From the IMG/VR virus record IMGVR_UViG_3300030419_007641, positions 96,001 to 160,000 of that record: a stretch of DNA of 64,000 bases; one strand, written 5' to 3'. Source of the stretch: a virus. The notes beneath the pieces were generated by a model. It was not told the origin of the DNA. It saw only the letters and a program-made list of their open reading frames with translations, and did not search any database. Positions 1 through 64,000 of the stretch are shown in pieces (position 1 is the stretch's first letter; each line of letters opens with the position of its first letter). The position numbers and the translations under genes were made by a program.

Positions 1-369
1 GCTGTATTTGATATAAACGTTGGATCTCCCTCTACAGTAAAAGGTGGTAATGGTGGGCTAAGTAAGATTAGTAAAGACGGTAACCTTATTGTACAGTCAA
101 ACGGGGGTCTCGTTGGTGGTTGGAAAGGGGATGGATCAATTGATGCAAGTAGTATATACACAGAAGGCGGGTATATCTTATCTGGTGGCGGTGGAGAAGT
201 CGATACTCAAGGAACCTTCCAAGAAGCTGGAGGAACTGCATCATACTGGGGCGGTGCTGGGGCACCTGGTGCTGGTGGAAGCTCTGGAGCTGGTATCGCC
301 ACAGGTCTACCACCTGCTGGTGGAAGGAATGCAGTATCTGATGGTATTATTGTGTTTGAATGGTCATAG
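1..369 (+). CDS. C-terminal part of a glycine-rich protein (tail/fibre-associated type), 5'-truncated by the window edge
   Basis: Not in the ORF track. Frame 1 is open from base 1 to TAG 367-369: AVFDINVGSPSTVKGGNGG...WGGAGAPGAGGSSGAG...DGIIVFEWS. The Gly-rich body with a G-x-hydrophobic terminal strand is typical of phage Gly-rich domains. Confidence 0.7.
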   Translation, partial: AVFDINVGSPSTVKGGNGGLSKISKDGNLIVQSNGGLVGGWKGDGSIDASSIYTEGGYILSGGGGEVDTQGTFQEAGGTASYWGGAGAPGAGGSSGAGIATGLPPAGGRNAVSDGIIVFEWS

Positions 370-401
370 TTGATATATAGTATATCAAAACTAACTATGG
401 T

Positions 402-566
402 ATGGAAGAATTAATAGTAGAAGGTCTCGACTACGAAGATTTTGTAGCTCTAAAAGGGGTTCTAGAACACAACACAACCTTTACTACCCTAGAAAAAGAA
501 GAATATGCTAATACTCTTATTTTAATTGAAAAGGTTAACAAAATCATAGAAGTGTTTGAAGAATAA
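402..566 (+). CDS. small hypothetical protein (54 aa)
   Basis: Read by hand: ATG402 MEELIVEGLDYEDFVALKGVLEH...KIIEVFEE, stop TAA 564-566. Fills the gap between neighbouring genes. Confidence 0.65.
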   Translation: MEELIVEGLDYEDFVALKGVLEHNTTFTTLEKEEYANTLILIEKVNKIIEVFEE

Positions 567-574
567 ATACTTGC

Positions 575-793
575 ATGAAGGCAAGTTCTAGTTGGAGAGG
601 CAGCTCTTTATGCGAAGAGTTCTCTGACTATGTGCTCACTGATGACGATAACAATAATAGTATTTTGGTATGTATACCAATAAAACATTTTGGCACAGTA
701 TACAGAGAATTAACAAAACTTGGATATAAAATGGTTTTTAAGACAAAAATAAAGACAAGTAATTCTCTAACTTGTACTTTTATAAAGATTTGA
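575..793 (+). CDS. hypothetical protein
   Basis: 72-aa ORF preceded by TAAATA (late-promoter-like); co-oriented with neighbours. Confidence 0.6.
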   Translation: MKASSSWRGSSLCEEFSDYVLTDDDNNNSILVCIPIKHFGTVYRELTKLGYKMVFKTKIKTSNSLTCTFIKI

Positions 794-810
794 GGAATTA
801 AATATAAGTA

Positions 811-1710
811 ATGGCTGTTTTTGATTTACCTGAAATTAATTTACCGGGATACGCACGTTTTTATAATTTTGCTGATACTACAAAGAAGTTTAATTCTAAT
901 TACGATATTGTATGGTCTTTTCAGTATAAAATTCCTAGTACAAGCTTTGATGCTCCTAATACTACTTCTAAAAACTACCAAGCAGGGTTTACCACATTTT
1001 TAACTACCTTAACATCCCCTACTTCTTCTTTACCCGGGCAATATTTAGGAGATTCAGACCCCTCTGTATTATCTGGTACACCACTGCATACAGAAGGCGG
1101 GGATGTTGTATTTACAGAAGGTTCTGATGCAATACTAGTAAATTCTACAGCTGTTAGTGGTCAATTACTTAAAATTGCTTTTGATACAACAGGGCTTTAT
1201 GCAGTATCTGGAAGAAGCAATAGACCGGGAGTTTCATTACATAATGTGCACCGCGAAGCTTTTATAATCAGAGATTACCAGGACAGGGTACTTTGTAACG
1301 TTCCACTATCTACATGTGGTACCACCTTTAGTGCTATATCTTCTGAGGAATTTAGAACCCTAAGGTTTAGATATGTAAATCTTGGGCGGAAACTTCATAT
1401 AGATTTCAGAGATAGTAATACTACTTCCTATACCAAACTAACAACTTTTGACCTAGGGTACCGAGTAGCAAACTTTGATAATTTAGATAATGTGTTCTGT
1501 GGATTTTCATATTGCACACCCATATCCTCTTCTCGTGGAACTAACAGCTCTGCAGCAAGCGCCAATGCATTTTTCCTCAAAGAGTTTACTGCAGAGGGCT
1601 TTATCGGGGGTACTGTTACTACCCAAACTATCACTAGCGAAGCCCTTTCTTCAAATCCCAATAATAACGTCACTACTGTTACTAATGTAAGCGCTATACC
1701 TATTACATAA
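811..1710 (+). CDS. L-type (legume) lectin/concanavalin-like beta-sandwich protein, possibly structural
   Basis: Ser/Thr-rich beta-strand pattern with lectin-like motifs in the expected order: GFTTFL, IAFDT, VFCGFS. TTAAATA at 798-804. Confidence 0.5.
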   Translation: MAVFDLPEINLPGYARFYNFADTTKKFNSNYDIVWSFQYKIPSTSFDAPNTTSKNYQAGFTTFLTTLTSPTSSLPGQYLGDSDPSVLSGTPLHTEGGDVVFTEGSDAILVNSTAVSGQLLKIAFDTTGLYAVSGRSNRPGVSLHNVHREAFIIRDYQDRVLCNVPLSTCGTTFSAISSEEFRTLRFRYVNLGRKLHIDFRDSNTTSYTKLTTFDLGYRVANFDNLDNVFCGFSYCTPISSSRGTNSSAASANAFFLKEFTAEGFIGGTVTTQTITSEALSSNPNNNVTTVTNVSAIPIT

Positions 1711-1711
1711 A

Positions 1712-2563
1712 ATGAGTTTAGGAATAAAATATACTTCCTATTGCAGGTTAAATATTATTACACTATTAAGTGCTGATAGTGGCGGACCAATATATGATAT
1801 ATATGACAGAAAAACTGGCAGAAAATTAGACACTGTCGTACTACCGCCTAATGATAACGTATTTCCTGTATCTATATATAAAGTAAGTAGGTATAGAGAA
1901 AGTAAAGAAAGCCCGGAATCTATAGGGCTTATTGTACAGAGTAACGGAGTAACTCAAGAAATAGTAACTCAGTGTGAGCCTATTCCTGATATTCCACGGG
2001 CTCGAGCAATTAAAGATAATCCGTTTAATATGGAAAAGATAGATCCGGTGGAATGGAGGGAATGGTTAGATAAACAGAATAAGCCTCCTGGCTGGGTTCT
2101 TAATGATGAGGGAATGATAAGAGAGGAAGTTATAAATGCTTTCTTAAATCAACGATCAGTAGGTAATGAGGAACTAAACCGGTATACAACAGGGCGTGAG
2201 CGTTGTTGCCCGCCAACCCCTGGAGCTCACAAAAGCGGTATGTGGTTTTACAAAAGTGGTATGTCTAATTATTTAACTCCATTTAATGGTGAACCGCAAA
2301 ATGGAATGGTATTTTGGCGATTTGTTGAGGACATGGCCGGTGAGGAGCCACCATGGCTTTGGCATGATCCTCAGCGTCTTCAACGAGATAATATAGAGCG
2401 GCTCCTTAATGATCTGGGAGAAGATCCCGGAGAAAGACCCGATAATCCTGATGAGCAAATAGACTGGGGTCAAGAAATGATGAACATGTTAAATGATATA
2501 AATAAAGAACGAGAGGGTCAAGGGGAACCACCAATAGAAATTCCACGCGCGCAACAACCTTAA
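1712..2563 (+). CDS. hypothetical protein, W/P-rich C-terminal half with a CCPP motif
   Basis: 283-aa ORF with no recognisable family. Composition shifts toward that of the downstream W/P-rich genes. Confidence 0.75.
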   Translation: MSLGIKYTSYCRLNIITLLSADSGGPIYDIYDRKTGRKLDTVVLPPNDNVFPVSIYKVSRYRESKESPESIGLIVQSNGVTQEIVTQCEPIPDIPRARAIKDNPFNMEKIDPVEWREWLDKQNKPPGWVLNDEGMIREEVINAFLNQRSVGNEELNRYTTGRERCCPPTPGAHKSGMWFYKSGMSNYLTPFNGEPQNGMVFWRFVEDMAGEEPPWLWHDPQRLQRDNIERLLNDLGEDPGERPDNPDEQIDWGQEMMNMLNDINKEREGQGEPPIEIPRAQQP

Positions 2564-2614
2564 ATGATTTTATTGAAATGATATATGTATCGATAACAAA
2601 GGCAGGGGGATGTA

Positions 2615-5533
2615 ATGGCATATAATGCATTATATCTAGCTGGTATGGGCTGGAATAGCCCAAATTTAATAGGAAATCCAGGTGCCATGGAACCTGATTT
2701 CTACCAGAAGTCCGTAAATGAATCTATGTTTGGGTTCTACGGTTATTGGTGGCCATTGTTTTTAGACTACAATGAAGCAGTCGCAGCTGATGACCCAAGT
2801 GTTCGTCAGACTGTTAGAAAGGAAGCAGTAGCGCTAGTATTCCGTGAATATAGCTATTCGAAGGGTCGACCAGGATTAAATGGCGAGACATCGGGACTAG
2901 TAAAGTTTTATATGCCCCTAGACAAGGCAATAGAGCATCTTTTATCACCGGCTAGTGAAACACATAGATTTTGCTCTACTATAGGATGGATGGGGAATGA
3001 CATGTTTGGTTGTGTTGCTCCAGGTGATGATAACTGGCCGGACGCGTGTAACGGACAACCAATTATTCCAGAAAATGCACATTCGTACCCATGTTCACAT
3101 ATGTTCTTTAAGCCAGATGGAAATCCATGGACGCGACCATTGGTTCAAATGCTTGACTACGTGCCCCCTATACCAGGAATCGATCCGCATTACCCGGAGG
3201 GATTTGGCCAGACATTAATCCCAGAAATTGTCGACAGCACCGGTGGTAAATTTAGACCTCAATTTAGAATAGGTGAAGATCCTGGAAAATTGCCGCCTGT
3301 TCCCATAAGAGGATTCGCTGGACCCGGAGGATTGAAGGGGCATTTGTACGACCCAAATTATAATTATACATTTTTAAAACAAGATACGCAATTTGCACGA
3401 CGATGGCCAGTAGGGCTAGCGGGTAATCCAAAGCCAGGTGCCGGTGAAATATATAATGGCATTATAGAAAGTGATGATGAAACAGAGGAAGTATCCTTTT
3501 TAGGGTGGGGAAATAATGTATTGGGAAATCCGTGGTCAAATCTTCCATACCCCGGACCATGGCATTTTCTTGAACAGGAATTAAACTTTGAGCATCCGGA
3601 TATAACTCGAGCGGACTGGCCGATAGGTCCTGTAGATGATAAGCTTTTTGCTATAGCTCAAAAGGTAAATCTGTGGGGCGATGGCGGGATTACATCGGTG
3701 CTACAATATAATTATGCGGAGTGGTTAGCAGAAAGAATGTTTCAATTTATGGGGAGGCCTTTCTGGTCAGTGCCGGCACCAAACGTGGAAGATGACCCGG
3801 GGCCCCCTCTCCCTCAGGAGTTAAGAGAACAGGCTATGAGCTTTATAAAGACAGTTCCTGTTGCGGACTATATTATAGAAGGTGATACAATATATGACTG
3901 GATGCAATGGGCTTCTGCGATGGCTGGTGGTTGGCCGGAGATTGGTGAACGACACCGCAGGAACAGGATTGGATTACGGGCTCATTTGGAACGAGGTGAT
4001 ATTGGTCCAGATACAGTTGTTCAATGGCGTGGCAAATTATGGAGGCCCGCTGGTGATGATGAAGAGACTCGCATGGATAGTGTAAGGTGGATTACATCCC
4101 CCCCTACAGACGTTGCTCCTGGTGTATTCGCCGGGAGTAGGCAGTTGCAAATTCATGAAGAATCTAAAGACCCGGCATTGGATATGTGGACAACGCCTCT
4201 TCATATCGGTCGAGTGGACACCGGGGTCGGGTGGGAGACATACAAGAGATGGCGACGTTTAATACCACCCCCTGAAGTGAATAGGGAGACGTCTGAGTGG
4301 AGTAGTCGGGACATGGAACGCGGCCAGAAGGTCGGGTTTGGTCATAGTTCTATAGATTATGGAGTATTATTAGCCAGTGATCTTAAGCCATGTCGGCCGG
4401 CCGAGTGTGAAGTCTGGTTAAAGGAGCCTATATTACATCTTTGGAATGACGGTTATGTGGGATTCGAAGGGTATAATGGTCAGATTTTTGACGGGTATAT
4501 ACGCCAAGATGATATTGATCGTATTGGCGGCCCGATTCCCGAAGAATATAGAATGGTAATTAAACCAGGAAGGACAAACCGGGAATTTGTGCGGAGTAAT
4601 GATCGCTGGACGTTAGATAATCAGATAAATTATGCTAATTTTCTAGAAAATCAAAATCCTGGAATATTCTTCGAAAAATTTGGTAGGCTTCCAGTATGGG
4701 AAGAGATACCTATACCTCGAGAGTCTCATTATCGCGAGTACATTAAACACTGGCCAGAAATTCCTCTTGAAGTAGTAGATGAAAATGACCCTGAAGAGCA
4801 GTGGAAAATAGATCAAATGCAAAGGTCAAAGAGGCAAATAGTTATTCCCCCGCTGTTCACAAAGTATGGTGAAATGACGGCTCCTTGGACAAACCCCGGA
4901 CCGTTAAACGGGATGCGTACGACTAAGCGATCTTGGACTTATTATACTCAAACACCAAACGGTAATACTGAAGCGTTTGATCAATTATTACTTTTAAACT
5001 GGGGCAAATCTATTAGACCTGAACTACCACCCGGTCCGACAAATGGATATGAATGGAATTATTTAGAACCTGGTGGTAATGTAGCGGGAATACGTTGGGG
5101 TAAACCCCGACTACGGGAAATTGTCGCGACTTCCTTCACACAAAATGAACAAGGTGCACCTGCAGGCGCCTCTGGAAATGCGCGTAATTTTCCGCCATGG
5201 GAAGGAACGCCGGTATGGTATTTAGCGTTAACAAACTATTCTCAAGATTGGAGTGTGCTGTTTCCGCCAGATAAGCCATGGGTAGCAAATCCACCACTAT
5301 GGCTTATGCCAGCTCCTCCATCATATGCTAATGAGCTCATGTCTGAGCAGTGGCCTGATCCTATAATATTCGGGGGACCGGGCGCGATCGGCCCTGGCGA
5401 CCTGGATGCTATTAGAGGTATCCCGGGAGCAACTGCTAGTCAAGAATTTTTAGCGTTGTTACAACAAAACACAAGATTTTTAGCTCGCCAGGTTGGTTTC
5501 CGCGGCCTGCGAGGTGTATTTTCGCCTGATTAG
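2615..5533 (+). CDS. large Trp/Pro/Gly-rich protein of unknown function, paralog A
   Basis: 972-aa ORF. Shares MAYNALYLAG, YWWPLFLDYNEA, IYDWMQWASAMAGGWPEIGERH and the identical C-terminus ASQEFLALLQQNTRFLARQVGFRGLRGVFSPD with 5600-8374. Confidence 0.9.
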   Translation: MAYNALYLAGMGWNSPNLIGNPGAMEPDFYQKSVNESMFGFYGYWWPLFLDYNEAVAADDPSVRQTVRKEAVALVFREYSYSKGRPGLNGETSGLVKFYMPLDKAIEHLLSPASETHRFCSTIGWMGNDMFGCVAPGDDNWPDACNGQPIIPENAHSYPCSHMFFKPDGNPWTRPLVQMLDYVPPIPGIDPHYPEGFGQTLIPEIVDSTGGKFRPQFRIGEDPGKLPPVPIRGFAGPGGLKGHLYDPNYNYTFLKQDTQFARRWPVGLAGNPKPGAGEIYNGIIESDDETEEVSFLGWGNNVLGNPWSNLPYPGPWHFLEQELNFEHPDITRADWPIGPVDDKLFAIAQKVNLWGDGGITSVLQYNYAEWLAERMFQFMGRPFWSVPAPNVEDDPGPPLPQELREQAMSFIKTVPVADYIIEGDTIYDWMQWASAMAGGWPEIGERHRRNRIGLRAHLERGDIGPDTVVQWRGKLWRPAGDDEETRMDSVRWITSPPTDVAPGVFAGSRQLQIHEESKDPALDMWTTPLHIGRVDTGVGWETYKRWRRLIPPPEVNRETSEWSSRDMERGQKVGFGHSSIDYGVLLASDLKPCRPAECEVWLKEPILHLWNDGYVGFEGYNGQIFDGYIRQDDIDRIGGPIPEEYRMVIKPGRTNREFVRSNDRWTLDNQINYANFLENQNPGIFFEKFGRLPVWEEIPIPRESHYREYIKHWPEIPLEVVDENDPEEQWKIDQMQRSKRQIVIPPLFTKYGEMTAPWTNPGPLNGMRTTKRSWTYYTQTPNGNTEAFDQLLLLNWGKSIRPELPPGPTNGYEWNYLEPGGNVAGIRWGKPRLREIVATSFTQNEQGAPAGASGNARNFPPWEGTPVWYLALTNYSQDWSVLFPPDKPWVANPPLWLMPAPPSYANELMSEQWPDPIIFGGPGAIGPGDLDAIRGIPGATASQEFLALLQQNTRFLARQVGFRGLRGVFSPD
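3866..4029 (+). repeat. near-identical direct repeat island shared with 6806-6969
   Basis: gactat..atagaaggt.atacaat.tatgactggatgcaatgggcttctgc.atggctggtggttggccggagattggtgaacgacaccgcagg.acaggattggattacg.gctcatttggaac.aggtgatattggtccagatacagttgttcaatggcg is present in both paralogs with only scattered substitutions. Confidence 0.95.
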
Positions 5534-5551
5534 AATATTAACCTTATAATT
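5429..5551 (+). repeat. near-identical direct repeat (gene end plus 3' UTR) shared with 8270-8392
   Basis: gcaa.tgctagtcaagaatttttagcgttgttacaacaaaacacaag...cctgattagaatattaa.cttataatt occurs at the end of both paralogs and extends past the stop codon. Confidence 0.95.
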
Positions 5552-5599
5552 ATTTTATGAAAACGATACATACAGCAATAACAAAGATCGGAGGCAATA

Positions 5600-8374
5600 A
5601 TGGCATATAATGCATTATATCTAGCTGGTACCTGTTGGAATAATCCTCTATCTCCTCCAGAACAATTTCAAGCCCCTGGTGTACCAATTAGGACAAGATT
5701 TTTCGACCAATGGCAAGATAGAGTAAATTTTGCCTCATATGGATTTGTGGGGTATTGGTGGCCATTGTTTTTAGACTACAATGAAGCAAAAGAAGCTGAT
5801 GATCCTAGTGTACGTAATACTACTACCAAAGAAGCGTTAACGCTAATGTTTCGAGAATTTAGCTATACGGAGGATCGACCCGGGTTAAATGGTGAGACAT
5901 CGGGACTAGTAAAATTTTATATGCCCCTAGACAAGGCAATAAAGCATCTTTTAACAGATTGTCGGTATATGTGGTCAGTTACTGATGCTTCTGGGAACCA
6001 GAGAATACCTTTTGAAGGCGATGGCGATGAGAACGAGGAAGAAATAGTCCCAGGCATACGGGTATACCGTAGGCAATTTTTTAATGATAAAGGGGAGCCA
6101 TACTTACGGCCGGCTTATCCTATGCTTAAAAACGTACCACCTCTACCGGGGTTAAACTCTAGGTATGGAACGCGGCACAGTGCCGCGCCCCGATCACAGT
6201 GGGCTAGCCCAATACTTGATGCTACTGGTGCCGTGCTCCGACCGGGATTCTCTGTTGAGTCCCAGTCATGGGCCAGAGATGCTGGGTTGTTGGATGATGA
6301 TCCTAAATATGATTATACATATCTTGTACCAAATACACAATTTGCGCGGTTATGGCCAAAGGAATTGGATGGATTTACCTCACGTGTTCCGCGACATAAA
6401 TTATACCTAGGTATAACAGTCGATCAACCTGATCACCTAGAACCTAGCTTTATAGGGTACGGAAACAATGTAGTAGGTAACATATGGGGCGATCAAATAA
6501 AAGTAGAATGGCGGTTTTTAGACTTAGTTCCTCCGGTCGAGTTTGATTTAAATGAACTTCAAAGATTAGCGACACTACATAATTTGTGGGTAGCCAACCT
6601 GGACATGGATATTCCTGGACCACCTATCCAGGAAAATTGGGCAGACGCGTGGGTAAACGATATGTTCTGGCGGATAGGTGATGTACGGGATAATTTCTGG
6701 GAATTCATCGATGATCAGTGGGTGCTTGTGAAGGGCGGACCAGAGCCTCTACCACAAGAATACCGACAAACAAGTATAGCAAGGTTTAAGGAATGCCCAG
6801 TTCCAGACTATGTAATAGAAGGTAATACAATCTATGACTGGATGCAATGGGCTTCTGCAATGGCTGGTGGTTGGCCGGAGATTGGTGAACGACACCGCAG
6901 GGACAGGATTGGATTACGCGCTCATTTGGAACAAGGTGATATTGGTCCAGATACAGTTGTTCAATGGCGGGGAAAAAACTGGAGAGTTGCTGGTAATGAT
7001 GAAGAAACACGCATGGATAATGTAAGATGGATTACAGCTCCACCTACAGACGTTGCTCCAAGCGTATGGGAGACCTGGCGTAATCGTGGTCCGTGGAGGC
7101 ATCATCCATGTGCACTGGCATCTGGGGTAGGGTGGGAAACATTAAAACGGTGGAGACGTTTAATTCCCCCACCAGCTGATGGAAATGAGGGAGTTTCCGG
7201 TGCTGATTTTGGATATAATACTATAGATTATGGAATACTTTTAGCTGATAACCCTCCTTTGGTACCTGGGTATCCATGGTTCGGGCAAAATACTGAGCTC
7301 AAACCCATAAACCCGGGCTGGGAGGGAATCCATGGATTCCCTGAGCGCCTAGGTGGTCCTATTCCTGACGCAATTAAGGATCCGCATGGTGACGGTGATC
7401 GTGGAGGTCTCGACTGGGGCTGGGATCAGTCTCCCGAAGACCTTGAGGCTGCTGACAATGCTCCATGGTGGCGTAAAGTAAATGATTATAAAAATTTTAT
7501 AAATGAACAAAATCCGGAAATATTTTTTGAAAAATTTGGTAGGCAACCTGTATGGGAAGAAGTTTGTGCGCCTCTGATCGAATCTCCAATATTAAATCCT
7601 GTTCGTGTTACAAATAAATGGCCTGAGGATCCCTTGAGAGTATTTAATGAAAATGACCCTAATGAGCAGTGGAAAATAGATCAGACGCGTAGGGCGAAGG
7701 GACAAATAATTATTCCACCTCTATTTGACCGGACATATCCAAGGGCCGGACCGTGGCAGGGTGATAATTCGCCACGTTTACTATTACGAAAGTGGAAGAA
7801 ATGGGCCGAGGGCCTCCAGCTGGAGGATGGAGAATGGCAAAAAAAAGTTATCGAATATACATTCGATGTATGCATAAACTTCAATAAATCTATTAGGCCG
7901 GGATTGGCGCCCGGGCCAACTGACGGAATGGACTGGGATTACCGCGATGTAAGGGGCAACGTAGCAGGAATACACTGGGGTAAGCCTCAATTACGGGAAA
8001 TTGTCGCGACTTCCTACACACAAAATGTACAAGGTGAACGTGTTGCAAATACACAGTCAGCAATCTATTACTCACCGTGGGAAGGAACGCCAGTATGGTA
8101 TTTAGCGTTAACAAACTATTCTGAGATATGGGCACCTCCGTTTCCGATAAATCAGCCATGGGTAGCAAATCCACCACTATGGCTTATGCCGGCTCCTCCA
8201 TCATATGCTATAGAGCTTTTAAGTGAACAGGATGATAATGATATGATCATGGGCGTTGGAGTTCCCGGGGCAATTGCTAGTCAAGAATTTTTAGCGTTGT
8301 TACAACAAAACACAAGGTTTTTAGCGCGCCAGGTTGGCTTCCGCGGCCTGCGAGGTGTATTTTCACCTGATTAG
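5600..8374 (+). CDS. large Trp/Pro/Gly-rich protein of unknown function, paralog B
   Basis: 924-aa ORF; direct tandem paralog of 2615-5533. Confidence 0.9.
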   Translation: MAYNALYLAGTCWNNPLSPPEQFQAPGVPIRTRFFDQWQDRVNFASYGFVGYWWPLFLDYNEAKEADDPSVRNTTTKEALTLMFREFSYTEDRPGLNGETSGLVKFYMPLDKAIKHLLTDCRYMWSVTDASGNQRIPFEGDGDENEEEIVPGIRVYRRQFFNDKGEPYLRPAYPMLKNVPPLPGLNSRYGTRHSAAPRSQWASPILDATGAVLRPGFSVESQSWARDAGLLDDDPKYDYTYLVPNTQFARLWPKELDGFTSRVPRHKLYLGITVDQPDHLEPSFIGYGNNVVGNIWGDQIKVEWRFLDLVPPVEFDLNELQRLATLHNLWVANLDMDIPGPPIQENWADAWVNDMFWRIGDVRDNFWEFIDDQWVLVKGGPEPLPQEYRQTSIARFKECPVPDYVIEGNTIYDWMQWASAMAGGWPEIGERHRRDRIGLRAHLEQGDIGPDTVVQWRGKNWRVAGNDEETRMDNVRWITAPPTDVAPSVWETWRNRGPWRHHPCALASGVGWETLKRWRRLIPPPADGNEGVSGADFGYNTIDYGILLADNPPLVPGYPWFGQNTELKPINPGWEGIHGFPERLGGPIPDAIKDPHGDGDRGGLDWGWDQSPEDLEAADNAPWWRKVNDYKNFINEQNPEIFFEKFGRQPVWEEVCAPLIESPILNPVRVTNKWPEDPLRVFNENDPNEQWKIDQTRRAKGQIIIPPLFDRTYPRAGPWQGDNSPRLLLRKWKKWAEGLQLEDGEWQKKVIEYTFDVCINFNKSIRPGLAPGPTDGMDWDYRDVRGNVAGIHWGKPQLREIVATSYTQNVQGERVANTQSAIYYSPWEGTPVWYLALTNYSEIWAPPFPINQPWVANPPLWLMPAPPSYAIELLSEQDDNDMIMGVGVPGAIASQEFLALLQQNTRFLARQVGFRGLRGVFSPD

Positions 8375-8428
8375 AATATTAATCTTATAATTGATATATA
8401 TAGAACATTATTAAATAATTAAAACATA

Positions 8429-10516
8429 ATGGACTTTAACGCACTTTATATTTACGGTACTAATGATACTAGATGGGGATTCCAATTGTTAGGTCAAGCT
8501 GGTGCACCACGAGAAGATGTTTTTAATAAATGGGGATTTTGGTGGCCGTTATTCTTATCCGAAGAAGAAGCTAACGCGGTTGATCCTGATAATGAATCAA
8601 TAGCTTTTACGTATAGAGAATACGTATATTCTGATTATGCAGAAACAATAGGACTTGGCACAGCAGGTGAAAGTGTACCATTTTATATGCCAGCGTATGC
8701 GTTTGCAGAGCCTAACAGTGAGTTGTTTAATTATATGTTAGATAATGTACCGCCTATACCTGGTGGATACGCTGGACATACACCAATTGGAGCTGCAAAT
8801 TATGATCCACGTAATGCTGTGCCTGGTCAAAATTATAAATGGCTTCCTCAAATGACCAATGAATATGATATGGGATGGCCAGATGGGTTTGGATTTATAA
8901 ATACCGGAAGAAGCAATGTAGTCAACCGCGCCGACTGGATTTTAGAGTTTGGCGGTGGGGATCCAAATGCAGAACCTCCACAATGGGCACAAGACCTGCC
9001 TCCAGATGATCCACTACATGTACCTGCTGGGGTTGGTCTAGGAGCGTTGGCGCAGGAACAACCACCCGGGGTAAGAAAGGGCAAAACCTTTAAACTTCAA
9101 ATGGATGAACCTGTCCCTAGCTTTGTTGCTCCTATTATAGACGGTCATATGTTGGGATTTGGAATTGGCGCGCCGCCATTGGGTCTAAATCCGTTTAGAA
9201 CTATCCGGGAAGCGCGTTGGTTTTTTGCCTTGCAGGCAATATGGATGGGTCACATTCGACCTGGAGGAACCTTTGATGAGCAGATAGCGCGCAGACCGCG
9301 TTGGAATCAACGTCATTGCAGGATTAACCCTTCTGTAGGTGATTCCCGGGTTGGCTGCTGGGTAGGCCCGCTTCCGGATGAAGGAAATTTTATACGCCCA
9401 ATATTGCGAATTCGCGATCCGAATGGCGTTATAATATCCAGTGAAGATATGTTTCCTGAAGGAATAGGACCAAATCATGAACTTCGGCTTAATTTTCCAG
9501 AATATCTGGGCATGAATGCATCATCAGTAGAAGAAGTTGAGGCTAATATTGACCGGCAGCTATCACCACCAAGATTTGCTCGTTATTGGGCAGAAGATAT
9601 TGAGGATGCGCATCAACAAGCTGTAGAAAGAGAAAGAATAGTGAGCTCTTTAAATAGCGTGGTAATACCTAATTACGTAATTGGCGAAGGGTATACCCGT
9701 GAAGGTTTTGATCCACGTGTATGGCCAGGGGGCAAAGCGTATGGTAGCTGGTCAACATACCAACAATGGGTGCTTACTATGGCAGATTCAGCCTGGGATG
9801 GCCCACGACCGCCTAATATTCCAGATATTGATTATGATACGGTAATTAAGTGGGAATCCCCATATTCTGGATCCAAATCCCGATTACCAACTACAGAAGA
9901 GGTAGAAGCCGAAAAAAATGAATTAGTATACGCTGGTGTAAACTCTGCTGACGCAGAATTACAAGCACATAGTTGGCGATTTTTCCCGAAAAAACCTCAA
10001 TGTTTTAGACTTAGAGGGGCAACTCTGGGACCAGAAAGCGGAGAGATAATGTTAGATCAAAGCTTAAATGCAATTAAAACAGCTGAATTTACTGCTGCGT
10101 GGTGGACCGTGCCACCGGGATACGGTATTGATTTTAAAAAGGGCCACGGTAATTGGGTGTGGGACCCTAATTTACCTTTCCCGGGAATTTGTAGAATGGG
10201 TGTGGATCCGATATGTAATGCAGGTTGGAAACCGGGATTTGGAATGGGGCCATGGCAACCATGGGAAGAAGCAGGAGAAGCTGCACCTACTGGGTGGCCA
10301 GTAACACCTCTTAGAGGTAATTTTGATAATGTTAAATTTACTAAAGGCCAACCACAATATATATGGGCTCCGGGTAGAAATTGGGCTTTTGAATTTAATG
10401 TCCCATTTGATGAATTAGGTATGATGGTAGGTGAAAACGTAACACAAACAGTGCTTTTAGGTGAGGGTGAAACTAACCCCGGGTTGGACTTCCCGTCTCG
10501 CTTGGGACAAATTTAA
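8429..10516 (+). CDS. large Trp/Pro/Gly-rich protein, diverged paralog C
   Basis: 695 aa. MDFNALYIYG, GFWWPLFL, FYMP, MLDNVPPIPG and DTVIKW echo motifs of A/B. TTAAATA at 8411-8417. Confidence 0.85.
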   Translation: MDFNALYIYGTNDTRWGFQLLGQAGAPREDVFNKWGFWWPLFLSEEEANAVDPDNESIAFTYREYVYSDYAETIGLGTAGESVPFYMPAYAFAEPNSELFNYMLDNVPPIPGGYAGHTPIGAANYDPRNAVPGQNYKWLPQMTNEYDMGWPDGFGFINTGRSNVVNRADWILEFGGGDPNAEPPQWAQDLPPDDPLHVPAGVGLGALAQEQPPGVRKGKTFKLQMDEPVPSFVAPIIDGHMLGFGIGAPPLGLNPFRTIREARWFFALQAIWMGHIRPGGTFDEQIARRPRWNQRHCRINPSVGDSRVGCWVGPLPDEGNFIRPILRIRDPNGVIISSEDMFPEGIGPNHELRLNFPEYLGMNASSVEEVEANIDRQLSPPRFARYWAEDIEDAHQQAVERERIVSSLNSVVIPNYVIGEGYTREGFDPRVWPGGKAYGSWSTYQQWVLTMADSAWDGPRPPNIPDIDYDTVIKWESPYSGSKSRLPTTEEVEAEKNELVYAGVNSADAELQAHSWRFFPKKPQCFRLRGATLGPESGEIMLDQSLNAIKTAEFTAAWWTVPPGYGIDFKKGHGNWVWDPNLPFPGICRMGVDPICNAGWKPGFGMGPWQPWEEAGEAAPTGWPVTPLRGNFDNVKFTKGQPQYIWAPGRNWAFEFNVPFDELGMMVGENVTQTVLLGEGETNPGLDFPSRLGQI

Positions 10517-10527
10517 TTAAAAATAAT

Positions 10528-12897
10528 ATGCTTATTCAAGATCTTATAATATCATGGGGAAGAAATAATAGGTACCGAAGAGAGTCGCGATTTGGTTTAA
10601 TTCCAAGAAAAGAGAGCACAGCAACCAGTGATCTTGGCCTGGATGGTGAGGCTTTGCAAATTTTACAGGAAGGCCTTGATGAAGTATTATTAATTCCAGC
10701 AAATGTCGGTGATATTATTGAGCCCATAATGGCATTTATACCTCAAAATAATAATATACCTCTTCCAATACCCGGGCAACCTCTTCCCTGGGATAATCAA
10801 CCTGGAGGGGATCCAGAGCTACCGGTACCTCCTAACGAATTGGAGGAATGGATGGACCGTGGTGGGCATATCCGCCGCGGCCGCCGCTTTGAAGTTGAGT
10901 CGTCAACTGGTGGTCAACACCCACATGGTGACCCTGATGCAACTAAACATGGATTAAGCCGACACCGAGTGTGTTTTACTATTCATGATGCTGAATGGGT
11001 AGCACAAAACAAAGATGTTCCTCCTGAAGAGGATACGTATGCCAATGCTTTTGGAATAGGATCGGATTTTTGGAATAGACTTCCCGATGAGGCTAAAATT
11101 AATCCAGACACAGGAGACACGTGGACTGAAGAAGAGTGGGTATCGCACTTAATTTCTACTTCCGGGGAGCCACTATCTGATAGGTTTGGTCCACATCTTC
11201 AAATAGGTGCAAAAGGTAAAGGGTGGGAAGTATGTGAATGCTGTAATTGTTGCCCTCCAATTGCTTGTGATGCTTATTGGTATTGGGAGAGATTAGAGCA
11301 AACCGTTGCTGGTACATGGGAAGTACAAACTTGGCCAATGTGTCAGCTGCCTGTACCCGGACCAATGTGCGATTTTCCACTTGAGGAACGTATTATTTTT
11401 CCTCAAGATCTGCTCCCGGAACGTGGTGCTCAGCGGTTAGCTTTAGCTGATCTGTTTCAAGCCGGGGATATCTTACCTGGACCAATAGTGTTTCGTGGTG
11501 TGGATGATTGGGCTATTTTGAATCGTCACGTTGAGATGATGGATGGGCCTACCGGGGTACTGGATAGACTACCTAGTATGCCGTTAGGCGGCAAAATACA
11601 GGGTGAAGATGTTAAAGACGAATTTTTCAACAACCCTGATATTAATATCGATGAGGCTAGTAAGCGCATGCGTGATCTTCAAGTACTATGGAACAAATAT
11701 AATAGTAGCTTTAGCAACATTTATATTGATCTCGACTTCAGTCGACCAGATCTAGAGTTACTTGGAGACTTTAATAATCTAGATGCACCAATTAATAGAC
11801 AAAATACTCCGCTGATAGCGGAGATTCCTGGGAGGAGAGCTCTAAAAGCTCTACAAAGGGGTAAAGGGAGTGAGGTTAATAAATTTATTAAGCCTTTTGC
11901 TGGTTTAGTATTAAAATATATGCCAGAGAACCCAAATATTGTATTTAGGCGACTGTGGAATGGGCAAATTAGATTAAACTTTATAGATCCTGCGGGAGCT
12001 CAACAGATGGAAAACATTTTACGAGTCGCGAGGCAAATATTAGAAATAATGGATTGGGCAGGTTTGATAAGAGAGGGCCCGGGAGATGGATTCGAACCCC
12101 GTCGAGAAGGCCAGGAAATAGATGAGATAATGGAACTACTGAGAGCGGACTGGAACGCGCATTTTGCAAGAAATGGCATGGACAATATACCAGCTAATAC
12201 ACCAGTTATTGAAACCATGGCCTGGGGTGGAAAATACGTAGTACGAGCGGATTTTGATGCCGGGTTTGGTGGCACTATGTTTCCTGATGTACATAACGGC
12301 CCTCATCGATGTTTTTATGTTACAGATCCAGTATGGGTAGCTACCTGGCCGGAGGTTAATCCAGCGGTCGATATATTATCAATGGCTCATGATAGAGATA
12401 AACAGTATGTTCAAGACCTTGAAGTTGGAGATATAGGAAACGGGTGGGGTGTGTGTGCAGGGTGCCCTTGCCCAGATGACAGTGACAACTTTAAACCTCT
12501 AAATAGGGGCGAGCTTAAAAAAAATCTAAACTATGCTGAGAGATGGTTGAAAGCAGCTCCTAAGGCTCTCATACCACAAGGAGAAGCTGGTGATCCCGGT
12601 GAGCCTGGTGAACCTGGTGCACCAGGTGAGATTGAAGGCGAAGAGGTATTTATGGAAATTAAAAAAGCAGCTGGACAGGTAAGGCAGGTAAAAGAGCAAC
12701 CTAATTTCCCAACGCCGTTTGGTGCACCCAATGTCCCGGAACCCAAAAACCCTAAAGAAGCGCGAAAGGAATTAGATAAAGCATTAAAGCAAGATCCTGT
12801 AGCTGCTAAAGAAGCAATTAAACGTATACAAAGACTCGTGCCTGATGAAATGAACGCATTTCTTAAGCGCGCTGAAAATAAAAAACTTAACCCCTAG
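10528..12897 (+). CDS. large hypothetical protein with Cys clusters and a short collagen-like tract
   Basis: 789 aa; contains CECCNCCPPIAC, CAGCPCP and a Gly-X-Y run near the C-terminus. Confidence 0.85.
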   Translation: MLIQDLIISWGRNNRYRRESRFGLIPRKESTATSDLGLDGEALQILQEGLDEVLLIPANVGDIIEPIMAFIPQNNNIPLPIPGQPLPWDNQPGGDPELPVPPNELEEWMDRGGHIRRGRRFEVESSTGGQHPHGDPDATKHGLSRHRVCFTIHDAEWVAQNKDVPPEEDTYANAFGIGSDFWNRLPDEAKINPDTGDTWTEEEWVSHLISTSGEPLSDRFGPHLQIGAKGKGWEVCECCNCCPPIACDAYWYWERLEQTVAGTWEVQTWPMCQLPVPGPMCDFPLEERIIFPQDLLPERGAQRLALADLFQAGDILPGPIVFRGVDDWAILNRHVEMMDGPTGVLDRLPSMPLGGKIQGEDVKDEFFNNPDINIDEASKRMRDLQVLWNKYNSSFSNIYIDLDFSRPDLELLGDFNNLDAPINRQNTPLIAEIPGRRALKALQRGKGSEVNKFIKPFAGLVLKYMPENPNIVFRRLWNGQIRLNFIDPAGAQQMENILRVARQILEIMDWAGLIREGPGDGFEPRREGQEIDEIMELLRADWNAHFARNGMDNIPANTPVIETMAWGGKYVVRADFDAGFGGTMFPDVHNGPHRCFYVTDPVWVATWPEVNPAVDILSMAHDRDKQYVQDLEVGDIGNGWGVCAGCPCPDDSDNFKPLNRGELKKNLNYAERWLKAAPKALIPQGEAGDPGEPGEPGAPGEIEGEEVFMEIKKAAGQVRQVKEQPNFPTPFGAPNVPEPKNPKEARKELDKALKQDPVAAKEAIKRIQRLVPDEMNAFLKRAENKKLNP
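12580..12633 (+). repeat. collagen-like Gly-X-Y repeat
   Basis: GEA-GDP-GEP-GEP-GAP-GEI in frame within 10528-12897. Confidence 0.8.
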
Positions 12898-13124
12898 AGG
12901 CGCCCTAGGGCAACTTCTACTTTAAGATCATGCTTCATTGAATGAAATCGCTCACTGATATATTTCTGAAAAGCTAGCGGCTTTACCCATTTATTATCAT
13001 TACAGCTATCTACCTTACCGCCTACTACTTCTAACGCCTCAATTAAACAAGCCCACCTCACAAATTCATCAAATTTCATAGTTTTTGTATTACCATCTTT
13101 TAAGTTAAAAGTAAATTGTTTCAT
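12894..13124 (-). CDS. hypothetical protein
   Basis: 76-aa ORF with natural composition, last of a minus-strand run. Confidence 0.75.
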   Translation of the reverse strand: MKQFTFNLKDGNTKTMKFDEFVRWACLIEALEVVGGKVDSCNDNKWVKPLAFQKYISERFHSMKHDLKVEVALGRL

Positions 13125-13142
13125 ATTATTTTTCTAATTATA

Positions 13143-13601
13143 TTATAGTTCCGTTCCTTTAGTATACTCTTGCTTAGTAAACGAAACATCTGTCGTGGAC
13201 TCAGACTCTTCAGTAATATTTTGAAACTGCTTACTTACATCCATGGGCGTTGTAAGCAGCGTCGGTGTAAGGGACACATCTATTCTAAAATCATTATTAC
13301 ATTTTTCACATGTATAAATATTTTCTAAATTTAGAAAGATATTACCTGTATGTGTATAATTTCCACATGGGCAGACTACAGAGCCTTCGCTAAGGCTTAA
13401 AAGTTGTTCTAATTCCCCTTCAAATTCTGCTGTTAGTGTTGTATTTTTATTAATTCTAAAAGAAGAATAAATAAACGCGACAATAAATTGTGTTACAAAA
13501 GCTAAAGCAGAAGCTTCCCAAAAACCAAAGACATTTTTAAGCCCAAATCCAAATAATATAGCTACCGCTGAGGCGATTAAAAGAGATCTAATAATGATCA
13601 T
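13143..13601 (-). CDS. membrane-anchored zinc-ribbon protein
   Basis: Two N-terminal hydrophobic helices followed by CPCG and CEKC. Confidence 0.7.
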   Translation of the reverse strand: MIIIRSLLIASAVAILFGFGLKNVFGFWEASALAFVTQFIVAFIYSSFRINKNTTLTAEFEGELEQLLSLSEGSVVCPCGNYTHTGNIFLNLENIYTCEKCNNDFRIDVSLTPTLLTTPMDVSKQFQNITEESESTTDVSFTKQEYTKGTEL

Positions 13602-13924
13602 ATATCTATTTTAGATAAATCATCGGGAATATCAAGGATTAACTTATTAATATTGTCAATCTTAGTAACTAAATTAGTAAGCGCCGCTTTATTTATTTCC
13701 GGGCTTTTAGACGCATTAGCTAACATAGTTCTCAATTCTGCCAAACAAGTAAAAGTATCACCTAGTACCTTAATAAGATTATCTAATTCAAATGGTAAAA
13801 TAGGAGGAGCTTTTTGGATTTTTTCATCGTCCTTATATTTTATAATTTGATCCTGGACATTCATATGAAAATTAATAGGCTTGTCCTCAGGCTTGGTACT
13901 ATACGGAAATTCTCCACTATTCAT
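13598..13924 (-). CDS. hypothetical protein
   Basis: 108-aa helical ORF; CATAAATA on the minus strand (13932-13939) just upstream. Confidence 0.75.
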   Translation of the reverse strand: MNSGEFPYSTKPEDKPINFHMNVQDQIIKYKDDEKIQKAPPILPFELDNLIKVLGDTFTCLAELRTMLANASKSPEINKAALTNLVTKIDNINKLILDIPDDLSKIDI

Positions 13925-13958
13925 TTGTAATTATTTATGCTAGAGACTAAATAATTTT

Positions 13959-14393
13959 ATGGCCAGATTTGAAAACAGATTTTTTAAGGTTCTTAAAGAG
14001 CAAGACGAAGAAAGAGAGGCATTTCAAGCAACTCTAGATGATGATACCGCTGCAGAAGATTTTGATGTAGATGTTGAAGTTGATGAGACTGTTGTTGAAG
14101 ATGACCCTAATGTAGCAGCTGCTCGAGCAGTAGAAGAGCGTAATGAAGCTATGAGAATTACATTACAGGGGTGGATTGAGGAGATGAAGAATTTTTTAAC
14201 ATTCTTAAATAGTCAAGATCCGGCGTCTATTCAGTCAGCATTAAGTAATGCTGAGCCTGATACCATCTTTGATAGGATGAAGGATTCAGAGCAGCGTAAA
14301 ATTGCTCGAGTTGCATCTGACTTAGCTTCGCTTCAGCAAGGATTTGAAGGTTACCTCGCTCAATCTGCAAATCCTCAGTTTAAATACGTATAA
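13959..14393 (+). CDS. acidic hypothetical protein, putative head-internal protein
   Basis: N-terminus MARFENRFFKVLKE resembles 37099 (RFEQLFFKVLKE); CTAAATA at 13947-13953. Confidence 0.75.
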   Translation: MARFENRFFKVLKEQDEEREAFQATLDDDTAAEDFDVDVEVDETVVEDDPNVAAARAVEERNEAMRITLQGWIEEMKNFLTFLNSQDPASIQSALSNAEPDTIFDRMKDSEQRKIARVASDLASLQQGFEGYLAQSANPQFKYV

Positions 14394-15430
14394 TTTTTAT
14401 ACTTTTTTATTTCAGATAACCTCACAATACCTTCGAGCCCTTCGAAGGTATTTTTTTGTATAAAGTCCCATTTTATTTCATCTACTTTGCATGTAATTGC
14501 AATATCATTAAAGTCTTTAAATTTCTTACCAAATTTTTCAGGCCATATAAACACCTGTTCCCCTTGGTTAAGTAAAGCTTCTGACTTTACTAAGGAAGCT
14601 TGGTCAACCCACTGAGAATCAAGGATCCACACCCTCTGATACCATTTTAAAGTACCATCTAGTTGTTGTTGCTGTCTTGATGTAAATGACTTACCTCGTT
14701 CTGTAATACCTGCAACTGCTACAGAGTTTTTAGTAAAAAACGCATTAATAGGTCCCTCAAAAATATATACATTTTCGTGATCATTACTGACCTTATCAAT
14801 ATTGAACAACGTTTTCTCGGCATTTACCCTCCCTAGATATTTTGGTTTCGTTTTTTTATCTCTATTTAACAGCGTCCTACTTTGATAAAATTCAATGTCT
14901 TTATTCTCATTAACAAAAGGAACTATTAGTCTATTTTTATGAACCTTATCAACAAATGACAAGTATAAACTGTCTGGTCTATTTACTGCGGTATCTAATC
15001 GCCTATTCTTAATAGTTTGCAATGCTGTTCGTAGTACATCATTTCCTTTATAAAAATCTACTTGAGTACTATCGGATAAATTAATACTATCTTTTGGAAG
15101 CGTTTCAGTAGTATATTTTTTAACTTCGAGCTCCGTGTCTATCGTTTCAATGTCAGGAACATGTTCTTTTAGTTCTTTAATAACATCGGCATCACTACCC
15201 CCGGATATTTCTTTAATCCACTTTAAAGGCTTACTTGACCAACCACAATTATGACAAAAGATATTATCATTTTTAGGAATATAATAACACCGTCTCTTCT
15301 TTCCTAGGGACCTGCCCTCTTTGCAAATTGGACAGCTGCACTGATAAACATTGTTAAATTTGTTATACTTTGGGTAATAACCTAGTTCATAAAACTTAAG
15401 TATAACAAAGTCTTCAGGCAAAGAGATCAT
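14375..15430 (-). CDS. DNA primase (T4 gp61-like)
   Basis: N-terminal Zn finger CSCPIC...FCHNC; Toprim motif YIFEGPIN and WILD. Confidence 0.92.
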   Translation of the reverse strand: MISLPEDFVILKFYELGYYPKYNKFNNVYQCSCPICKEGRSLGKKRRCYYIPKNDNIFCHNCGWSSKPLKWIKEISGGSDADVIKELKEHVPDIETIDTELEVKKYTTETLPKDSINLSDSTQVDFYKGNDVLRTALQTIKNRRLDTAVNRPDSLYLSFVDKVHKNRLIVPFVNENKDIEFYQSRTLLNRDKKTKPKYLGRVNAEKTLFNIDKVSNDHENVYIFEGPINAFFTKNSVAVAGITERGKSFTSRQQQQLDGTLKWYQRVWILDSQWVDQASLVKSEALLNQGEQVFIWPEKFGKKFKDFNDIAITCKVDEIKWDFIQKNTFEGLEGIVRLSEIKKYKNYTYLN

Positions 15431-16295
15431 CTAATTTATTATAGAGAGATTTCATAAAAAATAAACTATACCATTTTTCCTTATTGTCAAGAATTCTGTT
15501 AAAGTTATATTCTTCGCAAAACGCTATAAATACCTGGTAGTCCGGGTTAACTGTTTTGGCGAGTTGTTGCTTGTAATAGTCGTCCTCTGCTTTAATGCTT
15601 TTGTATTTATCCAAAGAAAAAATTTCCTCATTTCTCTCAAAAATTTCTGTCTGTTCTGCGGTGAGCTTAATATCATTATTTAAATAGCTATTTACTTTTG
15701 CTTTACCAAATCCTGGTATACCAGGCACATTATCTGACTTGTCACCTGTTAAGCATTTAGCAGTAAACCAATCTGAAACATTTTTATAACCTGTGGACTC
15801 CTGAAAGTTCGAATCCTCAAAGAATATCTTTCTTATGGGATCATACAACGTAACATCTTCATTTATTAGCTGTATAAAATCTCTATCTACAGAGACTATT
15901 ACCTTCTTACCTTCATCCTCCTTACATATATATGCAACAATATCATCAGCTTCTAACTGGCTAGGAAAAATAGAGTTAATGCCCAAGGAAAGCAATATTG
16001 ACTTAATTACTTCATTGTTTTCATGCGGCGACGTGTCTTTAGATCTATTGCCTTTATAGTCCTCAAACACCTTTTTACGTTCATTTACTTTATACTCCTT
16101 CTTTTCATCCCATACGACAATGGTTGTATGTGGAACAAACTGCTTAACATAAGAATTTATGGCATTAAGGGTAAAGTAGATATGTAAATTACTGACCTGA
16201 TCAGGTGTATCAGTCTTTGTCCTCTTCGACTGCTGTTTCGCTGTATGATATGTTCGGTGTATTAAATTGTTTCCGTCTATTATCAGAGTTTTCAT
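15414..16295 (-). CDS. rnh: 5'-3' exonuclease / T4 RNase H-like flap nuclease
   Basis: LIIDGNN, EADDI, SVDRDF, and the GDKSDNVPGIPGFG helix-hairpin-helix. Confidence 0.92.
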   Translation of the reverse strand: MKTLIIDGNNLIHRTYHTAKQQSKRTKTDTPDQVSNLHIYFTLNAINSYVKQFVPHTTIVVWDEKKEYKVNERKKVFEDYKGNRSKDTSPHENNEVIKSILLSLGINSIFPSQLEADDIVAYICKEDEGKKVIVSVDRDFIQLINEDVTLYDPIRKIFFEDSNFQESTGYKNVSDWFTAKCLTGDKSDNVPGIPGFGKAKVNSYLNNDIKLTAEQTEIFERNEEIFSLDKYKSIKAEDDYYKQQLAKTVNPDYQVFIAFCEEYNFNRILDNKEKWYSLFFMKSLYNKLDDLFA

Positions 16296-16539
16296 TTTTA
16301 AAGTATTGCGCCTCGGACACTTTAAACACAGCCCGGGGAAGTTTCTCTACATATTTTATTATATCATTGTTCCTTGCATGTTCAAATGCATCTACAGGAA
16401 CTTTAACATTTTCCATAGTTGGAATGGATAAACATCCCACAGACTCTTTATTAGGCTCAACAATAATAAACATTTGACCGGCATAATCTCCGGTCTGTAC
16501 AGCATATACTTGCTTTTTAGAAAATTGGATCTTGGCCAT
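16210..16539 (-). CDS. hypothetical protein
   Basis: 109-aa ORF in the replication operon; 3' end overlaps the rnh start. Confidence 0.7.
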   Translation of the reverse strand: MAKIQFSKKQVYAVQTGDYAGQMFIIVEPNKESVGCLSIPTMENVKVPVDAFEHARNNDIIKYVEKLPRAVFKVSEAQYFKNENSDNRRKQFNTPNISYSETAVEEDKD

Positions 16540-16837
16540 TTGGATCGCTTTTAAATTGCTGCGCCTCTACAGCAAAGTACTTAATTAAAAAAGAATTGAG
16601 AGCTTCAGCTTGCATGGGTGTACTGGCAGACTTTATGTCTATATGTCTACCGTCGAAATCATATCCTAATAATATATAACTATCTAAATACTCACTAAGT
16701 ATACTCCCGAGTCTAGCGGCTAAGTCCTTCCTCTTCTTAAACGTCTTTTTTTCTCGAATATTAAATTTTAGAGCTTCTTCTATAATGTCTCTAAGTTCAT
16801 CATCTTCGGGAGAATTAACGCTATCACTTTCTTCCAT
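16517..16837 (-). CDS. hypothetical protein
   Basis: 106-aa ORF, tightly packed in the operon. Confidence 0.75.
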   Translation of the reverse strand: MEESDSVNSPEDDELRDIIEEALKFNIREKKTFKKRKDLAARLGSILSEYLDSYILLGYDFDGRHIDIKSASTPMQAEALNSFLIKYFAVEAQQFKSDPNGQDPIF

Positions 16838-16841
16838 ATAA

Positions 16842-17180
16842 CTATTTAGTCAAAAATTTACTATTCGTTTTTTGACCAACATTATTGCTTAATAATCTCT
16901 GAACTACTACCTCTATAGAATCTGTCCTTAAACTAAAATTACCCTTAAAATTTTGATTACCGTCATCAAAGTTAAAAAGGTATTCTCCCTTAAATGGGGT
17001 GTTTTCAAAACATGTAATAAATACAGACGCTCCAGAAGGATCTACTAATACCGTCCATTTTCTAGGATCTGCTTCTGTATATTTATCAAAAATTCTTAAC
17101 GTTACAAATCCGTTATCTTTAAGTCTTTTAATAAAATAACCTGCGGTTTTTAATTTATTTTTTTTATGTAAATGTGTCAT
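16842..17180 (-). CDS. hypothetical protein
   Basis: 112-aa ORF, tightly packed in the operon. Confidence 0.75.
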   Translation of the reverse strand: MTHLHKKNKLKTAGYFIKRLKDNGFVTLRIFDKYTEADPRKWTVLVDPSGASVFITCFENTPFKGEYLFNFDDGNQNFKGNFSLRTDSIEVVVQRLLSNNVGQKTNSKFLTK

Positions 17181-17896
17181 TGAGTTAATGCTGAAATTAT
17201 ATACTTCAATTTAATACCATCTGCTTCAATTTCAAATACAACTACACCATACTCTGTATTTATTTTAACTTTAAACTCATTACTAATTGATGTTAGTAAT
17301 CTTATATTATCAAAGTTTATAGGTGTCGGTTTGAGTGTAAAATTGACAGGTCCTAGAGATATAGTAAAATTATCTGTATTATGTCGAGCTCGATCAGTTA
17401 GCTCAGCCATTAATTCCCCGTCCTCAATATAAAAATAAATTTTATTTGTTTCAGACGCAAATGTACTACCTTTAAAAATTCGTTGTAATAATGGCTTATC
17501 TAAAGTAAACTCAACATCAAATTCAAATTTATTAATTTTATCTAAATTAATACTCGGATTAGTTAAAAAGCCTTCCTCAAATAAATGATATTGAAACTTT
17601 ACATTAGAACCACTATACTCAATATTATTAGAATTAATTTTTAATGTAATATCATCAGTTTCTAGTGTATCTAGAACACGAGATAATTTTTTAATATCAG
17701 GTATATTTAATGTATCTTCAAAACTCGAAGGTACTGTATATTCTGAATAGAGTATAAGCGTATTATCTATACTAGATACTAAACTTGTTAGTTTATCTTC
17801 TCGAACATTAAAGATTGCACTATCGCTTATTTTTGAAACAGCGTCCAAAAACGTTAAAAATTCACCCCTTCTTGGTAGATTTAGCTCCTTTTCCAT
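17177..17896 (-). CDS. probable sliding clamp / processivity factor (T4 gp45/PCNA-like)
   Basis: 239 aa, clamp-sized, with a repeated helix-then-beta-strand pattern and the PCNA-like end KLKYIISAL; lies in the replication module. Inferred from size, pattern and context. Confidence 0.6.
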   Translation of the reverse strand: MEKELNLPRRGEFLTFLDAVSKISDSAIFNVREDKLTSLVSSIDNTLILYSEYTVPSSFEDTLNIPDIKKLSRVLDTLETDDITLKINSNNIEYSGSNVKFQYHLFEEGFLTNPSINLDKINKFEFDVEFTLDKPLLQRIFKGSTFASETNKIYFYIEDGELMAELTDRARHNTDNFTISLGPVNFTLKPTPINFDNIRLLTSISNEFKVKINTEYGVVVFEIEADGIKLKYIISALTQ

Positions 17897-18350
17897 TATC
17901 TAATTTTAAGCTAATTTTTTTTAATAGCAAATTTTGTTCTTTAATTAAATCAATTAGCTTATCTATCTTCGATGGTTCAGATAAATCAAACTCTAATTGG
18001 TTAGAACTATCGGGTTTAGTGGTAACAGCAGGAGGTGCTGCAGCAGGAGGTGCTGACTGGGCTTGCGCAGCTGCTAATTCTTGCGCAGCTTGCCGCACAT
18101 CAACTTCTACCACAGGCGAGGCAGCCGGCTCCTGTACAGGAGCCGGTGCCGGCGCGTTTTGTTGCTGTGCGGCAATATATTGCTGCTGTTCAGTAGGTGT
18201 CCGGATCACCTCTTCGAAACGTTGTTTCATAACGTGGGAGCTAGGTTGAAGATTACCGGATTGCCCAATTAGCATTTGATCTTGCTTATGGGCATCACCA
18301 TAAACTGTTCCCATAAACTGTAAAACAGCTTGTTTTTCTTCGTTAGTCAT
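17862..18350 (-). CDS. hypothetical protein with Q/A/P-rich linker
   Basis: 162 aa; low-complexity centre and C-terminal coiled coil. Confidence 0.75.
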   Translation of the reverse strand: MTNEEKQAVLQFMGTVYGDAHKQDQMLIGQSGNLQPSSHVMKQRFEEVIRTPTEQQQYIAAQQQNAPAPAPVQEPAASPVVEVDVRQAAQELAAAQAQSAPPAAAPPAVTTKPDSSNQLEFDLSEPSKIDKLIDLIKEQNLLLKKISLKLDNGKGAKSTKKG

Positions 18351-18352
18351 TT

Positions 18353-19195
18353 TTAAAGGTCCTTAAGAAGATCATCAATATCATCTTCAACAGAATCTCC
18401 ACTAGTTGTAGTAGAGGCTAACTCAGGTTCAGGCTCAATAGGAGTTACATCCACTGCGGGGTCAGGTAGAGCTGGTGTACTATCTTCCGTTTTACAGTAG
18501 TAATGCTCATTAAGCATTTCTTTAAGCTCATCAAATGTCTTTAAAGTAAATACTTCACTTAAATTAAAAACGTTATCATAAATATCTTTTTGCTCATCTT
18601 CTGAAAGATCGATTTTACCCGCAGTAGTGAACCGGGAAGAAACATAAGTTGGATAATCTCCTTGCTGCTCAACTTTAATCTTAAAGTTTACACCTTCTGA
18701 TCCAAGATCAAAAATACGAGCACCAAACTCTTCAGCATCTTCACCTTCAATAGCCTCGGTAATAATTTTTTGAAGCTGTTTACCATAACGAAGGAGCTTA
18801 ACTTTACCGTTATTTTCAGGATTGGAAGGATCATCTACAACATACACATTTACCAACCACTTTTCAAGTCGGCGAACTGCACTCATTTTTTCCTTTTCCT
18901 CTTCTGTACCGGTGCGAAGAACGCGAAAACGCTCTTCAGCAATTGGATCACGATCTCCAAAGGTTTGCGGACTTAAAGTCTGAACATATTGTCCTGTTGC
19001 ATAAGATACCCATCCATGGTTGTAAAAATGAAAAAAGGTTTTACTTGGATCTTTGGCATATGGCAATAATCTTACCGTGTAAGTATTACCAGGCTTGGTC
19101 TGCATAATTTCGTTAAACGTTGCTGACCCTTTACTCTCGGAACTTGCTAAAGCATCCTTAATTGACTGAAACATTGATGTATTAAACGCACTCAT
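18353..19195 (-). CDS. single-stranded DNA-binding protein (T4 gp32-like)
   Basis: VRLLP...FYNHG, NVYVVDDPSNPENNGKVKLLRYGKQL, GVNFKIKV, acidic tail DDIDDLLKDL. Confidence 0.93.
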   Translation of the reverse strand: MSAFNTSMFQSIKDALASSESKGSATFNEIMQTKPGNTYTVRLLPYAKDPSKTFFHFYNHGWVSYATGQYVQTLSPQTFGDRDPIAEERFRVLRTGTEEEKEKMSAVRRLEKWLVNVYVVDDPSNPENNGKVKLLRYGKQLQKIITEAIEGEDAEEFGARIFDLGSEGVNFKIKVEQQGDYPTYVSSRFTTAGKIDLSEDEQKDIYDNVFNLSEVFTLKTFDELKEMLNEHYYCKTEDSTPALPDPAVDVTPIEPEPELASTTTSGDSVEDDIDDLLKDL

Positions 19196-19204
19196 ATCTT
19201 AATT

Positions 19205-19233
19205 ATAGGTACATACAAAACTAATTCAACGGT
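19205..19233 (-). promoter_or_regulatory. sigma70-like promoter for gp32
   Basis: Minus strand reads gTTGAAT-N16-TATAAT-taagat-ATG. Confidence 0.65.
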
Positions 19234-19238
19234 TTTTT

Positions 19239-19535
19239 TCATAACTTTATATTTGAGTTAGAATTTAAAAATTTTGTAATATATTTTGATTTTGTAATAG
19301 ATGGTTCAAAATCTATGAATAATTTGATCATTTCATAGTTGCTTTCGAGAGTTAAAAGCTCTTTTAAAATAGCTCTTAATTTTTTTTCTTGTAAAACTAG
19401 AATAAATATGTTCTGTAATGAAAGCTTTTTGCCTTTAAGCATAGTACAGAACGTACAAAAACATAATAGTAGATGCTCTGTTTCATCATGTATTAGAGTT
19501 TTAGACGGGTTAGGAGATATATTACTTATTAACAC
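19239..19535 (-). CDS. hypothetical protein
   Basis: 98-aa ORF between the DHH and gp32 genes. Confidence 0.65.
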   Translation of the reverse strand: MLISNISPNPSKTLIHDETEHLLLCFCTFCTMLKGKKLSLQNIFILVLQEKKLRAILKELLTLESNYEMIKLFIDFEPSITKSKYITKFLNSNSNIKL

Positions 19536-20401
19536 GGTAAAAATGTTTTGGTTAAGTTAGCAAATTGTTCAGTAAGCGCTCCTCCACCAGCTGCGGCATA
19601 GCCACCGCCATTACATAGATTTTTAGCCAGTATACTTACATCGACATCACATTGTTTATGTCTTCTAAATGAAACTGTCTTTGCTTTAGTATTTACAACA
19701 ATACCAATATCAGCAGCATGCTTATTAATTAAAAAATGAGCTACCTCGTTAACTGCATAATCACCAAACGTTGCAATCACATTATAATTTTTAATTTTAC
19801 CTTTAAATACTTGAGCATTTTGTATTTGCTCCTTGAACTTTTTAAAGAATAACTTTACAGAATTTTTTTCTAAAACAGTATACTCCCTAAACCCGGTAAA
19901 AAAAGAGTCTATAAATTTTTCAGCTTTTGGATTGTTTAGACCTCTATGTATAGCGTTTAACTTTAAAGAATCAATATTGTGGATATTGTAAGCATCATAC
20001 TCATTAATAATATTAACTAATTGCTGCTGTTTGTTACTTAAGTTAAGCGCTGCTTCAAATTTTTTGCAAACTAGTCCCGTACAAGAAGAAAATTCCTCTA
20101 TAATAGGTTTTGCATTTTTATATAAATGCTTATTTTTGACGTGAGCTATATGATGGTCAATTACAACTACGTTTGATTTATCAACTACCTCAATAACTTC
20201 CGGTGTAAGATCTAAATCTAGAATAAAAATTTTATCGTAATGATCGAGTGTTCCTAATACCCCTTTAAACTTACCAGATATCGTTGATTCAGAAACTTCA
20301 TTGATTAAAAATGTTTTAGCTTTAGAGCCATATAACCATTTTATAATTAATGCCGCACCAGTACCATCCAGATCATTATCAGTCCATACTAATATATTCA
20401 C
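19529..20401 (-). CDS. DHH/DHHA1 family phosphoesterase
   Basis: DNDLDG, ILDLD, IDHH, and C-terminal GGGYAAAGG. GTG start with TATAAATA (minus) at 20410-20417. Confidence 0.88.
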   Translation of the reverse strand: MNILVWTDNDLDGTGAALIIKWLYGSKAKTFLINEVSESTISGKFKGVLGTLDHYDKIFILDLDLTPEVIEVVDKSNVVVIDHHIAHVKNKHLYKNAKPIIEEFSSCTGLVCKKFEAALNLSNKQQQLVNIINEYDAYNIHNIDSLKLNAIHRGLNNPKAEKFIDSFFTGFREYTVLEKNSVKLFFKKFKEQIQNAQVFKGKIKNYNVIATFGDYAVNEVAHFLINKHAADIGIVVNTKAKTVSFRRHKQCDVDVSILAKNLCNGGGYAAAGGGALTEQFANLTKTFLPC

Positions 20402-20426
20402 TTTTATCCTATTTATAAGGAACTAT

Positions 20427-21734
20427 TTATGTTGCAAGCCCGGCTAACATATTAAGGGTGTCATCCATACCCTCATCAATTTCAATATCATCAGCTTGAT
20501 CAATAGTAAGAGTAGAATAATCAATTCTCATTGCCTGTGTTATTCCTCTCGGACCATATCGATTTTTCATCATACCTAACCGTATAATTCCAATTCCTCT
20601 ATCTTCTTCATTTTGAAAAATCGATATGATAGCATCAGCAGTAGCTGCTAATCCAATGGATTCTGAAATAGTTGCTAAGTCAGGGTTATCAGTGTCAAAT
20701 CCTGCTCTATTTAACTGCGTAGCTGAAATAATGGGGCAGTTAAACAAGTAGCTCATTGCGCGCACTTGTTCAGTTACATGCTTAATACGCTCATATGAGT
20801 TATTACCTACTGAAGAATGCATTAAGTTAAGGTAGTCTAGTACAATTGCATCTAGCTTAATGCCCTGCTCTTCAAATTTTTTTACAAATGCTTTTAATTG
20901 ATTAGCGGTAATAGTAGCTGGAGGAAACTCCTTAATAAATATTTTACCTCCTTGATTATTCATAGCCTGTTTAATACTTGGTGTATTATCAGCCATTTGT
21001 TTCATTGGGATTTTTGTTACATTACTACAAATGCGCCGGGCATATAGTAACTCAGACATCTCAAGTGTAACTAACAAGACATTTTTACCTTGCTCAGCTA
21101 TATTACTAGCAATATTACCGAGAAAAATAGACTTACCAATATTAGTCTCCCCAGCAAATACATATAAAGCTTTCCCGGCTTCTAAAAACCCTCCACCTAA
21201 ACTATTATCTAGCCATTCCCATTTACTTGGTACATATCTTTCAACAGAGTTAAGATCATCGATAAGCTTATCAACATCGCCATATAATTCTAGCCCTAAA
21301 TCAGTTACCAAATTTATGTTACATGACTTTTCAAATTTATCTAAAACAACAGATGTATCAACTTCACCACTTGATACATCTTCAGCGACATTTAGCATTG
21401 TATGATATACAGCTTTCTCTTTTAGAAAGCGTTCCGTATTATCATAAAGCTCTTCTTTATCTAAATTTTTATCAATATCATTAAATGACTTAACTAAACC
21501 TTTAAACGATTCCTTTTGCTCGTCTGATACCAAATACGACTTAATTTCCGTAGTTGTAGGTAGTTTATTTCGCTTTTCGGTAAAGTCTTTAATTATATCA
21601 AAAATACTAGCAATTGCTTTATCCTTAAAATATTCAGGCTTAACAAAGTCGGCAATAGAAGCAAGGTACCCACTATCCGTAAGAGACTTATAAATAAGAA
21701 TATTTTCGAAATAATCTAAGTCTAACTTACTCAC
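20427..21734 (-). CDS. replicative DNA helicase (T4 gp41/DnaB-like)
   Basis: Walker A GETNIGKS, TLEM, Walker B VLDYL, ATQLNR, SESIG, MKNRYG. Confidence 0.95.
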   Translation of the reverse strand: MSKLDLDYFENILIYKSLTDSGYLASIADFVKPEYFKDKAIASIFDIIKDFTEKRNKLPTTTEIKSYLVSDEQKESFKGLVKSFNDIDKNLDKEELYDNTERFLKEKAVYHTMLNVAEDVSSGEVDTSVVLDKFEKSCNINLVTDLGLELYGDVDKLIDDLNSVERYVPSKWEWLDNSLGGGFLEAGKALYVFAGETNIGKSIFLGNIASNIAEQGKNVLLVTLEMSELLYARRICSNVTKIPMKQMADNTPSIKQAMNNQGGKIFIKEFPPATITANQLKAFVKKFEEQGIKLDAIVLDYLNLMHSSVGNNSYERIKHVTEQVRAMSYLFNCPIISATQLNRAGFDTDNPDLATISESIGLAATADAIISIFQNEEDRGIGIIRLGMMKNRYGPRGITQAMRIDYSTLTIDQADDIEIDEGMDDTLNMLAGLAT

Positions 21735-21752
21735 ACCTTATAGTATATTATT

Positions 21753-22406
21753 TTATTTTGATTTCCACTTATTAAGAAACCATTCCTGCCCTTTATTAAA
21801 TTCATCAGTAAAAGATGTCAATCCGGGTGAATTATGAGTAACTAAAATATCACCAACACCCAATTTAAAGCCGGCTTTATGACACTGCATAGAATAGTCT
21901 AAATCGTAAAAGTGCCATTTTGAAGGACAGCTTTCATCAAATCGTATCTTTTCAAATACCTTTCTTTTTATAGCGAGAAATACCCCATCTAGTAATACCA
22001 CGCGTTTAGGGTAGGGGCCAAATGCAGTCATGTGCTTTTCATCTGTATCACCGTGTGCTACTGCTCCAAACAAATTACCAGAACCAAAGCCACCACCCAT
22101 TAAATGCCACAGCGCGGGTTTTTCAAGCTTTACCTCCGTCGTACCAGCACACCCCACTACATCAAATTTTTGTAACTGTTGTTCTAATCGTTCTTCTGAA
22201 AAATTCTCTAAAATTACGTCATCATGAACAAGTACTAAATTATCTATCTCATTCTCTAACGCAAAATCGATAGCTTTGTTGTAAGTTTTATGTAGAGACT
22301 CTTTATTACCCTCCTTAATAAAAAATGGAGTTTTACCATCATCTGTTTTATATAAAAGGGACTCCCCCTTTTTACTAGGCGTCGCTGAAAAAATAAATGT
22401 TTTCAT
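21753..22406 (-). CDS. GT-A (GT2-like) glycosyltransferase
   Basis: LVHDDV, LDGVFLA, WHFYDLDYS. Confidence 0.8.
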   Translation of the reverse strand: MKTFIFSATPSKKGESLLYKTDDGKTPFFIKEGNKESLHKTYNKAIDFALENEIDNLVLVHDDVILENFSEERLEQQLQKFDVVGCAGTTEVKLEKPALWHLMGGGFGSGNLFGAVAHGDTDEKHMTAFGPYPKRVVLLDGVFLAIKRKVFEKIRFDESCPSKWHFYDLDYSMQCHKAGFKLGVGDILVTHNSPGLTSFTDEFNKGQEWFLNKWKSK

Positions 22407-23065
22407 ACAAATGCAAATGGCGAGTTATATTCAAAGGTCCCGGCTTTATTCCACCTTTTTGTTTTCTTATTTAACTTCATAATAACCCCTTCAGGTAGTA
22501 ATTTGTACCCAGCGCCGGGCATTGTAGAGTAATTCCCTTTATTATTATAGTGAAGTAATGATCCAGACCTGGCTATATAAATGTCATTAGTGAAACAATG
22601 TAACATACTTAAAGCATATGTACCTTTTAACAGTTGCAATGATTGCTTAATAATTGCCACCGGGTCTTTATTTGAACGAGTAAATTTTTCAAGCAGCTCT
22701 ACTATAACTGCAGTATCAACCGGATTTTCTAGGAACTTTGCTTCTTTCCTTCTTAGTTTTTTATCATTTGTCAATACACCATTATGACTAACTAGCCACG
22801 TCATAGATTCAAATGGATGAGACGTATTATAGCTCCACTCTCTCTTAGCTGACGTAGGTGCCTGTACATGCCCAAGAAGATATTCCACATTATCTTTACC
22901 GGCGTAATTAAATTTATCAAAATTTATGTCACCTTCTTGTTTTGCAACAAACTGATCTTCATCTGCTAAGCATACAACACTGCTAGCAAAGTTGCCCCGT
23001 TCTTTGTTAGCTTCATATAAAACCTCAAACATCGTTTTGTCAAATGATCCAAAAATAGCGCACAT
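22403..23065 (-). CDS. class II (Ntn) glutamine amidotransferase
   Basis: N-terminal nucleophile Cys2 (MCAIFG), GHVQAPT, HPF, SHNGVLTN, VDT. Confidence 0.88.
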   Translation of the reverse strand: MCAIFGSFDKTMFEVLYEANKERGNFASSVVCLADEDQFVAKQEGDINFDKFNYAGKDNVEYLLGHVQAPTSAKREWSYNTSHPFESMTWLVSHNGVLTNDKKLRRKEAKFLENPVDTAVIVELLEKFTRSNKDPVAIIKQSLQLLKGTYALSMLHCFTNDIYIARSGSLLHYNNKGNYSTMPGAGYKLLPEGVIMKLNKKTKRWNKAGTFEYNSPFAFV

Positions 23066-23119
23066 ATAATGTAGTATAAGGTATAAGAGGGAATAATCTA
23101 TATATTTTGGCCTCTAAGA

Positions 23120-23127
23120 TATAAATA
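23120..23127 (+). promoter_or_regulatory. T4-type late promoter TATAAATA
   Basis: Exact consensus ending 6 nt before ATG 23134; a gp55-like gene is present in the window. Confidence 0.8.
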
Positions 23128-23133
23128 TATTAT

Positions 23134-24819
23134 ATGGGTTCTTTTGATTATAGCGACGATTATAGTAGTTTTGATAATTTATTAAATCGGACAACTTTAT
23201 TAACTGAAGGTGGTAGGGGTCTAGGAGGTTATCACCCCGGGTTCGGTAGATCCTTAACGAGTAGATTAAAAGATGCGGGATCAGAAGCATTTACTAGAGA
23301 CTCACGTAAATTTGTTGTGCATATATTATATGGGGCTAACATTCTTACAGACGAAGAAGAGAGTATGTTACGATCAGCTGGGCCTGCAGGGGGAAAAAAT
23401 TACAGGTTGACCTTAGTACAAATTTTAGATAATCATAAGGATGAAATTATCGAGAGAGCAGATGAAATTAGTGATGCAATAGAGGAAAGATTTCCAGCAC
23501 TAGCAAATGAGATTTTAGGTAGGGATCCTGAAAGAATAAAAAATAATATAAGTAAAAGAAAGGTAAAATTAGCCAATAAGGAAATTGAGAAAGGAATAAA
23601 AAGTGGAGAGGACCCGGTTGATGTTATCACTGATGAGATGGAAAAGGTTTTAGCTAATGCTGCTGTATATACAGCTTTAACTAATGCACAACGTAAGGTA
23701 TCAGATAGGGCATTAGATGCAGTTGAAAAATATGCGATAGAGTATGTTAATAGTTTTAGTGATTTAGATAAATTAATTAACAACTTAAAAACCAAATTTG
23801 ATGACGAGGACTTTAATATGTTAGCGGATGAGCTATCCAATAGTTTATCGAGTATAAGGAGTAATGCTGGTATTGGTGAAGATAATGAAGAGCCGGAAGA
23901 AGATCCTGATGAGCCGGATGAAGAGTTTGCAAACGCACCAGGAGGCACGCCTGGGTCTTATGCTAGGGGTGAAGAAGGAAATGAAACAACTTCCATAGTG
24001 GATAGCTTAAATAATGATATGCGGAAAAAAAGATTGCTTGTTGAAAAAAGGAAAAATTGGGGTAAGTTTAGGTCTAATAGAAGACAAAAATTGGTTGTTG
24101 AAAAAGATCTCAATGCTGCTGAAAGAAGGGCACTTCCTGATAGTGATTTTGCACTTCCTGGGAAGGGTAAAGGCCCTGAAGGTAAGCAAGCAGGTGCTTA
24201 TCCTATTAATGATGAAGACCATGCACGTAATGCACTAGCAAGGGTGGCACAGCATGGTACCCCGGAGGAAAAGAAAAAGGTTCGTGCTGCTGTTGCAAGA
24301 AAATACCCTGATATTACACAGGAAGAAGAAGAATTTAACCCCAGAAGAGATGCTCCGGAACATAAAGAAGGAGATCCACACCCTGCAACACGCGCTGGAG
24401 AAGAACTTATTGGTACAATGGTAAAATTTTGGCGAGATGGACCAATGTTCGGAGAAGTTGTTGATGTAGATGTAGAACAAGGTTTTGCAGTAGTTGAAAC
24501 CGGTTTAGGGCATATGCGGGTGGGTCCGTCGGAAAAGTGGGTTGTTGAATTAGGTGAGCTCACTAAAGCTATTCGCCGCAAGCCGCGATCCACCCAAACG
24601 CGGTTCCCGGAAACCAGGCCCGGCCGGCCAGGATTTCGCCCGGCTGAAGACAATAAAGAAAACACTCATAAAGAGTCCTACACTAGCAACTACTTAAGTG
24701 AACAAAAGAGCAGTGATAAGCGCAATATTAAGCCAAGAACTGAAAATCAGTCTTTTAAAGAGAGATACAAGCCAAAGACACATTGGCAGTTAGAAGAGCT
24801 TAGACGAATGGGCCTTTAA
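23134..24819 (+). CDS. multi-module hypothetical protein, putative head-internal (poly)protein
   Basis: 561 aa. Modules are separated by acidic tracts and include the phage-type motif RRALPDSDFALP...YPINDEDHARNALARV and a beta-rich segment. TATAAATA at 23120-23127. Confidence 0.8.
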   Translation: MGSFDYSDDYSSFDNLLNRTTLLTEGGRGLGGYHPGFGRSLTSRLKDAGSEAFTRDSRKFVVHILYGANILTDEEESMLRSAGPAGGKNYRLTLVQILDNHKDEIIERADEISDAIEERFPALANEILGRDPERIKNNISKRKVKLANKEIEKGIKSGEDPVDVITDEMEKVLANAAVYTALTNAQRKVSDRALDAVEKYAIEYVNSFSDLDKLINNLKTKFDDEDFNMLADELSNSLSSIRSNAGIGEDNEEPEEDPDEPDEEFANAPGGTPGSYARGEEGNETTSIVDSLNNDMRKKRLLVEKRKNWGKFRSNRRQKLVVEKDLNAAERRALPDSDFALPGKGKGPEGKQAGAYPINDEDHARNALARVAQHGTPEEKKKVRAAVARKYPDITQEEEEFNPRRDAPEHKEGDPHPATRAGEELIGTMVKFWRDGPMFGEVVDVDVEQGFAVVETGLGHMRVGPSEKWVVELGELTKAIRRKPRSTQTRFPETRPGRPGFRPAEDNKENTHKESYTSNYLSEQKSSDKRNIKPRTENQSFKERYKPKTHWQLEELRRMGL

Positions 24820-25583
24820 GCGCACTTTTTGCACTTATTTTCTTTATAAAGCTTATCTAACTTTTCTTGTTGGACATACTGGATAGGATCTTCAAATCCA
24901 GCATCAATAAACCCCTTAACTCTCATACTACTTGATGGAGTTGTAGCATCAGCTAATTTATCTTCTCTGTTGGAGTAGCATGTCCATGTATCCTCATATT
25001 TAACTCCTAATTTAATTCCCTTTTTAACAATTGCAGCCTTACACATACTTAACAAGGGGGCTTCGATCTCAATTCTCTTTTCTCTGTTCAAATCTGTTAA
25101 CTTGTTAATACAATTAACAAACTGTGAACTACCATCCCAATATCCAGCTAATGAATCAACTTGAGCGGCACCATACCAGACTGTATGACATCCAATACCC
25201 TCAGCATATGAAGCGCAAATTGACAAAAACATCATATTACGAAATGGTACATATGATACCGGTTGCGCATCACCTGCCATTTCACTAATATCCGGATTGT
25301 CAATACTAGTATTAGTTAAAGATGAAGTTGGAGCAATATCTTTAATATAACTTACATCTAATACCTTATTAGTAACATTTATATAATTAAATTTACTATA
25401 TTTGTCACGAAAATTACTAATTTGTTTTTGAACACACTCTAATTCTCTCTTATGCCTCTGCCCGTAATCAAAAGTTACAGTATGTATATCATTGAATCCT
25501 TGATCCGCTGCCATATACAGCAAAACTGCAGAATCCATTCCCCCACTAAGCGTTAATACTATTTTTTTCTTTCTTGTTGCCAT
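24816..25583 (-). CDS. queC: 7-cyano-7-deazaguanine synthase-like (QueC)
   Basis: PP-loop LSGGMDS, FDYGQRH, SSLT, YVPFRN, TWTCY. The canonical CxxCxxC that follows TWTCY is absent. Confidence 0.88.
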   Translation of the reverse strand: MATRKKKIVLTLSGGMDSAVLLYMAADQGFNDIHTVTFDYGQRHKRELECVQKQISNFRDKYSKFNYINVTNKVLDVSYIKDIAPTSSLTNTSIDNPDISEMAGDAQPVSYVPFRNMMFLSICASYAEGIGCHTVWYGAAQVDSLAGYWDGSSQFVNCINKLTDLNREKRIEIEAPLLSMCKAAIVKKGIKLGVKYEDTWTCYSNREDKLADATTPSSSMRVKGFIDAGFEDPIQYVQQEKLDKLYKENKCKKCA

Positions 25584-25585
25584 AT

Positions 25586-26686
25586 TTAAATTTCTAATGC
25601 TGGTTCTTCTTCTGGTATTTCTTGTTCTTCATCATTGCTATAAGACCATTCCCTTTTAATACGCTCTTCTACTTTAGGTAAAATAGTTTCTTCCCAAAGT
25701 TTTTCGTCTTTGCGCCACTTTTTATAATAACCTAACTTCTTACCATCTTCAAGCTGATAAGTTGCCCCAGTTTGAATTACTGCACCAACACCTACAGCAA
25801 GATCAACTAACCCATAATAACGATCAAGCCCAGACGCAAATGAAAGGTACATTTCACCTTCAAGGTACTGTTTAATAAATCGGTTTTTACGAGTTAGTGC
25901 TCTAATTATAATACCTGCATACTTTTTCTGACCGACTGCCAACTCTCCATCAACTGTCTTACCTCCATCCGACTTCATTGGCTTACGAGCTAGCTGTACT
26001 GTTACAGATGGAAGGTAAATGCATGATTTACCACCGGGCATATTCTTTTCAATAGAAGGAAACAATGCCGTTGGATCATCATAAACATGATTAGTGCAAA
26101 GAATTGTTGTTTGAGTAACAGATCCAAGATTAGTGCATGTCTGCATTAATGTCTTCATTGCACGTGCCTTTGTACCCATATCAGAACTAGTACTATCTTT
26201 ACCCATACGTGATAATTCAAGTTCAGATTGAAGATTAGCCAAAGAATCAATTGCTATAATAAACTTACCCTCTAATCCCTTATCCTTTACTGACATAAGG
26301 AACTTATATAACGAGTTACGTGTTTGCTCAATACTTGTACAAGGAACATACTTGACCTTACTAATATCTAATCCTAATCTTTCAGCACCCTCTGGATCAA
26401 TGGCATTTTCTGTATCAAAGATAACAGGGACTAGCCCTTCCTCCTGGGCCTTAGCTAAGATTTTTTGAACAAAAAGTGATTTACCTGTCATTGACTCACC
26501 GGCCAGCATTGTTACTCTGCCTTTAGGAATTCCACCGTGAATTGACCCAGAAATAATTGCATTTAGCACATAAGACCCCGTATCAATCCATTCTCCTACC
26601 CGGCTCAAGGTATTACTATTGAGATAAGTTGCGAAAGGGTTGACAGAATCGATAGAATCTAATGCACTAGTGATATCTTTATCCAT
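25586..26686 (-). CDS. uvsX: RecA-like recombinase UvsX
   Basis: WIDTGSYVLN, GESMTGKS, FDTE, IDSL, NHVY, MPGG. Confidence 0.95.
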   Translation of the reverse strand: MDKDITSALDSIDSVNPFATYLNSNTLSRVGEWIDTGSYVLNAIISGSIHGGIPKGRVTMLAGESMTGKSLFVQKILAKAQEEGLVPVIFDTENAIDPEGAERLGLDISKVKYVPCTSIEQTRNSLYKFLMSVKDKGLEGKFIIAIDSLANLQSELELSRMGKDSTSSDMGTKARAMKTLMQTCTNLGSVTQTTILCTNHVYDDPTALFPSIEKNMPGGKSCIYLPSVTVQLARKPMKSDGGKTVDGELAVGQKKYAGIIIRALTRKNRFIKQYLEGEMYLSFASGLDRYYGLVDLAVGVGAVIQTGATYQLEDGKKLGYYKKWRKDEKLWEETILPKVEERIKREWSYSNDEEQEIPEEEPALEI

Positions 26687-26694
26687 ATAACGGA

Positions 26695-26722
26695 TTATAA
26701 AGTATATAGTAGTAATTTCAAC
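26695..26722 (-). promoter_or_regulatory. sigma70-like promoter for uvsX
   Basis: Minus strand reads gTTGAAA-N16-TATAAT, immediately after the terminator. Confidence 0.65.
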
Positions 26723-26750
26723 AAAAAAAAAGCCCCTTTCGGGGCTTTTT
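26723..26750 (-). terminator. intrinsic (Rho-independent) terminator, probably bidirectional
   Basis: AGCCCC-tttc-GGGGCT stem (GAAA loop on the minus strand) with a 9-U tail on minus and a T-run on plus. Confidence 0.9.
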
Positions 26751-26756
26751 AAAAAG

Positions 26757-26940
26757 ATGTGAGGGAGGATTTGCTTTTTACCTCCAACTTTTGAGCCTAA
26801 CTAGTTTCTACTGTTACTCTACTCGAACTCCTCTCTCTTTGCTCATCCATTTGGACATTGCTCAAGACGGGATACCTTATACGGCTAGGAACATCGTATT
26901 ATTCGCGTCACTCACAAGGAGGGCGATCAACCCTCCCCTA
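26757..26940 (-). ncRNA. candidate structured RNA (unassigned family)
   Basis: Several complementary pairs: tgtgag/ctcaca, ttgagc/gctcaa, ggagg/cctcc, ggaggg/ccctcc. No convincing ORF. Ends at the terminator. Confidence 0.4.
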
Positions 26941-26943
26941 AAT

Positions 26944-27354
26944 TTATACTTTATATGTTTTAATATATTCTTCTTTCTTCCTACGAGGTACATCTACCTC
27001 GAGGACCCCATTAACATAAGAGAAATTAATCTTATTGAGATCAAACTCTCTTCCAACAGAGAACGACCTATTGTAGGTTTGTTCCTTTTCCCCGTCATGT
27101 GCTTTTACTTTACGCTTTGCCTTAATATAGACTTCGCGCTGATCAGTGTCTGTAGAAAGATCTAAATTATCTTTCGTAACTCCAGGTAGATCAATTTGAA
27201 CGCTTAGTGCATCTTCATCAGATGCGAATCGAACTTGATCTCCTGTTTTATAGACTTCTTCCAACTGGTGGAAGACCGGTGTCAGATTGAAAAAACCATC
27301 AAAGGCTTTTTCGATTTCTGCGATTGGGTTGTGTGTGTATTTAGTTAGTTTCAT
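26944..27354 (-). CDS. small heat-shock protein (Hsp20/alpha-crystallin)
   Basis: IDLPGV, FSYVNGVLEVDVP; TATAAATA (minus) at 27363-27370. Confidence 0.9.
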   Translation of the reverse strand: MKLTKYTHNPIAEIEKAFDGFFNLTPVFHQLEEVYKTGDQVRFASDEDALSVQIDLPGVTKDNLDLSTDTDQREVYIKAKRKVKAHDGEKEQTYNRSFSVGREFDLNKINFSYVNGVLEVDVPRRKKEEYIKTYKV

Positions 27355-27362
27355 AGTAAAAA

Positions 27363-27370
27363 TATTTATA
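27363..27370 (-). promoter_or_regulatory. T4-type late promoter TATAAATA for hsp20
   Basis: Plus-strand TATTTATA, 8 nt upstream of the hsp20 ATG. Confidence 0.75.
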
Positions 27371-27396
27371 ACACTAGATATAAATCCTACCGCTGT

Positions 27397-27756
27397 TTAA
27401 TCATCAAAAAGTTTAATGACTTCAGGCTCTTCTTCTGGGGTAACGATTGGTGAAGCTGGTTTATTAATGTTTTCGTACTGTGTAATAATACGATCGTCAA
27501 GATCTACATCAGATACTGCTATAGCACTCTTAGTAAACGTCCAGTTATTTTTTTCCTTATCTCCTTTAATAAATTCCATAAAAAGATATGGAAAGGACTG
27601 TACTTGCAATTGACCGGATTGTGGATCAGGCTGGACATGAATAATAACAGGATTGTGCAGAGTAAGAGTTTTGGTATCTTCCTTTACCACTTGGCCTACA
27701 ACTGTTCTTCCAATATGATCAACAATCGTTTTGATTTCTTTATTTTTATCTGACAT
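27397..27756 (-). CDS. hypothetical protein
   Basis: 119 aa; beta-rich N-terminus, acidic tail. Confidence 0.8.
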   Translation of the reverse strand: MSDKNKEIKTIVDHIGRTVVGQVVKEDTKTLTLHNPVIIHVQPDPQSGQLQVQSFPYLFMEFIKGDKEKNNWTFTKSAIAVSDVDLDDRIITQYENINKPASPIVTPEEEPEVIKLFDD

Positions 27757-27790
27757 ATAATTATATTAATTTAAATTTATAATAAGGCCA

Positions 27791-28108
27791 CTATTTTTTT
27801 TGATATCTTAGTGTATTAGCTACTGTTACAGCTTCATGAAGAGCTTCTTTAGCTGGTTTAGAAAGGTATGTTGATTTATCAGAAGCGTGATCTAAAGCCT
27901 CTCTCATAATAACAATTGATCTTCTAATTTTTTCAATTTCGGGAGAATTAATAGTTCCTGAACCATCATCTACTCCTGTAATAACGTCTTTAAAGATTGC
28001 TAATGTTTCTAATATACCTTGAACTTTACCCCTCTTAAATGCTGGATGTGCATTATGGGTGTTATCGTCTTGAGGCCTATCTAAATATCCACCTGTTTGT
28101 ACTGCCAT
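27791..28108 (-). CDS. hypothetical protein
   Basis: Likely start is MAVQTGG at 28108, after TAAATA, rather than the longer overlapping start in the ORF track. Confidence 0.75.
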   Translation of the reverse strand: MAVQTGGYLDRPQDDNTHNAHPAFKRGKVQGILETLAIFKDVITGVDDGSGTINSPEIEKIRRSIVIMREALDHASDKSTYLSKPAKEALHEAVTVANTLRYQKK

Positions 28109-28112
28109 ATGT

Positions 28113-30689
28113 CTATTTACTAAATAGATCAAATAATTCTACTGTAACATTTTCAGATGGTTTTCTTATTTTCCATCCCACATTATCATAAAATCTTTCT
28201 ATTGCTTGAAATAGAATCTTTTCAAACATTTTGTCGTAGTCTGGTTTAAATAGATCGCTAAATTCTTTAGGGTAATCATATTTAAAACCAATGCTTTCCA
28301 AGCCGAACTTATTAGGTTGTTCAATGTACATATAACGGACCTTATCACCTGTTCCAATTGCTTCATATTTGTTTTTTGTGTTTAGTTTATCTAGAAGTAG
28401 ATTATAAAAATATGCTGACTTTACATGAATAGGCATTCCTTTTGCTGTTGTAAATTCGTTACATTGCACAGAGTATTTTTCATATCCCTTAACACCCATT
28501 ACAAAAGCAAGCTCTTGCGGATCTAACTTCTTAAAAATTTCATATGTCTCATTTAACAATTCATTAGTTTTACCTAATGATTGTGTATTAAGCATTGTTT
28601 CTATAATTTTCTTAGCGTATGGCTTAATGGCATTAGGCATAGTAGTCCTAACAACCTCCACACCAGTATATTTAAATTTATTTTCTTTAATACCCTCATC
28701 ATCCAAAATATGCATAACGTACCGCTTCTTTTGCAAGAACACGCCCACATCAGCTATACATTCACGCTTAAAAATAAACCTATTATCTTTAGATAAGAGC
28801 GCCTTTTTAGCCCATTCACTAACCCCTTTATTTAAGTGATCCTCAATTTGTTGAATTTTATCAAATGTTTCTTTGTGAATATCTTCACCATCTAAAAAAT
28901 TTAAGCCCTTATTAACAAGAGGAGTAATAGAAACATAGGATGAGTCCGTATCATTATAAATAATGCAATCCTCAAGTTGCTTATCAGAGATATCTGGTAC
29001 CTCGTTTTTAATAAATTCCTTGATAAGCTCATTTGAGTATTTAATAACAGCTTGCCCAGTCAACGTGACTGAAGATGCAATATCATCATCACCAATCGGG
29101 GCATGCTTATTTCCCATGTAGCCATAACACGAGTTAATAAGAATCTTAATAACCATTTGCGATGTATTAAGTCTTTCGACCTCATACTTAGCATCAATAT
29201 ATTCAGATGTATTTTTCTTTAGCTTTTTAAGTTTTTGTTTTGCTTTATATAAGTCCTTTTTAATAACAACGCGCTTATTGTAATAATATTCCAAGAATTC
29301 CGGAATAATGCCCCTTTTCTTCTGTGAAAATAAAAATCCAGCTTTAGATAAAGCACAGTCTTCAGTTTTTAGAAATTTTGCAAATGCTGGTTTATCTAAT
29401 TCAAACAATTTACCGGATACATGCTGTATTATTATCTTATCATTAGTACTTCTCTCAATCTTACCTACTTTAGTTTCCGGGGAAGTATTAAGAGATATCA
29501 TTACATTAGGATACAGAGAGTTTGCATCGAAAGAAACAATATGATTCTTAAATCCGGACTTAGGTTCCGCTACATACGCACCGGGATTTTTACCTGTATC
29601 AGCATTTCTAACAAATGTAGAAATAATTTCACCTCTATTACGAGCTCTAATACAAAGTGCGCCATTAATAACCTGAATTGTGCCCATAGCCCCTTCTAGT
29701 GTAGTCAACCCAACATAAGACAACATTCTAAGAAGAGGAAAATATTGAAGTTTTTCTTCTAACCTAACTAGAAGGTTAACGTCTTGAATGTTGTAGTCAA
29801 TAAACTTATTCCAATCTTCATCAGACAAAGTAGCAAGATTGCTATCACCATAGTCAATCTTACGCTGACCTAACTCTACCTCTCCAATAGCATCAAGCTT
29901 GTATGATTCTCTTAATTTTAAGCAAAACCGTTTATACACATCTAAGTAGTCTAAACAAGCAACCCCCTCTATATAAAATCGCTTTTGCTCTCTACCGAAT
30001 TGCCCCCTAATAAGTCTAGAATATACTCTACCTAATGGAGATAACCTATTAACATACTCCTGGCCAAGTATATGCTCTATTCGACCAACAATATAAGGAA
30101 TATCAAAAAATTCTGAGTTCCAACCACTTAAAATATCCGGGTAATCACTTTCAAGATACTCCAAAAATTTAATAAACATATCACGCTCATCTCTACAGTG
30201 AACATAATTTAAATCAGGTCGACCCTTACCGGTATATGGCTTAATTCCAAAGGTATGAAACTTTTTTGTAAAGTTATCATAACACGTAATTACGTTTACT
30301 ACATGATTAGGATTGTCTACATCTGGAAAAGAATCAGGTGAATATGTCTCAATATCAATTAAGCATACTCTCAGTGGATGTGTATTAAATTCTGGCTTCT
30401 CATTTTCCTGCCAATACAAATCTAATAAGAATTGTTGTTGAGGTGGAGCATTTTCAAATACTCGTTTTATCCCTGAGTCAGATAGAAATCTAGATCGATT
30501 AAATCTGTTATTAAATTTTTTCTTCTTAACCTTAGTACCGTAAATAGAAGTTTTATCGCCCCTATTATCTTCAATATAAAGATAGGGCTCAAATGAACAG
30601 GTGTGCATTATCCGGTTACCATCCTTATCCCAAGTAAATAGATTAATGCACTGATCCCTGTTGTTATAAACAACGTTACGATATGACAT
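28113..30689 (-). CDS. family B DNA polymerase (T4 gp43-like)
   Basis: ExoI DIETY, ExoII NSEFFDIPY, motif A FDANSLYP, motif B KILINSCYG, motif C YNDTDS, KKRY. Confidence 0.97.
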   Translation of the reverse strand: MSYRNVVYNNRDQCINLFTWDKDGNRIMHTCSFEPYLYIEDNRGDKTSIYGTKVKKKKFNNRFNRSRFLSDSGIKRVFENAPPQQQFLLDLYWQENEKPEFNTHPLRVCLIDIETYSPDSFPDVDNPNHVVNVITCYDNFTKKFHTFGIKPYTGKGRPDLNYVHCRDERDMFIKFLEYLESDYPDILSGWNSEFFDIPYIVGRIEHILGQEYVNRLSPLGRVYSRLIRGQFGREQKRFYIEGVACLDYLDVYKRFCLKLRESYKLDAIGEVELGQRKIDYGDSNLATLSDEDWNKFIDYNIQDVNLLVRLEEKLQYFPLLRMLSYVGLTTLEGAMGTIQVINGALCIRARNRGEIISTFVRNADTGKNPGAYVAEPKSGFKNHIVSFDANSLYPNVMISLNTSPETKVGKIERSTNDKIIIQHVSGKLFELDKPAFAKFLKTEDCALSKAGFLFSQKKRGIIPEFLEYYYNKRVVIKKDLYKAKQKLKKLKKNTSEYIDAKYEVERLNTSQMVIKILINSCYGYMGNKHAPIGDDDIASSVTLTGQAVIKYSNELIKEFIKNEVPDISDKQLEDCIIYNDTDSSYVSITPLVNKGLNFLDGEDIHKETFDKIQQIEDHLNKGVSEWAKKALLSKDNRFIFKRECIADVGVFLQKKRYVMHILDDEGIKENKFKYTGVEVVRTTMPNAIKPYAKKIIETMLNTQSLGKTNELLNETYEIFKKLDPQELAFVMGVKGYEKYSVQCNEFTTAKGMPIHVKSAYFYNLLLDKLNTKNKYEAIGTGDKVRYMYIEQPNKFGLESIGFKYDYPKEFSDLFKPDYDKMFEKILFQAIERFYDNVGWKIRKPSENVTVELFDLFSK

Positions 30690-30715
30690 CTACATCTATT
30701 ATAATAATGTAGTTC

Positions 30716-31933
30716 CTAATTCCACTCTTTTAGGAATTTTCTCTCATTACTACCCCATGGGGTATTTAGTGCCTCTAGATGAGCTCCTATATTTTGATCA
30801 AGCTCTAAAATTCTCTTTAACCCTATCTGTCTAAGCTTATGAATATTTTGAAAATATCTATTTCTTTTTTTCCAATTTAATATTCGCTCTATTTTATGTT
30901 CAAATTCTTCTATTGTTGTAAACCTTAGCTGCTCCGGAGCTGTATGATAAGTTTCCATATCCTGACAGAGACAGGGCAGCCCTAATATACATGCTTCAAT
31001 AAATTTAATATCAGATTTAGATCGATTAAAATCATTTACCTGTAATGGAGCTACCATTAACTGAGCGTTTAAATTAGCAATAAATTGTGGATATTGTAAA
31101 AGTGTTTGCCACGGGTAAAATTCAATTTGCCTGCTCTGCACCAAATCTTGAAGTGGTGGAGGAAACGCGCCCACAAAAACCCATTGGTATTTATTAACTG
31201 TAGCTCTTATAAAATCTCTTACTTCTGATAGATCGTCCTTTCCTCCAGTTTTATTATCTACATCATAATGGGCTCCGGAGCCGGTATATAAAATACGTGG
31301 CTTTCTTCTATTATTTTCAAATTCACGCTCTATTTTTCGTGGGTCAAACAAATACCCCATCCACCCAGTTGGGACAAAGTTTGGAATTACAGTAATTTTT
31401 TGTTGACCCGTTTTTTCTTGATATAATCTTCTCATAAAGTCGCATGTCACTGTTACTTCATCTACCATATTAATAATATCAACACAATTTTGTCGAATTT
31501 CTTCAGTATCAAACGCAAACTTAAACTTATTATAATCAGGTATACATTCTTTAAATACAACATCATCTACCTCATAGATAATTTTAAAGTCGTGGCTTTG
31601 CTGTACTTGCTTTAAATACTTAACAAATTCTTTTTGCTGTGAAGAAGCTTGTCGCTGAACCTTAACGCACTTAACACCGGTATACCAATTTGGATCTGCA
31701 ACCATAGCTGTTGTTGATTGTGACATTCCGTCTCCTCTTGCGTTAATTACAGCTTCAGGCCACAATATTCTCCAATGTCCACATCCAGAATAATCCGCAA
31801 GATAGTTTATATATCTCGGTAGAGAGTGCTCAACAGGCTGTTGTTGTTGTGGTGGTGGTTGCGAATTTGCATCTAACTGTACCCCGACAATTGGAGAAGC
31901 TAAAGGCTGTGGAAAGGGTGATGCGCCAATCAT
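30716..31933 (-). CDS. GT-B glycosyltransferase-like protein
   Basis: SGCGHWRI, YEVDD, VIPNF, APLQVNDFNRSKSDIKFIEA. Has an N-terminal P/Q-rich extension. Confidence 0.8.
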   Translation of the reverse strand: MIGASPFPQPLASPIVGVQLDANSQPPPQQQQPVEHSLPRYINYLADYSGCGHWRILWPEAVINARGDGMSQSTTAMVADPNWYTGVKCVKVQRQASSQQKEFVKYLKQVQQSHDFKIIYEVDDVVFKECIPDYNKFKFAFDTEEIRQNCVDIINMVDEVTVTCDFMRRLYQEKTGQQKITVIPNFVPTGWMGYLFDPRKIEREFENNRRKPRILYTGSGAHYDVDNKTGGKDDLSEVRDFIRATVNKYQWVFVGAFPPPLQDLVQSRQIEFYPWQTLLQYPQFIANLNAQLMVAPLQVNDFNRSKSDIKFIEACILGLPCLCQDMETYHTAPEQLRFTTIEEFEHKIERILNWKKRNRYFQNIHKLRQIGLKRILELDQNIGAHLEALNTPWGSNERKFLKEWN

Positions 31934-31946
31934 TTTTATATATAGT

Positions 31947-33761
31947 TTAAATTTCTGTATAATCTACACGTCGTGTAATACCATTTTCCTTTTCTAAGAA
32001 AATAACATCTCCAGTGACAGCTTTAATTGATTCTTTTCTATGTGAAATAACTATAGAGCATTCATTTAGCTCTTCTACTCTATCTTGTAAAATTTGTGTT
32101 ATTAGCTCAATACCCTTTTCATCAAACGAAGAATCAAACAATTCATCATAAATTGCAATATTATATTGAACGCCTCCTTGTAGTCTTCTTATATCTGAAA
32201 ATGTAAATAGGCATGCCAGGTCAATTGACTTACGCTCTGCACCCGAAAAATTAAAATAGGAACAGACCTTATTTTTTTCATTTAAAATTTCTTCTTCAAA
32301 ATACTCATTAAAGATACAAATGGAATTAGAGTCTAAACGCTTAAGATAGTGTAATAGCTTGCTATTTAGAAGCTCTAGCAGCTTATTTACAATATACGAC
32401 TTTACACCCTCTTCCGAAACCACATATTTTACAATATCTAGCTTAGCTAACTGATCTCTAAACTTGTTAACTTTTTTCTCAAGCTTATCTACACGTTGTT
32501 TTGTTTCTATAATAAGTGAATCAAATTCTGTTTCTGTTGATTCAATAGCCTCTAAATCACCTTTTAGTTCATCTTGCCATTTATCTAATTGATCGATGCG
32601 CTGTAATGTATTTTCTTTTTTTTGTTGTTGTAGTTTTGCCTCAGATAGTTTATTTTGACGTGAATTAATTGCTGTTTGAATCTTGTTTTTTTTATCTCTA
32701 AGGGTTTGAAGATCCGCCGTTAGAACACGTATGTCTTCAACCATACTCTCAATACTCTTTTTAAGTTTATCCTTTTCTTCTGCAATATAATCTACATCAT
32801 GGTCCTCGATACTTCGAAGACACACCGGGCACTTCTCTTCATTTGTACCTATTTTTTGATATATATCTTTTCTATACTTGACCTTTGCCTTTTTTTGTGC
32901 AACACCTTCTAGACTAGCTTCAATTTTAACACCGCACCCTTCAAGCCCTTCTTCGAGATCTGAAATTGTACTTTGTACCTCTTCAACATTTACCTCTTGT
33001 ATGCCTTGAAGTTCTTTTTTAAGTTTTTCTTTTTCTTTGGTATTATTCGCTTGACGTGAGAGGTATTTTTGCTTTTTTTCTTTTCTTGTTCGAAGAATTC
33101 GCTGCTTTTGATCTTCATAATTTTTATATGCCTTCTCAATCTCTTCTAATTTAGTTAATTGTGTATCATGATCACGTGATATTTCATTATATTCATTACG
33201 TAAAGCAGTCAACATCGTACTAAATATTTCCATTCCAAAAATGTCCTCAATAAACTTTCGTTTTTCAATTTTATTTTTAGCCATAAAAGGAACTGCATTG
33301 TTTACTGTCATAATAACACAGTTTTGAAAGATAGAGGGGGATGCGCTTAATACCTGATTTATATATAATGTAGTATTTTTAATACTATCACGAGTTCTAT
33401 CTACACCGTCTTTAAAAATTAAAACTTTGGAAGGTGATAGTGTACGAATAATCTTATAGTTATTTTTGCCTTTAGGTGAATCTAATTCGAAGTCTAGTTC
33501 AATATGAGTCTTACCGTTCGTAAGGTTATTAGGTATAAGGTCTTTTTTAAGTTCGCGTAATGTCTCGCCGAAAATAGCAAAATATAAAGCGTCAGCTATA
33601 GTACTCTTACCAATAGCATTTCTTCGATCAGGCTTATCTTTATTTTTACCTGTAATAACATGAAGACCCTTATCAAACTTAATTGTAACCGGGTCCTCAC
33701 CTACAGATAAAAAATTTACTATACTAAGCTTCTTAAAGTTTACTTTTTTCATATAAACCAA
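31947..33761 (-). CDS. recombination ATPase gp46 (Rad50/SbcC-like)
   Basis: NFLSVG, NAIGKST, central coiled coil with CPVC hook, FSGAE signature, YDELFD, ISH. Confidence 0.95.
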   Translation of the reverse strand: MVYMKKVNFKKLSIVNFLSVGEDPVTIKFDKGLHVITGKNKDKPDRRNAIGKSTIADALYFAIFGETLRELKKDLIPNNLTNGKTHIELDFELDSPKGKNNYKIIRTLSPSKVLIFKDGVDRTRDSIKNTTLYINQVLSASPSIFQNCVIMTVNNAVPFMAKNKIEKRKFIEDIFGMEIFSTMLTALRNEYNEISRDHDTQLTKLEEIEKAYKNYEDQKQRILRTRKEKKQKYLSRQANNTKEKEKLKKELQGIQEVNVEEVQSTISDLEEGLEGCGVKIEASLEGVAQKKAKVKYRKDIYQKIGTNEEKCPVCLRSIEDHDVDYIAEEKDKLKKSIESMVEDIRVLTADLQTLRDKKNKIQTAINSRQNKLSEAKLQQQKKENTLQRIDQLDKWQDELKGDLEAIESTETEFDSLIIETKQRVDKLEKKVNKFRDQLAKLDIVKYVVSEEGVKSYIVNKLLELLNSKLLHYLKRLDSNSICIFNEYFEEEILNEKNKVCSYFNFSGAERKSIDLACLFTFSDIRRLQGGVQYNIAIYDELFDSSFDEKGIELITQILQDRVEELNECSIVISHRKESIKAVTGDVIFLEKENGITRRVDYTEI

Positions 33762-34797
33762 GAGTATATTTTATTATCTCTTTTTTGTTCTTAATTTCAA
33801 GGAGATTTACAAACTCTTCTATAGCTTGAGGTATGTCAATCCCAGATAGGTCTTCTTTATCTTGTGTATCATCAATTAATCTATTAAAATTTATGTCATA
33901 ATCTACAGTTAATGATTCCGGGCGCAATAAAGAAAGCTTTTTAAGAAGAATATCCATATCTTGTTGAGATATATTCATGTCTACTTTTAATTTTACTATA
34001 TTATTAGTAAAAAGACTTACTACGCGTTGTGTAATATTACCCTCTCTTACTAACTCACTTAGTGAGATCTTTTTATAATTCGGTGATACATTATTTGGAA
34101 AAAAATCATATTCCAAATCGTCTAAATTAAGAACATAATATCCTTTTGTATTATTTGTGTCACCAAAATCCATTTGAAAGGGATTACCAACATACAAAAT
34201 AGTACCCTTTCCAAACTTTTTTAAGTGTCGAGTATGAAAATGTCCTGATATAATTAAGCTGCTCTTTCTAAGTAAGTCCTTTACTTTAAGGCCATCTTCA
34301 CATACCTTATAAGAGTTCATTTTAAATGTTTCTATTTCAAAATGACCGAATAATATGTCGCTTTTTGGAATATCCTTAACATTAGTATTCCACGGACAAA
34401 AAGTAATAGTACGGTCAAATGCTTCTATGGTTTCTGGATCATTTAAAATAGTTACATTTTTACGCTTTTTAAAAATAGATAAGGAATTAACATCAGTTCT
34501 ATGTTTATAGTACATATCATGATTACCTGTTATAGCTATAATATTAAAGTCTGCTAAAATATCTAAAATATCAGCAGATACCTGTAGCGTGTTAACAGAA
34601 ATTTCACTGCGATTATGGTGCCAATCACCGCAAAATATTATATCCTTAATATTTTTCTTCTTACATTCATCTTTAAACCAATTTGCCCATTCAATAGCAT
34701 AATTATGCCAGTCTGAGCTGTTTGAATGTACACCGAGATGAAGATCTGAAAAGATAGCTATTTTCGGGCTATTAAGTTTAGTAATCATTCTCCTCAT
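33733..34797 (-). CDS. recombination nuclease gp47 (Mre11/SbcD-like)
   Basis: SDLHLG, GDWHH, GNHD, GHFE, SGHFH. Confidence 0.95.
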   Translation of the reverse strand: MRRMITKLNSPKIAIFSDLHLGVHSNSSDWHNYAIEWANWFKDECKKKNIKDIIFCGDWHHNRSEISVNTLQVSADILDILADFNIIAITGNHDMYYKHRTDVNSLSIFKKRKNVTILNDPETIEAFDRTITFCPWNTNVKDIPKSDILFGHFEIETFKMNSYKVCEDGLKVKDLLRKSSLIISGHFHTRHLKKFGKGTILYVGNPFQMDFGDTNNTKGYYVLNLDDLEYDFFPNNVSPNYKKISLSELVREGNITQRVVSLFTNNIVKLKVDMNISQQDMDILLKKLSLLRPESLTVDYDINFNRLIDDTQDKEDLSGIDIPQAIEEFVNLLEIKNKKEIIKYTLGLYEKSKL

Positions 34798-35233
34798 CAG
34801 GGGGCTTTACATACACATGCCCATGTGTATTTTCTGGATCTGACATATATTCATCATACATCTGCTCCCTATAGCTTGTTATAGCAGCGTGGTGCTTTTT
34901 TTCCTTCTTTATACGATTTATAAACGCGTGATAAGCAATAGTGGTAAAATATGAGAAGGGATTTGAGCCAGTATCAAAATTAAATTTTTTATTCTTTAGA
35001 GCAGAGTACATTTTAATTAAAGCATCACCAATCATATCATCTTTGTATGTATAATTGATAAATGAAGCATTGTAACTTAATCCATATGCAATTTTTTTAA
35101 TGTTTTCCGCTAAGTCGTCGGTTAAATTATCAGTATCATAATATTTTTGTAATGATTCTCTAAAAACCTTAGGCTCTATATAATAGGGCTTTTTTTCCTT
35201 TTTTGATTTGGCTTTTTTCTTTTTTGTCGACAT
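34778..35233 (-). CDS. late transcription sigma factor (T4 gp55-like)
   Basis: FINYTYKDDMIGDA and NPFSYFTTIAYHAFINRIKKEKK; sits next to gp47 as in T4-likes. Confidence 0.9.
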   Translation of the reverse strand: MSTKKKKAKSKKEKKPYYIEPKVFRESLQKYYDTDNLTDDLAENIKKIAYGLSYNASFINYTYKDDMIGDALIKMYSALKNKKFNFDTGSNPFSYFTTIAYHAFINRIKKEKKHHAAITSYREQMYDEYMSDPENTHGHVYVKPPDEENDY

Positions 35234-35257
35234 TTTTATGATTATAGTATGTTATTA

Positions 35258-36679
35258 TTACTTTTCAATAATATTTGTTTCGGTAAACTTAATTTTTTCT
35301 TTTTCATATATTTCTTTTCGCTTTTCACAATGTCTAATTCCGTATCTCAGCCTATCGCAAATATCAAATATAATTAATTTTGATTTTAGGTTATGTTTTC
35401 GTAATCCTCGACCAATTGATTGCACAGTTCGTATAAAAGACTTGCCACCAGACGCAAAAATAATGTTATGGAGATTTTTAATGTTAACTCCTGTGGAAAA
35501 GATAGCGCTTATCGCCACACACACAACATTTGTATCTGTTTCCATTATTTTCTTAATTTTATCACGTTCTTCAACGTCTACCTCACCTCTAATAAAGTAT
35601 ATCTGTTTATTTTCCAGTATATCTAGGTATTCTTTTAGTAACTCCCCATGTTTAATGTGATTTACAAGAATTAATGTATTATTGTCAAGCTTATCACACA
35701 GTTTAGTGAGGAATTCGTTCCTAAACGGGCTTTCATAAATAAAATCCAGCTCTCCACGGTAGTGATCATCAGTATCATACCTTGGAACCGTGTCATACTC
35801 TAAATTTAGCACTTTTACAGCTACATTAGCTAAATAATCTTCTATTCTTAGTTCGTAACTTGTTTTCTCATATATAACTGGTCCCAGTTTCCCTATGATT
35901 GACCACTTATCTAGGTTATTTTCAGGTAGTGTACCTGTAAATCCGTATTTGTTAGGTGTTCTTATCCTAGATACTATTTTACTAATCTTATTTGATGCTT
36001 TTATCTTATGACACTCATCAACAATAAGTAGATCTATGTGTTTTAACCAGTCATTCTGTTCAAAACGACTTTGAACAATGCCAATATTGCAAATTATAAC
36101 ATTTGCTGTGAGATCCGGCTTAGTTTTACCTGTCCACTTAGTTATTTTAAAGGTAGTACCACAATTTAAGAACTCATCATATGTTTGAGTCACTAATCCC
36201 AAGTCAGGCACAAGCACTATACACTTAAATGTGTCTTTATCACTACTATCTCTAAAGTAATTCTCAATTAATGCCGCGGTTGTAAAGGTTTTACCGGCTC
36301 CAGTACCCAAAACACATGTGCCTCTACCTATTTTAAGTGCTTTATTAACAACATCTTCCTGATATTCTCTTAAATCAAACGCAAAGTCCTTATAAAGATC
36401 TATATCTTTACCTACTTTTAGTACCTTTTGAAGTTTATCACTAGTAGCTGTCTCTTTTTTACCTAAAAACTTTTTTATCTCCCAATATAGACCTATTTCA
36501 CATGCACCTGCACTAGTAATAGCATATTTTCTAGGTGGTATGTATCGACCATATCGCCTGCCATAGCGCGCTGCATCATTTACAATGCTAAAATGCTCTC
36601 TTACACGGTTAAATAGATCTAAATCTTCTGTCTTTAATAGAAGCTTACGCGTAGATGGGTTATAATCGAAGGTTAGCAT
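35258..36679 (-). CDS. uvsW: SF2 DNA helicase UvsW
   Basis: LREYQ, GTGAGKT, VDECH, GFTGT, STGVNI, QSIGRGLR. Confidence 0.95.
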   Translation of the reverse strand: MLTFDYNPSTRKLLLKTEDLDLFNRVREHFSIVNDAARYGRRYGRYIPPRKYAITSAGACEIGLYWEIKKFLGKKETATSDKLQKVLKVGKDIDLYKDFAFDLREYQEDVVNKALKIGRGTCVLGTGAGKTFTTAALIENYFRDSSDKDTFKCIVLVPDLGLVTQTYDEFLNCGTTFKITKWTGKTKPDLTANVIICNIGIVQSRFEQNDWLKHIDLLIVDECHKIKASNKISKIVSRIRTPNKYGFTGTLPENNLDKWSIIGKLGPVIYEKTSYELRIEDYLANVAVKVLNLEYDTVPRYDTDDHYRGELDFIYESPFRNEFLTKLCDKLDNNTLILVNHIKHGELLKEYLDILENKQIYFIRGEVDVEERDKIKKIMETDTNVVCVAISAIFSTGVNIKNLHNIIFASGGKSFIRTVQSIGRGLRKHNLKSKLIIFDICDRLRYGIRHCEKRKEIYEKEKIKFTETNIIEK

Positions 36680-37074
36680 TAATATTGCTCCATTTTGTTC
36701 ATATCTATAACGTTTTTAATCTCCCAATGCATGTTGCTAAGAATCTTTTCCACCTTTTCCAAATATTCTATAATAGTATCTTGCTCTTTTATACTATTAT
36801 TAAGCTTAACTACAGATTCATACCGCTCGGCAGCAGATTCTGCAGATGTTTGATTAATGCGAACAGGGGAATCTTCAATTACCTTCTTAACTAGATCCTT
36901 TTTAAGCTTTCGCTTTTCAGTAATAAGATCGTTTCTTTTAATTTTGGCCTCTACTAGTCTCCCTACCCAAAAATGCTTACGAGCCGGGAGTCTTTGCTGT
37001 TGTTGTTTAAGGTTTAAATCATTGAGTACTAGATCTTCTCCGATCTCTTCCATGTACTTTTTTAGCAATTTCAC
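36679..37074 (-). CDS. uvsY: recombination mediator UvsY
   Basis: 131-aa helical protein adjacent to uvsW; ends IIEYLEKVEKILSNMHWEIKNVIDMNKME. Confidence 0.8.
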   Translation of the reverse strand: MKLLKKYMEEIGEDLVLNDLNLKQQQQRLPARKHFWVGRLVEAKIKRNDLITEKRKLKKDLVKKVIEDSPVRINQTSAESAAERYESVVKLNNSIKEQDTIIEYLEKVEKILSNMHWEIKNVIDMNKMEQY

Positions 37075-37082
37075 AATATTAT

Positions 37083-37090
37083 TATAAATA
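37083..37090 (+). promoter_or_regulatory. T4-type late promoter TATAAATA
   Basis: Exact consensus at the head of the plus-strand late gene run. Confidence 0.8.
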
Positions 37091-37098
37091 TTATTGTA

Positions 37099-37491
37099 AT
37101 GGAATCAAGAGGCAGATTTGAACAGTTATTCTTTAAAGTGTTAAAAGAGAACAATACCGCGGGGGCAGGTGGGTCTTTAGGTGAACCTGACGTACCGTAT
37201 GCTAATGATGATGCGAGAATACCTAAATTATTAGGACAAGGTAAGGTTCAAACACGTAAAGGATCCACTGGTGGTAAAAAGAATAAAAAGAAAAAAACTG
37301 ATGGTTTAGATGAGGTGTATCTAACAGGGAAAGAAAATGAAGAAGGTGTCCCCGAGGAAGATGCTGAAAAAAAGAAAGCTGATAGATGTAAGCGTAAAGC
37401 AGACTCCGTTTATGGTAAAAAGACGTCTGCTTATAAGTCTGGTGCTATTGTAAGGTGTAGGCAAGGTAAAATCTGGAAGAAAAAGAAGTGA
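37099..37491 (+). CDS. basic hypothetical protein, putative head-internal protein
   Basis: TATAAATA at 37083-37090. Modules DDARIPKLL and CKRKADSVYGKKTSAYKSGAIVRCR are separated by EEDAE. Confidence 0.8.
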   Translation: MESRGRFEQLFFKVLKENNTAGAGGSLGEPDVPYANDDARIPKLLGQGKVQTRKGSTGGKKNKKKKTDGLDEVYLTGKENEEGVPEEDAEKKKADRCKRKADSVYGKKTSAYKSGAIVRCRQGKIWKKKK

Positions 37492-37919
37492 GCATGTCCC
37501 AAAGAGAAGTTCTTGAAGCTAGTGATTCGTTACGTCAGTGGTTTGATAGAGGTGGTACCGATCCTAAGACTGGTAAGAAGTTTAAAGGGTGGATAAATTG
37601 CAAGACAGGGGGCCCTTGTGGTCGTAAATCTAAAAAATCTGGTGGTAGTTACCCGGCTTGTCGACCGACTAAAGCAGCTTGCAAGAGTATTAAGGGTAAG
37701 ATGTATAAGAAGAAGGGACCGAAGCGGGTTGACTGGAAGAAAAAAAAGAAAAAGAGCGAAAACGCTGAAGATGTACACAAGCCTGTTAAGCCTGGTATCT
37801 TAAAAAAGAGATTAGGTAAGTTATCTTGCAGTAAAGTGAGGGGCGCAAAGGGTAAGTTAAAGGATAAAGGCACTCATTACGCAAAAGCACTACAGCGCTA
37901 TTTAAATTATCACTGTTAA
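37488..37919 (+). CDS. basic Cys-containing hypothetical protein
   Basis: LRQWF...GPCGRK...YPACRPT module, then ENAE, then KPGILKKRLGKLSC module. Confidence 0.8.
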   Translation: MSMSQREVLEASDSLRQWFDRGGTDPKTGKKFKGWINCKTGGPCGRKSKKSGGSYPACRPTKAACKSIKGKMYKKKGPKRVDWKKKKKKSENAEDVHKPVKPGILKKRLGKLSCSKVRGAKGKLKDKGTHYAKALQRYLNYHC

Positions 37920-37932
37920 CATAAATATTGTT

Positions 37933-38397
37933 ATGCAATTCGACGAATTAGTACAACGGCTTTTAAAAGAAAATTGGAAAAAGGGTACATCAAAAGCTCC
38001 GAAGGGTGATTCATATGATATGGCTAGAGGAGGCGCGCCTAGTCGAGTAGATGCAGCTAGTGACGGTAGCGGTGGTAGATATAGACGTACACGCCCGCCA
38101 AGCGCACCGTCAAAGAAGACTCATGGGGAGATGGAAGAGATTCCTGCTGAAGATGCTGAAAAAGTCGATAAAGATCGCATGAAATGTAACAGTCCTCGTC
38201 GTACTTCAGGTGGTTCTAAGAAGTTTGTTGTTAAGGCTTGTAAAGACGGTAAAGAAAAGATTGTTCGCTTCGGTGATCCAAACATGAGAATCAAGAAGAG
38301 TAATCCTAAGCGTCGTAAGTCTTTCCGCGCTCGTCATAAGTGTGATCAAAAGAAGGATAAGTTCTCTGCTGGTTATTGGTCTTGTAAGAAGTGGTAG
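37933..38397 (+). CDS. basic hypothetical protein (FRARH-type phage domain)
   Basis: CATAAATA upstream; C-terminal KFVVKAC...VRFGDPNM...SFRARHKC...GYWSCKKW follows AEDAE. Confidence 0.8.
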   Translation: MQFDELVQRLLKENWKKGTSKAPKGDSYDMARGGAPSRVDAASDGSGGRYRRTRPPSAPSKKTHGEMEEIPAEDAEKVDKDRMKCNSPRRTSGGSKKFVVKACKDGKEKIVRFGDPNMRIKKSNPKRRKSFRARHKCDQKKDKFSAGYWSCKKW

Positions 38398-38792
38398 ATT
38401 TAGGTCATTGGAAGGGAGTCCTCGAAGAGAGCGTAGACTTACCTTACGGATTCATTTATAAGATAACAAATCTTACTAATGACAAGAAGTATATCGGTAA
38501 AAAGCAGTGCCAGACTGTTAAAAAACGACCACCATTAAAGGGTCGAAAGAATAAGCGACACGAAACCGTAGAAACTGACTGGAAAACCTACACTTCTTCT
38601 TCAAACGAACTCAATGAACATATAAGAGTACACGGAAAAAATAATTTTAAGTTTGAAATCTTGAGATGGTGTGATTCAAAATGGGAGTTGAGTTATTATG
38701 AAGCTAAGCTACAATTTGAAGAAGAAGTATTGTTAAAAGATGACTACTATAATGGAATCATCAACCTTAGAATCGGTAAACGACGAAACTAG
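38391..38792 (+). CDS. GIY-YIG family endonuclease
   Basis: YGFIYKITNLTNDKKYIGKK, DWKTYTSS, YNGII. Confidence 0.85.
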   Translation: MVDLGHWKGVLEESVDLPYGFIYKITNLTNDKKYIGKKQCQTVKKRPPLKGRKNKRHETVETDWKTYTSSSNELNEHIRVHGKNNFKFEILRWCDSKWELSYYEAKLQFEEEVLLKDDYYNGIINLRIGKRRN

Positions 38793-39252
38793 TCATATAT
38801 ATGTGCCGAATATTCACAAAACTATCATTAATCTTAATTATTTCTTAGCTAAATCTTTCAAAGAGTATAATTATCATCTTGTCGAAAATGATTTAAAGTT
38901 AAAACGCCATGATAAAAATAAGCTTGGTATACATTTTATCTTAAAACAAGTAATTGAGGCAGTTAATACTGATAAAGAGCATAAAAAGCTGTTTTATTAT
39001 AGAATGGATAAAAAATATCTGGAATATCAGCTTGTAAAGCGCATCTTTAACGTGTTACCAAGTATAATTAAGTATGGAAAAGTAGCATTTAGACAGTTTA
39101 TTAAGGAACAAGACTATGAAGTATGGAAAAGTCCTTCTACTGCTAAGTTATCCTTCCAAAACTTCCGAAATTTTCTTAAGAGGTATGATTTAAAGCATTT
39201 AGAAAAAGAGTTTCTTGCAGATGTAAATATAAAACTTTCATTACTTCCATAA
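38740..39252 (+). CDS. hypothetical protein (true start may be GTG 38803)
   Basis: ORF fills the gap between neighbours; no family recognised. Confidence 0.65.
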   Translation: MTTIMESSTLESVNDETSHIYVPNIHKTIINLNYFLAKSFKEYNYHLVENDLKLKRHDKNKLGIHFILKQVIEAVNTDKEHKKLFYYRMDKKYLEYQLVKRIFNVLPSIIKYGKVAFRQFIKEQDYEVWKSPSTAKLSFQNFRNFLKRYDLKHLEKEFLADVNIKLSLLP

Positions 39253-39260
39253 ATATATAC

Positions 39261-39716
39261 ATGAGTAAGTTTCTTGAATTGGTAGAAGAAAACAATCCCG
39301 AAAAAGATATTGACGCCCTTACAGATGCTAAAAGATCTTTACAGCGACTTTTATTAAAGAGTAAAATTGAAGCACACGGAAAGGCTTTTGAAGATATAAT
39401 ACGTGTAAGGCTAGATGACGGTCGAGTTGTTGAGCTAGAGGTTAAAGATGTTCAACACCCAGTTGAAGATCAGGAAGTGACAATAGATAAAGGAAATACT
39501 GAATTTAATGTAGATGATGCTGTTGAGGGTCTTGGAGCTAAGGCAGCAACGGGACTAAAGGGGTTTGGCGCCAAAATACTTGGTACTGCAGCGCAAAACG
39601 CAAAGGCTGCTGTAGAGGAGCGTGAAAAGTTGGGTAAAGATGCCACAGGATTATATAAAGCTAAAAATAGACAGTTTAAGAAAGCTATACAGGACGAAAA
39701 AAAGGGTGGATATTAA
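39261..39716 (+). CDS. hypothetical protein, putative head-internal protein
   Basis: CATAAATA at 39248-39255; N-terminus MSKFLELVEE. Confidence 0.75.
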   Translation: MSKFLELVEENNPEKDIDALTDAKRSLQRLLLKSKIEAHGKAFEDIIRVRLDDGRVVELEVKDVQHPVEDQEVTIDKGNTEFNVDDAVEGLGAKAATGLKGFGAKILGTAAQNAKAAVEEREKLGKDATGLYKAKNRQFKKAIQDEKKGGY

Positions 39717-39720
39717 CAGT

Positions 39721-40296
39721 ATGAAGACCTTAAGATTAATAGAGCGTTACATGAGACTGCTCGAGCAAGATGATGCTGAAGTAGAAAAAGTTGATGTTGT
39801 AGAAACTGAGCCAGAGCCAGTTGATCCAGGTCAGCAGGCAATTGCTGAGTTGATAGCTGCTGCGTTTGCGTATCCTCCGACAAATGATGATTCGGCTACA
39901 ATTGAAGAGATAGAGGAATTAATAGTGGGTACACATAATCAAGCGCCGAATACATCAGATACAAATCCAAGAGAATTAATTATTAGTATAATAGGCAAAT
40001 TACCGGAAAAATTACAAAAAATATATACTGTAGGCCCTGCAGAAGGAGCAAACCCTTATATTACACCTGAGTCGGAGATACCGTTATCCCAATTATTAGC
40101 TAATGCATTTAAATACAGGCCAACTACACATGAAGGTCTTATAGCTACAGCTGTTGTTAACCAGTATCTCGGACCTGGTATTGAGGATGAGGATCGAGAT
40201 CCTCAAAAAGTTATCGAGACAATACAAAGACTTCTAGAATTTACAGACGAGCCTCTGGAAGATGAACTCCTAGCTATGAATTTAGACGAAAAATAA
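39721..40296 (+). CDS. acidic hypothetical protein
   Basis: Likely start ATG 39721 (MKTLRLIERYMRLLEQ), which avoids overlap with the upstream gene. Confidence 0.75.
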   Translation: MKTLRLIERYMRLLEQDDAEVEKVDVVETEPEPVDPGQQAIAELIAAAFAYPPTNDDSATIEEIEELIVGTHNQAPNTSDTNPRELIISIIGKLPEKLQKIYTVGPAEGANPYITPESEIPLSQLLANAFKYRPTTHEGLIATAVVNQYLGPGIEDEDRDPQKVIETIQRLLEFTDEPLEDELLAMNLDEK

Positions 40297-40300
40297 TATT

Positions 40301-41647
40301 ATGGACTGGTCATTAGAAAAGATATATAGCCAACAAGTACGTGGTAATATTCCACCGCGTAGACATCTCCATGTGTTGAGTGAGCAAGACGGGGACGAAA
40401 ATACTCCGCAAGAGCAGAGGCAAGTAGAGCATACTGTCGATAAGATAAAGGATTTAATTGATGATATCGATATAGATCAGAGCGACCCTGATCAAATGAA
40501 AAAGCTTTTTAATATTATTTCTGGGTTTGAAGGTTATAGGCCCATTAAACGTACATTAGAGGGTAAGGGGTTTAATCCTAAAGTATTAAAGAAATATTCT
40601 AATGAAATACTATCTTTAATAGTAGATTTACCTAGAGAGGAAAAACAACAATTTTTTGAATTTTTAGAAAGAGGGAGTGATGTTCAGTTCCCGGAAGCTG
40701 AAGATGGTAATTTATATGATTTATTAACTGATGTGGCAGGGGTATCACGTGGTGTTGCTGAAGAGATTATGAAACACACCGGACAAGATGCTGCTAAGCG
40801 GGGTGTTGGAATGGGTGAGTTGGCATTAGCTTTATTATTTTCGAATATAGATTCTGCTGGCGGAGTTAAGAGTAAAGAAGTCGCTGCAGCGGAAGGTGAA
40901 AGAGTTAATTATAGCGCTTCAACTATGAGGACGGGATCTAAAAATTATGATCAACGCGCGGTCGATGCATGGAAGCAAAGTAAAGCGAGACTAGAAGCAG
41001 CAAAAAAATTAGGTATAAAGGGTGATCTTGAATTAAATGGAAAAGAATTTGAAATTAAAGGAGAAAATGCATCTCTCGGACCAACATCTGATGCTATACA
41101 GCCGGCAAAAACCAAACCAGCTGCTTTACAGTTCTTAACAGATAGAATGGGTATAACTGTCACAGGTAACGGTTATGAGGTTGGTGGAAAGCCTGCTGGT
41201 AGTCAATTAGGTCATTTTCCAATAGCAGTATCTGAAGCTTATAAGTTAGCTTCAAATGAAGGAAAGGCTCGAGAGTTTGAACAGTCTTTTAAAGACTATT
41301 TAAAACAATTTGGCAAGTTTGATGATGATGTATTGAATAGTAGTGTATATAATACAATCAATTTATCTAATCCAGGTACTATTCAGAGAGGTATTGCTGT
41401 TTTAAATTTATATAGATACACTAAAGAAGAGGGATTTCCATATTTTATGGCTCATGATGTGGGAGCCGGGGGTGCAGGTACAGGTAACTATGTATTTGCT
41501 GCTGGTGAAACTCCGGAAGAAATAGCTCGTAAAATATATAATAACAGAAAAGTAAAATTCGAAAAAGTAGCCTATAACGGATTGAGACCGAGAATCGGAT
41601 TTTTACCTACATTTGTTGAGGATAATGAAATTGTTGAAAAGTTATGA
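40301..41647 (+). CDS. hypothetical protein with a putative PD-(D/E)XK nuclease-like core
   Basis: GMGELALALLF helix, then KGDLELNGKEFEIKG (D...E-x-K pattern). Confidence 0.55.
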   Translation: MDWSLEKIYSQQVRGNIPPRRHLHVLSEQDGDENTPQEQRQVEHTVDKIKDLIDDIDIDQSDPDQMKKLFNIISGFEGYRPIKRTLEGKGFNPKVLKKYSNEILSLIVDLPREEKQQFFEFLERGSDVQFPEAEDGNLYDLLTDVAGVSRGVAEEIMKHTGQDAAKRGVGMGELALALLFSNIDSAGGVKSKEVAAAEGERVNYSASTMRTGSKNYDQRAVDAWKQSKARLEAAKKLGIKGDLELNGKEFEIKGENASLGPTSDAIQPAKTKPAALQFLTDRMGITVTGNGYEVGGKPAGSQLGHFPIAVSEAYKLASNEGKAREFEQSFKDYLKQFGKFDDDVLNSSVYNTINLSNPGTIQRGIAVLNLYRYTKEEGFPYFMAHDVGAGGAGTGNYVFAAGETPEEIARKIYNNRKVKFEKVAYNGLRPRIGFLPTFVEDNEIVEKL

Positions 41648-42852
41648 AGAGCTTTAAACTATATTTCGAACATTACTTAGAGCTTCTAGAAGAAGGTAAG
41701 GCTAATACGCACCTTACACACTTAGAGGAACTGATTCTTACAAGAGGTAAGGGTGGTTACGACCAGGCTAAGGGCTTTTTAACCAATTTACTTGGTCATT
41801 TACAAGGAAAGAGCAAGAGAAAGATCGGTACTACGGTAAAATGGGATGGGGCCCCTGCTATTTTTGTTGGAAAACACCCCGATAACGGTAAATTCTTTGT
41901 TGGTACCAAGTCTATCTTTAATAAAGAGCCTAAAATTAACTATACTGAACAAGATATAGAGGTTAATCACGGACATGCACCTGGTTTAGCGGACAAGCTT
42001 AAAAAAGCTTTAAAAAATTTACGTAAGCTAGGTATTAAGAACATAATGCAGGGTGATTTTATGTTTGATTCATCTTCGGTTAAGAAAGAGAACATAGACG
42101 ACGAGGAACATTATACATTTCAGCCTAATACGATCAAATATGCTGTAGAAGCTGACTCGGATCTTGGAAGACAAATAGCTAACTCTGTATTTGGTATCAT
42201 ATTTCATACAGAATATGATGGTTTAGATAGCCCCGCATCATTTGGTGCTAAAGTTAACCGATTAAACAAGGTTCCAGGTGTTTGGTTTGACGATGCTTAC
42301 TTTAAAGATGATACTGGTGTTGTAAATTTAACAGATGACGAGGGAAAGCAGGTTAAAGACTTAATAAAAACTGCTGATTCCATTAAAATAGATTACAAGG
42401 ACTTACCTTCTGATCTTCTCAACCCTTATATTAATACGGAGATTCGAGAAGGTAAGTTCTTAAACGATCCAGAAGAGTCTTATAGGAACTTTATTGAGTG
42501 GTATAACACTCGCATCAATAAAGAGATAGATAAGAGAAAATCTGTAGCTGGAAAGCAAAGATTAGAAGAAACTCTTAAGCAGAAGACGGCGCAGTTTGAA
42601 GCTCAGAAGGATGACATAGTTAATTTGTTTAAGGTTAGTAGCTTATTGTCACAAGCTAAGCAGATCTTTATTAACAAGTATAATAATGCTGTATATAACA
42701 CTAAGCACTTCATCGATGAAGGTGAGGGAGTGTTAAGAGTAACTGCTCCTGAGGGATATGTTGCAGTTGATAGGGATGGTAATGCTGTTAAACTGGTTAA
42801 CAGATTAGATTTTAGTTCAGCTAACTTTCAAAAAGATAAACCCGGGTCATGA
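41644..42852 (+). CDS. conserved T4-like phage protein with ligase-type KxDG motif
   Basis: NTHLTHLEEL, TVKWDGAPAIFVG, MQGDFMF, PEGYV, VKLVNRLDFS; N-terminus MKSFKLYFE. Confidence 0.7.
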   Translation: MKSFKLYFEHYLELLEEGKANTHLTHLEELILTRGKGGYDQAKGFLTNLLGHLQGKSKRKIGTTVKWDGAPAIFVGKHPDNGKFFVGTKSIFNKEPKINYTEQDIEVNHGHAPGLADKLKKALKNLRKLGIKNIMQGDFMFDSSSVKKENIDDEEHYTFQPNTIKYAVEADSDLGRQIANSVFGIIFHTEYDGLDSPASFGAKVNRLNKVPGVWFDDAYFKDDTGVVNLTDDEGKQVKDLIKTADSIKIDYKDLPSDLLNPYINTEIREGKFLNDPEESYRNFIEWYNTRINKEIDKRKSVAGKQRLEETLKQKTAQFEAQKDDIVNLFKVSSLLSQAKQIFINKYNNAVYNTKHFIDEGEGVLRVTAPEGYVAVDRDGNAVKLVNRLDFSSANFQKDKPGS

Positions 42853-43421
42853 GAACATTTAGAGAGTATTTTGAAGATATGGAGACAAGAGTTGAGCGAA
42901 TCGCTCTTCTCCCCGGTGGCTTTAAACCACCTACAAAGGGTCACTTTAATGCTTTAAGGTATTTGCTTGATGACGCAGATAAGGGTATTGTTTTTATTGG
43001 TGGTAAGGTACGTGACGGTATTACACCTGAACAATCAGAAAAAATATGGAACATATATGCAAAGTATTTTGATAAGCCTGTTAAGGTTGTAAGTGTACCA
43101 AACCCGGTAAAGGCAGTTTATGACTTTGCTGATGAGCATTTAGACACTACATTGAAGGTTGGTGCTGGCGGCCCTCGTGAAAATGAAGACGGTACAGTTG
43201 ACGAAGGTGACATTAAACGTTACAAGTACTTTGAAGATAATGTTGAAAAATATCCATATGTTAATGTAGTTCAAATACCAAGTCAAGAGAAAGGCATGCG
43301 TGGATCTACAGTTCGAAAAGAGATTGAGAAAGATATTGAGCAGGGCTTGGATTATTTTGTACCAGAAGAGGTTTCTATTGAAGATAAGGAATCTATAGAA
43401 GAAATATTAACAGGCAATTAA
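42849..43421 (+). CDS. HIGH-superfamily (cytidylyltransferase-like) nucleotidyltransferase
   Basis: LPGGFKPPTKGH and C-terminal MRGSTVR; N-terminus MRTFREYFE. Confidence 0.8.
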   Translation: MRTFREYFEDMETRVERIALLPGGFKPPTKGHFNALRYLLDDADKGIVFIGGKVRDGITPEQSEKIWNIYAKYFDKPVKVVSVPNPVKAVYDFADEHLDTTLKVGAGGPRENEDGTVDEGDIKRYKYFEDNVEKYPYVNVVQIPSQEKGMRGSTVRKEIEKDIEQGLDYFVPEEVSIEDKESIEEILTGN

Positions 43422-43429
43422 ATAATAAT

Positions 43430-43837
43430 ATGAGAGATCAGAAGCGTAGAGAACAAGCTTTAATGGAGGAGGCTTATCAACAGGTAAATGAAAACTGTAT
43501 GGGGCCTGGTGTAATGGTTACACAAGAGCCGATACAGGCAGTTGATATAGATACAGAAAAATGTGGTGAATATGATCAATCAGAAATTGATATGGCAGGT
43601 AGAGACTTACTAAAAGCACAAGAATATGCTGCTAAGTTAAGCGAAATCGTTCAACAACTACCTGGTCTAGATGGATGGGTTGCTTCTAAAATTACAAAAG
43701 CAGCAGATTATCTCTCTTCTGTGTTTCATTACTTGGATTATGAAGAAAATGAAAAAGAAGTTGCGGTAGATGTACAAGAAATTGAATTACCGATAGGTCA
43801 ATTTAACACGGGATACGAAAACGTAGAGGAGACTTGA
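43430..43837 (+). CDS. hypothetical protein
   Basis: TTAAATA upstream; LDGWVASKITKAADYLSSVFHYL motif. Confidence 0.75.
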   Translation: MRDQKRREQALMEEAYQQVNENCMGPGVMVTQEPIQAVDIDTEKCGEYDQSEIDMAGRDLLKAQEYAAKLSEIVQQLPGLDGWVASKITKAADYLSSVFHYLDYEENEKEVAVDVQEIELPIGQFNTGYENVEET

Positions 43838-43861
43838 CCTTTCTCTTAAATAGCAGTTGCT

Positions 43862-44302
43862 ATGAAGAAATTTAAACAGTTTTTTGTTGAAAAGCAGGTA
43901 TTAGGCCTCATTGAGTTCTTTGACTTAGATGAGGTAGGTAAGATACCTGCTAAACTTGATTCAGGTAACGGTGCTTACAATGTCATAAACGGTCAAGACA
44001 TACAAATTCAAGGAAATAAGGTGTTTTTTAGGACGGAAAACGGTAAAACTCTCTTAAAGGACAAAAAAGGCGACATTGATATTAACTATGGTGAGGGTAA
44101 AATAACGACGAGACCTGTTGTAGAGTTTGATTTTAAAATTGGTAAAAAGGAATTTAAAGGAATTCCATTTAGTATCGCTGATAGATCAACAAATCTGTAT
44201 AAAATACTTGTCGGTAAGGACTTTATTGAGAATCATCTTGATGCTCTTATAGATGTCAGCCAAGAAAACATTGCTGACGAGGATTATGAAGCAGAATACT
44301 AA
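43862..44302 (+). CDS. retropepsin-like aspartic protease (RimK-associated type)
   Basis: IPAKLDSGNG, RPVVEFDF, IADRS, ILVGKDF; N-terminus MKKFKQFFVE. Confidence 0.75.
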   Translation: MKKFKQFFVEKQVLGLIEFFDLDEVGKIPAKLDSGNGAYNVINGQDIQIQGNKVFFRTENGKTLLKDKKGDIDINYGEGKITTRPVVEFDFKIGKKEFKGIPFSIADRSTNLYKILVGKDFIENHLDALIDVSQENIADEDYEAEY

Positions 44303-44829
44303 TACCAGGTAGGTTTCCAGCGCAATGTCCACGTAGCAAAGTCCTTATCATGCCGAATATACTCTCTATATTTGTCGATAGTTGAAAGATTATCAAAACC
44401 TTCTACTTTTCTACAATCACAATCATCACTAATAGCTATAGCAAATGGAGTTAGCCCTATTTTTGATGTTAGAATGTTATGACTATTGTCTTTACACCAT
44501 AAAATAAACTTTTCGGTAAAATGGTCGTTAGAATCAGGCCATCTATACATCCTTTCCCTAAACATTTCTAAAGTATGGTCGACTAACCACATAAAGTTAT
44601 CTTTAGTTTCACGTGCCCATATAGAGCATTGATGTTTAAAGTAACCTTTGCCCCTTTTTCGTGGTTTTCCTGTAGAAGTCCTAGGTGTTGACGGGTGATT
44701 TAACGTTTCTTGATCAAAAGCATGCGCTAACATAATAGCGCCTTCGATTTGCATCTTAGATCTCACATGTTGATCACATAAATTATGTGTAGACTTAATA
44801 GGATCCTCGTCAGTTACAAAAATATTCAC
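44299..44829 (-). CDS. pyrimidine-dimer DNA glycosylase (DenV/endonuclease V-like)
   Basis: MNIFVTDEDP...CDQH...KMQIEGAIML, HQCSIWARE, YREY. Confidence 0.8.
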   Translation of the reverse strand: MNIFVTDEDPIKSTHNLCDQHVRSKMQIEGAIMLAHAFDQETLNHPSTPRTSTGKPRKRGKGYFKHQCSIWARETKDNFMWLVDHTLEMFRERMYRWPDSNDHFTEKFILWCKDNSHNILTSKIGLTPFAIAISDDCDCRKVEGFDNLSTIDKYREYIRHDKDFATWTLRWKPTWY

Positions 44830-44851
44830 ACTTTATTGTGGTAATGTTCCT

Positions 44852-45499
44852 TTATTTTTGCCAATCATTTACGAATTGATAAAATTCACCTCTTGTAGCT
44901 ACATCACCTAAGAAGTCTTCACTCAATCTACTTGTCTTCATTTCACAACCGTCATGTTTAATACCTCTAAGACAAGCGCAAGTGTGAGTAGCAGATATCA
45001 TAACAGCAACTCCTTTGTTACCTTCACAGATTTCGTCAATAGCTTTATGAATTTGCATTGTAAGACCTTCTTGAATTTGTGGCCTTCTACCATAATGCTC
45101 AACAATGCGGTTAAGCTTACTTAATCCAATAACTTTACCTTCCTTAGATGGAATATAAGCTACATGAGCTCTACCGGTAAATGGTAAGTGATGATGTGAG
45201 CAAAAAGACTTAACAGGAATACCACCTTGAAAGACCATTCCATCGTAACCGTCAGAAGGAAAAGCAGTTACATTAGGTAAATCATTATAACACCCAGCAG
45301 CTAAGTCATTTACAAAGGCTTTAGCTACACGTTTAGGGGTATTACTGCTATTAGGATCATTTCGCCAATCGATTCGTAGAGCATCGAGATATTTCTCATA
45401 AGCTGTAGCTGCATCTTCAATTACTTTAAGTTTTTCTTCTTCTGTTAAAGGCATGTTACCATTTGCGGTGGGTAATTTTGTAATTATAGTACGATCCAT
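44852..45499 (-). CDS. folE: GTP cyclohydrolase I
   Basis: TPKRVAK, SFCSHHHLPF, GLSKLNR, RRPQIQE, HTCACLRG. Confidence 0.96.
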   Translation of the reverse strand: MDRTIITKLPTANGNMPLTEEEKLKVIEDAATAYEKYLDALRIDWRNDPNSSNTPKRVAKAFVNDLAAGCYNDLPNVTAFPSDGYDGMVFQGGIPVKSFCSHHHLPFTGRAHVAYIPSKEGKVIGLSKLNRIVEHYGRRPQIQEGLTMQIHKAIDEICEGNKGVAVMISATHTCACLRGIKHDGCEMKTSRLSEDFLGDVATRGEFYQFVNDWQK

Positions 45500-45549
45500 A
45501 TAATATAATTATATATTCAAATATTAATGTTCAAGACTAAATATTATAT

Positions 45550-46122
45550 ATGTCAAGGCTATCCCAAAAAAAATTATTAGAAGAGGGTATAGGGTCTGTA
45601 CTTAAGGGTGTAGGGCGCGGTGCACTTGCTGGTGCTGGTGCTGCTTTCGATTATTTAGCTCCTCAAGAAGTTAAAACAGAGCTAGGTAGATTAAAAGATA
45701 TAGGCAGTAAAATCGCGAGAGGTTATACGAAGGGAGCTGGTTCTACTCTTAAAAATCTAGATAAAGCTTTAGCGAATGTGGGGTTAATACGTACCGGTAA
45801 GCCTCGTGGTGACATTAAAAAACAAGCTGATGTATCTGTTGCTAGGTTGATCCATGATCCCAATACTAAAAAAGCAATACCTGGGCAAGCTTTAAAAGAC
45901 CCGGCTATATTCAAATTTGAAAACGGTGAATACCGGATAATAAAAGCGCCAGGTGTAAGGGTTGATCAAAGACAGCAAAGACAGCAAAAACAGCAAAAAC
46001 AACAACCAGCATCAACTCCAGCTCCAACCCCAGCTCCAACCCCGACACCGGCACCTGGTGTTGTTACATCTAGCTTCTCTCAAAAAGATCTGCTAAGACA
46101 GTTGCAAATAGTCAGAGGCTAA
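45550..46122 (+). CDS. hypothetical protein with Q-rich and PT/PA repeats
   Basis: CTAAATA at 45537-45543; MSRLSQKKLLEE; QQRQQKQQKQQ-PASTPAPTPAPTPTPAP. Confidence 0.75.
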   Translation: MSRLSQKKLLEEGIGSVLKGVGRGALAGAGAAFDYLAPQEVKTELGRLKDIGSKIARGYTKGAGSTLKNLDKALANVGLIRTGKPRGDIKKQADVSVARLIHDPNTKKAIPGQALKDPAIFKFENGEYRIIKAPGVRVDQRQQRQQKQQKQQPASTPAPTPAPTPTPAPGVVTSSFSQKDLLRQLQIVRG

Positions 46123-46211
46123 TTAACTATCCGAGAGAGGGACGAGGGAATCATTTTAAAATCTTCATACTAGTTGATTTTTTTGCAAAACCTATTAATA
46201 TATAATTACGT

Positions 46212-46856
46212 ATGAGCGCTTACACTTCATCAAAACAATTCGAATTAGGATCAACAGCATTTCGTCAATGGAAAGCGGATCATAGTCACTGCAAATATAT
46301 TCATGGATATCAACTCAAAACACAACTAACATTTGGTTGCCACAGTCTAGACGATAAAAATTGGTGTGTTGATTTTGGTGGTTTAGATACACTTAAAAAA
46401 ACTCTAAGAAATCAATTTGATCATACTGTCGTTGTTGCTGGAGATGATCCTGCTTTAGAGGCATTTGAGGAATTAAGTGAAAAGGGTATTATACAACTTC
46501 GAATAATGGTTGAAGGAGTAGGTGTTGAAAAATTTGCAGAATTCGTATTTAAGACAGCTGATGCATTTGTTGATGAAGCTTCAGAAGGTAGGTGTTTTGT
46601 TGTAAAGGCCAAAGTGACGGAGCATGAAGATAATTGGGCTGAATATACAAAAGAGGACAAAGAGGCAGCTAGTAACCATGAATGTTGCCAAGATACTACA
46701 GATACTACAAAACAAGAAACAGATCCAGCACCAGTACCCGAAAATCAGTCTAAGCCGAATAATCCACATCCACAGGCAGGTCGTCAAGGAGCTAATGTAG
46801 GTCCAAATGTAACGCCTGGTAAAGGTAACTGGTTTGCTGGTACATCCTGGGGTTAA
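46212..46856 (+). CDS. queD: 6-carboxy-5,6,7,8-tetrahydropterin synthase (QueD/PTPS) with C-terminal extension
   Basis: SHCKYIHGY, WCVDFG, FDHT, EKFAE, VTEHEDNWA. Confidence 0.88.
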   Translation: MSAYTSSKQFELGSTAFRQWKADHSHCKYIHGYQLKTQLTFGCHSLDDKNWCVDFGGLDTLKKTLRNQFDHTVVVAGDDPALEAFEELSEKGIIQLRIMVEGVGVEKFAEFVFKTADAFVDEASEGRCFVVKAKVTEHEDNWAEYTKEDKEAASNHECCQDTTDTTKQETDPAPVPENQSKPNNPHPQAGRQGANVGPNVTPGKGNWFAGTSWG

Positions 46857-47585
46857 TTAAGTCCCAAGTACTTTACATATAAATCTTAATATTTTACTTC
46901 GAGCAATTTCGGAAGTACCGAAGTCAAAAGTGTGTATATTTACCTCTTCACACTTTTTATCATTAAACTTGTTAAAGATATTTCTATAACCTGATAACTT
47001 AATATCAACCTGGTTACAGTCTCCGCAAACAATATATTTGGAATCTCTACCAAATCTAGTTAAAATTGTTGTTAGCTCACCAGCTGATAAATTTTGTGCT
47101 TCATCAACTATTACTAAGGTTTTATTAAAAGTTAAACCTCTAACGAAATTAACCGGTATGGCATCAATCATTCCTTTATGCTTGAGCATCATTGTTGTAC
47201 CTTGGTTAGTAATTTCTGTAACTTTTTCAAGCAGGGGTATAGCATAAGGAGAGAATTTATCGTCTACCTCACCAGGTAAGGACCCCAAACTTTTCTCTGC
47301 AGATTCCACTATAGATCTTATATAAACTAGTCTATCATATTGTTCATCCTTTAAGAGCTCTAGACCAGCATATACGGCTATATATGTTTTCATACTTCCT
47401 GCAGGACCATCAACAAAAGCTATTTTTGTATCTTTATGTTTTATACATCGATAAAACTCCTTATGTTTAGGATTAAAATAAAAGGGCTTTTTAATATGAA
47501 AGTCTAAAAGCCAATTATCCTGAAATGTTTCATCGAGGTTATCTACAGTAACCTCCCGACGCCTTCGGGCCGTTTTAGTACTCAT
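46857..47585 (-). CDS. phoH: PhoH-like ATPase
   Basis: DGPAGSMKT, RSIVE, GSLPG, FVRGLTF, VDEAQN, TRFG, GDCNQVD, IARS. Confidence 0.92.
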   Translation of the reverse strand: MSTKTARRRREVTVDNLDETFQDNWLLDFHIKKPFYFNPKHKEFYRCIKHKDTKIAFVDGPAGSMKTYIAVYAGLELLKDEQYDRLVYIRSIVESAEKSLGSLPGEVDDKFSPYAIPLLEKVTEITNQGTTMMLKHKGMIDAIPVNFVRGLTFNKTLVIVDEAQNLSAGELTTILTRFGRDSKYIVCGDCNQVDIKLSGYRNIFNKFNDKKCEEVNIHTFDFGTSEIARSKILRFICKVLGT

Positions 47586-47626
47586 GTATTATTATTTAGT
47601 TGAAAAACACCATTATTAGCTATAAT

Positions 47627-48388
47627 ATGTTAATGGATTGTGATAAAGAAACTTTAATAGTATCTGATGATAAGGCATTTTATACACTAGAAGGTGAAGG
47701 TGAATATGTAGGTGAACCTTCTGTGTTTTTTAGATTGTCTATGTGTAATCTAACATGTCAAGGGTTTGCTTCAGAAGATTCGCCTTATGGATGTGATTCA
47801 TATATTTCTTGGTCTGTTAAAAACAAAATGACTTTTAACGAAATATTTGAATTCATGAAAGAAAACAAATTTATTGAAAAACTTAAAGCTAATGCAATTC
47901 TAAAAATAACAGGTGGCGAGCCACTAATTCAACAAAAACAATTACTAAAATTTATAGAAGTATTTATCGATAAATATTGTTTTATTCCACGAATTGATTT
48001 TGAAACTAATGCTACATTAATGCCGGATAAGAGGTGGAAAGAAGAATATAGAGCTACATTTACTACATCACCAAAATTAACTACCAATGGAGATCCTGAA
48101 GAAAGATCTTATAAGCCTGAAGTATTAAAGTGGCATTCTGATAATGGATCCGGATTTAAGTTTGTTATTGCTACATCTGAAGACATAGAGGAAATTTGGC
48201 GCAAATATGTCGAAGATGATAAGGGTATTAATGTACCTTTAGATCGTATTTGGTTTATGCCATGTTGTGGTAGCAGGAAAGAACATGTAGAGAAGGCAGT
48301 TGCAGTAGCAGAGTATGCTAAAGCTATGAATGTAAAATTCTCACCCAGATTGCATCTGTTAATTTGGGATATGGCATTAAAAGTTTAA
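47627..48388 (+). CDS. queE: 7-carboxy-7-deazaguanine synthase (radical SAM, QueE)
   Basis: FYTLEGEG, CNLTC...CDS, ITGGEP, ETN, TSPKL, PRLH. Start adjusted to ATG 47627 (47633 also possible), downstream of TATAAT. Confidence 0.9.
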   Translation: MLMDCDKETLIVSDDKAFYTLEGEGEYVGEPSVFFRLSMCNLTCQGFASEDSPYGCDSYISWSVKNKMTFNEIFEFMKENKFIEKLKANAILKITGGEPLIQQKQLLKFIEVFIDKYCFIPRIDFETNATLMPDKRWKEEYRATFTTSPKLTTNGDPEERSYKPEVLKWHSDNGSGFKFVIATSEDIEEIWRKYVEDDKGINVPLDRIWFMPCCGSRKEHVEKAVAVAEYAKAMNVKFSPRLHLLIWDMALKV

Positions 48389-48389
48389 A

Positions 48390-49193
48390 ATGAATGAGTT
48401 TGATATAGTTATTGCAGTTGGTCCAAATGATGTTGATTATGTACACAATCAAATTAAGTGTACCAAAAAAAATATTGTTGGTTATAGGAATATTTACCTT
48501 ATTCCCTATGATCCTACTTTTAAAATAGAGGGCTGCACTACTATTGCAGAGATAGAATTTCCATTTTCTAAGCAAACAGTAGCTCAATATCACGGTAAAT
48601 TAGAACGTAATGGTTGGTACTTGCAGCAATTGCTAAAGCTTTATGCAGGTATTATAATTCCAGGTATACTAGATAGGTATTTAGTTATTGATAGCGATAC
48701 ATACTTTGTAAAACCAACTTCATTTATTACTAGTGATAATAAATGTTTATATTCACATGGTAGTGATATTCATGGTCCATATTTTGATCATATGAAGCGG
48801 TTACATCCCTCTCTAAAGAGAGTAAATTACTCTGGTATATGTCATCATATGATGTTTGAAACAAAATATGTAGAGGAAATGTTCAGCTTAATTGAGGGTA
48901 ATAAATCATCAGTACCATTTTATAAAATATTTTTAGAATGTGTAGATAAGGATGATTTTACATTATCCGGAGCCTCTGAATATGAAATATATCTTAACTA
49001 TATGTTATTATATCACCCGGAATCTATTGAGATACGCTTTTTACCGAACGTGGAAGCTCGATTTAATAGAAACGGTAATCAAGATCCGGATTGGAAAAAA
49101 AAGGCTCGCTTAACGTTAGGTGAAGATCTTGCAAATAGCCCCCCTAAAGAATGTGAAGGTCATAATTTTATCTCTTGCCATTGGTATAACTAA
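48390..49193 (+). CDS. GT-A-like (nucleotide-diphospho-sugar transferase-like) protein
   Basis: WYLQQLLKL, LVIDSDTYF, SEYEIY. Confidence 0.65.
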   Translation: MNEFDIVIAVGPNDVDYVHNQIKCTKKNIVGYRNIYLIPYDPTFKIEGCTTIAEIEFPFSKQTVAQYHGKLERNGWYLQQLLKLYAGIIIPGILDRYLVIDSDTYFVKPTSFITSDNKCLYSHGSDIHGPYFDHMKRLHPSLKRVNYSGICHHMMFETKYVEEMFSLIEGNKSSVPFYKIFLECVDKDDFTLSGASEYEIYLNYMLLYHPESIEIRFLPNVEARFNRNGNQDPDWKKKARLTLGEDLANSPPKECEGHNFISCHWYN

Positions 49194-49209
49194 CACATAT
49201 ATATATATT

Positions 49210-49968
49210 ATGAGAATTGCATTTTCAGGGACTGGTAATAGTGGTAAATCAACTCTTTTAAAGAGCTTTATGTATACTTGGGATAATTATACCACTCCTA
49301 AAGAAACATATAGAGACGTTATTACTGAGGAAAATTTACAGCATTCATCTAACACTACAACAGATACCCAAGAAAAAATCCTAAATTTTATGATTGATCA
49401 GCTTCAATTAAATGATAAGGATGATAAAATAGCTTATGATAGATGCCCATTAGATAATATTGCTTATTCAATGTGGTGTCATGATAAAGGCATTAAAGGA
49501 TTTACAAAACAATTTGTAACTAAACAAATTGCTCTTATGAGAGAGTCAATGAGACATCTAGATATTGTTTTTTTATGTAGATTTGATGAAAAGCAAGCCG
49601 TTGAAGATGATGGATTTAGAGACACTGATATTAACTTTATTAAAGAGGTAGATAATATTTTTTATTCTTTATATAATCAATATATTCAAAATCCAGAAGC
49701 AGATATATTTTTCCCTGCTGGTGATACCCCTTGTATATTACCGTTGCCAAATGATCAGCAACAACGTATTGATTTAATTGCAGAGTATATTGCACCGGGT
49801 GGTGACTTAATTAGTGATGAAGAATCAATTCTAAATCCTAATAATTTAAACGAATTGGAGGCATTAGTTAGGGAGCAAAAGGCTGCACTCGAACAAGAAG
49901 AACGTGAAAAGGAATTGCAAAGAAAGTTTGGACTACCTGATGGAGGTTATCCACCAATAACGTTATGA
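49210..49968 (+). CDS. P-loop nucleotide/nucleoside kinase-like protein
   Basis: Likely start MRIAFSGTGNSGKST at 49210; DRCPLDNIAY. Confidence 0.8.
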   Translation: MRIAFSGTGNSGKSTLLKSFMYTWDNYTTPKETYRDVITEENLQHSSNTTTDTQEKILNFMIDQLQLNDKDDKIAYDRCPLDNIAYSMWCHDKGIKGFTKQFVTKQIALMRESMRHLDIVFLCRFDEKQAVEDDGFRDTDINFIKEVDNIFYSLYNQYIQNPEADIFFPAGDTPCILPLPNDQQQRIDLIAEYIAPGGDLISDEESILNPNNLNELEALVREQKAALEQEEREKELQRKFGLPDGGYPPITL

Positions 49969-50798
49969 GTGAGAGTATAGGTATAGGAATTATTACCTGT
50001 GATCGGCCTGATTTTTTTACAAAATGTAGGGATTCTATAGATGATAATTCCTATAATCATATTGTTGTCGTAAATGATGGTAATGATGATGTGGTTAATC
50101 CTAGAGCACCAGTTATTAAAACCGGGGGTAGAGAAGGAGTAGGTAAGGGTAAAAATAAAATTTTAAAGTATCTATATGAAAAGGGGTGCGATTATATGTT
50201 CTTATTAGAGGATGATATGATAATGCTAGATAATTCTGTTTTTACAAAATACATACAAGCACATAAGGCATCCGGAATACATCATTTTAACTATGGGCCC
50301 GGCTCCCCGTTTAATAGAAAGCAAACTATTGAAAATTTTGACCTACACAACAGACACGAGTTAGATCAACATTCAGAACCAAATCCTCGTTTAATTGTAG
50401 ATTATAAAGATATAAAAATTTCTTTATTTACACATACTGTGGCTATGTTTTCCTTTTTTACAAGAGAAGTAATAGATAAAGCAGGTTATATTGACGAAGA
50501 ATTTTATAATGCCTGGGAACATGTAGATCATACATACAGAATAATTAAAGAGCAAATGCATCCACCTTTTTGGTATTTTGCTGATATATATGACAGTCAT
50601 AAGTATATGACTGAAGCTCCAGATGCTATTGATAAGTCTTCTATTGCTGGTGACTCTGAACAATGGAAAAAGAATGTATATGGGGGTAGAGAAATTTATA
50701 AACGAAAACATGGACACTATCCTAATATGCCCCCGCATACAACTAAAGAAGAAGTTTTACAAACCTTAAAACAGATTAAAAATGATTATTCCAAATAG
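49965..50798 (+). CDS. GT2 glycosyltransferase
   Basis: IITCDRP, VVNDG, LLEDD, AWEHVD. Confidence 0.85.
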   Translation: MSESIGIGIITCDRPDFFTKCRDSIDDNSYNHIVVVNDGNDDVVNPRAPVIKTGGREGVGKGKNKILKYLYEKGCDYMFLLEDDMIMLDNSVFTKYIQAHKASGIHHFNYGPGSPFNRKQTIENFDLHNRHELDQHSEPNPRLIVDYKDIKISLFTHTVAMFSFFTREVIDKAGYIDEEFYNAWEHVDHTYRIIKEQMHPPFWYFADIYDSHKYMTEAPDAIDKSSIAGDSEQWKKNVYGGREIYKRKHGHYPNMPPHTTKEEVLQTLKQIKNDYSK

Positions 50799-51552
50799 CT
50801 GTATATTTTATTTAGTAAATGACCAAGAAATACATATTAAAAGGCTAGAAGATAGCCTAAGATGTCTTAAGAACAATTTTTTAAGACAGTATCCATATCC
50901 TGTTGTATTTGGTCATGAAGGTATTTCCAGCCCAACTAAGGCTAGAATTCGAAACGCTGCTCCGGAAAATTGTTATTTTCATAAAGTAAACTTTTCCTTA
51001 CCATCTTATAGTCAAGATATAAAAGATAAAATTCCAGAAAAGTTTAAAGGTCATTGGGATGATAATGCATTTTTCTCAATGGGATATAGGCATATGTGTA
51101 GATTATTTTCCGGAGGACTCTACGAGGATAAATTTTTTAATAACGTTAAATACCTAATGCGTCTAGATTGTGATTCATATATTACCAGTGAAGTTTCAGT
51201 AGACCCATTTAAAGTTATGGCAGATAAGCAAGGTATTTATGGTTATGTTGGGGAAGAGGAAGATATGGATTATGTTATTGAAGGACTATTTGACTTTGTA
51301 GAAAAAGTTTTACCAACAGATAAAAATCTTCAATATAATAAAATGTATCAAACACATTTTTTTATTGAAGACTGTGAATGGTTTCGATCAGATCCATATA
51401 TGAGCTATTTTAAAGAAATAGACAAAACAGGTAACATTTATATTAAAAGATGGGGTGATGCACCTATAAAATATCAAGGTGTTATGAGACTAGTACCAAA
51501 AGAAAAGCGCATCAAATTTCATTTACCATATAGACACGGAGGTGATTTATGA
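50782..51552 (+). CDS. GT15 (KRE2/MNT1-like) mannosyltransferase-like protein
   Basis: GYRHMCRLFSG, RLDCDS, FKEIDKTGNIYIKRWGDAPI. Confidence 0.8.
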   Translation: MIIPNSCIFYLVNDQEIHIKRLEDSLRCLKNNFLRQYPYPVVFGHEGISSPTKARIRNAAPENCYFHKVNFSLPSYSQDIKDKIPEKFKGHWDDNAFFSMGYRHMCRLFSGGLYEDKFFNNVKYLMRLDCDSYITSEVSVDPFKVMADKQGIYGYVGEEEDMDYVIEGLFDFVEKVLPTDKNLQYNKMYQTHFFIEDCEWFRSDPYMSYFKEIDKTGNIYIKRWGDAPIKYQGVMRLVPKEKRIKFHLPYRHGGDL

Positions 51553-52292
51553 AAATAGCTGTGTTGGTTCCTACAAGAGAGAGAATGAATAACAGACTTA
51601 CTCTGTTATTTTCTATATTAACTACTGTCAACAATATTGATAATGTTAATATATATTATGGTGTAGATAAGGATGATCCTACGTTAGATACTATTAAAAG
51701 AGTTGCATCAGCTATACCAGCTCTTAAAATTGTAGAAATTGATAATAAAAATAAGTTTTTGGGCCTGGGTATATTATGGAATAAGTTAGTAAAGGCTTCT
51801 AATGAGGAAATTATATCTATGATAGGTGATGATATGGTATTTAAAACGCCTGGATGGGATACAATGCTACTTGAAGAATTTAATAACATGCCCAAAGATA
51901 AAATTCAAGCTATACATTGCAATGATGACTACCATGGTGCAAAATTAGCTGTTAATTTATTCTGTCATAGAAAATATGTTGATGTGCTGGGTTATTTTAT
52001 GAGAGAGGAATTTTTAATCAATTGGGTTGATCAATGGCTACATCAAACGTTTTCTGCATTTGGCAGATTAAAATATAGAGATGATATTATGATCGAGCAC
52101 AGACACTGGGTATTTGGTAAAACCCCTAGAGATAATACAGCTGAAAGAATGAATAATGCTAATGGTGGGAGCGAGGTAATAAGTGATAAATTATGGCACG
52201 AATTAGTAGATGAGAGAATTAGCGATGTTAAAAAACTTAGTAAATATTTAAACATGGAACCCGACTGGGGTAAGGTTGATACTGGGACGTAA
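51549..52292 (+). CDS. GT2-like glycosyltransferase
   Basis: IAVLVPTRER, MIGDD, WVDQW, IEHRH. Confidence 0.75.
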   Translation: MKIAVLVPTRERMNNRLTLLFSILTTVNNIDNVNIYYGVDKDDPTLDTIKRVASAIPALKIVEIDNKNKFLGLGILWNKLVKASNEEIISMIGDDMVFKTPGWDTMLLEEFNNMPKDKIQAIHCNDDYHGAKLAVNLFCHRKYVDVLGYFMREEFLINWVDQWLHQTFSAFGRLKYRDDIMIEHRHWVFGKTPRDNTAERMNNANGGSEVISDKLWHELVDERISDVKKLSKYLNMEPDWGKVDTGT

Positions 52293-52294
52293 AA

Positions 52295-53035
52295 ATGGGT
52301 GAAATAACCACACAAGATAAGCTAGGTGCATCTATTTCACATTTAGTAAAGGAACTTAAGTTAAAGGTAAATCTCGAAATAGGGTCTTGGGATGGTACTG
52401 GCGCTACTAGATGTTTTATAGATGCTATGAAAGATTTTTCTAGAAAATCTCTAACATGTTTAGAAATAGACAAGAAAAAATTTAACAGTTTAGTTAAAAA
52501 TGTAGGAGATTATTCATGGGTTAAGTGCTATAATAGATCGTCCATAAATTGTAATAAACTAATTGATTTCGGGTTTGATAGAATTTGGAACTCGCTTTTT
52601 AATCCACTAGTACATTTTACAGATACTAAAAAAGAAACTGTGGAGGAGTGGTACACCGGTGATGTAAATTTAATGAAAAAATATCCGCAGGGATTTTTAG
52701 AGGAAGATCATACAATATACGATGCAGTTTTAATTGACGGTGGTGAATTTACAGGTTATTTTGAATTTGAACTTTTAAAAAATCGAACAAACGTGTTCTT
52801 TTTAGACGATTCTTTTAGATCATACAAAACAAATAAAGCAGCTATTTTATTATCAGAAGATTTAGAGTGGGATTGCTTGGCGTATGAAAAGAGTGTTGAA
52901 GGGCTAGATTGGGGATTAAGTTCTTATGTAGAAAAGGAAGAAGAGGTACCACAGCATATCTTAGAGGCAATGATGGAACATCGAAAAAAGGTAAGAAACG
53001 GATTTGCTATCTTTAAAAGAAAAAAATTTATATAA
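52295..53035 (+). CDS. class I SAM-dependent methyltransferase-like protein
   Basis: LEIGSWDG (motif I), CLE, DAVLIDGGE, FLDD. Confidence 0.7.
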   Translation: MGEITTQDKLGASISHLVKELKLKVNLEIGSWDGTGATRCFIDAMKDFSRKSLTCLEIDKKKFNSLVKNVGDYSWVKCYNRSSINCNKLIDFGFDRIWNSLFNPLVHFTDTKKETVEEWYTGDVNLMKKYPQGFLEEDHTIYDAVLIDGGEFTGYFEFELLKNRTNVFFLDDSFRSYKTNKAAILLSEDLEWDCLAYEKSVEGLDWGLSSYVEKEEEVPQHILEAMMEHRKKVRNGFAIFKRKKFI

Positions 53036-53036
53036 T

Positions 53037-53747
53037 ATGGATAGTAATTCCTTAGGTATAATTCAGCCTGGTAAATTAGGAGATTTAATTATAGTATTAC
53101 CTGCTGCAAAATATTTGTATGATAAGGGCTATACAATATATTGGCCCGTATACGAGCAATTTGCTAATATGTTCAACGAAGTTGTTGATTATGTTAATTT
53201 TATTCCTGTAACCGATAATGTTTATAAATGTGTTGAAGAATCTTATAAAAAATTACATGATCTAAACGTAACTAATATTAAAGATATTGCAGCAACTTTT
53301 CCAGGTAGTACATCGACAGACGAATATGTAGAGTTAGGTGACGGTAAGATACAGCCTTTTGATGTTTTTAAATATGATAAGCTAGGAGTACCTATAGAAG
53401 AAAAATGGAATATAACAGTTAACAGAAATTACCAAGAAGAAGAAAAACTCTATAAAAAATTGGTAAACAACGAAAAATATGCAGTAGTATGTTTACGGCA
53501 TTCTAGAGGGGAATTAAATGTTAAATTTAATGAATCCGACGGGCAAATTATTCACATAACAGATGATTATAATATTTTTTATTGGCTAAAAATTTTAGAA
53601 AACGCACATACAATAGCATTAGTTGAAAGCAGTATGTCTAACTTGGTAGAACAATTTAGCTTCGATTGTAAAAAGATATTGTTTCGAAAGATTGATAATT
53701 ATTTTATGAAATTACCGGTCATGAAAAATAAGTGGAAAATAGTATGA
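53037..53747 (+). CDS. GT9-like (heptosyltransferase-like) protein
   Basis: IIQPGKLGDLII; likely start MDSNS at 53037. Confidence 0.55.
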   Translation: MDSNSLGIIQPGKLGDLIIVLPAAKYLYDKGYTIYWPVYEQFANMFNEVVDYVNFIPVTDNVYKCVEESYKKLHDLNVTNIKDIAATFPGSTSTDEYVELGDGKIQPFDVFKYDKLGVPIEEKWNITVNRNYQEEEKLYKKLVNNEKYAVVCLRHSRGELNVKFNESDGQIIHITDDYNIFYWLKILENAHTIALVESSMSNLVEQFSFDCKKILFRKIDNYFMKLPVMKNKWKIV

Positions 53748-54529
53748 CAAGAGTAGCATTTACAATAATATTAAACGGCTATAAACACTTAGTTCATAAC
53801 AATTACTATGAAACGATGTGTAAAAATTTTGATTTATGGGTAATAGTCGAAGGGGTAGCTAATCCTGGTGGATCAACAGAGTGGTGCAATAAGCTTAGTG
53901 ATACCTTTCATAATAATTTTATATCAAACGACGGTACTTCTGAATTTTTAGATAAAAATAAAAAAGAAAACGTTATTATTGTTCGACCTAATGACAGACC
54001 ATGGCATAGTAAAGATGAGCAAGTTAATGCTGCTATTAAACATATTAAACAAAGAGTTAAAGAATGTTTTTTATGGCAAATAGATATAGACGAACAATGG
54101 GAATTAGAGCAGCTAAAAACAGCAGAGACAAAGCTTATTGAAAATAATGGAAAAACTGGTTGCTTTTTTTGTAATTATTTTGTAGGTCCTAATCAACAGG
54201 TATTTGGAGAATGGGGCGAGGGTAGAAATGAACCATATAGAAGACTATGGCACTGGTGCGGTGAAAATTTTAAAACACACGAGCCACCACAATTAGATGG
54301 CAAAAATGGTCCCGGTCTATTTTTACCAGTTAGATTTAATCATTACGCATATTATTTTAAGGAAGATGTAAAATTTAAAGAACAGTATTACGGTAACTAT
54401 GATGGGTTATATGATAGGTGGAAAGCTGTACAAACAAATAGAGACATTATTCCAATTAGTCAGTTATTAGGTCCAAACTTAAGGTGGAGTTATACAAATA
54501 CTATTATAAAATATACTAATGATTATTGA
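53732..54529 (+). CDS. GT-A-like glycosyltransferase
   Basis: WVIVEG, DGT, WQIDIDEQW, FNHYAY. Confidence 0.65.
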   Translation: MENSMTRVAFTIILNGYKHLVHNNYYETMCKNFDLWVIVEGVANPGGSTEWCNKLSDTFHNNFISNDGTSEFLDKNKKENVIIVRPNDRPWHSKDEQVNAAIKHIKQRVKECFLWQIDIDEQWELEQLKTAETKLIENNGKTGCFFCNYFVGPNQQVFGEWGEGRNEPYRRLWHWCGENFKTHEPPQLDGKNGPGLFLPVRFNHYAYYFKEDVKFKEQYYGNYDGLYDRWKAVQTNRDIIPISQLLGPNLRWSYTNTIIKYTNDY

Positions 54530-55343
54530 CGGAAATAATTTAATAGGTCATTATCTTAAAAAAAATAAGCCGTTTGCTGCTGGTAAGATAGGAGGTAACG
54601 AACTTCAAATTCTATATTACTCAATAGTTAAGGCTAATCCTTGGGGACCTCAATTTATAAAAGAGGTTGAAGATGTAGCAGGGATGTATCCAATGAATGA
54701 AGAAACTGCGGACTGGTTTACAGAAACTCTCTTAAATGATATTAAGGACTTAGATCTAATACCCAAGTGGAATAGAGTAATACCAGATTTTGAAAAATAT
54801 ATATTCGAGAGATACTGCCCGGGCACACATGTTACAAAATTACAGCATTTAGAACCTTATTTTTTTGATAAGCCATGGACACGTTATTTGGAGGGGAAGC
54901 GTGTAGCAGTCTTTTCACCTTTTGCTAGCTCTATAAAGAAAAATTTTAAAAATTTAGACAAAATTTGGAATAATAAAATTCAGCCTAATTTTGATTTAAT
55001 TCCTATAAAATACCCGACCTCTATTCCTATTACTGAAAATTCATCATATAAATTATCACGAGAAATTTACAATGAATTTTTACAAAAAGTTAGAGAAGTA
55101 GAATTTGATGTAGGTATTTTCGGTACTGGTCACACGGGATTACTATTTGCATTAGAATGTAAAAGGCTAGGTAAAGCAGGAATTCACCTAGGCGGGCCAA
55201 CGCAAATACTATTTGGAATAAAAGGTAATAGGTGGCAAGAAATAGAAGAATTTTCACCATTTTTTAATGATTATTGGACCAAACCTCTACAGAGCGAAAC
55301 ACCTAAAAAAGTAGATTTAGTAGAGGGGGCATGCTATTGGTAA
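54519..55343 (+). CDS. glycan-biosynthesis protein, possible GT-D-like fold
   Basis: AGKIGGNE, LEPYF, GIHLGGPTQILFGIKGNRW; context within the GT cluster. Confidence 0.55.
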   Translation: MIIDGNNLIGHYLKKNKPFAAGKIGGNELQILYYSIVKANPWGPQFIKEVEDVAGMYPMNEETADWFTETLLNDIKDLDLIPKWNRVIPDFEKYIFERYCPGTHVTKLQHLEPYFFDKPWTRYLEGKRVAVFSPFASSIKKNFKNLDKIWNNKIQPNFDLIPIKYPTSIPITENSSYKLSREIYNEFLQKVREVEFDVGIFGTGHTGLLFALECKRLGKAGIHLGGPTQILFGIKGNRWQEIEEFSPFFNDYWTKPLQSETPKKVDLVEGACYW

Positions 55344-55344
55344 A

Positions 55345-56118
55345 ATGAGTGTTGTAGTTCAATTTAACCCAGCTGGTAGAATGGGTAACAGAATGTTTCA
55401 GTATGCCGCGGGGTATATTTTAGCTACTAAAGGAAACAAAACACTCTATCACGACGGGTTGCCAAATTTTGGCATTTCACCTCATCAAGATAAAGTTGTT
55501 GCTACTCCACCAGTCATTGACGTTTATAGAAAATGGGGGGAAAATGATGCAGACATGGACCTTTTAATTAACCACCCGGGTACAATTATTATTAATTCCT
55601 TTCTGCAAAAAAGTAGGCACTTTATAAATTATAGAGATATGTTAAGAGAGGCATTTAGTATAAAACCTCGTGAAATTTTAAATAAAGAACACCTGGTTGT
55701 ACATGTCCGTGAAACGGATTATAAAGAAATTAAATGTTTTTTAGGTTATGATTTTTATAAATCAATGATTAATAATTCTGGATTTACTAAAATTAAAATA
55801 GTAACAGATAATTCAGATTGTGAAACGGTTAAAAAATTAATTAGTGATGGGTGCGAATTAGTTAGTGAAGGGTATGTAGACAAATTTGAATTTCATAGTA
55901 ATGAGAGATCAATAAATGACTTTAAAACTCTACTTTATAGTGAAAATATAGCTCTATCTCAATCATCTTTTTCTTGGTGGACTGCCTTTTTAGGTTACCA
56001 TAAAAAAATTATTTTTCCCTTTTCCTCAAAAGTCAAAATGTGGCCCGTAAATCCAGGTCGCGACGATGTAGATCTATATTTTGATTTTAATGGCGAATCA
56101 ACTAAGTACGTACTATAG
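55345..56118 (+). CDS. GT11 (alpha-1,2-fucosyltransferase-like) protein
   Basis: GRMGNRMFQYA, VHVRETD, SQSSFSWW. Confidence 0.8.
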   Translation: MSVVVQFNPAGRMGNRMFQYAAGYILATKGNKTLYHDGLPNFGISPHQDKVVATPPVIDVYRKWGENDADMDLLINHPGTIIINSFLQKSRHFINYRDMLREAFSIKPREILNKEHLVVHVRETDYKEIKCFLGYDFYKSMINNSGFTKIKIVTDNSDCETVKKLISDGCELVSEGYVDKFEFHSNERSINDFKTLLYSENIALSQSSFSWWTAFLGYHKKIIFPFSSKVKMWPVNPGRDDVDLYFDFNGESTKYVL

Positions 56119-56121
56119 TAA

Positions 56122-56970
56122 ATGTCAGATAAAACTAATTTTATTTTATTTCATAAGGGAAATAATCTCCCGCAACATATAAAAGTTTGCGTAGATCAAA
56201 TTAGAAAAACGCAGACCAACTACAATATATTTTTTTTAACTAATTTAAACGTAGATAGTAATAACGTCAATATAATTGATATTAGTAAGTATAGTATACC
56301 TTTAAATGAGATTACATACTATAGGGAACATCAAGATCCGTTATGGCGAACTGCTTTTGAACGACTTTTTTATATTAATGAATTTATTAAAGATAGTAAA
56401 TTAACTAATATAGTTCACTTTGATAATGATGTTTTGATATATAAAAATATTGCAGATATTTCTATACTGTTAAATGATAATATACCTAATATAGGTTTAA
56501 CACCACATAAAAAAGACGAATTAGTATGCGGATTTATGTTCATAAAAAATAGTAACTCACTAGAACAAGTGTGTGAAGAATTGTTAAATCTTGCTATACT
56601 CGGGGAAACCAAATTAGAAGAAATGCTTCAAAGTATGCCCCATGAAATGAGACTGCTAGGCCACTTGCAAAATAATATACTAAAAGATAAAGTAATTACC
56701 TCTTTGCCTGTTTCCCCTATCGAACCAGGCAATAACTTGTTTAATATATTTCAAGGTGTTTTTGATCCTAGCTCATATGGTCAATTTTTTGGTTTAGATA
56801 ATACAATTCATCCTGATGGCGCCAATCGATTTATTGATAGGTATATTAATAAGGAGCTAGCTCCTGTATTTGATAAATACGACCCCTATGTACTGTGGGA
56901 TAATAAAAGAATACCTATTTTTAATTTACACATACACAATAAACATCTTGATCGGTATGCTAGCAGGTGA
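56122..56970 (+). CDS. GT-A-like protein
   Basis: AFERLF, VHFDNDVLIY, FDPSSYGQ, NLHIH. Confidence 0.6.
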   Translation: MSDKTNFILFHKGNNLPQHIKVCVDQIRKTQTNYNIFFLTNLNVDSNNVNIIDISKYSIPLNEITYYREHQDPLWRTAFERLFYINEFIKDSKLTNIVHFDNDVLIYKNIADISILLNDNIPNIGLTPHKKDELVCGFMFIKNSNSLEQVCEELLNLAILGETKLEEMLQSMPHEMRLLGHLQNNILKDKVITSLPVSPIEPGNNLFNIFQGVFDPSSYGQFFGLDNTIHPDGANRFIDRYINKELAPVFDKYDPYVLWDNKRIPIFNLHIHNKHLDRYASR

Positions 56971-57778
56971 ACAATTTCAGACATTATGCGATATAGGATT
57001 TTATACAGAAACTAATTGTATTATTGAAGATCAAAATAACGCGTTAAAGCAGAACATACATAAAATATCTAATGTAAGTACTGAAGATATTAAAAAATAT
57101 AAAACAATTTTTATTTATACACATTTTGTGCATGACTTTATGCACAAGTTTTTAGACCATTTAGATAACGCTACTATAGTAACGCACAACTCAGATCACA
57201 GTATAACTCATGAATATTTACAGTATCTTAACCACAGCAACATAAACAAATGGTTCTGTCAAAATAGGGAGACATCACATCCAAAATTATTTTCAATACC
57301 TATTGGGATAGCTAACAGTCAATGGCCACATGGTAACCAATACATTCTTAAAAGTATACAAGAAAATAATACTACAAAAGCAAATTTAGTATATAAAAAT
57401 TTTCAAGTAGATACTAATCATGGAGAGCGCACTATATGTAACCATATTACTACCAATAATGGTATATTAATGTGTAGTAATACATCGCAAGAAGAATATT
57501 GGAATAATATTAAAAAAAGTTTGTTTGTTATATCCCCGCCGGGTAATGGTATTGATTGCCATCGTATTTGGGAGTGTTTATATTTGCAGTCTGTACCGGT
57601 AGTAAAATACCACGAGTCATTTTCCCAATTTACACACCTACCTATTTTGTTTATTGATGATTGGAATAAAGTAACAGTAGAGTTCTTAAAGTCTAAAATT
57701 GAAGATTTTACAAATACTGACTTTAATATTCCCGATCTCACTTTAAAATATTGGAAAGATAAAATAATAAATGGTTAA
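56957..57778 (+). CDS. exostosin/GT47-like protein
   Basis: SIPIG, SPPGNGIDCHRIWECLYLQSVPV; likely start MLAGEQF at 56957. Confidence 0.7.
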   Translation: MLAGEQFQTLCDIGFYTETNCIIEDQNNALKQNIHKISNVSTEDIKKYKTIFIYTHFVHDFMHKFLDHLDNATIVTHNSDHSITHEYLQYLNHSNINKWFCQNRETSHPKLFSIPIGIANSQWPHGNQYILKSIQENNTTKANLVYKNFQVDTNHGERTICNHITTNNGILMCSNTSQEEYWNNIKKSLFVISPPGNGIDCHRIWECLYLQSVPVVKYHESFSQFTHLPILFIDDWNKVTVEFLKSKIEDFTNTDFNIPDLTLKYWKDKIING

Positions 57779-58802
57779 GAACATTCCTAGAGTTAGAAAA
57801 AAATTTAAAGCTGGTTATACATACCTTAATAGGAATATGATAATGGATTGTCACCCAGATCATATTTACCATAAGTTAATAAACACGTTTAAAGTTGAGG
57901 ACCTACATCAATACCCAGATATGTTTCCGCCGTATGAGATTTTAAGCAAATATTTAAATGTTAGTGAAGATCAATTATTATTAACCCGGGGGGTTGAAGG
58001 TTCAATTAAAACAATTTTTGAATCGTTAAATTTAAGTGGTGAATGTGTTGGGGTATTTGTACCCACATGTGCTATGTTTAAAGTATATGCTGATGTTTTT
58101 AATGTAAACTTTATACCTATTAAAGGACAAGCACCGGAATACAATATTAGTGTGCAGCAAGTTAAAAATGTAATACCAAAAATTAAAGTACTTTTTTTGA
58201 CAAACCCAATGTCTCATTTAGAAAATTGTTTTTCTAATGAAGAGTTACAAGATCTAATTTATTTTTGTGAGAAGCACAATGTTTTAGTTTTTTTAGATGA
58301 GGTATATACCGGGTGGGAAAATAAAAGTTATTTACCATTTTTAGAAAAACACGATAATCTTATTATATCCTCAAGCTTTTCTAAAATTGGATTTCCTTCA
58401 ATAAAAACTGGCTGGCTAGCTTGTAATAAAAAATTAAAATGTCAACTTGAAGCTACGAGAGGAGCTTACGAACTAGATTATTTCTCAAATAAAACTCTAG
58501 AATTTATTATTAATAACAAGGACTATTTTAAAGAACTAAAGAAAAATCTTTTAATCACAAAGAAAAAGTGGATTGAGTACTTCTCTGCTAATAGTAATTT
58601 TACTGTATATAATTCATCATTATATACTATAAGATTATACTCCGAAAATAAAGAGTTGGTCAAACATATATACGATAATTTATATTCAAAAAAAATTGTA
58701 GTAAATGTACTCGATGAAACTAATTTACAATTCTCAGTATCTACAAATCAAGAAATAGAGAAATTGATTTTTAATGAAATTAAGGTAAATACTGACAAGT
58801 AA
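57771..58802 (+). CDS. PLP-dependent class I/II aminotransferase
   Basis: LTRG, LTNP, LDEVY, SSFSK (PLP lysine). Confidence 0.85.
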   Translation: MVKNIPRVRKKFKAGYTYLNRNMIMDCHPDHIYHKLINTFKVEDLHQYPDMFPPYEILSKYLNVSEDQLLLTRGVEGSIKTIFESLNLSGECVGVFVPTCAMFKVYADVFNVNFIPIKGQAPEYNISVQQVKNVIPKIKVLFLTNPMSHLENCFSNEELQDLIYFCEKHNVLVFLDEVYTGWENKSYLPFLEKHDNLIISSSFSKIGFPSIKTGWLACNKKLKCQLEATRGAYELDYFSNKTLEFIINNKDYFKELKKNLLITKKKWIEYFSANSNFTVYNSSLYTIRLYSENKELVKHIYDNLYSKKIVVNVLDETNLQFSVSTNQEIEKLIFNEIKVNTDK

Positions 58803-59155
58803 TGAAGGCTGGAAAAATATGGGGGGAGACAGAATTACTCCACGCTAATGGTGTTTTAGAGTTTCATAGAATCCAATTTAAAGAAAGGGCCCAATGCTCA
58901 AAGCATAAACATCAATTTAAATGGAATGGATTTTTTGTAGAATCTGGAGAACTATTAGTTCGTGTATGGTCAAGAGAGGATGAAATTGATGTTGATGTTG
59001 TAGATACTATTTTAAAGCCAGGAGACTTTATGCAAGTTAAGCCTGGACTGTATCATCAATTCGAAGGTATAAAAGCAGGTGTTGCCTTTGAATTATATTG
59101 GGCAGAGTTTAACCATGGTGATATAATAAGAGAAACTTTTGGAAAGGAAATTTAA
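58802..59155 (+). CDS. cupin-domain protein (sugar isomerase-like)
   Basis: KIWG, SKHKH, ESG, PGLYHQF, ELY. Confidence 0.8.
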   Translation: MKAGKIWGETELLHANGVLEFHRIQFKERAQCSKHKHQFKWNGFFVESGELLVRVWSREDEIDVDVVDTILKPGDFMQVKPGLYHQFEGIKAGVAFELYWAEFNHGDIIRETFGKEI

Positions 59156-59157
59156 AG

Positions 59158-60135
59158 ATGACTAATTATAATTGTGTTTTATGTGGCAGTAAAGAACTAG
59201 AGCTTATTAGCTCAGTACGGGATAATGCTAAAAAGAAAATATATAAATGTAGTAAGTGTGGTATGATTCAACTGCATCCGCGAATTACCACAAACCCAGA
59301 TAAAGATCAGCCAAGCATTGATAATCAGGATGCTAATAGAATAACAGCTCCAATAGATTTAGAGAATAATAAAAAAATATACAAAGGTAAGCTAGTAGGA
59401 CACCCGGACATCCTACAATTAGCACACGTTCTAGAAAATGATTATGATAGATTTTTAGATCATGTAGCTAAATATATTACTAAGGACCAGCCTTTAAACC
59501 TGCTAGATGTGGGGACAGGGTACGGTCATTTTCCGCACCTAGTACGGCACGATTACCCTAACATTGAAACATATGGACTAGATTGCAACTACAGCAAACT
59601 AATGTATGGTAAAGAAACCTGTAACTTAGATTTTAATTTTATTTTTGATAAAATCGAAAATAATAAGTTTATAGAATCTTATAGGGGCACATTTGATATC
59701 ATAACATCGTGGCACGTGCTAGAGCATGTATACTATCCTGTTCTATGGATAGAAAATATTATGCAATTACTAAAAGATGGCGGTGTTTTATTATTAGAAT
59801 TCCCTAATGAAGATGATGAATTACTACAACAATCACCGGAATATTCAAAACTTATTCATTTTGAGGATCATGTAAATTACTTTAATAAAGATACTGTAAC
59901 AAAATTACTCATTGACTGTGGTATATCAAATTCTAATTTTACTGTGACTGGTGTTCAAAGATATGGTTTTTACAATTATATTGACTGGATAAGATATGGT
60001 ACAAAGGATAAGGTTAATGGTGATGATTATAGAAATATAAATAACCTCCCTAGGAGTAAATATGAAAAATCGTGGATAGAGGAAAGAGAAAAAAACCTAA
60101 CTAGCGACACATTGCTAGTTACTATTAAAAAATAA
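59158..60135 (+). CDS. SAM-dependent methyltransferase with N-terminal Zn ribbon
   Basis: CVLCG...CSKCG, LLDVGTGYG, FDIITSWHVLEH, GGVLLLE. Confidence 0.88.
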   Translation: MTNYNCVLCGSKELELISSVRDNAKKKIYKCSKCGMIQLHPRITTNPDKDQPSIDNQDANRITAPIDLENNKKIYKGKLVGHPDILQLAHVLENDYDRFLDHVAKYITKDQPLNLLDVGTGYGHFPHLVRHDYPNIETYGLDCNYSKLMYGKETCNLDFNFIFDKIENNKFIESYRGTFDIITSWHVLEHVYYPVLWIENIMQLLKDGGVLLLEFPNEDDELLQQSPEYSKLIHFEDHVNYFNKDTVTKLLIDCGISNSNFTVTGVQRYGFYNYIDWIRYGTKDKVNGDDYRNINNLPRSKYEKSWIEEREKNLTSDTLLVTIKK

Positions 60136-60139
60136 ACGT

Positions 60140-61087
60140 GTGGCAGAGCAAGAACATAAAAATAGTGGGTTTTTCTATAAACCATCAGGGGTAGCTAATG
60201 AAGAAACTCGTAAATGGTTGCCTAGAGATTTTGACTCAAAACTAATTACACATAGTGTAAAAAGAAATATAGATAGAAAGCGAACTTCAATTGATCACGT
60301 ACATATGGTCAACAATGTACCGTTGTTTAGCTGGGTGGAGCTAAATCTAAATGAGCTATGCAATCGTAAATGTGCATTTTGTCCCCGGAGTGGAGATTAC
60401 CCTAATCAAAATATTCATATGGACCCGGGTCTAGCTGCAGCTATCGCACTGCAATTAGACGAGTTAGATTTTTCCGGGACAGTTAACATTAGCGGTACCG
60501 GTGAACCTCTCTTAACAAGAAACCTTCTTGAGATTGTAAAGTGTTTCTGTGATAGGCAAATAAGCATTGAGATTGTAACAAATGGAGATAAGTTAAAACC
60601 AGCACTTATAAAAGATTTATATTCAATAGGTCTTTCACAACTAGTTGTGAGTATGTATGATGGGCCGGAACAGATAGATTATTTTAATAACCTGTTTAAA
60701 GAGTGTAAAATTGATAAGTCTAAATACACGCTTCGAGATCGCTGGTACAGTGAAGATGAAGACTTTGGTTTAATTTATACCAACCGTACTGGCGCGCAAA
60801 AAGAACTTAAAAAGGCTGCAACTAGGCCTTGTTATTACCCGCACTATGCTTTGTATATAGATTGGAATGGAGATGTTTTACTTTGTTGTCAAGATATGTA
60901 TAATCGAACAGTTAAGTTTGGAAATGTAGCAGAAAAACCTATCTTTGATATATGGAGGGATAAGCGGTTAAGTGATTTTAGAAATAAGCTTAAAAATGGT
61001 CAACGTTGTCTATCTCCTTGTACAAATTGTGACGCAAATGGAATGTTATTTGGAAAAAATCACGCAGCAAAATGGCAAACTATATAA
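60140..61087 (+). CDS. radical SAM protein with SPASM/twitch domain
   Basis: CNRKCAFC, GTGEP, VTNG, CYYP, LCC, PCTNC. Confidence 0.9.
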   Translation: MAEQEHKNSGFFYKPSGVANEETRKWLPRDFDSKLITHSVKRNIDRKRTSIDHVHMVNNVPLFSWVELNLNELCNRKCAFCPRSGDYPNQNIHMDPGLAAAIALQLDELDFSGTVNISGTGEPLLTRNLLEIVKCFCDRQISIEIVTNGDKLKPALIKDLYSIGLSQLVVSMYDGPEQIDYFNNLFKECKIDKSKYTLRDRWYSEDEDFGLIYTNRTGAQKELKKAATRPCYYPHYALYIDWNGDVLLCCQDMYNRTVKFGNVAEKPIFDIWRDKRLSDFRNKLKNGQRCLSPCTNCDANGMLFGKNHAAKWQTI

Positions 61088-61827
61088 AAAAATATATTAA
61101 TAGACATAGAGGTAAGCGGGCAATAGTGTGTGGTACGGGCCCTTCATTAAATGATATAAATTTTAATTTATTATCAGATGATATAATTATTTTTGCATGT
61201 AACCAATCAGTAACTGCTTTGGATAAATGCGATTACTTTTGTATAGCTGATAACGCAATAATTTGTATGGACTTTTTTGAACATGGCGCTGAAATAGCTA
61301 ATGAAGTTATAGTTATGGGCCCATTCAATAATGCAGAGGACCTTATGAGTAACAATCATGATTCTAAACAAAGAAGTAAATTTGTGGAATTAATTAAAAA
61401 TAAATCAAAATTTTTTCCTAGAGGTAGCATGCTACCTTTTAATAAAACCGGACCTATTCTAAAAGGGCCTCCAGGAGAAGATGTCGTTCACATAACTTCT
61501 CATTTTGCTTACCTTTTGGGGTGTAGGGAGATAATTTTAGCAGGGGTTGATCTTACAATAGATAACGGTATATACTGCGAGTCTACTATATATAAAGAAG
61601 AGGTGAGATGGGATGGGATAGCTCATTATAATAATAATGACTTATTAAGTAACTCCTTTAACGTGTGGCAGCAGATTAAAGAAAGTAGTAATGATGTGAA
61701 ATTTCTAAACGCGTCGCCCCGTGGTAGATTAAATGAAATATTTGATTCAATACCAATCGAATCATTGTATACAGTTAATCTGGATCACCAAAAAAAAGCC
61801 AATCCGACATTCCTTTATCGTCAATAA
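61072..61827 (+). CDS. Maf/DUF115-like (MptE-like) nonulosonate-transferase-type protein
   Basis: CGTGPSL, FACN, LLGCREIILAGVDL. Confidence 0.7.
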   Translation: MANYIKKYINRHRGKRAIVCGTGPSLNDINFNLLSDDIIIFACNQSVTALDKCDYFCIADNAIICMDFFEHGAEIANEVIVMGPFNNAEDLMSNNHDSKQRSKFVELIKNKSKFFPRGSMLPFNKTGPILKGPPGEDVVHITSHFAYLLGCREIILAGVDLTIDNGIYCESTIYKEEVRWDGIAHYNNNDLLSNSFNVWQQIKESSNDVKFLNASPRGRLNEIFDSIPIESLYTVNLDHQKKANPTFLYRQ

Positions 61828-62113
61828 ATTTGTCGGCTCCTGGCTTACCTAGGAACAGTTGATGGTATTTTACATTCCAAGAATCTAATTGCTTTTTGGT
61901 AAAGTCATACATTTCCTCATGAGCTTTAGCCTGATCATTATTAGTTCTACCCATGCCTCTAGCAGTCATAAAGAAAATAGTATGACCCTGGTCATATAGC
62001 TCATTAACCTTTTCTATCCTTTTTGTATGCGGTGTACTTTTATCGTAAGGTCCTCCGTCGGGGCTATGACAAATAGTATTGTCAATATCAAAGCAATAAG
62101 TTAATTTATCCAT
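61775..62113 (-). CDS. HAD-family phosphatase (capsule-biosynthesis type)
   Basis: FDIDNTIC, MTARG, GKP, FIDDK. Confidence 0.85.
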   Translation of the reverse strand: MDKLTYCFDIDNTICHSPDGGPYDKSTPHTKRIEKVNELYDQGHTIFFMTARGMGRTNNDQAKAHEEMYDFTKKQLDSWNVKYHQLFLGKPGADKFIDDKGMSDWLFFGDPD

Positions 62114-62769
62114 TCTTTAAAGTCTGTTAAAAATTGATCTACTGATGACTGGGTACCAGGATGTGCTGTACCTTCCTTTATTACATTATAACCAGCAGTT
62201 ACAATATCTGCCCCGCTAGCCCATGCATCCGTAATATCTTTAGGTGTGCGAATACTACCTGCGATAATTTTGCAATTTAGGTTATTACTCTTAATAAATT
62301 TAGAAGCATCATCCAGTGTACGAAATTCATCTTCACCACTGTCTTTTGCTCTATTATAAAAAAATGAGACATATCGGGCGCCAGCCGCAGCAGCTAAAGT
62401 TAATTGTGAGGTAGTAAAACAACATGTACAATTAACGCGCGCCCCGACCGCAGCAAGTTTATTAATAGTCTCTAATTCATTAAATCCAACAGGTATTTTT
62501 ATGTTTAAATTGTGGTAACCTATATCCTCCTCTAAACGCAAAGCCTGTTGATAAATTTCATTTTGATCAGTGGCAAACACCTCAACACTAAGCGGAATGT
62601 TATTATATTTTTGACAAATTTCTGCAATTTTTATCATATGATTTACGTAACTACCCCGGGGTTCCTTAGACATTAAGGATGGGTTTGTAGTTACACCAGA
62701 AATAACTCCACGCTTACAAGCTGAGGAAATTTCATCAAGATTAGCAGTATCAATAAAGAGTTGTCGCAT
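62101..62769 (-). CDS. talC: transaldolase / fructose-6-phosphate aldolase family (short type)
   Basis: LFIDTAN, GVTTNPSL, SVEV, NIKIP (Schiff-base Lys), NCT, AGSIR, GADIVT. Confidence 0.9.
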   Translation of the reverse strand: MRQLFIDTANLDEISSACKRGVISGVTTNPSLMSKEPRGSYVNHMIKIAEICQKYNNIPLSVEVFATDQNEIYQQALRLEEDIGYHNLNIKIPVGFNELETINKLAAVGARVNCTCCFTTSQLTLAAAAGARYVSFFYNRAKDSGEDEFRTLDDASKFIKSNNLNCKIIAGSIRTPKDITDAWASGADIVTAGYNVIKEGTAHPGTQSSVDQFLTDFKEWIN

Positions 62770-62799
62770 ATCTATATAATAGATATTAACCGTAATTTA

Positions 62800-63213
62800 T
62801 CAACTATCTTCAGTAAACTTATAGGTTTTACCATCCTCTACAATGTGAGAATCACCGTCGTCATCTTTGTTAGACCACTCAATAATAATAGTATCCTCGA
62901 GGGCTATTCTCATATGCATTAGTCCAGGAGGTATGTGGTATACGTCGTTTTCCTCTAGTGTAACAGATGTGTTTTCCGCGCGACCGATGCGATGACCGAC
63001 TTTTAGCTTACCAGAAAAAATATAATAAAATTCATCTTTATTGCAGTGGTACTCCATGCTACTTTGACTGCCCTTTTTCATAAAAATCTTCTTAAGGGCG
63101 AAGTCATCATCAGCAAAAACAGAGGTAATATAACCCCAATACTTATCCTTATGTAAAACAGGCTTTTGTATAGGGGGGAGATGCTGGATTCCAAATTCGT
63201 TATCTTTTTTCAT
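62800..63213 (-). CDS. cupin-domain protein (mannose-6-P isomerase C-terminal-like)
   Basis: KYWG, SSMEYHCNKDE, IPPGLMH, IEWS; likely start MKKDNEF at 63213. Confidence 0.8.
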   Translation of the reverse strand: MKKDNEFGIQHLPPIQKPVLHKDKYWGYITSVFADDDFALKKIFMKKGSQSSMEYHCNKDEFYYIFSGKLKVGHRIGRAENTSVTLEENDVYHIPPGLMHMRIALEDTIIIEWSNKDDDGDSHIVEDGKTYKFTEDS

Positions 63214-64000
63214 ATCGCTCTTTAAATAGATCAAAACTAGGTGGCGTAGCTCCTTTAGTTTCTGTAGCTAGGCCTGCCCATAAATTACATTTATATAATA
63301 CTTTTTCTACATCATGACTCCAATCTTGTGTTGATAACATTGCAATAAAACTATCACCGGCGCCGCATGTATCGACAACCTCGGTATCGATACCCTGAAC
63401 ATGTATATTGTTAAATTTGCTGCCCCTCTCACCCAGCGTTTCTACAACTTGAGACTCGAACCATAAGAAAGAATCTGATAATACTTTTGCTTCATCTTCA
63501 TTTAGTACGGTTAAGTCGCATCCATTAAATTTTGATAATTGTAGGGAATTTTTACTTTCCCAGTCTGAAAGTTGAGTGTTAGCAATACATGGAATTTGCT
63601 GCTTCTTACATATGTTTATGATACTTGTTGTAATATTTTTAGATAATACACCACATCTATAATCACTTAAAATAACACACTCATATTCTGGCAGTATATT
63701 AGTTAATTGACTAATTACTTCTTGTTCTGTATCCGTAGAGAGGTTGCTATCATCTGTATAATTCATCTGCAAATACTTGTGTTGCACATGAGTTTTTTCA
63801 ACATAGTATCGTTGTTTTGAAGAGGTTTGTTTGTTAGTGGAAATAGAATATACATTTACTTTTTGCGCTAAATCATTATATACATCGATGTCGCTACATA
63901 TAGTCATATAACCAACATCGCGCTGTAAAGCAACTAAGTTCATTACAACATTACCCGACCCACCAGGAGTTTTTTTAGTGCTTGTATGTTCGCATTTTAT
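63200..64000 (-). CDS. PfkB/ribokinase-family sugar kinase, HldE(RfaE) kinase-domain-like; N-terminus lies beyond the window
   Basis: The frame is open to the edge (…KKTPGGSGNVVMN…). LSDYRCG, LNEDEA, TLGERG, DTCGAGDSF. Confidence 0.85.
   Translation of the reverse strand: MKCEHTSTKKTPGGSGNVVMNLVALQRDVGYMTICSDIDVYNDLAQKVNVYSISTNKQTSSKQRYYVEKTHVQHKYLQMNYTDDSNLSTDTEQEVISQLTNILPEYECVILSDYRCGVLSKNITTSIINICKKQQIPCIANTQLSDWESKNSLQLSKFNGCDLTVLNEDEAKVLSDSFLWFESQVVETLGERGSKFNNIHVQGIDTEVVDTCGAGDSFIAMLSTQDWSHDVEKVLYKCNLWAGLATETKGATPPSFDLFKERYEKR

What the first reader, a model, noticed from the sequence alone, without database searches (positions are those of the whole stretch)
2615..10516. Tandem array of three giant Trp/Pro-rich paralogs of unrecognised family
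Seen: three co-oriented ORFs (972, 924, 695 aa) share an N-terminal signature (M-A/D-Y/F-NALY-L/I-x-G ... G-Y/F-WWPLFL ... FYMP ... ML-x-x-VPP-I/L-PG) and internal motifs. They are extremely rich in W, P and G and poor in K, and the DNA is visibly more GC-rich than the rest of the window. I recognise no tail-fibre, enzyme or repeat-domain family. Inference: an expanding, diversifying gene family, such as host-recognition/adsorption or ejected proteins, located downstream of Gly-rich and lectin-like structural genes. About 8 kb for these three genes (11 kb with the flanking ORFs) implies strong selection to keep them.
Basis: partly seen in the sequence, partly recalled or inferred. Interest (0 to 1): 0.8.

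Follow-up and report, generated by a model that had tools for sequence, protein, structure and literature searches.

The report
Orphan Trp/Pro-rich phage tail-slot proteins
Three large tryptophan- and proline-rich genes of an uncultured marine T4-like phage form a protein family with no known relatives; they sit in the slot where related phages carry one giant tailspike-type gene, so they are probably new host-recognition proteins, but fold and function are unproven.

Summary
ORFs A (2615-5533, 972 aa), B (5600-8374, 924 aa) and C (8429-10516, 695 aa) exist and carry the reported N-terminal signature. They rank first to third in Trp content among the 148 ORFs of 150 aa or more in this 197-kb marine T4-like myovirus.

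Two corrections:
- Only A and B are full-length paralogs (46% identity). C shares just the first ~100 residues and the VPPxPG motif.
- The higher GC is mostly a result of amino-acid composition. Only A and B show a modest GC3 excess.

The family is a true orphan. Pfam, PHROGs, NCBIfam and PDB sequences gave nothing, and an exhaustive HMMER scan of 1.84 billion representatives found only its own three clusters. AlphaFold failed (pLDDT 26 and 41).

Seventeen more distant IMG/VR relatives keep the gene order gp10_C, collar fibres, o115. After o115 they have one giant ORF (complete examples 1,086-2,431 aa) where this phage has o116+A+B+C+D. Two of these giants contain a right-handed beta-helix, and one matches a tailspike PHROG. 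Three giants carry o116 and D modules in collinear order, so A-B-C lies between the two halves of what is a single gene elsewhere.

B-type proteins diverge strongly between near-identical phages, and A has overwritten patches of B by gene conversion. The most likely role is a multi-component host-recognition module. Earlier notes covered only this same stretch.

The parts
811..1710 (+). o115 (299 aa): conserved left flank of the variable slot
   Evidence: 17 IMG/VR relatives at 48-64% aa identity, always followed by the variable giant ORF. 97% identical in Tara locus L007. Late-promoter-like ATTAAATA at -14.
1712..2563 (+). o116 (283 aa): N-terminal anchor-like domain plus a Cys/aromatic module; corresponds to the N-terminal part of the relatives' giant slot protein
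   Evidence: phmmer: residues 3-104 match residues 6-117 of the L008 giant (i-E 6e-11); residues 160-206 match an internal module of the L009, L015 and L016 giants (i-E 5e-9 for L009 and L015, 9e-8 for L016). Only 55% identical in L007, where flanking genes are 95-98% identical; dN/dS 0.33.
2615..5533 (+). Gene A (972 aa, P0001): Trp/Pro-rich orphan protein
   Evidence: Orthologs at 85-100% identity in Tara/ENA marine metagenomes.
5600..8374 (+). Gene B (924 aa, P0002): full-length paralog of A; the hypervariable member
   Evidence: 46% identical to A. B-type proteins in related phages are 97, 62 and 51-52% identical.
8429..10516 (+). Gene C (695 aa, P0003): shares only the N-terminal domain with A and B
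   Evidence: Orthologs at 79-100% identity. ATTAAATA at -19.
10528..12897 (+). Gene D (789 aa, P0004): corresponds to the C-terminal part of the relatives' giant slot protein; has Cys-rich modules (aa 146-173, 229-256, 595-653), a short collagen-like run and a Lys/Glu-rich tail
   Evidence: phmmer matches to the L009, L015, L016 and L008 giants; collinear in L009, L015 and L016, lying after the o116 module. Only 2 homolog clusters.
2615..2944 (+). Shared N-terminal domain of A (aa 1-110). Equivalents: B at about 5600-5950, C at 8429-8695
   Evidence: Alignment, hhalign, local HMM. The AF2 model has pLDDT above 50 only at about residues 49-76 and 96-109.
3857..4127 (+). Gene-conversion tract, central island of A; copy in B at 6797-7067 (89% nt)
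   Evidence: Synonymous-codon identity is 0.8-0.96 inside islands against 0.1-0.5 in spacers. B1 carries A-type residues here while B2 and B3 share another version.
5423..5558 (+). 3' end of A plus downstream spacer; copy at 8264-8399 (92% nt), giving an identical 32-aa C-terminal tail in A and B
   Evidence: In the tail, B1 is 95% identical to A but 56% identical to B2 and B3.
2563..2657 (+). Duplicated 5' flank with a GGAGG-like ribosome-binding site; copy at 5548-5642 (79% nt)

Best explanation
A, B and C are lineage-specific, late-expressed distal-tail proteins of an uncultured marine T4-like myovirus, and together with o116 and D they form its host-recognition module.

Shown:
- The five genes fill the one hypervariable slot between the conserved gene o115 and the convergent genes o121-o123.
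- In 17 more distant relatives this slot holds a single giant ORF. Some of these giants are beta-helix, tailspike-type proteins.
- o116 and D correspond to the N- and C-terminal parts of such a giant, so the A-B-C cassette lies between the two halves of a gene that is continuous elsewhere.
- A and B arose by tandem duplication of a ~2.9-kb unit. A has partly overwritten B by gene conversion.
- The B position differs strongly between otherwise near-identical phages.

Inferred:
- The ~100-residue N-terminal domain common to A, B and C is a docking module. It would attach each protein to a common partner, either o116/D or the baseplate.
- The non-repetitive, acidic, aromatic-rich bodies bind host surface structures, probably glycans.
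- Several alternative specificities would thus be presented, as in branched multi-tailspike complexes.
For: Context:
- T4-like myovirus: sheath, three tube-like genes, gp25/gp6 wedge, gp10_C and two Mtd_N+Collar fibres upstream; PolB, UvsX, gp46 and DnaB downstream.
- All genes from gp6 to D are co-oriented.

Slot comparison:
- 17 IMG/VR loci keep the order o109 to o115 and then have one giant ORF (complete examples 1,086-2,431 aa). In five of them o122/o123 homologs follow (o121 as well in L020).
- Pfam Beta_helix scores above cut-off in the L010 and L017 giants (40.4 and 33.3 bits against 25.9).
- The L010 giant matches phrog_2234 'tail spike protein' at E 1e-9.

Split gene:
- In the L009, L015 and L016 giants the o116 N-terminus, the o116 C-module and D modules m1-m3 are collinear.

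Diversification:
- The contig of 34,153 bp carries A at 94%, C at 100% but B at only 52% identity.
- In L007, ~90% nt identity over 9.2 kb ends inside o116. The next gene there is a different B-type.
- dN/dS is 0.05-0.12 in o111-o115 against 0.33-0.38 in o116 and the B N-terminus.

Gene conversion.

The conserved N-terminus with divergent bodies matches the usual layout of receptor-binding proteins.

Protein properties: no TM segments, no internal repeats, pI 4.7-5.0, aromatic content 12.6-12.9%.
Against: - There is no fold or domain evidence for A, B or C themselves. AF2 gave pLDDT 26 (full-length A) and 41 (N-terminal domain). Foldseek and the ESM Atlas gave nothing.
- No proteomic, adsorption or expression data exist.
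- A and B keep a conserved C-terminus, whereas many fibres vary most at the C-terminal tip.
- Trp/Pro-rich, non-repetitive sequence is not typical of fibres or beta-helix spikes.
- A and B lack the NWTAAATA late-promoter-like motif found directly upstream of many late genes. Late expression is therefore inferred from operon position only.
Confidence: 0.5

Rival explanations
1. A, B and C are virion structural proteins of the baseplate periphery or tail, such as scaffolding, whisker-like or sheath-distal decorations, with no direct receptor-binding role. The conserved islands would be assembly interfaces, and the variability would reflect relaxed constraint on surface loops.
For: - Position within the baseplate/fibre operon.
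- Conserved islands are spread along the whole length of A and B, including the C-terminus.
- A and C are rather well conserved between relatives (79-100%).
- o112 and o113, with collar domains, already look like fibre or receptor-binding proteins.
Against: - The slot is occupied by tailspike-type beta-helix proteins in relatives.
- The B position is replaced by 51-62% identical variants between phages with near-identical flanks. Pure scaffold proteins rarely behave this way.
Confidence: 0.2
2. A, B and C are late-expressed non-virion proteins, for example soluble glycan-degrading or surface-modifying enzymes, or superinfection or host-takeover factors, that merely reside in the variable locus.
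For: - Acidic, Trp/aromatic-rich, non-repetitive large proteins resemble carbohydrate-active enzymes in composition only.
- A and B have their own Shine-Dalgarno sites instead of the late motif.
- There is no detectable similarity to any structural family.
Against: - No catalytic or any other domain was detected.
- No signal peptide-like or TM segment was found.
- The genes are embedded between the two halves (o116, D) of a slot protein that is a tail protein in relatives.
- The shared N-terminal domain suggests assembly onto a common partner.
Confidence: 0.12
3. A, B and C are internal or ejected proteins packaged in the head or tail and delivered into the host.
For: Only the shared N-terminus, which could in principle be a packaging signal.
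Against: - The shared part is a ~100-residue domain, not a short targeting peptide.
- The genes lie in the distal-tail slot, not near head or scaffold genes.
- Sizes of 695-972 aa and 14% W+P are unlike T4 internal proteins as I recall them; this comparison was not tested.
Confidence: 0.05
4. On origin: the cassette is a recent horizontal import from a GC-richer donor, and that import explains the GC island.
For: - GC is 0.44-0.46 against 0.369 for the genome.
- A and B have a GC3 excess (z 4.6 and 3.7) and use SD-type initiation, unlike their neighbours.
- A, B and C are absent from 17 relatives.
Against: - About three-quarters or more of the GC shift is predicted from amino-acid composition alone.
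- C has no GC3 excess.
- No donor or homolog exists anywhere among 1.84 billion representatives.
- Neighbouring slot genes o116 and D, and parts of o108 and o110, are also W/P-rich.
Confidence: 0.1

Closest known systems
Branched multi-tailspike complexes of Ackermannviridae (CBA120 TSP1-4; PMC8825819, PMC11414711)
   Same: - Several large adjacent genes at the distal-tail locus of a myovirus.
- Conserved N-terminal assembly parts with divergent bodies.
- Individual members are exchanged between close relatives.
- A gp10-like element (o111, Gp10_C) lies nearby.
   Different: - No sequence or fold similarity was found, and no T4gp10-like domain or beta-helix was detected in A, B or C.
- The composition is Trp/Pro-rich.
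- Assembly into a complex is only inferred.
Right-handed beta-helix tailspikes (Pfam PF13229; phrog_2234)
   Same: They occupy the very same genomic slot in relatives L010 and L017.
   Different: A, B and C give no Beta_helix hit at E up to 1 and no homology to those giants.
T4 baseplate-distal set gp9-gp12 and the mosaic tail-fibre genes of T-even phages (own knowledge)
   Same: - Location after gp6 to gp10-like genes.
- Patchwise recombination between fibre genes gives mosaics of conserved and divergent segments.
   Different: - No homology to gp9, gp11, gp12 or gp34-37.
- No fibrous repeats.
- Here the recombination is between tandem paralogs in one genome.
Giant slot proteins of the related IMG/VR phages (L008, L009, L015, L016)
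   Same: - Same locus.
- They share modules with the flanking genes o116 and D.
- The L008 giant is also W/P-rich (4.3% and 12.3%).
   Different: A, B and C themselves share no detectable sequence with them.

Membership tests
Right-handed beta-helix tailspike (PF13229 / phrog_2234) | Detectable parallel beta-helix repeats by profile | tested here: not met
   Pfam at E<=1 and PHROGs at E<=0.1 gave no hit for A, B or C. The same searches do detect the feature in the slot proteins of L010 and L017.
Right-handed beta-helix tailspike (PF13229 / phrog_2234) | Beta-helix fold in a 3D model | tested here: inconclusive
   AF2 models were unusable (pLDDT 26 and 41), and Foldseek BFVD had no match at E<=0.001.
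T4 gp10-type attachment / branched RBP complex | gp10-like domain in the anchoring protein | tested here: not met
   Gp10_C (PF21939) is found only in o111, upstream. A, B, C, D and o116 gave no hit.
T4 gp10-type attachment / branched RBP complex | Several adjacent RBP genes with a conserved N-terminal assembly part and divergent bodies | tested here: met
   The N-terminal ~100 aa are shared by A, B and C and the rest is divergent. Physical assembly cannot be tested here.
Collar-domain tail fibres (PF07484) | Phage tail collar domain | tested here: not met
   Present in o112 and o113 and absent from A, B and C.
DGR-diversified target proteins (Mtd-like) | Reverse transcriptase in the genome, and a TR/VR pair differing at adenines only | tested here: not met
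   No RVT_1 in the 197-kb record. Mismatches in the A/B repeats involve all base pairs; 31 of 102 involve no adenine.
T4-type internal (ejected) proteins | Short N-terminal capsid-targeting peptide cleaved by the prohead protease | not testable with these tools
   The shared N-terminus is a ~100-aa domain. The consensus of the targeting peptide is known to me only from memory, and processing needs proteomics.

The most novel reading that the evidence does not exclude
A, B and C represent a previously unseen structural class of phage receptor-binding protein: non-repetitive, Trp/Pro-rich, and neither fibre nor beta-helix. The class would have arisen within one marine T4-like lineage and inserted into a split giant tailspike gene. 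It would diversify by cassette replacement at the B position plus patchwise gene conversion between tandem copies, with a private ~100-residue docking domain that lets several specificities share one attachment site.
Probability: 0.3. Interest if true: 0.6.

Novelty: new variant of a known kind. Interest (0 to 1): 0.42.

Why it matters
Host-recognition proteins of uncultured marine phages are largely unknown, and they determine who infects whom in the ocean. This locus offers three things:
- A family with no relatives among 1.84 billion representative proteins, and with an unusual composition.
- A clear natural experiment. The same slot holds a beta-helix giant, other giants, or a split giant with three inserted genes.
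- A worked example of concerted evolution, A converting B, next to cassette replacement.

If the proteins are shown to be virion adhesins, they would add a new fold class to phage receptor-binding proteins and a marker for tracking host switching in this lineage. If not, the finding remains one more orphan variable-locus family, which is common in marine viromes.

Tried and rejected
Library and database searches:
- Pfam, PHROGs and NCBIfam on A, B, C, D, o115 and o116 gave nothing.
- PDB sequence profiles for A/B, C and the N-terminal domain gave nothing better than E 0.46.
- tblastn against 50,697 GenBank phages for A, C, D, o110 and o115 gave no match.
- IMG/VR scans with A/B, C and D gave no relatives; near-identical records may be masked.
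- The JGI metagenome scan with A/B gave none. The second scan, with P0028, gave one Tara scaffold, L007.
- The exhaustive HMMER search found only the family's own 3 clusters.
- The ESM Atlas gave scores at noise level and holds no models.

Structure:
- AlphaFold2 on full-length A and on the N-terminal domain with a mixed A/B/C alignment gave pLDDT 26 and 41.
- Foldseek on the weak model was meaningless.

Hypotheses rejected:
- DGR mutagenesis: no reverse transcriptase and no adenine-specific pattern.
- Homology of A, B or C to the other W/P-rich genes o108, o110, o116 and D: none by BLAST or HMM.
- Homology to the relatives' giant proteins: none.
- Internal repeats and TM segments: none.
- Cyanophage identity: no psbA.

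Full report
**Where the window lies.** The window is bases 96,001-160,000 of a 196,877-bp IMG/VR virus record that CheckV estimates to be 93% complete. The phage is a T4-like myovirus.
- Upstream of the finding lie a tail sheath, three tail-tube-like genes, gp25- and gp6-type wedge subunits, a Gp10_C protein (o111) and two paralogous fibres with Mtd_N and Collar domains (o112, o113).
- Downstream lie a DnaB-like helicase, UvsX/RecA, family-B DNA polymerase, a gp46-like ATPase and a helicase.
- It has no psbA.
- Its polymerase and sheath are only 30-42% identical to those of any cultured phage.
- Cluster members come from Tara Oceans and ENA marine metagenomes; the one named member is from the <0.22 µm fraction of station 042 DCM.

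**Check of the observation.** ORFs A (2615-5533, 972 aa), B (5600-8374, 924 aa) and C (8429-10516, 695 aa) are co-oriented and intact. The reported N-terminal signature is present in all three.
- Among 148 ORFs of at least 150 aa, the three rank first to third in Trp (4.2-5.1% against a median of 1.0%).
- They rank first, second and fifth in Pro (9.5-10.4% against 3.8%).
- They are among the poorest in Lys (2.4-3.2% against 7.6%).
- GC is 0.443-0.456 against 0.369 for the genome.

**Two qualifications.**
- A and B are full-length paralogs (46% identity). C is related only over its first ~100 residues plus the VPPxPG motif (BLAST 4e-10; hhalign 96% probability over columns 1-110 only; local HMM).
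- The GC rise is mostly forced by amino-acid composition. With genome-typical synonymous codons the expected GC is already 0.431-0.441. Only A and B show a modest GC3 excess (z 4.6 and 3.7), and C shows none (z -0.06).

**Orphan status.**
- Pfam, PHROGs, NCBIfam and PDB sequence profiles give nothing for A, B and C; for D the only hit is a sub-threshold Collagen match.
- tblastn against 50,697 phage genomes gives nothing.
- The word-indexed search of 5.8 billion clusters finds six clusters for A/B and two for C. All are marine metagenomic and unnamed.
- An exhaustive HMMER profile scan of 1.84 billion representatives finds only three clusters, all belonging to the A/B family itself.
- AlphaFold2 fails: mean pLDDT is 26 for full-length A with 8 sequences. 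It is 41 for residues 1-200 with 14 sequences that include C-types. Only residues ~49-76 and ~96-109 rise above 50, as a strand-helix-hairpin-helix core.
- Foldseek and the ESM Atlas give no lead.
- The proteins have no internal repeats and no hydrophobic segments. They are acidic (pI 4.7-5.0) and 12.6-12.9% aromatic.
- Many invariant Trp, Pro and Gly positions are spread over the whole length of A and B. This argues for folded, non-fibrous proteins.

**Anatomy of the A/B pair.** The pair is a mosaic. Islands of 76-96% nucleotide identity alternate with spacers of ~40% identity. The islands are 2741-2947, 3857-4127, 4629-4857 and 5075-5558, with their copies in B.
- At identical residues the same codon is used in 80-96% of cases within islands, but in only 12-50% within spacers. 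The islands are therefore recently homogenised, not merely constrained.
- Comparison with other family members gives the direction. The B of this phage and its 97% ortholog (B1) carry A-type residues in the central island and the identical 32-residue C-terminal tail of A. The B2 and B3 types share a different version.
- By region, B1 is 32-41% identical to A and 51-72% to B2 in the spacers. In the tail it is 95% identical to A and 56% to B2.
- A has therefore overwritten patches of B by gene conversion.
- The duplicated unit includes ~50 nt of 5' flank with a GGAGG-like ribosome-binding site and the 3' spacer.
- A DGR mechanism is excluded: there is no reverse transcriptase and no adenine-specific mismatch pattern.

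**Variation between phages.** A-types are 85-100% identical and C-types 79-100%, but B-types fall into classes only 51-62% identical to each other.
- A contig of 34,153 bp carries A at 94% and C at 100% but B at 52% identity.
- The one related DNA locus I could fetch is Tara scaffold L007. It is ~90% identical in DNA over 9.2 kb, with o111-o115 at 95-98% in protein, up to window position ~1981 inside o116.
- Beyond that point o116 drops to 55% identity. The next gene in L007 is a B3-type gene directly after o116, preceded by a spacer 90.6% identical to the one upstream of B. The scaffold then ends.
- dN/dS is 0.05-0.12 for o111-o115, 0.33 for o116 and 0.38 for the B N-terminus.

**The decisive context.** o115 has 17 relatives in IMG/VR at 48-64% identity. 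All of them keep the order o109, o110, gp10_C, o112, o113, o115.
- All then have a single giant ORF. The complete ones are 1,086-2,431 aa; others run off the contig end.
- In L010, L011, L017, L019 and L020 this ORF is followed by the convergent homologs of o122 and o123 (o121 too in L020), with one extra ORF between in L017.
- The 11.2 kb that hold o116, A, B, C and D here therefore correspond to one variable slot.
- The L010 and L017 giants contain a right-handed beta-helix above Pfam's cut-off, and the L010 giant matches the PHROG 'tail spike protein'.
- The L009, L015 and L016 giants contain these parts in collinear order: the o116 N-terminal domain, the o116 Cys/aromatic module, and three Cys-rich modules of D.
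- In those phages o116 and D are parts of one gene. Here the A-B-C cassette lies between them.
- A, B and C have no detectable counterpart in any of these loci or records.

**Interpretation.**
- Shown: an orphan, lineage-restricted family. It was expanded by tandem duplication and is partly homogenised by gene conversion. It occupies the hypervariable distal-tail slot, which holds tailspike-type proteins in relatives.
- Inferred: A, B and C are virion-borne host-recognition proteins. Their common N-terminal domain docks them to a shared partner (o116/D or the baseplate). B is the most freely exchanged specificity cassette.
- The closest working analogy is the branched tailspike complex of Ackermannviridae (PMC8825819, PMC11414711). 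Membership fails, however: neither a gp10-like domain nor a beta-helix is detectable.
- I put this reading at about 0.5. A non-binding structural role gets 0.2, a non-virion late function 0.12, and ejected proteins 0.05.
- The idea that the GC island marks a foreign import is weak (0.1), because composition explains most of it.

**Verdict.** Orphan variable tail-locus proteins are common in marine viromes, so interest is moderate. Interest would rise if a new receptor-binding fold were demonstrated.

Noticed in passing
whole record; e.g. window 797-804 (upstream of o115) and 8410-8417 (upstream of C): An NWTAAATA motif, like the T4 late promoter, starts 13-14 nt before the start codon of many late genes, and within 100 nt upstream of 60 of 225 ORFs in all. 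That leaves almost no leader, so these may be near-leaderless late mRNAs. A and B lack the motif and have GGAGG-like ribosome-binding sites instead.
   Followed up: partly
record 3374-7290 and 192737-196648 (outside the window): A 3.9-kb imperfect direct repeat (84% nt identity) lies near both ends of the linear record, and each copy contains a 548-aa ORF. It could be a true duplication or an assembly join of two strains.
   Followed up: no
record ~23,400-44,400 (outside the window): A cluster of genes has GC3 of 0.42-0.57 against a genome mean of 0.27 (z up to 12.8). This is far more deviant than A and B. They may be recently acquired, host-like genes.
   Followed up: no
window 10528-12897 (gene D): D contains two copies of a Cys-rich module (HR-x-CF...D-x-x-WV, then GW-x-VC-x-CC-x-CCPP), a short collagen-like GEPGEPGAPGE run and a Lys/Glu-rich C-terminal tail. 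The same modules recur in the giant slot proteins of relatives.
   Followed up: partly
record 64739-66406 (outside the window): Three consecutive tail-tube-like paralogs of 172-192 aa, all matching phrog_45, follow the sheath gene.
   Followed up: no
record 84172-85362 (o108) and 87785-92497 (o110), upstream of the window: Two further baseplate-region genes are W/P-rich (W+P 12.9% and 10.6%) but share no sequence with A, B or C. The L008 slot giant is W/P-rich too (4.3% W, 12.3% P). The composition seems to be a trait of the distal-tail proteins of this phage group.
   Followed up: partly
window 12892-12910: A GC-rich hairpin (8 pairs) sits exactly at the convergent junction between D and the minus-strand gene o121. 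It may be a bidirectional terminator.
   Followed up: no
L010-L024 (IMG/VR relatives), about 2,700-6,400 in each locus: In most relatives the Gp10_C-like region is carried by two ORFs (~757-795 aa and ~380-395 aa), where this phage has o110 (1570 aa) plus a 206-aa o111. The baseplate-distal genes are thus rearranged as well.
   Followed up: no
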